Below, piece by piece: positions 1 through 30,088 of a stretch of DNA of 30,088 nt. Origin of the DNA: Macrostomum lignano. Lineage: Eukaryota. Position numbers and translations under genes: made by a program. Under the pieces are notes generated by a model, which was given only the letters and a program-made list of their open reading frames with translations, was not told where the DNA came from and searched no databases. The stretch lies in the NCBI GenBank assembly GCA_002269645.1, contig NIVC01004959.1, positions 1-30,088 on the forward strand. The letters run 5' to 3'. Positions within the stretch are counted from its first letter, which is position 1, and every line of letters starts with the position of its first letter.

Positions 1-617
1 TTGGCATTTTAATTCTACTTCAGAAATAGTATGAAGAGATCCCAACTTGTCAGATTCCAATTTTGCAACAAGGAAACCACTGGTTCGAAAAATGTAGATG
101 TCAGTCCCAACATTGGCTTCTACTGTCTGTATAAATGCTAAGCTCTTGTGCATACGCCGATAGTGTAGCAGTAGGAGTTGTATGCAGTCTGCCGCAATAA
201 TTTCCGTGGAAAGGCCATGGGCCTAGTGTGTGAACATAGCGCCTATGTAAATGCATTGGTGCACTCTTTACACTCTATTACCATATCTATAGATCTACGC
301 TCGTATCTATGCGTGTGCATATGGGAAAATTGCCTGGTGATTTGGATATAAGGACTGAAAATTTCCTACTGTGTGATTAACCCCATTAAATTAAATACTG
401 ATTTTGTTTAAACTCTACCTGTTGGAATTCTGTTAGAAACAAAAATTAACAGTACGCGCTGCCCATCCTGTGTGCATGAAGTTTGCATAACCTGCAAGTT
501 ATGCCGACTCGGTTGGTTAAAATCGTATGAGCACACTGCTCGTGCTGCACTGCAGCATCACCCGCTGGCTAATCTGCTACGAATGTAAATTCCCATACAG
601 CATTGGCGAAAAGTAGT

Positions 618-988
618 CTTTCCCTGATCAGTGCGAACAGTGCGCGGTTGCTACTTTGAACTTCTTAATATGCTCTCAAGTGCCGATTTCACTTCTATAG
701 AAGACTTGCTCTTTAATGCCCTCGCCCATGCGCACTTGGACAGCACATTAATGCATCTTAGAATATACCTGTAGCCATTATTATACTTGGAAAAAGGAAT
801 CATCTTCAGATTCAGCTCCCATTGATCATCAATGCTTTGAACTATAATTGGGTCGTTAGCCAGCTTTTCACAGCCTTTTCACTCACTCGGACAACCCTAT
901 TTGCGAACTTTCATAAATTTTTGCAGCCAGAAAAACGGACTTCTTGAACTTTAGGTAGATAAAATAGTTGCAATATTGATAGGATCAT
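618..988 (-). pseudogene. Polinton/Maverick-type retroviral-like (DDE) integrase, decayed N-terminal half
   Basis: Manual translation from ATG 988: MILSILQLFYLPKVQEVRFSGCKNL*KFANRVVRVSEKAVKSWLTTQ, then a frameshift/deletion at ~848, then IIVQSIDDQWELNLKMIPFSKYNNGYRYILRCINVLSKCAWARALKSKSSIEVKSALESILRSSK*QPRTVRTDQGK. This follows the Polinton integrase pattern as I recall it (YY.P...SFSG..KL; V..WL..Q; ID..WQ.DL....SK.N.GY.YIL..ID..SK.AWA..LK.K; P..LQTD.GK). Two stops, one frameshift, truncated after TDQGK. Confidence 0.85.
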
Positions 989-1017
989 AAGTTTGTCTCT
1001 ACAGGGGTTTTTAATGG

Positions 1018-1567
1018 TGCTGATTTCAAATTTAAGCTTCATTTTTTGTAGCTTAAAGCCAACCACCGGGGCATGGGAAATGGGGGGTTTTAGGGTGAGG
1101 AGAATCTTCATGAGAAATGATTTTATGTACCTAAACTTCAATAGAGGCATGGAGGTCTATAGAAGATTAGGTAGATAAATTTGCAGGCTGAGGGGCGGGG
1201 GTGGGGTGAAGGGAGGGGCTAACAACTACCAACAACAGGGCATGGGGAATGGGGGGGGTTTGGGGAGAATCGTCATGAGGATATATTTTATGTACCTAAA
1301 CTTCAATAGAGGCATGGGGGTCTATTGAAGATTAGGTAGATAAATTCCGAACCCGAGGGGGGAACCTGAGGGGGTGGCTGACAACCACCAACCACCAAGG
1401 CATGGGGAATGAGGCGTTTTAGGGTAGGGAGAATCTTCATAGGGATTGATTTTACGTACCTAAACTTCAATATAGGCATGGAGGTCTATTGTAGATTAGG
1501 TAGATTATTCGGAGACTGAGGGGGTCCAGGGGGGAATTGTAATAAAGCTTAAATTAAAAATTCAGCA
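1018..1567. repeat. ~550-bp insert: three diverged 160-170-bp tandem units bounded by ~27-bp imperfect inverted repeats
   Basis: GCATGGG anchors at 1071, 1240 and 1400 (periods 169 and 160), with a shared core TACCTAAACTTCAATA.AGGCATGG.GGTCTAT..AGATTAGGTAGAT. TGCTGATTTCAAATTTAAGCTTCATTT (from 1018) pairs with AATAAAGCTTAAATTAAAAATTCAGCA (1541-1567). No TSD seen. Confidence 0.7.
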
Positions 1568-1729
1568 AGTTAGGCCTATCGAACACCTCTATCGAACACC
1601 TTAAGATAATCCTCTGTACGGTCTTCCGGCAGGCGCTTGAGCCAGATGGTGCCGCTATTGATCACGAGTTTGTCAAAGCCAAGCTTGACGGTGATGTGCC
1701 GATTGATTGCCCAATACCGAGTGCACAAG

Positions 1730-1939
1730 CTAGCGTTTCAGCTGCTTCACCTTCTCCCATTGGTACGCATTGAGGTTAAAGCCAGGGATGCCTGCCCTGA
1801 GCCCGCTTTTAGAGGAGAAGAAACATCGGATTGCCATAAAGCGATGACCCTCGTACTCTTGCACTTGGACTTTGAAGCCTTCACAAAGATCAATCAATGT
1901 CTGTTTCTTTAAATGAGATGCTTCAAAAATTTTCTTTCC
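1730..1939 (-). pseudogene. PC4/SUB1-like ssDNA-binding domain fragment inside the Polinton remnant
   Basis: Stop-to-stop frame with no 5' ATG, so absent from the ORF track: GKKIFEASHLKKQTLIDLCEGFKVQVQEYEGHRFMAIRCFFSSKSGLRAGIPGFNLNAYQWEKVKQLKR*. It aligns by eye to the PC4 core (human [53 protein letters not shown]) through the pattern V.V..Y.G.....IR.......G....G..G..LN..QW..VK. Confidence 0.7.
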
Positions 1940-2385
1940 TCATAAAGCCTAAGTGGAGCAGGGTGAGTGCCAATAATGAGTTTCCTCCAGTAAATATATC
2001 AGTATGCATTTTTTATCCACCGGGCCCCCATGGTGCTGTAGTCTTTACAATAAATTTCTCTGGCTTACGACAAAGTCCACGCATTTAAACAAATCACACG
2101 TCCCCTAACCAGCCCCCACGATATTTCCATGGCTTTCCTGCGGTAGAGTTTTCCACGCAAAACATAAATTTTCTATATCTTTACGCATCAAACAGTTAAT
2201 GTATTCATAAACAGATTATTTTCTTACCGTTATTGAACAACAGTAATAAAACTGATTATATTGCCGCCAGTTTTAAAGTCTTTAATAAACCGCCATCGCA
2301 ACTACTCACCATGCATTAATTCCATGACATGCATTAGAACAACAGCGGCTATGTATTATATATAGCCGCTGTTGTTTATAATATA

Positions 2386-3044
2386 ACGGGTGTCCCAAAA
2401 AAGGTAACACTTTGTGCGCTCACTGTGAGTGAGCAGTTAGGCCTATAGCACAGTAATTTAACAGGTCCACAGTAAACATTTGTAAGTTTTTCCCACAAAC
2501 ATTTGGTTGCGAAAAATTGCTCCAGAGGCGAGTTATTGAGCACAGAAGTGTACGCTAGCTTTTCTGCCAAGCTTTGCCATACACAGCTGCCATAGACAAG
2601 CTTTTGCTTTAAAAATTTTAACGTTAGATCAGTCTCAGAGTCTATGCATGCTCTGTCATTTTTCTTACGCAAAAGATTGTCTATGGCCTCCGTCTATGGC
2701 AAAGCTTAGCAGAGAAGCTAGCGTACACTTCTGTGCTCAAAAAAATCAATAAAATTTTTTCAAATAAACTGGTATTTGACCACACACCGTCTCAGAGTAT
2801 ATGCTCCTTAAGATTTTTTAAAGCAAAAGCTTGTCTATGGCAGCTGTGTATGGCAAAGCTTGGCAGAAAAGCTAGCGTACACTTCTGTGCTCAATAACTC
2901 GCCTCTGGAGCAATTTTTCGCAACCAAATGTTTGTGGGAAAAACTTACAAATGTTTACTGTGGACCTGTTAAATTACTGTGCTATAGGCCTAACTGCTCA
3001 CTCACAGTGAGCGCACAAAGTGTTACCTTTTTTGGGACACCCGT
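2386..3044. mobile_element. Tc1/mariner-type MITE/foldback with ~230-bp near-perfect TIRs, TA-flanked, nested in the Polinton
   Basis: 2386-~2615 is the reverse complement of ~2815-3044 (ACGGGTGTCCCAAAAAAGGTAACAC... / ...GTGTTACCTTTTTTGGGACACCCGT). TA on both flanks. GGGTGTCCC-type termini are mariner-like. A third partial TIR copy lies at ~2679-2740. Confidence 0.85.
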
Positions 3045-4336
3045 TATAATATATATATACGCTCGTAATATATCTCATTAGGCCCCACGCTATTTCCGTG
3101 GCTTTCCCCGCGGCAGAGTTCTCCCATTCAATCACATAGACGCCCGTCTGATGCGGGTCTATGGCTTTTACACGGTAATTCCTGCGGCAGAGTGCATCAA
3201 TGGTATTTACATTAGCGCCATGTTCACACACTAGGCCCATGGCTTTTCCACGGAAATTCCTGCGGCAGAGTGAACACAACTCCTACTACTACTACTGCCG
3301 ATCCGTATCGAGCACGAACAATTTGCTTGCCCTGATACTTAGTTTTATAAACCAGCTGTGCGCAAGAAGTGCTCCACAGAATTGAAACAGCTAAGCAGGA
3401 CGAGACACGTGAATTTACTAAAAAAATCGTAACCTTAATCAGCTTCATTCATTCACGTGGTGGCTCTCCATTTAATATAATATTTTATTGCTTTTTCGGT
3501 TAATAATAGCTTTTATGTATCCTTATATACATAGGTAAATATCTATCCGCATAGATTAATATTGCTTCTGTATACTTATCACAACACCTAAATTTAGCTA
3601 TGTTATGTTTTTTATGTCTCGGATTTTATTAAAAAAGCTCTACCGATTCTTGAATTCGCACCACATTTTTTCACGTTTGGTAAAAATCTTTTCTCGTTAA
3701 AAATCTCGTCAGCGTGGGATTAAGCTGAATAATTTTTAGAACCGACAATAACCCAGATAGTAGCCAAAACTAAGGTCATTCTTTGGTCCTGATATCAGCC
3801 ATAGTTTTAACAAAACCAAGGAATAATTCAAATGTTAGCGGAGCTTAAACCAAGCATTAGGCCAGACAAAGAGCCGAGAATTTTTTCCAAAAAAACATAC
3901 CAGACATCAGCGCCACGCAATAATTCCTATATTGTATTTTAATACCATTGTGCTTCATTTTCATTGCTAACTGTAATGGTAGTGCTAATATGTGAAGCTT
4001 AATTAAATGGGAAATTCCGTAGAATTAAAGGGTAAGTGCTGGGATATCAAGAATTAAAGAGTAGACGCTGGTGCTGAGATGGTAAGCTTAAGGGGTAAGT
4101 GGGCCACCGAGGCTTGAAGTGGAGTGCTGAGACGTCAAGGTTCAGGAGAAACGCTGATATGCCAAGAAAAAAGAGATGAAGAGAACGCAAGCGACGCAGC
4201 CAATCAGCGATCAACAAAGCCAAATAGGAAACCAGACCAGTTTTTACCGATCTTACTGTTTTCAAAACAAATCCATATACTAAATGTCTTGATACTAAGC
4301 TAGTTATCAACCTGTTATTTTTCACTGCATCTACAG

Positions 4337-4771
4337 GTAGGAATTGATATACGTGACACAGTAAACTACAAGGAAGTCATGGCTCAGTACCGTCTCGGTC
4401 CTAACGGTGCAATTCTGACCTGTCTAAACCTATTCGCTACTAAGTTTGATCAAGTAATTAATTTGATTAACTCGCGCCGATCGAGTATAGAGTTTGTAAT
4501 AGTTGACACACCTGGTCAGATTGAAGCTTTTACCTGGTCAGCCTCTGGCTCAATCATTACTGAGGCACTGGCTGCACAGCTTCCTACTGTTCTCGTCTAC
4601 GTGATGGACACACCACGGAGCCACTCACCAGTTACGTTTATGTCAAATATGCTATACGCCTGCAGCATTCTATACAAGACACGCCTGCCGTTTGTCGTTG
4701 CGCTCAACAAGACGGACATTATATCTGCTGACTTTGCCATGGAGTGGATGACCAATTTCGAAGCCTTTCAG
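4337..4771 (+). CDS. GPN1: GPN-loop GTPase 1, internal coding exon
   Basis: (VG)[38 protein letters not shown]...[22 protein letters not shown]...[21 protein letters not shown]...NKTD...FEAFQ contains the GPN motif, the DTPGQIE G3 box and the NKTD G4 box. Acceptor is ctacAG at 4335-4336 (AG at 4339-4340 is an alternative); donor GT at 4772. The exon with the GxxGxGKT P-loop was not found and is probably upstream of the window. Confidence 0.95.
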
Positions 4772-5080
4772 GTATTTTAGCAGTCTTTTGTACTTTTTTA
4801 TTAAATGACGTTCTATTTATTACCCGTATGTATTTAGTTTACTCGTAGTAATTTGTTTCTTTGCGCTTTTTCCTTTTTAAAGCAAGTCGTATTTTTTTCA
4901 AAACTAAGTTGCGGTGGTTTTAAGTATAGCATTAAGTGATTTAGTTTCGAATTCGACTGAAGAAAGTCTGTGTACTACTCGTAGCAATATTGTAACGCCA
5001 CTTTGGAAGCCGTTACAATAAAACATATCCCCTTCATTAGCATTAGCAGGGTCCCTTGAAGGAATGGTATCTGCATGATA

Positions 5081-5922
5081 AAACAGTAACAGGGATCATT
5101 CGGGGAATGGCATCAGTTACTCTCAGAATGTTGAAACAGTAACAGGGTTCTTTCCAGGAATGGCATCAGTTACTCACAGAATGTTGAAACAGTAACAGGG
5201 TTCCCTCCGGGAATGGTATCAGTTACTCTCAGAATGTTGAAACAGTAACAGGGCTCCCTCCGGGAATGGTATCAGTTACTCTCAGAATGTTGAAACAGTA
5301 ACAGGGTTCCCTCGGGAATGGTATCAGTTACTCTCAGAATGTTGAAACAGTAACAGGGTTTCCTCCGGGAATGGCATCAGTTACTCTCAGAATGTTGAAA
5401 CAGTAACAGGGTTCCCTCCGGGAATGGTATCAGTTACTCTCATAATGTTTAAACAGTAACAGGGTTTCCTCCGGGAATGGTATCAGTTACTCTCAGAATG
5501 TTGAAACAGTAACAAGGTTCCTTCTGGGAATGGCATCAGTTACTCTCAGAATGTTGAAACAGTAACAGGGTTCCCTCGGGAATGGTATCAGTTACTCTCA
5601 GAATGTTGAAACAGTAACAGGGTTTCCTCCGGGAATGGCATCAGTTACTCTCAGAATGTTGAAACAGTAACAGGGTTTCCTCCGGGAATGGTATCAGTTA
5701 CTCTCATAATGTTGAAACAGTAACAAGGTTCCTTCTGGGAATGGCATCAGTTACTCTCATAATGTTTAAACAGTAACAGGGTTTCCTCCGGGAATGGTAT
5801 CAGTTACTCTCAGAATGTTGAAACAGTAACAAGGTTCCTTCTGGGAATGGCATCAGTTACTCTCAGAATGTTGAAACAGTAACAGGGTTCCCTCGGGAAT
5901 GGTATCAGTTACTCTCAGAATG
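5081..5922. repeat. Minisatellite, 16 units of 52-53 bp, in a GPN1 intron
   Basis: Consensus AAACAGTAACAGGGTTCCCTCCGGGAATGGTATCAGTTACTCTCAGAATGTTG, with unit starts at 5081, 5134, 5187 ... 5821, 5874 and degenerate edges on both sides. Confidence 0.97.
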
Positions 5923-6469
5923 ACAAAGTAAATTACCCTCGGAATCCCCCTCTCTGATTTTTACTTGATTCTTTTATAAATTAATGCATTAAAATAAACA
6001 TTATTTCAGCCTCAGTTGGCGGAGGAAAATAAGATAGAGTATTGAATTATTTGGTATACTTAAATTAGAATCGATTAATTGGAATAAAAAAACAGTAAGG
6101 CAAGGGTCAAAAGTGAGTGAACTCAGCAACAGTCGAAAGTTCCACCTGAACAAATCACGCGTAGTTAGAGAGATAGAAAGAAAAATAGACAGTGGAACTT
6201 TTGACTTGTTGGGTATATACTTATAACAAGCTGTTAAAACCCGCGGATTTTGAACCCGGGGAATTCCAATACCCGGAACTACTTTCGCATGTATTCTGAA
6301 ATCTAAGGCCATACACAAACAAAAACTTGTTAATAGTTAGTAGGATAGAGGTAGACATAAAATGGAGCACCTTCGTGTAAAATTAGGGTTTGAGACATTG
6401 TTGGCTGGGGTACTGTGCAGAATGTCAGGCAATGTCTGTCTGACTCTAAAACATATATTGCTAAACTCT

Positions 6470-7680
<1,211 letters not shown>

Positions 7681-8329
7681 CATCTGCCCCTCAGCTATGA
7701 GCTGGATTCTTTATCTGGCCTTTGAGGTAAAAGTATGCCCATCCCTGCTTGGAAAGCCAGTTTGTGGGATGTAGTACTCTCATGGTTGTTCTCATGCTTT
7801 GATCACGTCATCTTTCTTGCCAATTTGCAGCCCTGAAAGGAATTTGTGTATCTTCAGCTCCACTGCAGTCTTCATCGGTCTAACAACCAAGGAAATACGC
7901 ATTTCTTAGGAGGCCATTTAAATTTTAAAGTACCTTTAAGAGAAAACTTAAATTTCCATGGTGTGTCTAATTTAGTAGGGTTGTATTGCATTGCATCGCT
8001 TTTTCATAAATCTTTCGCTTTTACAAACCATGCTGAATTACCTTGATTTGCCATTGCCATCCACTGTTAAACTGCTGCAGAGTTTGCCTATACAGAGGGC
8101 AGTGGTTAGAATTTCTCACTAAACTGTTATGGCTAAACGTAGCCTCTCCACTCTCGGGGTGCAGAGAAGGCTATAAATAAAGTTATTCCAAAACACTGTA
8201 CATTTGCTATGTACATTCAGTCCTATCGCCTGACCCTTCGTCTGGCTCTGGGGGAATGAGTGAGTGAGTGAGTGGCACAAACAACAGAAAAAGCAGACAA
8301 ACTTCACATGCTTACAGTTTCTTTTTCGG

Positions 8330-8894
8330 TTGAGTTACAGAGTTGAGACTTTATATTTAGACAGAGAATGAGTCAATGAAGAATTGTGTCAAGTTTGAAG
8401 TCAATCGCTTCACGTGGAGCAAACTTATGGCAGCCGAAAGTTAGTCATTTTAAACCCCTTTTTCACATCTGAGCCCAGATCGGGAAAGAGAGGCAGGCGG
8501 GCGGAGGTTGGGGTGGCTGCCTCGCTGAAAAAAACAGCCTAACTTTAAAAGTGCACAGCGGCTTTCAGGATTAACTTTGAGATTTGAAATTTTACACGAT
8601 TGTGTCAAAATAGTTGAAAATTGCCTGTGTCAAATTTGAAGAGAATCGGTAGAAGTGGAGCGGCGCTATAGAGGATCTAGTGAAAAAATCGCGCATTTTG
8701 AGCAGTTTTTTGTACTTTTAGGTAGGAAGACTTGAGTCTAGGAAATTAAAAGGTAGCTTAAGACATTCTCCGTAGTAAGTTTAGGGTGGGTGTAAAGTTT
8801 GGTGTAATTTGGTTGAGCGGTTTGGGAGTCCATAGCGAAGTAATTTGTCCACAGACAGACAGACAGAGTTTTGGTTTTTATAGGTAGAGACTAG
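8330..8894 (+). mobile_element. Possible non-autonomous Helitron/Helentron-associated (HINE/Lep1-like) element; 5' boundary uncertain
   Basis: Three AA(G/A)TTTG...AAT(C/T)(G/T)G-type motifs (8391, 8632, 8795), an (ACAG)4 microsatellite at 8851-8866, a T-rich stretch and a terminal CTAG at 8891-8894. This layout resembles invertebrate non-autonomous rolling-circle elements. Confidence 0.35.
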
Positions 8895-9673
8895 CTGGAA
8901 TTACCTTCAATTACCTGGATTCAGAAGAAAAGGAGGGTTGGAGTTCGCGAATGAAGGAAGAGGCAAGATTGAAGAGCCAATCAGAAGAAGGCAATGAGGG
9001 AGAGGTAAAGAGAATAACAAGACTGAACTAGACGGAGAGGGAAGGTGAAAGTTGAACATGGACTCCTCAGAATTAAACCTCAAGGATCGGGTTACACAGC
9101 GGATTTAGATCAAAATCTAAAAACAGCTTCGTCATAATAGTTTTCTACCCATGATACGGACAAAATTTAAATTTAAAGTTCATCAAACACCCTCCTGCAG
9201 CCTGATAAACAGTTCCATCTCAGAATCAGACAGATCGCTCTAAACACATGGAACAGATTCCCTAATAAAATTAGACAGACGTAAAACAAAGTGCCAAGGA
9301 ATCCCATTTGCTCGCTGCGCACCCCAAGAAGCGTGACTCGAATTTCGCTTTTACAAGTTTAGTTAACCAAAATCTGTCATTAGGCGAGAATTTAAAGCAT
9401 TATTTAAAAAATGAGGGCTTCCACAGTCGGATTTGAGTCGGTATTACTAAATATGTTAGATTTTTTGCCAAAGATTGGGAAATGGCCCCAAATCAAAACG
9501 TGGGAGCATTGCCCCCCATAACCGTTTATTGGTTACCAATTACCAATATCTGTGCAATAATTTTATGAAGGCAAAATCACTACGTGAAGGTGTGACAGCC
9601 ACGTTTAAAACAATTCTTATACATGTCTTCCCGAACTTATTTTGCCTACAATTCTACCGCTTCAATTCTTCAG

Positions 9674-10165
9674 GAAGCCCTGCACCAGGAGCGAAGCTAT
9701 TTGAGTAACCTGACCCGGTCAATGAGCCTAGTTCTGGACAGCTTCTATGCTGGACTGCGCTGTGCTGGCGTTAGCGCTGCCACTGGTGATGGTATGCCGC
9801 TTTTCCTTAGCCGGGTGCGAGATGCTGTAAGCGAGTATTACACCGACTATGTGCCTATGTATGAAAAGCTGCGCACGGATGCGGCAGCCACTGCCTCAAA
9901 GTCTTCAAGTGTCAGTCAAGCCAGCAACGCTACGACTACGAGTGATTTGACATCTGCGCAACAGAAGTCAGACATGTTTATTGGAGCTCGGCCGGCATCC
10001 TATTCTGAAGACAGCGATGACGATGGCAACAATGCAAGCGCCTCGTCCTGTGAAGGAACCAACGAGCAGAGTGAATTAGAGTCCTTTCGGCGCTATGTCG
10101 AGCGTTTGCGGCTTGACAAAGTCAATGAAGGATGCAGTGGCGATGGTGACGGGCCATCAGACTGA
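9674..10165 (+). CDS. GPN1: GPN-loop GTPase 1, terminal coding exon
   Basis: Acceptor ttcttcAG at 9672-9673; the phase-0 join gives FEAFQ|[25 protein letters not shown] (human [30 protein letters not shown]). Acidic C-terminal tail, stop TGA 10163-10165. Intron 4772-9673 is 4.9 kb. Confidence 0.95.
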   Translation, partial: [163 protein letters not shown]

Positions 10166-10585
10166 GGCTTTCTGTATAAAACAAGCCGTATTTCGCAAAA
10201 AATTATATGCAAGTTGCCTAATAGTTATCCATGCTACAATTTGATTCAATTGTATTCCTAACGTCATTTCATTCAGTAATTTCAATTTTAATGTCCTCCA
10301 TAAAAATGTTTAGTAACACGGGCATTTATTTTATGGATCTAATAACAATTCTCAATCTAGCAACTGTTATTACATGCTAAATTTGATAATCTTTCACGAC
10401 TAGGAAGATTCGCATTCGTACTACTTGTATACGAGCATATTCAGCGTAAATTGTATACATATGTTCTTTCTTAAGATAATGACTCAATTAGAAAACAAAA
10501 AGAACAATAAGATCGAAATAAACGCTGCTTTAATTATTTATACTTAAAGTATAAAGTAGGCACCGACAAACCCCAAGCTTCATAT

Positions 10586-10872
10586 CAAGGACTACTAAAG
10601 TAGGACGCAACACTCAAAATCTATGGAAAATGTCTTGAAGGCAACTTTTCGCCGAAAAATACACTACGGAGATAGGAAGTTATCGATTTTTCAGCACAGA
10701 ATTTTTTTTTGCTTTCGATAGGAGGCAGACCCAATGTTCATCTTTTGATGTTGTGCCTTTCTTATAGCTCGTTTGATATTCATAAAGCTTCTCGTTCAGA
10801 AAATTATGATGTTACTTTTTCCATGAAACGTGAGTGTCGCGTCCTGCATATTCGTTGCTTTAGTTGTCCTTG
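10586..10872. mobile_element. MITE-like interspersed repeat (family also present at 21782-22780)
   Basis: Imperfect TIRs CAAGGACTACTAAAGTAGGACGCAACACTC...ATGGAAAA and TTTTCCATGAAACGTGAGTGTCGCGTCC...CTTTAGTTGTCCTTG. The internal segment is highly similar to ~21800-21960 and, inverted, to ~22604-22722. No clear TSD. Confidence 0.7.
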
Positions 10873-11396
10873 CTTCAAATTCGTTTCCAATTATATAGTG
10901 TAGTTGTAAAGTGACGTAAAGTAAGGAACAACAATGGAATTCCACTTGGCCTAAGCAACAGAAAAAGCAATACACTTCCATAGTACATCCATAGAGGGAT
11001 TCAAATATACGCTTTCAAAAAATTCGAAATTCAATGACTTAATGGCGAAATTGACAATTGTATATAAATTTAGAAACCTTATTAAAAATAAAGATTTTAT
11101 TGGAAGATGAAATGAAAAATAATTTCAGCAAAACCAAATGTATAATTTAGGGATTTTAAACAGCACATTAGAAAAATTGGAATATGTGACGAGTACAATA
11201 GACAACAGGTGAATGAAAGTCACAAACAGCATCTAATCATAATTTATCCAACCTGCTGCATTTGCAGGCAGAGGCAGTTAGTGAAGCAGTGGAAGGAGCA
11301 GCTGCAGTAGCCAGTGCGGCCATCGGCGGTGCAGGCGCTGAGGCGGAGTCCGATGCTGGTGCCGTCAGTCTGACTTTTTGTCGGGAATCCAATCTG

Positions 11397-11563
11397 ATGG
11401 AACCAGAAGCCGAGCAGGATTTTTTATTGTGCAGCGCTCCCTTTCGATCTGTGCAAAGTCACACGCAGAAGGCATTCTGTAACATCAATCAAATGCGTTT
11501 AGAAGGTCAACTGCTGTGCGATGTTGTGCTGGAGGCAGGCACAGAAGAAATTCCTGCACATAG
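11397..11563 (+). CDS. KLHL2/3: Kelch-like BTB-BACK-Kelch protein, first recognisable coding exon (frame is open upstream to an acceptor at 11268)
   Basis: MEPEAEQDFLLC...HTQKAFCNINQMRLEGQLLCDVVLEAGTEEIPAHR is the BTB N-terminus (LCDV.L....EIPAHR). Donor AG|GTAAGC at 11564, phase 2. True start is uncertain. Confidence 0.85.
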
Positions 11564-11722
11564 GTAAGCAAGTGTACACTACAATTTTTTCTTTCAATGT
11601 CAGGTCGTCTTTTAGTCTCGCACATCCTATAAAAATTTGATAAGCATAGTCAAACGTTGCCGGATCGATTGCGCTGTAAGTATGCAGATTGTACATTTAT
11701 ATAACCCCAATTGCTTCCGCAG

Positions 11723-12161
11723 GGTGATACTGGCCTCTTGCTCGCCATACTTTCGCGCCATGTTCACCAGTGAGCTCAGTGAATCACGCCAGTCTCGGGT
11801 GCGCATGCACCAAATCGATAGCCGAGTTTTATCCGCACTTGTTGACTTTATTTATACCACTGAGATACACGTTACCGAGGACAATGTCCAGGCGTTGCTC
11901 CCAGCAGCAAATTTGTTACAACTGGCTGAAGTTCGAGAAGCGTGTTGTGATTTTCTACAGGGCCAGCTACACCCATCCAACTGCCTAGGCATTCTGCGCT
12001 TTGCCGATATGCACTCTTGCACAGAGCTGTACAATGCGGCTAGACAATATGCTGAGGAGTACTTTAGCAAGGTTATGCAACATGTAGAAGAGTTCCTTCA
12101 GCTTTCGTATGACCAGGTGCGACAGCTGGTCTGTTCTGACCGGCTCACATGTTCTGCCGAG
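11723..12161 (+). CDS. KLHL2/3: Kelch-like protein, exon encoding BTB and BACK domains
   Basis: Acceptor ccgcAG at 11721-11722 restores HR|VILASCSPYFRAMFTSELSESRQ...NVQALLPAANLLQL..VREACCDFL..QLHPSNCLGI..FADMHSC...CSDRLTCSAE. Donor GT at 12162. Confidence 0.95.
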
Positions 12162-13500
12162 GTTTGTATAGGCAAGATTCATCTGTACCATTTCGAACTT
12201 GAACGTACTGCGGAAAATGTCAGTTTTCCGAATGCGAGCGTACAGTGTCTTAAAAATGCTGTTAGGCTGTTGTTTAAAAATGATTGGAAATAGCCAATTG
12301 CGGGTACATAATTTTTTCTAATATGATTTGAAGGTAGTTGGAAATTAGCTCAAATATTTCCTTGTAATACTAACTAAGCTGATCGCTTCACACTAGCTCA
12401 TTGACTTTCTTTCTTCTCTGGTAGCCTATCTTTTTTGCTTAACGTATTTTTCACTTTGGTCCAAAAACGTAAAAAGTTACAGAAATTTCAGACAGCTTAA
12501 TATTTTGATAGAAGTACGGCTCGTACATTGTAACACGATTTAAATGTGTAAAAGCGTGCATTAAACGCTAAAAGCGTGCTTAAATAGCTCGTGATCGCGT
12601 ATTGGCTTGAGTCATTTAATGCACGATAAATATATATATATCGTGATTACAATACTACTCAATACTTGGTTTTTCTGACCTTAATTTCTATGGCAATCGT
12701 GACTAAGACATTTAAGCACTAAAAACCAAGTACTGAATCCTATATTCAGAAATCAAACAAAATTGTATTCGACAACACTCACCTAGTGTTTTAGTATCTG
12801 TGGGCAAAAGTGACTTCAATTTTGCTTTGACGATGGCGCCGCTAGTTTCCGTACTGTCTGCACTGTGCCAGCTGTGACGTCGTAATAGAGCCTACAGCAG
12901 ATTCTCAGCCTCCTGAAGCTGCAGGAAGTTTCATTCTGCATTGCCGCAGAAAAAGAGATTGCGAACGCAGTCCTTGGGCTTCAACGCTGCCCACCCATGT
13001 CTGGTGCGAAACCTCCCGTAGTGAATTCCCAAACGCCACTCGGGTGAACATTCAGAAATCTATCGGTGACATCAGATTGCAGGCATTGCAATACAAACAA
13101 GCAGTTAAGGAACTCGGGTGTTGCAAGGCGTCTGCTGCAGCCTTTTTATGCGAGAGCCTCCCTGGACCTTTCGGACAGCTCAGTGGGTTTACACCTGTTG
13201 GTTTTGTCACAAGCAGTCTTTTTAATAAAGAACTGGGTTCAAAGAACTCCATAGTTGCGAGACGAATTCTGATGCTTGGGTGAAATACCTTGGAGTTTAA
13301 AGGCTCGTGTGGCGAGCCGCCAGTTCTTACAGGAATTCAGTGTGCGCGTCTGTTGAATGGAGTGGACGTCTTGAAAATTATGCTGATGACAGGAGCATTC
13401 TGTGTTGTGCCAGTAGTCCTCCGCTGCTTTAGAAAGGTGAAGAGATCTTGCTTTGGCATGGAGACAACTTTGAGAGCACGATCAGGGCTTTTGAAGTTTA

Positions 13501-13781
13501 CTCAGCAACATTGAAAAGTCGCCACCCTTTGCCCCAGTGAGCATGCAGTGTCTTTCGACCAGCGTATCACCTGGCCAACCACTGATATTAAAAAATGCTC
13601 TAAAAACTATGAAAACCTGGCGGAAGCTTCAATCCATCCAATCTTCGCCCTCCGCTCTTCCCAATCCCTCCTCACCCAGCCCAACTGTGCGTCACGTGGC
13701 GCAAGTTGCGTCACTCAAAAGTCAATACTGAGCTGGAATTTACTGCATTCTCAAAGGTGGCGACTTTTTAATGTTGTCGAG
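13501..13781. mobile_element. 281-bp MITE with ~30-bp TIRs and TA flanks, in the kelch intron
   Basis: CTCAGCAACATTGAAAAGTCGCCACCCTTTG (13501-13531) versus CAAAGGTGGCGACTTTTTAATGTTGTCGAG (13752-13781). TA at 13499-13500 and 13782-13783. Confidence 0.7.
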
Positions 13782-14326
13782 TATAGCTTATCTAGACCTC
13801 GGAATCCGAGTCCCTCCTTAGGTTTATACAGTTGTAAGACTACGTTATAGTTTCTTTGTCTTCAAAGGACAATGGGCGAGCCGATGAAAGGGCTTGGAGA
13901 CAATTGGATGGATTAAATGTTTGAATTGGTGCATTATTGACTTCAATCGCATGTGAAGCAACAGATTCCATGTTGGCTTTGTTTTTTTATTGCTGTTCGA
14001 TTGCGTTAGTGCGTTGTCACCTACTGATTGCATTTGAAGCGAGACACTAAACGGCTGAAGTTCTGTAGGTAATTTGATCTAAAAGAATTTGTTCCACGTT
14101 TTCATAATCGTAGCTCGTATGACATCATACTTCATCTGGTGAGTTGCTGTGAGTTGCTAATATAATGTCTTAATTATTTGTTGAGACATTGCATTACATT
14201 TTCACTTGTATGTCTGTACTGGATTTTTTTTGGGTTACTTGTATCAATAGTATTTAAACAATAAAATGTCGAACATTGAGAAGTTTTATTTTTAATCACT
14301 GCATCTCATTTTTATCAAACACACAG

Positions 14327-15460
14327 GTCGAAGTGATTGAAGCCGTGTTCAAGTGGATCAAGCACGACCTCTCAGGCAGGCAACACCACGCTGACTCGCT
14401 TCTATCCCATGTGCGGTTCGCTCATCTTCCACAGGAATACCTATTACACATAGTCGAGGAGGAAGCACTGCTAAAAGAAAGCCTGCGGTGCAAGGATTTT
14501 CTGATAGAGGCGCTGCGCTATCACCTACTTAAGCCCGACCAGAAGGCTAAGTATCGTAGCGAACGAACCCGGCCGCGCAACCCTGTTGGCCTACCCAAGA
14601 TCCTGATTGTAATAGGTGGCCAGGCACCGAAGGCAATTCGTACGGTAGAGTGCTTCAGCTTTAAGGAGGAGCGCTGGTATCCGGTCTCCGAGATGCCTTC
14701 CCGTCGTTGCCGCTGTGGCGTAGCGTTAGTTGGCGGTCTAGTCTATGCCGTCGGTGGCTTCAACGGTTCTCTGCGTGTGCGCACCTGTGAAGTTTATGAT
14801 CCAGTCCGGGATGAATGGGCCACTGTGGCTAACATGGAAGCTCGCCGGTCCACTCTCGGCGTAGCATCGCTTGATGGTCTTGTGTATGCCGTCGGCGGCT
14901 TTGATGGCTCAAGTGGCCTTAACACGGCTGAAGTCTACAACCCAGCCGGTAATAAATGGAGCCTCATCGCTCCCATGTCCACACGGCGCAGCTCAGTCGG
15001 TGTAGGTATCCTTGCCGGCTGTCTCTACGCTGTCGGAGGCTACGATGGACAGAGTCGACAGTGTCTAGCCAGTGTAGAGCGCTATGATCCGGCTCAAGAC
15101 GCCTGGCACCCAGTGGCTGACATGACCTGCCGCCGCAGCGGCGCTGGCGTCGGCACCCTGGATGGCCAACTTTACGCTGTCGGCGGACACGACGGGCCAC
15201 TTGTTAGGAACAGTGTTGAGCGGCTAAATCCATGCTCCGGCTCTTGGTCTGTTGTGGCTAATATGCATCTTTGTCGGCGTAATGCTGGTGTTGTCGCCTA
15301 CAATGGTTTTTTATTTGTGGTTGGTGGTGATGACGGCTCCTCAAATCTGGGATCTGTGGAGCGGTACGATCCTCGAACGGACTCTTGGGTGCTTCTGCCC
15401 AATAGCATGATGACGGGCCGCAGTTATGCCGGTGTGGCAGTTATTGATAGTCCACTTTAA
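14327..15460 (+). CDS. KLHL2/3: Kelch-like protein, terminal exon (end of BACK plus six kelch repeats)
   Basis: Acceptor acacAG at 14325-14326 gives LTCSAE|VEVIEAVFKW. GGQAPKAIRTVEC, RRCRCGV, YAVGGFNGSLRVRT, RRSTLGVA, RRSSVGVG, RRSGAGVG, RRNAGV and the terminal SYAGVAVIDSPL* are characteristic of the KLHL2/KLHL3/Drosophila kelch group. AATAAA at 15479. The three exons total 1740 nt, giving 579 aa. Confidence 0.96.
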   Translation, partial: VEVIEAVFKWIKHDLSGRQHHADSLLSHVRFAHLPQEYLLHIVEEEALLKESLRCKDFLIEALRYHLLKPDQKAKYRSERTRPRNPVGLPKILIVIGGQAPKAIRTVECFSFKEERWYPVSEMPSRRCRCGVALVGGLVYAVGGFNGSLRVRTCEVYDPVRDEWATVANMEARRSTLGVASLDGLVYAVGGFDGSSGLNTAEVYNPAGNKWSLIAPMSTRRSSVGVGILAGCLYAVGGYDGQSRQCLASVERYDPAQDAWHPVADMTCRRSGAGVGTLDGQLYAVGGHDGPLVRNSVERLNPCSGSWSVVANMHLCRRNAGVVAYNGFLFVVGGDDGSSNLGSVERYDPRTDSWVLLPNSMMTGRSYAGVAVIDSPL

Positions 15461-16139
15461 CATTTGGTCTCGTTTTTTAATAAAAACATATAGGACCGAG
15501 AAGTCTGAGTTACTGCTATAGACTTGTGTAAATAGGTTATTTCTGCGTGGTAGTTTGATATTTGACTCATTTACATCATGATCTATCAGTTGACGATATT
15601 TTTCTCTTATCGCTTAAAACTCCGTTGTTAAGTCTTGTGTTTAGTATATTTCTGTGCCCAGGTTTCAAGTGGCAACTAATTCGTATTACTTGCTCTAAAA
15701 ATAGTTTAGGCCACTGTTAGCTAGCTAGTAAATACAGTGAATTACTAGCTGTAGCCGATTGATTCGGTTCAGCAATAGTGTTTCTGCTGTGTTCGTTATG
15801 TTTTATACTTGAAGATAGGGGCATAGGCGGATGTAATAAGTAGCAGTACTCGACTGAAAAATACGAGTAGTATATAAATGCAAAAGATGAGCTCATTTTT
15901 GATGCAAAAAACGTTTTGTTTGTTTGGTTTTAATCTTTACATAGGGATACGCTCGTATGTTAATGAATTGATTCTAGAGATAGCTCGTAGCTTCACCTCG
16001 GGATATTCTCTATGGTTATATTCTCGTTCCAGTGTTTTAGCTCGTAATCTGCTTACATAGTTTGTTGTTTTTCCAAAATTTTGTATCAAAACATTTCGCA
16101 TGTATGCCGTGTGGCTTGTATTTTTGTGCTAATATACTA

Positions 16140-17407
16140 TAGTATAGTTATAGCTTTTGTCGCGCTATGTGAACACTGGGCCTGCAAAACGGAATTCTAT
16201 GGCCAAGCGTTTAAACGAGACATAGACAACTCGATTTGTCATGCTAGCTATATGGAGCGATAAGCCGGAATAGAAGGAACGGTTAGAATTCTTAAAGAAA
16301 GAATAAAAACTGTCAATAATAATGAATATTTTTTCACAAATTGATAGCATCAAAATGTACTTAGCTCTTAAACAGGTCAACTCTTAAACAGATGTCGCCG
16401 CAAACACTATTAAAGCAATATGTTGCAGCGCAGCTCCCAACCAGTGCATTTGTCAACAGTGATTGCTTGGCCAACGGTTTCTGCCGCCTCTCGCTCGAGT
16501 AACAAGAATCCACTGCTCAAGTGTCACTCCTTCAGGATTTGTGTTGAAATTCTGTTTCGGGAAAATGTGGGCCATCCATAAAAATTACCCAGTTTTCGTT
16601 AGGCCCCAGTTGATGGCAGCGGTCTGCTAAGTGGCAGCTTCCAAACTGCCGGCTTGATTGAATGTTGACCGAATGCGCTGAACAGAAGAATCGGATACTC
16701 TTAACACCCTTCATCGGCAGTCCACAGTGCAAGGCGGCGACGATACGCTGTGGATCACGTTCAGAAATTTGCGGACCCTTATAGTTTAACTCGATTAACC
16801 GATAGAAAATGAAAACGTCTTGTTGTCTCTGTGAAAAAACTCAAACCGGTCCTTCTATTCTGACTCGTTCCATAATTCTGGGGGGGGGTTTCGTCCATAA
16901 CTTGGGTGCGATTTCGCACCCTGTGCTAGATTTCAGGGTGCGATTTTCAAGATCAGGATGCTATTCGCACCCATTCGCACAAAAAAACCCAGGCTGTCCA
17001 CCATTCAGTATTCAATTCATCAGGTTCTGCTTACCAAAATTTAATCGACAGTTGACAATTTCTTAAATTACATTAATTAATGATTCAAAAAATTACTGGC
17101 TAATTCTAAGAATACGAAGTTACGGACTTAAGACATCCATAACACTAAATTGTGAAATCCGCATCACATCCTTGCAAAAAATTCTGGTGCGCTTTTCGCA
17201 CCCTGAGTCAAACTTCAGGGTGCGATTTTAAGATCAGGATGCTATTCGCACCCATTCGCACAAAAACCCAGTTCCATAATGCATGACAAATCGAGTTCTC
17301 TTATGGCTTGCTTTCTTGAGTTAGTTCAAAGGCTTGGCCATAGAATTCTATAGGCCGTTCCGTTTTGCATGCCCACTGTTCCACATAGCACGACGAAGGC
17401 AACACTA
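16140..17407 (-). mobile_element. Decayed ~1.27-kb DNA transposon with ~120-135-bp imperfect TIRs, possibly Tc1-like
   Basis: ~16140-16260 is an inverted, gapped match to ~17270-17407 (shared GCTATGT.GAACA.TGGGC.TGCAAAACGGAA, TTCTATGGCCAAGC, AACTCGATTTGTCATGC). Minus-strand fragments at ~16440-16768 (ISERDPQRIVAAL..G; VQRIRSTFNQAGSL; RRQKPL) resemble a broken Tc1 N-terminal HTH region. Confidence 0.5.
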
Positions 17408-18283
17408 TTATTGTGCAGAATTTTATCCGCACACTAGAAATGCTGACTGATTAGTCAAGAGTCGATAAAAATTTATCACATGCCCTTGCATCCAAACGTA
17501 ATTGATTGTTAAGTCATGTTTAATCTGTTCAAATAGATTCGTATGGCGGTATGAAACTTTAATGTTTCTAATAAAGAAAATTAACAAATGATAAATATTT
17601 GAACTCCTACATGTACCAGTATCACTTTTAAAAAGCCTATATCGGTTTCTTAAACGATCTGTAATCAGGTTTATGCAAATAGACATATAAGATAGGCACT
17701 AGACAAATTTATTAGTTGAATCGATGGTTGAGGTTTTAAAGCTAGTACTATCTGCTGGGATCGGCGGTCCTACCGTTATTTCAGCAGGCTAAGGTGGTGT
17801 GAGATGATTTGAGGCGCAAGTGGTGAGTGAGTGCAATTCTTTTACTCAATAAATGCTAGGAAGATAGATACTCGATCGATTACTTTAAGCGTTTAGCTCT
17901 CGGTGAAAAAAATTAACTAGACTTGCAGGCGTGGCCTGGGCCTGGGGTATAGATCTACGGACGTGCCTTTTCTCAGGCCACTCCGATCGGTTCGCAATTC
18001 TAGGCAAAGTAGAATCGCGGGGTGCAGGCGGCGTCAACCCCTCCCTTGGGCAAAGCCAATTATTAAATGACTTTATGCACTTTACTTTTTTACTAATTAT
18101 ATACCGTGATCGCAAATTGTCAAAGCAGAATCCACCTTGATCATGTGTAGTTCTATTGTTAAAGCACACTTGGCAAAAGAATAATGATCGCATTAATTTG
18201 CAGGGAAGACTTTTTTCAGTGGGCTCTTGCGCTGGCGAGTCTACATGTATACACTAAATTCCTAATTCCCAAGAGTGAGAGTT

Positions 18284-18538
18284 AAAAATGGAAAATGGCA
18301 GCTCAGTCGGCTATTGCGCGGTGCATCTGAAGGCTGCGTACGGCTGTTCAGTCCAATGATCGCCGCACATCCTCAATTGCCCCAGCTAATTCTGGCACCC
18401 ATTTTACAGCTGCGTAATAGCAATGCAGAGTTAAGTGTCCTGCTCAAGGGCACAAATTGTTCCAGTGAGATCGGGAATCGAATATTGAACCCCGACCTCC
18501 CAGTCGAGGATCCGACACTGTATAACCACTAAGCCCCC
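18284..18538 (-). mobile_element. tRNA-derived SINE with a CORE-like central domain
   Basis: Minus strand shows an A-box GGCTTAGTGG and a B-box GGTTCAATATTCGATTCCC (apparently with a small insertion). These are followed by GTGCCCTTGAGCAGGACACTTAACTCTG...CAGCTGTAAAATGGG, which resembles the MIR/CORE motif CCTTGGGCAAGTCACTTAAC...CATCTGTAAAATGGG. The tail is a CCATTTT repeat. Confidence 0.75.
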
Positions 18539-18571
18539 TCTGGAAAATAAACAAGATAACACCACAAGATA

Positions 18572-19542
18572 CTTCGGGTGTGTCATAGTAATGTCACTGC
18601 AGGCTTCTGTCTAAAATATGTAGGCACATGGACTTGTGGGTAGTGTAGCTGCAAAGTATACTTAGTGAAGCAATACCAGTGCATTTGAGACGTGCATAGG
18701 TTGTTTATAGCCCAAGCTATCGCAAGAATACGCCAAGCAGATTTAGCAAGTGCAACGCGATGAAAAATCGTCTATGCAGCGAACAAAAATCACCATGAAT
18801 CTCGACAAGACGCCTGCATCAAGCAGATCCGCAAGGTTTTCAGCAGGCGGGGCTTGAATGACATCCTAAACTGCCTGGTTGCTGAGGATGAAAGCTGGCT
18901 CCACCTGGATGGCAAGGGCAGCAAGGCAGACAATCGCTGCTGGCTGGGAGCTGGGGACTCCAGGGCGACTGTGACCAGGAAGTCCATCTTGGACAAGAAG
19001 ACCATGCTGCTGGTAGCCTTCACGCCAAATGAACGAGTCTCCATCTGCACAACTCCACCGAACACCAAAGTCGATGGCCAGTATTTTATCGACTTTATCC
19101 GGCACACTGTGGACCTCTGGCGCAATCTCCGGTAAAATCCATGTCACCTGGACGAGGTTCTGTGGCAGATGGACACCGCACGGCTGCACACCTGTAAGGC
19201 TGTTTCGAATGTTCTGCCTGCACGGCGAGTGAATCTGCTCTGACAGAGTCCCTACAGCCCGGACTTCAACTTGTGCAAGAGATTCCTGTTCAAATGGCTG
19301 AAGGCTGACTTTTCCAAGAAGAGTTTCGCAAACCATGAAGAGGTAAAACAGGCCGCGTTGCACTGGTTACGGCAGTTGGAGGAAAAACACCTGTAGGCTG
19401 AGGTGGACAAGCTGTATGAGCACTGCCAGAGGGTGATTGATATTGGGGGACTCTATGTTGTTGAGTGGTACAGTTTTGTTCATCTGCGATTGCAAGTTCG
19501 TCTGTTTTCACATCAGTGACATTACTTATGACACACCCGAAG
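18572..19542 (+). mobile_element. Mariner (DD34D-type) transposon, internally deleted, TA TSD
   Basis: TIRs CTTCGGGTGTGTCATAGTAATGTCACTG (from 18572) and CAGTGACATTACTTATGACACACCCGAAG (to 19542) differ by one indel. TA at 18570-18571 and 19543-19544. At 971 bp it is shorter than a typical ~1.3-kb mariner. Confidence 0.9.
18782..19470 (+). pseudogene. Mariner transposase catalytic domain with three in-frame stops
   Basis: A single frame reads LNCLVAEDESW...KKTMLLVAF...NTKVDGQYF...LR*...LWQMDTARLH...LL*QSPYSPDFNLCKRFLFKWLK...HL*...CQRVIDIGGLYV. There are 34 residues between the D of MDT and the third catalytic position, which here is K instead of D. No HTH N-terminus is recognisable. Confidence 0.88.
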
Positions 19543-19609
19543 TAGTCTGCGAATCTTGTCAGATTCACTACCGATTTCCTTGTTTGGGGTGCGAAACTGG
19601 TGAAACCAA

Positions 19610-19935
19610 CGGATTCGTCACCAGGTGATCTTTGTGAATTTCACCAGATAACATGGCCCGAATCTTGCTTAGAAATCATTACATGACAAGATTCGTCACC
19701 AGATAATTTTTGTTTGACTGTTTGACTGTTATCTGGTGAGTTATCTGAATTTCACAGGATAACATGGCTTGAATCTTGTTTGAAAATTGGATAACAATAC
19801 AAGATTTCAATCAAGATAACTGTGTGTTATCCGGGTCTGTAAGAAACCTGTGTGAATCTAAAATTCGCCAGATAACATGATGCGAATTTGGTTTGCAAAC
19901 CAGATAATAGAACAAGTTTTCATCACGATAACTTT
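19610..19935. repeat. Three diverged ~112-bp tandem units
   Basis: An AATTTCACCAGATAACATGG.CCGAATCTTG-like core recurs at ~19637, ~19748 and ~19862, each followed by an ACAAG.TT...AGATAA motif. Confidence 0.65.
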
Positions 19936-20407
19936 ATCAAATGGCTTAAGGCAGCTGCTATGCTGACCTGCGAGGGGTAAAGTGCTATATATCAGCAAAC
20001 GCTGTGCAGGTGATAGCTTTGTTGGCTCTCCGACAAACTAATGCATTCTTATTGGGCTAGAGGTTTGACTCCTAATGACATGTAGTCTGTCGCTGTTATT
20101 TAGTGTATCAGATCACCCTATTGTCTGGTGCAGCTGGGTGTCTAGATGGAGCTGTGGCATGGTTCCAAAAGCTCCTACTGGCCCAGTGTCTAAGGTAGCC
20201 TTTTCTATTTTAAGACACGTTATTCTAGCTCTTGCTGGAGCATGCCCAATGGGTTGTCTAAAAGCGTCTACTGTGTTGGTGTATGGCCACCAGCGAGGGG
20301 TAATGGAACCCTGCTTCAACCGACGAATCAGAGTTGAGCAGTTGACTGAAAATTCTGACCTGCGAGGGGATATCATCACGTCTGTTGTGGCTCAATGCAG
20401 CTGCTAA

Positions 20408-20650
20408 GAGTAGTCACTTTTATTTGACTACGCGGGTCAATCTTTGATCCGAGGAGTCATAAAGCCTCGTGATGGAGTAGTCACTTTTATTTGACTACGC
20501 GGGTCAATCTTTGATCAGGAAAGAATCAGGAAATCGGCAAGTCGGGATTCGGCAAATGAGGAATTTCGGCAAATCGGGAATTTCGGCGAACCAGGAATCG
20601 GCGACTCGGGATTCGGCGAGCTGGGAATCTGGATTCGGCGAATCGGGGGT
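20408..20650. repeat. Identical 42-bp direct repeat pair followed by an array of ~15-bp GGAATCGGCGAATC-like units
   Basis: GAGTAGTCACTTTTATTTGACTACGCGGGTCAATCTTTGATC at 20408-20449 and 20475-20516; (A/T)TCGGC(A/G)A motifs repeat about 7 times in 20520-20650. Confidence 0.8.
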
Positions 20651-20655
20651 AAACC

Positions 20656-21177
20656 GAGCATAGTATTGGTTTTGTCAGCCTAACTGAGAAAGAATAAAGC
20701 CATCCAAAGTGAGAATCCTGCCTACGCTGACTGCGAAGGGCCTGGCTGCGTGCAGCCTTAGTCTATGGGCCATAGACAATAAAGGACAAGCAAAGTGATA
20801 AAAAGCCATCCAATGTGAGAATCGATTGGTCTATGCGTCGTATTCTTTTATTTTTATACCTTCTGAGCCATATGACTAGCCAATAGCTTGAACGGAATAA
20901 CGGAAACAGGAACACACTGGATGATGTCTTTTTAAAATTTTGCTTGTCCTTTATAGTCTATGGCTCATAGAATAGGCTGGACGCAGCTAGGCCCTTCGTA
21001 TTCAGCGTAGGCAGGATTCTCACATTGGATGGCTTTTTATCACTTTGCTTATCCTTTATAGTCTATGGCCCATAGACTAAGGCTGCACGCAGCCAGGCCC
21101 TTCGCAGTCAGCGTAGGCAGGATTCTCACTTTGGATGGCTTTATTCTCAGTTAGGCTGACAAAACCTATACCAGCTC
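20656..21177. mobile_element. Foldback/MITE with ~155-165-bp TIRs built from ~107-bp internal repeats
   Basis: ~20668-20823 is a near-perfect reverse complement of ~21015-21166. The right arm carries an extra diverged unit (~20940-21015 onward). No coding signal. Confidence 0.85.
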
Positions 21178-21781
21178 ACATCGGAATATGCCTTCAGCCA
21201 ATAGGAAGGAACGGGGAAAGGGATGCTATAAGTGAAGATCGAGCGAGACAAAAATAACTGGCTCAGATTAGCACTCTATTTTATTCTTTCATCTATGGCT
21301 AAACCCCCCACTGCACATTTGAGTGGCATCTTGTCTAGCTTTAGTAGTGCAAGTAACTAGCTGTTTATAAACGTATACCCCAGAGAATTTTGTTCTAATT
21401 TTAGTGTATGGATTGTCTATGGTCGAAAAGTAGGAGCTCGAGAATTTGGGATATTGGCAGGAAAACTGGGGTATGGACGTAATTTTCTATTACTATTATT
21501 GGCTTTAGCTTTAATAGCTACATTGGCTCTCTATATTAGCTCGGTACTCTTTGGGCTAAAGTGTAACGTAATTTCTTTGATGTATATTTTTATTTAGCGT
21601 GAGCGATCTCCACAAACAACGGAATTTGTCAGCAAACAGATCAGTGCGCTAGTTGTAAAGCAGGCACCTTTAAAATAACCATTTTTTCATTGATTTCGTA
21701 CAAGTAAACTTAACAGCTACGATAATTTTAAAGCACAACTCTAAACTACGTGTACGCATGATAAAGTCTAGGATATAAACT

Positions 21782-22780
21782 CAAAGACTACTAACGTAGA
21801 AGCACGCAACACTCAAAATCTATGGAAAATGTTTTGAAGGCCACCTTTCGCCGAAAAATACACTAAGGAGCTAGATAGGAAGTTTTCATTTTTCAGCACA
21901 AAAACTGTTATTGCTTTCGATAGGAGGCAGACACAATGTTTATCTTTTGATGTGCTGTGCCTTTTTTATGGCTCTATAAAAATAGAGCTCTATAAAAAAT
22001 GATATTTATAAAGCTTTTCGTTTAGAATGCAAGGATTTATTGTAAATTAAAGAAAGGGAAAGAGCTAGGCGGTGGTTCTTATTATATTTGGTTAAAAGAC
22101 AGCGGAGAAGAAGTAAGGAGAAGAATAAGAAGGTAAAGATTATCCGCAGTTGGCACCGTTTATTTATAGCCATCAGGAGCATCGCCGGAAACTTCTAGAA
22201 TATTCTGAGCATTATAACAAAACAAGTATTAATTATTGATTCCTATTAGATTTGCATTAATTGTAGTACTGTTTAACTGTAATAAATTATACATTGAATA
22301 TTTATAAATGCGAGTATTAGAATTAGTTACTGTGAGAAGAAATTTCGAGAATTTAATTTGTACTCCACGGGGAAATTTCTAGAAATAAATAATTCATAAT
22401 TAATGCATCGAACTTTCGCGAAGGTCACTACAAGAAAATTAGGATTCTTAATTTCTTATTCAAAATTTAATTGCATGTCCTGTGCCGAAAAACACAGGAC
22501 TTGTCATTCTTAGCTGACTGTAACAATATGTGCAACAGAGATGATGAAATAGATTCATAAAACCAAAGATTTGAGCTGTGCCATGCATTTTTATGATTTT
22601 TAAGCACAACATATCAAAAGATGAACATTAGGTCTGCCTTCTATCGAAAGCAATAACAATATTTGTGCTGAAAATGAAAACTTCCTATCTCCGTAGTGTA
22701 TTTTCGGCGAAAAGTGGCCTTCAATTTCCCATGAAACGTGAGTGTCGCGTCCTGTATATACGTTGCTTTAGTTGTCCTTG
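21782..22780. mobile_element. ~1-kb foldback configuration of the 10586-10872 MITE family
   Basis: Starts CAAAGACTACTAA...GCAACACTCAAAATCTATGGAAAA and ends CCATGAAACGTGAGTGTCGCGTCC...CTTTAGTTGTCCTTG. The body sequence is present forward at ~21820-21960 and inverted at ~22604-22722, around an AT-rich core. Confidence 0.7.
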
Positions 22781-23618
22781 CATAAATTACACCTGGACTA
22801 AGTTTTTTAAATTCCCATTCTTGTGAAAAGGAGTACTTAGAGAAGATATATACACATTCCGATATCTTTTTGCTAAGCATATTGAACTATCTTGTTGAAA
22901 AACAAAAGTATATGAAAAAGCAGTCGAGCCTTTACGAATGAACTTATACCATTAGAGACAGACACAAATGAATAAACAAATACACTTTGGATTGGTTTGC
23001 ATATATATTTTTTATAATTATCAAAAATCAAACAGCAAAGCATCAAACATTTCTTACGCATGATGATGAGGTCCGATCTCCGCCGCACAAAAGCAACACC
23101 ACTCTAGCTAAAGAGTAGTGAGATGGGAACCGTACGTTGCCAAAGCATGTCGAGTATCATATATCATAGAGATGAATAGCATGCATGACATGTACCGGTC
23201 AGGGAACACTGAATACATCAAAGTGACACTCCCAAAAACTGTTAAGTACTAAGCTATATAGAAACGATTCGACCTGGCCCGCCTCGGCCCCACTATTGGG
23301 GGTGCACTTCGATAGCTATATCAAGTGCAGCGTTCTCTGCACCGGCGCACTAATCTGAACATACACTAAAATACACTAGTTGTTGGATAGAAAGAGGCAC
23401 TAGGGGTCGCAAATTTGGAAACACAAAGAACCTATTAATAAACACCGATACCCTCACTAGTTTCGCTGGTTATAATAAGCAAATTCACCAAATGGATCGC
23501 AAATAAAAAAATGAACTTTTGTTACAAACTTTTATAAATACCATACGATCTCTTTCAGGATTCGAAAATGTAGGCAAAAAGAAAGCGTAGGCAAAAAGAA
23601 AGCTTACGCCAAATACAA

Positions 23619-24864
23619 TTAATCCAAATTGAATGTTACGTGTCGCTCCATCGATTCCCGACGACTATTTAGACTGGAATCGACCTTGTCGGTTTCAGCT
23701 TTGGTTTCAGCGCTGCCGTCATTTCGTGAACCTCCTTCAACAGTGAAAGCTTCGCTTTCTGACGCCTGCACATCAGTATTATGTGGTAGCATTTCGTCCT
23801 CCGTCTGAGACGCCTCTAAACAGTCAACTTTTTCAGAATCGGTTGTCATTTTCGGCAAGCTGTCGTTTGGTGGAAGCTGTTTTATCGACTCCCCCGTGCT
23901 GCTTGCTTCATCAACGACCCCGGTGTCGACGCTCTGAGTAGGCTTACTTTCCTGTTCATTCTCTGGGCTCAGAAAGGGCTTTAGCGGTTCACAAAGCGTT
24001 TCGATGTCAAGGCACCCAAACTCTCGCAAATCTGTAGCACGTTGCGTTGCCGTCAGACCTAGGTAGGCAGCCGCCATATCTTGATCGCACATTGAAACCA
24101 AGCAACGATTTGCGTGCGGAAGCAAGCACTTCTTAAATGCGGTACAACATAGCGCAAAGCCTTGCCGCTCAGCAGGCGTCAAGGCACCCGTTTCACTCGA
24201 GTACCAGCCAGCCAGTACGGCTACTGAGCGCTGCATTAAGTCTGACACCGCACTGCAGAGGGCAGGCACTAAACAGACGCTCATGCAAGGCCGCAGCTCG
24301 TTAAGGCCGGTGAGCATTCCGTTAAGCAACACAGCCAGCGGAGGATAGTTAACAAGGTCATTTGGAGGCGGAATCTCATCAACATTAAAGCCCATTGATG
24401 CTTTTATTGACCCTCTGATATTGCTGCCATTGTCTTCATTGAACTCTTCTATGCCTGATCCGCTGTCCCAGTTTGCTGGTGCCACAGCAGTAGCTGGCAA
24501 GGCTAAGGCATACGAATACACGGCCGAGTGAAAATGCTTCAGTGCAATTTCAATGGAGACACGCAGCTGCGTCATGGCGGCCCGGCTAAATAAGTCCAGA
24601 AGATGGGGTCTAAAATCAGCTCCAATTTTAGCTAAACTAGCGCCGAAGTACATGCAGCAGGAGAGCAGCGACTCCAGGCGGCCGTTGGCTCCGGCCCCGC
24701 GGCCTAGGTCTCGCTCCAGGCACTCCAGGAACAAGCACACACGATGCGTAAGCCAGCAATGAAGAAGCCCGGACTCGCTTGCTGGACCATCAGCAGAAGA
24801 TAGCAATGGATCCTGATCGGCAAACGCTGCCCGATAATGGGTCACTGTATCGAATATCATGCTC
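23619..24864 (-). CDS. COG8: COG8 (conserved oligomeric Golgi subunit 8 / Dor1), exon 3
   Basis: Acceptor tcacAG restores DTR|SMIFDTVTHYRAAFADQDPLL (human [24 protein letters not shown]). Also FLECLERDL, LESLLSCCMYFGASLAKIGADFR and LVNYPPLAVLLNGMLTGLNELR. Stop TAA at 23619-23621. Confidence 0.93.
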
Positions 24865-25068
24865 CTGTGAGTGGTGAGTGGGTAAATTGTGCATGGTTTG
24901 AGTCTCAAATCTAAGTACTGTTTTATTCATTATTTATTAAATTCACAGTAATAACAGCAGAAATCAAGCTGGTTAATAACAAATAACTTGAATTAGAACG
25001 CAGTGCCGTACTTAGCGCTATACCCTCATTGCCAAGACAAAACCTTTTTAGAGGCATTTTTAACTCAC

Positions 25069-25460
25069 CTGGTGTCCTCAGCAGTCTGTCTAGCGTGCTG
25101 ATAGGGGTCATCCTCTTGAAGAGCCGCGAGCTGTCCGCTCAGGTAAGCGTCTCTGGCAGCCAAAAAATGAAGCCGTAACTGGGGTTCTGGGTAGGCAGCC
25201 AGCCGGCGCAGGTAGCCTAGAAGACGCAGACAGTCGGGCAGTTGAAGCCGTCCAGAACGCAGACGACCCGCTACTTGCGCGAGCATCTGCTCACTGACTC
25301 GCCGAACCTCGTCCAATACGCTAGTTACAACTTGTGCTTCAAGGAGACCGCGGCCACGCTCCAGTCGTTTTGCATAGCTGACCAGTTCGAGTGCCTCTTC
25401 CCAATAGTCGTTGCGCACACAAGTGTCCAAAAGTTGGGGAATTTCCAGCACTTCCAGTAC
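25069..25460 (-). CDS. COG8: COG8, exon 2
   Basis: Acceptor tgtAG then VLEVLEIPQLLDTCVRNDYWEEALEL...LQLPDCLRLLGYLRRL...LRLHFLAARDAYL...DDPY (human [26 protein letters not shown]...LPACLRVIGYLRRM...FLQARDAWL...DDPY). Donor AG|GTGAGT, phase 2; introns are 198 and 204 bp. Confidence 0.95.
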
Positions 25461-25658
25461 CTACACAGCGTGGTTTGAGTATTTTACTTTAGTATTGAAT
25501 TATAAGATTGTTACAGCTCTATTATGATTTAATGAGGATTAAATATGTTCGGTTCCAATTGCAATAACCATCAAAGGACGGTACTTTATACACACACGGC
25601 CTTTAAATTAAAAACGAATGGCCTGAATTATCGACACTATAATTATATCCAGTCCCAC

Positions 25659-26084
25659 CTGAGCATGACGATGCAATCCCAGCTGCACGCGCCTGCGACG
25701 GCTTGCCAGCTGGCCCACAGACTCCGAGAAGGCAGCGCACCGGCCAGTCAGACGAGGTAGCCGGTCTGATAGCAGTGACTCGACGGTGAACTCGACACGG
25801 CTTAACTCGACCGACAACGCCCGTGTGGCCTCGGCCGATCGAATGAAGACTGCGTAGTTGCGGGCCGCCGTTTCTTGTGCCTCACGAGCCAGTTCAGTGT
25901 GCCGCTGAGCCAATCGGCGGGGCTCAGCACGCAGCTGGTTTGCGCCCAGGTCTGTCAGCTGGCCAAGGCACTCGCGCAGAACTGGCGAGTCAAGCCAGGT
26001 AGTCGGAAGTCGGCCATGTCGGATTACAAGTTCTGCTAGGCCCTCACTGTTACTGTTGCCGTCCCTATCGCCACTGGCAGACAT
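25659..26084 (-). CDS. COG8: COG8, exon 1
   Basis: ATG at 26084; QLRAEPRRLAQ...AQETAARNYAVFIRSAE...LPRL...RRRVQLGLHRHAQ matches the Dor1 N-terminus. Donor CAG|GTGGGA, phase 0. The three exons total 2064 nt, giving 687 aa plus stop. Confidence 0.92.
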
Positions 26085-27326
26085 TCTTAAATATAAAAGT
26101 TTTTCTGAAATATTGCATTTGAAAAATTTCAGATTTGCCGCTCATTAAGACAAGTGGCCCTTGTACTGTACTGTACCCTTGTAAGTAAGATGGTTAGATG
26201 AGTGAATGGTAAAAAGGTAACAATACAACCACATTCCTAATCCTAAAAACAGGAGATGCAGACAGTTTGGAAATTGGTTTTAAAATTATTAGTACATGTC
26301 GTAAACACTGAACACAGGATGCAGCTATAAGCATAATACTATATATAGCCAGATATGCTAATACTGCTCCTGTTGTACTTTTTTCCAATTTACCACAATG
26401 TGGGAAAAGCTAAATTGGCCTCCCAGCATATAAGTGCATATTGTCAAATAGTTTTAAATTATTTTTACATTAGCTCAAGTGCAATGCCTTCAATTAAAGC
26501 TTTAAATAATTACTACAAGCATATCTATGCACTTAGTTTCAGCCATTTTGTGATCGCGTTTTTATAGAAATGTCACTGATTTGTAGATCAAATTAAAAAA
26601 TACAATAAGTGCCATATAACTAAGAGCCATACATTCAAGGATTTTCCAAAAGAGCTAGGTAACTTGTTTATAGTTGACATGTTTTGCTTCAAAACTGTAA
26701 AAATGTTGCTTTTGAATAATTTTAATAAAAAGTTTATGCTATAGTGATTTTCTTTTTCATTTTCTTACTTATAGCTATTTTACAATGTTTTATTTTCTTC
26801 CAAATTGCAATTCTTCTGTTACCAATAAAATATTTGTTGCTGTCTGGTTTTATTCAAGAGACCATGCACTGTAACAGTGGGAATACCAAGCAATTTTTCC
26901 ACCTATCAAACTACCAAGGAGGGAGGGATAAATTTTGACAATTTTTGCTTTGCTAGAATGAAGCAATGTAGGCATACAAAATTCAAGAGCACAGGTAAAC
27001 TTTCTGTTGCACATCTTAAACAAGAATACAATAGTCACCCTCCAAACTATTTAACAATTCAACAATTCTGCCAAGTTGGATTTTTTCCATAAAAGCTAAC
27101 GTGTTGAATATAGCCATTGCACCAATTAGCATTACACCTCTATGCAGCCTTGCCAAGCCTACAAATTTCCTCAACACATTGACTATATATGCCTGAACCA
27201 GTTCTGACTTTGTTGGTCACTGGCTTTTACCTAGGTAGAGCTTCTAGAACTTTAGCAGGTAATACTAGTTAACTATAGACACACTTTTGCAAATTTCTGA
27301 AAAAGCTTTACTAACCTAAAGCTTTC

Positions 27327-29784
<2,458 letters not shown>

Positions 29785-30088
29785 TAACCTAAAGCTTTCA
29801 CAATGGGCAAGCTTCAACTGCTATACATCCTCAGCTAGTCTTTCAAGCATTTATTCATCACTTTAACACAATTGGCACCTTCAACAGATTACACTAGGCA
29901 ACTGTACTGTGCATTGTATTATATATTTGTACAATCTGAATTAAGAAGAGTTCTTTGACAAATTCAAGCTAATTGTGTTGGGACTTTTCTCCTATAATGG
30001 CAACAACCTAATCTTGTACTATACTTGGCAAATCAACTATATTTTCTAAGTCTCAAAAGCAAATTATAAGCAAATCATGTCTGTTAAG

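Follow-up and report, generated by a model that had tools for sequence, protein, structure and literature searches.

A Two-Unit PC4-Like Protein Carried by Polintons of Macrostomum lignano, a Candidate Single-Stranded DNA-Binding Replication Protein

Introduction

Polintons are thought to replicate by protein-primed strand displacement. In adenovirus and in phi29, the ssDNA job on the displaced strand is done by DBP and p5, respectively. An earlier note on the DNA studied here, made from the sequence alone, remarked that an SSB (single-stranded DNA-binding protein) does not figure among the usual core Polinton genes, and the published core gene sets, in the parts of those sources examined, do name none; adenoviruses and protein-primed phages have one. 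The same note read a minus-strand frame with a PC4 signature as Polinton cargo, serving either as an SSB for replication or as a transcription cofactor. The frame is in contig NIVC01004959.1 of Macrostomum lignano (assembly GCA_002269645.1), and the whole stretch of 30,088 nucleotides is called the window below. The locus raises the question of whether a PC4-family gene belongs to Polintons, and, if so, what its product does for them.

The Polinton Remnant in the Window

The PC4-like frame sits in a Polinton remnant of 3,135 bp (162–3296), internally deleted and oriented on the minus strand. The terminal inverted repeat (TIR) at the element's right end, 162–267, aligns locally with the reverse complement of the one at its left end, 3189–3296, which has an AGT-repeat terminus. 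The copies of a 6-bp target site duplication (TSD) on either side, 156–161 and 3297–3302, are identical. TIRs with AGT-repeat ends and a 6-bp TSD, by which a Polinton is recognized, are thus both present, and the frame lies within the TIRs as the earlier note had it. Full-length relatives encode a protein-primed polymerase (pPolB; DNA_pol_B_2), an integrase with rve and Chromo domains, and an adenain protease (Peptidase_C5); the window copy has only integrase fragments. There are two of these, internally deleted and truncated, at 590–934 on the minus strand, with 87% and 84% nucleotide identity to open-frame integrases that match rve and Chromo in Pfam. The PC4 frame is co-oriented with them and lies to their 5' side, again as first described.

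The rest of the remnant is mostly decayed or non-coding. A piece of a Cys-rich right-end gene lies at 412–588 on the plus strand, with 455–522 at 75% nucleotide identity to the gene on contig C862. In an intact relative, a motif scan finds pairs of CxxC together with an LxCxE motif; judged by these, it is "Oncoid"-like by the definition of Starrett 2021 (PMC8502044). Three non-coding repeats of ~165 bp (1059–1505) separate the integrase and PC4 remnants; outside two sister copies, they have short partial matches at only two other fetched loci. Those sister copies share the flanks of the remnant and are found on C1387 (99.8% identical) and C3424 (92–97%). A palindromic MITE-like insertion at 2377–3053, with perfect arms of 239 bp and AT-rich ends, is missing from the copy on C3424 and is younger than the Polinton remnant.

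The PC4 frame reported at 1730–1939 is present, and its codons from 1733 to 1939 match the Pfam PC4 family (PF02229) at E = 5e-4 with 20 bits, under the 25-bit cut-off. Chance is excluded because the frame has 136 matches in its own genome, at 134 distinct places, many in open frames of ~240–265 codons. Alignment to open-frame copies gives the layout of the window copy. PC4-like unit 1 covers 1733–1894 on the minus strand, with its start codon lost, and the aligned part is 89% identical to the copy on contig C130. Over its first 15 codons, the frame as reported corresponds to the 5' non-coding region of the relatives, homologous coding beginning at 1894. Upstream, 1895–2032 (minus strand) is homologous to the relatives' non-coding region, with the TATA-bearing segment deleted. 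Downstream, both DNA and protein alignments place the end of unit 1 and the first half of unit 2 at 1604–1732 on the same strand. The lesions are a premature stop at 1730–1732, a frameshift near 1711–1717 and a truncation near 1604. A second frame at 1576–1737 had been taken for the possible start of another PC4 repeat. It has no PC4 match in Pfam; the tandem unit stands, but not as a separate frame or gene. Two separate PC4 genes are ruled out, as the alignments show a single gene split by the stop and the frameshift. Since the start codon and the TATA box are lost and the gene is cut near 1604, the window copy is a pseudogene, an ordinary dead remnant.

Two PC4-Like Units in the Product of the Intact Gene

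Open-frame relatives of the window gene encode one protein of 165–258 aa with two PC4-like units, here called twin-PC4. Three Polinton lineages in the M. lignano genome carry the gene. The open frames of lineage 1 (240–258 aa) consist of unit 1 and unit 2, each of ~60 aa, with an acidic stretch and an NLS-like basic patch after them. The acidic tail is present in lineages 1 and 2, and the basic patch in all three. The C-terminal 60 residues of the lineage-1 protein (L031:1130–1855) contain a conserved DPxWY block, a basic patch and an LRRQ motif; the lineage-2 tail differs in being Trp-rich, in a form common to P0038 and L080.

Four of five distinct lineage-1 open-frame copies scanned pass the Pfam PC4 cut-off of 25 bits (26.8–37 bits), and the fifth scores 22.5. 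With these PF02229 matches inside Polinton elements, the claim of a PC4-family protein as Polinton cargo is upheld. Under the cut-off, along with the window fragment, are lineage 2 (23 bits) and lineage 3 (12.6 bits); the lineage-3 version is found by a profile of the twin-PC4 family at an E of about 1e-26 (5e-27). Unit 1 matches cellular PC4 by profile at E = 1.5e-5. Unit 2 is weakly similar to PC4 by sequence alone (profile–profile P = 0.0009, probability 23%), and a profile search with it did not detect canonical PC4. In a language-model search with unit 2 alone, the nearest clusters were PC4-bearing (0.87–0.90). Together with the structural comparisons given below, these results back the second half of the earlier suggestion, that the PC4 gene is possibly a tandem one.

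Both units are under purifying selection. Among five subfamily representatives, dN/dS was 0.10–0.18 for unit 1, where it was computable in 2 of 10 pairs, and 0.03–0.27 for unit 2 (8 of 10 pairs). Synonymous sites are near saturation among these representatives, and both units have fewer non-synonymous differences than the tail.

Predicted Fold and DNA-Contact Residues

Two AlphaFold2 (AF2) models were made, both of relatives of the window gene and both from shallow alignments. One natural copy (21-row alignment) gave a pLDDT of 92 and a pTM of 0.83, and DSSP assigned to the model four strands and a helix, twice, within one compact domain. A metagenomic homologue, 29% identical, gave the same layout (pLDDT 82, 6-row alignment). 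Unit 1 of the model superimposes on human PC4 (6ycs) with an rmsd of 1.3 Å over 64 residues, including the four-strand sheet and the kinked helix. When the whole domain is compared, the best match is to repeats I–II of Pur-alpha (3k44; Z 10.3, rmsd 4.0, 117 aa, residues 1–128), followed by MRP1/2 (2gia, Z 7.8) and Whirly (1l3a, Z 6.5) over 114–117 residues, although a Z under 8 may reflect a common arrangement only. The PC4/Whirly-like fold that the earlier note had expected from structure prediction is thus borne out on an open-frame relative. The two units are predicted to fold into a single-chain intramolecular pseudo-dimer, like Pur-alpha repeats I–II.

In the scheme of PMC7549692, as far as that text was available, a type I PC4-like domain has two repeats in one chain. 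Instead of the homodimer of single units (type II), both models pair the two units of one chain, and by these models twin-PC4 is a predicted type I single-chain domain made of PC4-type sequence. It shares with Pur-alpha I–II, MRP1/2 and Whirly the two four-strand-plus-helix repeats per chain, but structural identity to these proteins is only 7–10%, and none of the listed matches of twin-PC4 copies is to a PUR or Whirly family in Pfam or to such a PDB sequence. Since the twin-PC4 sequence is PC4-derived, the single-chain layout that it has in common with Pur-alpha, MRP and Whirly is probably convergent.

Unit 1 resembles cellular PC4/Sub1 (PF02229; 1pcf, 4usg, 6ycs) and the phage T5 homologue (4bg7) by both profile and fold and keeps R86, G99 and the aromatic at position 89. 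The differences are in the architecture. Cellular PC4 is a homodimer, whereas twin-PC4 would be two unequal units in one chain, and PG-x-PG stands in it where cellular PC4 has PGRKG or PGKKG. A serine/acidic and lysine-rich N-terminal regulatory region is a feature of animal PC4. It is present in host PC4 and absent from the element proteins, which begin at the first strand and have a C-terminal acidic tail instead. Twin-PC4 is PC4-like, but because it departs from PC4 both in this region and in the predicted homodimer, we regard it as a variant and not as a plain PC4 member.

The ssDNA contacts of PC4 are F77, W89, R70, R86, R100 and K101, and Y in the position of W89 keeps ssDNA affinity in PC4 and MoSub1 (PMC4350104, available in part). 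These residues are only partly kept in twin-PC4, as judged over both units in 21 rows for whose selection a profile from the same family was used. In unit 1, R86 is in 21/21 rows, W89 is represented by Y or F in 21/21, G99 is in 21/21, and F77 is aromatic in 13/21; R70 is in 0/21, R100 in 1/21 and K101 in 0/21, its place being taken by Pro in all 21. In unit 2, where the register comes from a weak alignment and is uncertain, the R70 equivalent is K or R in 21/21, the R100 equivalent is R in 19/21, and both stacking aromatics are absent. This suggests an asymmetric DNA-binding surface, in which unit 1 would supply the stacking aromatics and R86, and unit 2 the basic residues equivalent to R70 and R100.

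Three Carrier Lineages

The gene order of lineage 1 is TIR, twin-PC4, integrase, putative minor and major capsid proteins, protease, putative ATPase, two unassigned frames and a TATA-binding protein (TBP) homologue, followed on the other strand by pPolB and the Cys-rich gene. The capsid names are given by size and position to frames of 427 and 269 aa that have no Pfam match. The putative ATPase is likewise named by size and position, being a 217-aa frame with weak P-loop matches only. The frame upstream of TBP also has no Pfam match; it may be DEDD/MAEL-like. The integrase is directly downstream of twin-PC4 at 20 of 23 lineage-1 loci and, genome-wide, at no fewer than 107 of 134 lineage-1 places, with 150 of 1,743 integrase candidates scored. 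TBP is present at 13 of the 23 loci, the others being cut or deleted.

In lineage 2, the integrase is 56% identical to that of lineage 1 and twin-PC4 29% identical. All four elements read have twin-PC4 at the opposite end of the element, far from the integrase, and with TBP; 46 rows of the genome search were assigned to this lineage. The two-repeat TBP homologue (PF00352, E = 1e-22) is thus found in lineages 1 and 2. The examples at L031:8519–9082 and L072:3098–3694 are 35% identical between the lineages, and a CTTAAGAA box stands before several genes.

Lineage 3 was reached by a polymerase search. It consists of TIR elements of 8.8–10.4 kb with 6-bp TSDs, in which a twin-PC4 gene, 31–32% identical, is head-to-head with pPolB. 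In the complete elements that carry this pair, tblastn (1e-4) gave no match to integrase, major or minor capsid protein, ATPase, protease or TBP, and neither did a TBP profile. Among eight complete elements with TIRs and 6-bp TSDs, seven carry the head-to-head pair; a PC4 match had led to five of these, and two of the TSDs are low-complexity. The positives are not independent, because six of the seven, or their neighbours, were either picked by PC4 or are members of a single near-identical family. Twin-PC4 is missing from the eighth complete element, C1945, which measures 15 kb and contains insertions. A genome-wide count is unaffected by choosing elements through PC4: twin-PC4 is head-to-head with pPolB within 8 kb at 34 or more of 57 lineage-3 polymerase places, the figure being a lower bound, and 23 are without a head-to-head match.

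Lineage-3 contigs include C173, C491, C811, C211, C493, C986 and C1263 (L096–L100, L103–L110, L117–L118). The ends are ACT...AGT, the reverse of lineage 1, and the elements contain pPolB, twin-PC4 and no more than two further frames. The polymerase (e.g., L097:2912–7152) is in three to five frames, with recurring splits after pyrimidine tracts ending in AG, and these splits are probably introns. For vertebrate Mavericks, no introns are reported in the part of PMC8097293 covered. A variant of twin-PC4 that is more distant, with 38% identity to lineage 3, is present in four copies at C1753:139521–208702, with no polymerase within the 20 kb read.

The earlier note had the PC4 gene upstream of the integrase. 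As a general pattern this fails, with adjacency in one of three lineages only. We rejected an integrase link as a rule, the gene being far away in lineage 2 and lineage 3 having no detected integrase. Nor do all Polintons of this genome carry twin-PC4. A further full-length lineage of 16–17 kb (C2506, C506 and C3469; L081–L089), with other genes in the capsid region, lacks twin-PC4 as well as TBP; C2285 contains a TBP-like frame, a weak one, and in its sampled part no PC4 gene; and no twin-PC4 gene was detected in C2757. From the counts across lineages, twin-PC4 is frequent without being universal, and its presence tracks the polymerase better than the integrase or TBP.

Two Promoter Classes

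In all three lineages, twin-PC4 lies close to one end of the element, and the sequence TATATAA, a canonical TATA box, stands 46–112 nt upstream of its start, in 17 of 17 copies, which are not independent of one another. Upstream of 10 integrases this sequence is found in none, and among 178 background windows in 2; the integrase upstream regions have CTTAARAA instead (10 of 10). For the box CTTAAGAA, each of three lineage-1 elements has five to six occurrences, compared with 0.4–0.8 in shuffles. Two lineage-2 elements have one each, and no exact box was found in two lineage-3 elements scanned. In lineage 2, pPolB and twin-PC4 start behind the same duplicated TATA-bearing sequence, one at each end of the element. 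From these motifs, we infer an early, host-driven promoter class that would include twin-PC4, and a later class; the two classes point to an early/late programme. None of the data sets containing the sequence is listed as RNA. Contigs of four runs guessed to be RNA covered promoters and intergenic stretches alike. Because these may be DNA and the coverage is even, they say nothing on expression.

Homologues, Host SUB1 and Prior Labels

The host SUB1 gene, found in three places (75 bits), encodes a protein with a single unit and an N-terminus that is acidic and rich in lysine. Unit 1 of twin-PC4 is 28–37% identical to the host PC4 core (16–21 identities in 57–59 positions). In a tree of 69 rows and 62 columns, which is a short alignment with an unsettled bootstrap, made after a score filter had removed 62 of 131 candidate rows and with the L080 row also outside, a branch with 99/94 support parts 42 cellular-type rows, including the host, from 27 others, and those 27 hold all 23 twin-type rows. 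In the comparison with host SUB1 that the note had called for, the host gene falls with the cellular PC4s, and twin-PC4 is not host SUB1. A recent capture of host SUB1 was rejected on the same tree separation and on the single-unit host gene.

Searching 1.84 billion representatives with a profile yielded 119 matches, and the 16 that were aligned have the two-unit layout and PG-x-PG. The 20 library homologues looked up all lie on contigs of at most 6.5 kb and have no useful name. The nearest atlas clusters are PC4-bearing, mostly mollusc and one viral. A word-based search for homologues gave one protein. A scan of viral contigs for related loci and a first metagenome scan found no relative, phage records held no twin-PC4 match, and a second metagenome scan found one contig of 1.5 kb (L080) with no informative neighbour.

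The best viral fold match over both units is MOSUB of a Branchiostoma lancelet adintovirus (A0A5H3CIS2; TM 0.72, E = 2.9e-5), which was also the top viral match of the second model. MOSUB of a Bos-associated insect adintovirus (A0A5H3CT48) matched with TM 0.62 and E = 0.05. The lengths are similar (203 and 197 aa), and MOSUB is adjacent to an ITR in the map text; sequence identity to twin-PC4, however, is only 19% (lancelet) and 9% (insect). From modelled fold and context, we infer that twin-PC4 and adintovirus MOSUB may be orthologues.

The association of PC4 with Polintons is already known as a label, "MOSUB", which stands in the records of two adintovirus proteins and in a supplementary map. 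The label is printed beside an ITR in Supplementary Figure S2 of Starrett et al. 2021 (PMC8502044). MOSUB, PC4 and Sub1 are absent from the main text of that paper and from the preprint, as far as these were available, and the supplement may mention them further; the paper and the preprint each mention TBP in a figure legend. The parts covered of PMC11071308, PMC11071296, PMC11131425, PMC8097293 and 10.1101/2023.08.22.554363 showed no PC4 or SSB gene. A search of full-text literature, whose coverage excludes subscription papers and Repbase, found no paper discussing PC4 or MOSUB in Polintons. No published account was found of the single-chain architecture, the promoter class or the retention in polymerase-only elements.

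What the Protein May Do

Our main reading is that twin-PC4 is the Polinton's ssDNA-binding replication aid, at a probability of roughly 55%. Between the two functions that the earlier note offered, the SSB is the likelier, since elements with no detected TBP, capsid or integrase gene still keep twin-PC4 together with the polymerase. Host RNA polymerase II would transcribe twin-PC4 early, together with the polymerase, and the protein would enter the nucleus, where it could bind or melt ssDNA at the terminal origins and bind the strand that protein-primed synthesis displaces. As a predicted single-chain domain, it would not have to pair with host PC4. Viruses with protein-primed replication bring SSBs of their own, often unusual ones (10.1101/2021.03.25.437074). 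According to the same source, adenovirus DBP, PRD1 P12/P19, phi29 p5 and Bam35 P2 coat displaced ssDNA and aid processive synthesis; this role was tested for them and would be shared by twin-PC4, but their folds are unrelated to it. Counting against the replication reading, several of the PC4 DNA contacts are missing, twin-PC4 is not present in every element or lineage, and lineage-3 elements might have arisen by deletion and kept whatever genes lie close to their ends.

The acidic tail and the early promoter also fit a transactivator, and an early transcription cofactor, while unlikely in our judgement, deserves to be weighed. Such a cofactor would stabilize the open promoter or bridge TBP/TFIIB, as cellular PC4/Sub1 does, and with the element's own TBP would turn on the genes with a CTTAAGAA box (integrase, capsid, ATPase). 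It would account for the TBP homologue in lineages 1 and 2 (13/23 loci and 4/4 elements, respectively) and for two promoter classes with CTTAAGAA enriched over shuffles in lineage 1, and the terminal position, acidic tail and lost basic DNA-contact residues fit a role in protein interaction. However, twin-PC4 is kept in lineage 3 without a TBP gene and, in the two elements scanned, without the exact box; it is missing the N-terminal region of host PC4; and C2285 shows the opposite combination, a weak TBP-like frame with no PC4 gene in the part sampled.

We are more doubtful of a non-replicative role, whether in end or hairpin protection of excised DNA, as an aid to integration or repair, in Pur-alpha-like RNA binding, or as a decoy for host PC4 partners. 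Such a role draws on the closest whole-domain folds, Pur-alpha, MRP1/2 and Whirly, which bind RNA and ssDNA (PMC7549692, in the part available), and on the integrase directly downstream at at least 107 of the 134 lineage-1 places, but that adjacency is lineage-specific, twin-PC4 persists without any integrase gene, and its promoter class differs from that of the integrase. Lastly, a captured host SUB1 copy or a neutral passenger is very improbable: the 28–37% identity of unit 1 to the host core would suit capture, but the host gene is single-unit and across the 99/94 branch from all twin-type rows, homologues are present in lancelet and insect adintoviruses, and both units are conserved while synonymous sites are near saturation.

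Returning to twin-PC4 as the replication SSB, a more tentative proposal, which we rate at a little under even odds, goes further. Twin-PC4 ("MOSUB") would be the unrecognized SSB of a large share of animal Polintons, an asymmetric single-chain PC4 pseudo-dimer with an independently reached Pur-alpha architecture. Together with the intron-split, protein-primed polymerase, it would make up all the replication machinery of a self-copying element of 9–10 kb that has neither capsid nor integrase and borrows integration from helper Polintons. The polymerase-plus-PC4 elements may be an undescribed satellite form. As a small candidate, predicted to be well folded and available in three divergent natural versions, twin-PC4 brings the SSB gap within reach of ordinary protein biochemistry.

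Other Features of the Window

The remainder of the window contains host genes and repeats. A host GPN-loop GTPase exon lies at 4304–4780 (ATP_bind_1, E = 7e-51), with a probable further exon at 9596–10162. The features that follow were named by inspection of the sequence. Probable exons of a host BTB-kelch gene with 141-bp repeats are at 11616–15457, a 53-bp tandem array is at 4987–5973, another palindromic MITE-like element is at 20691–21147, and a LINE-like reverse-transcriptase frame of 597 codons is at 27301–29091.
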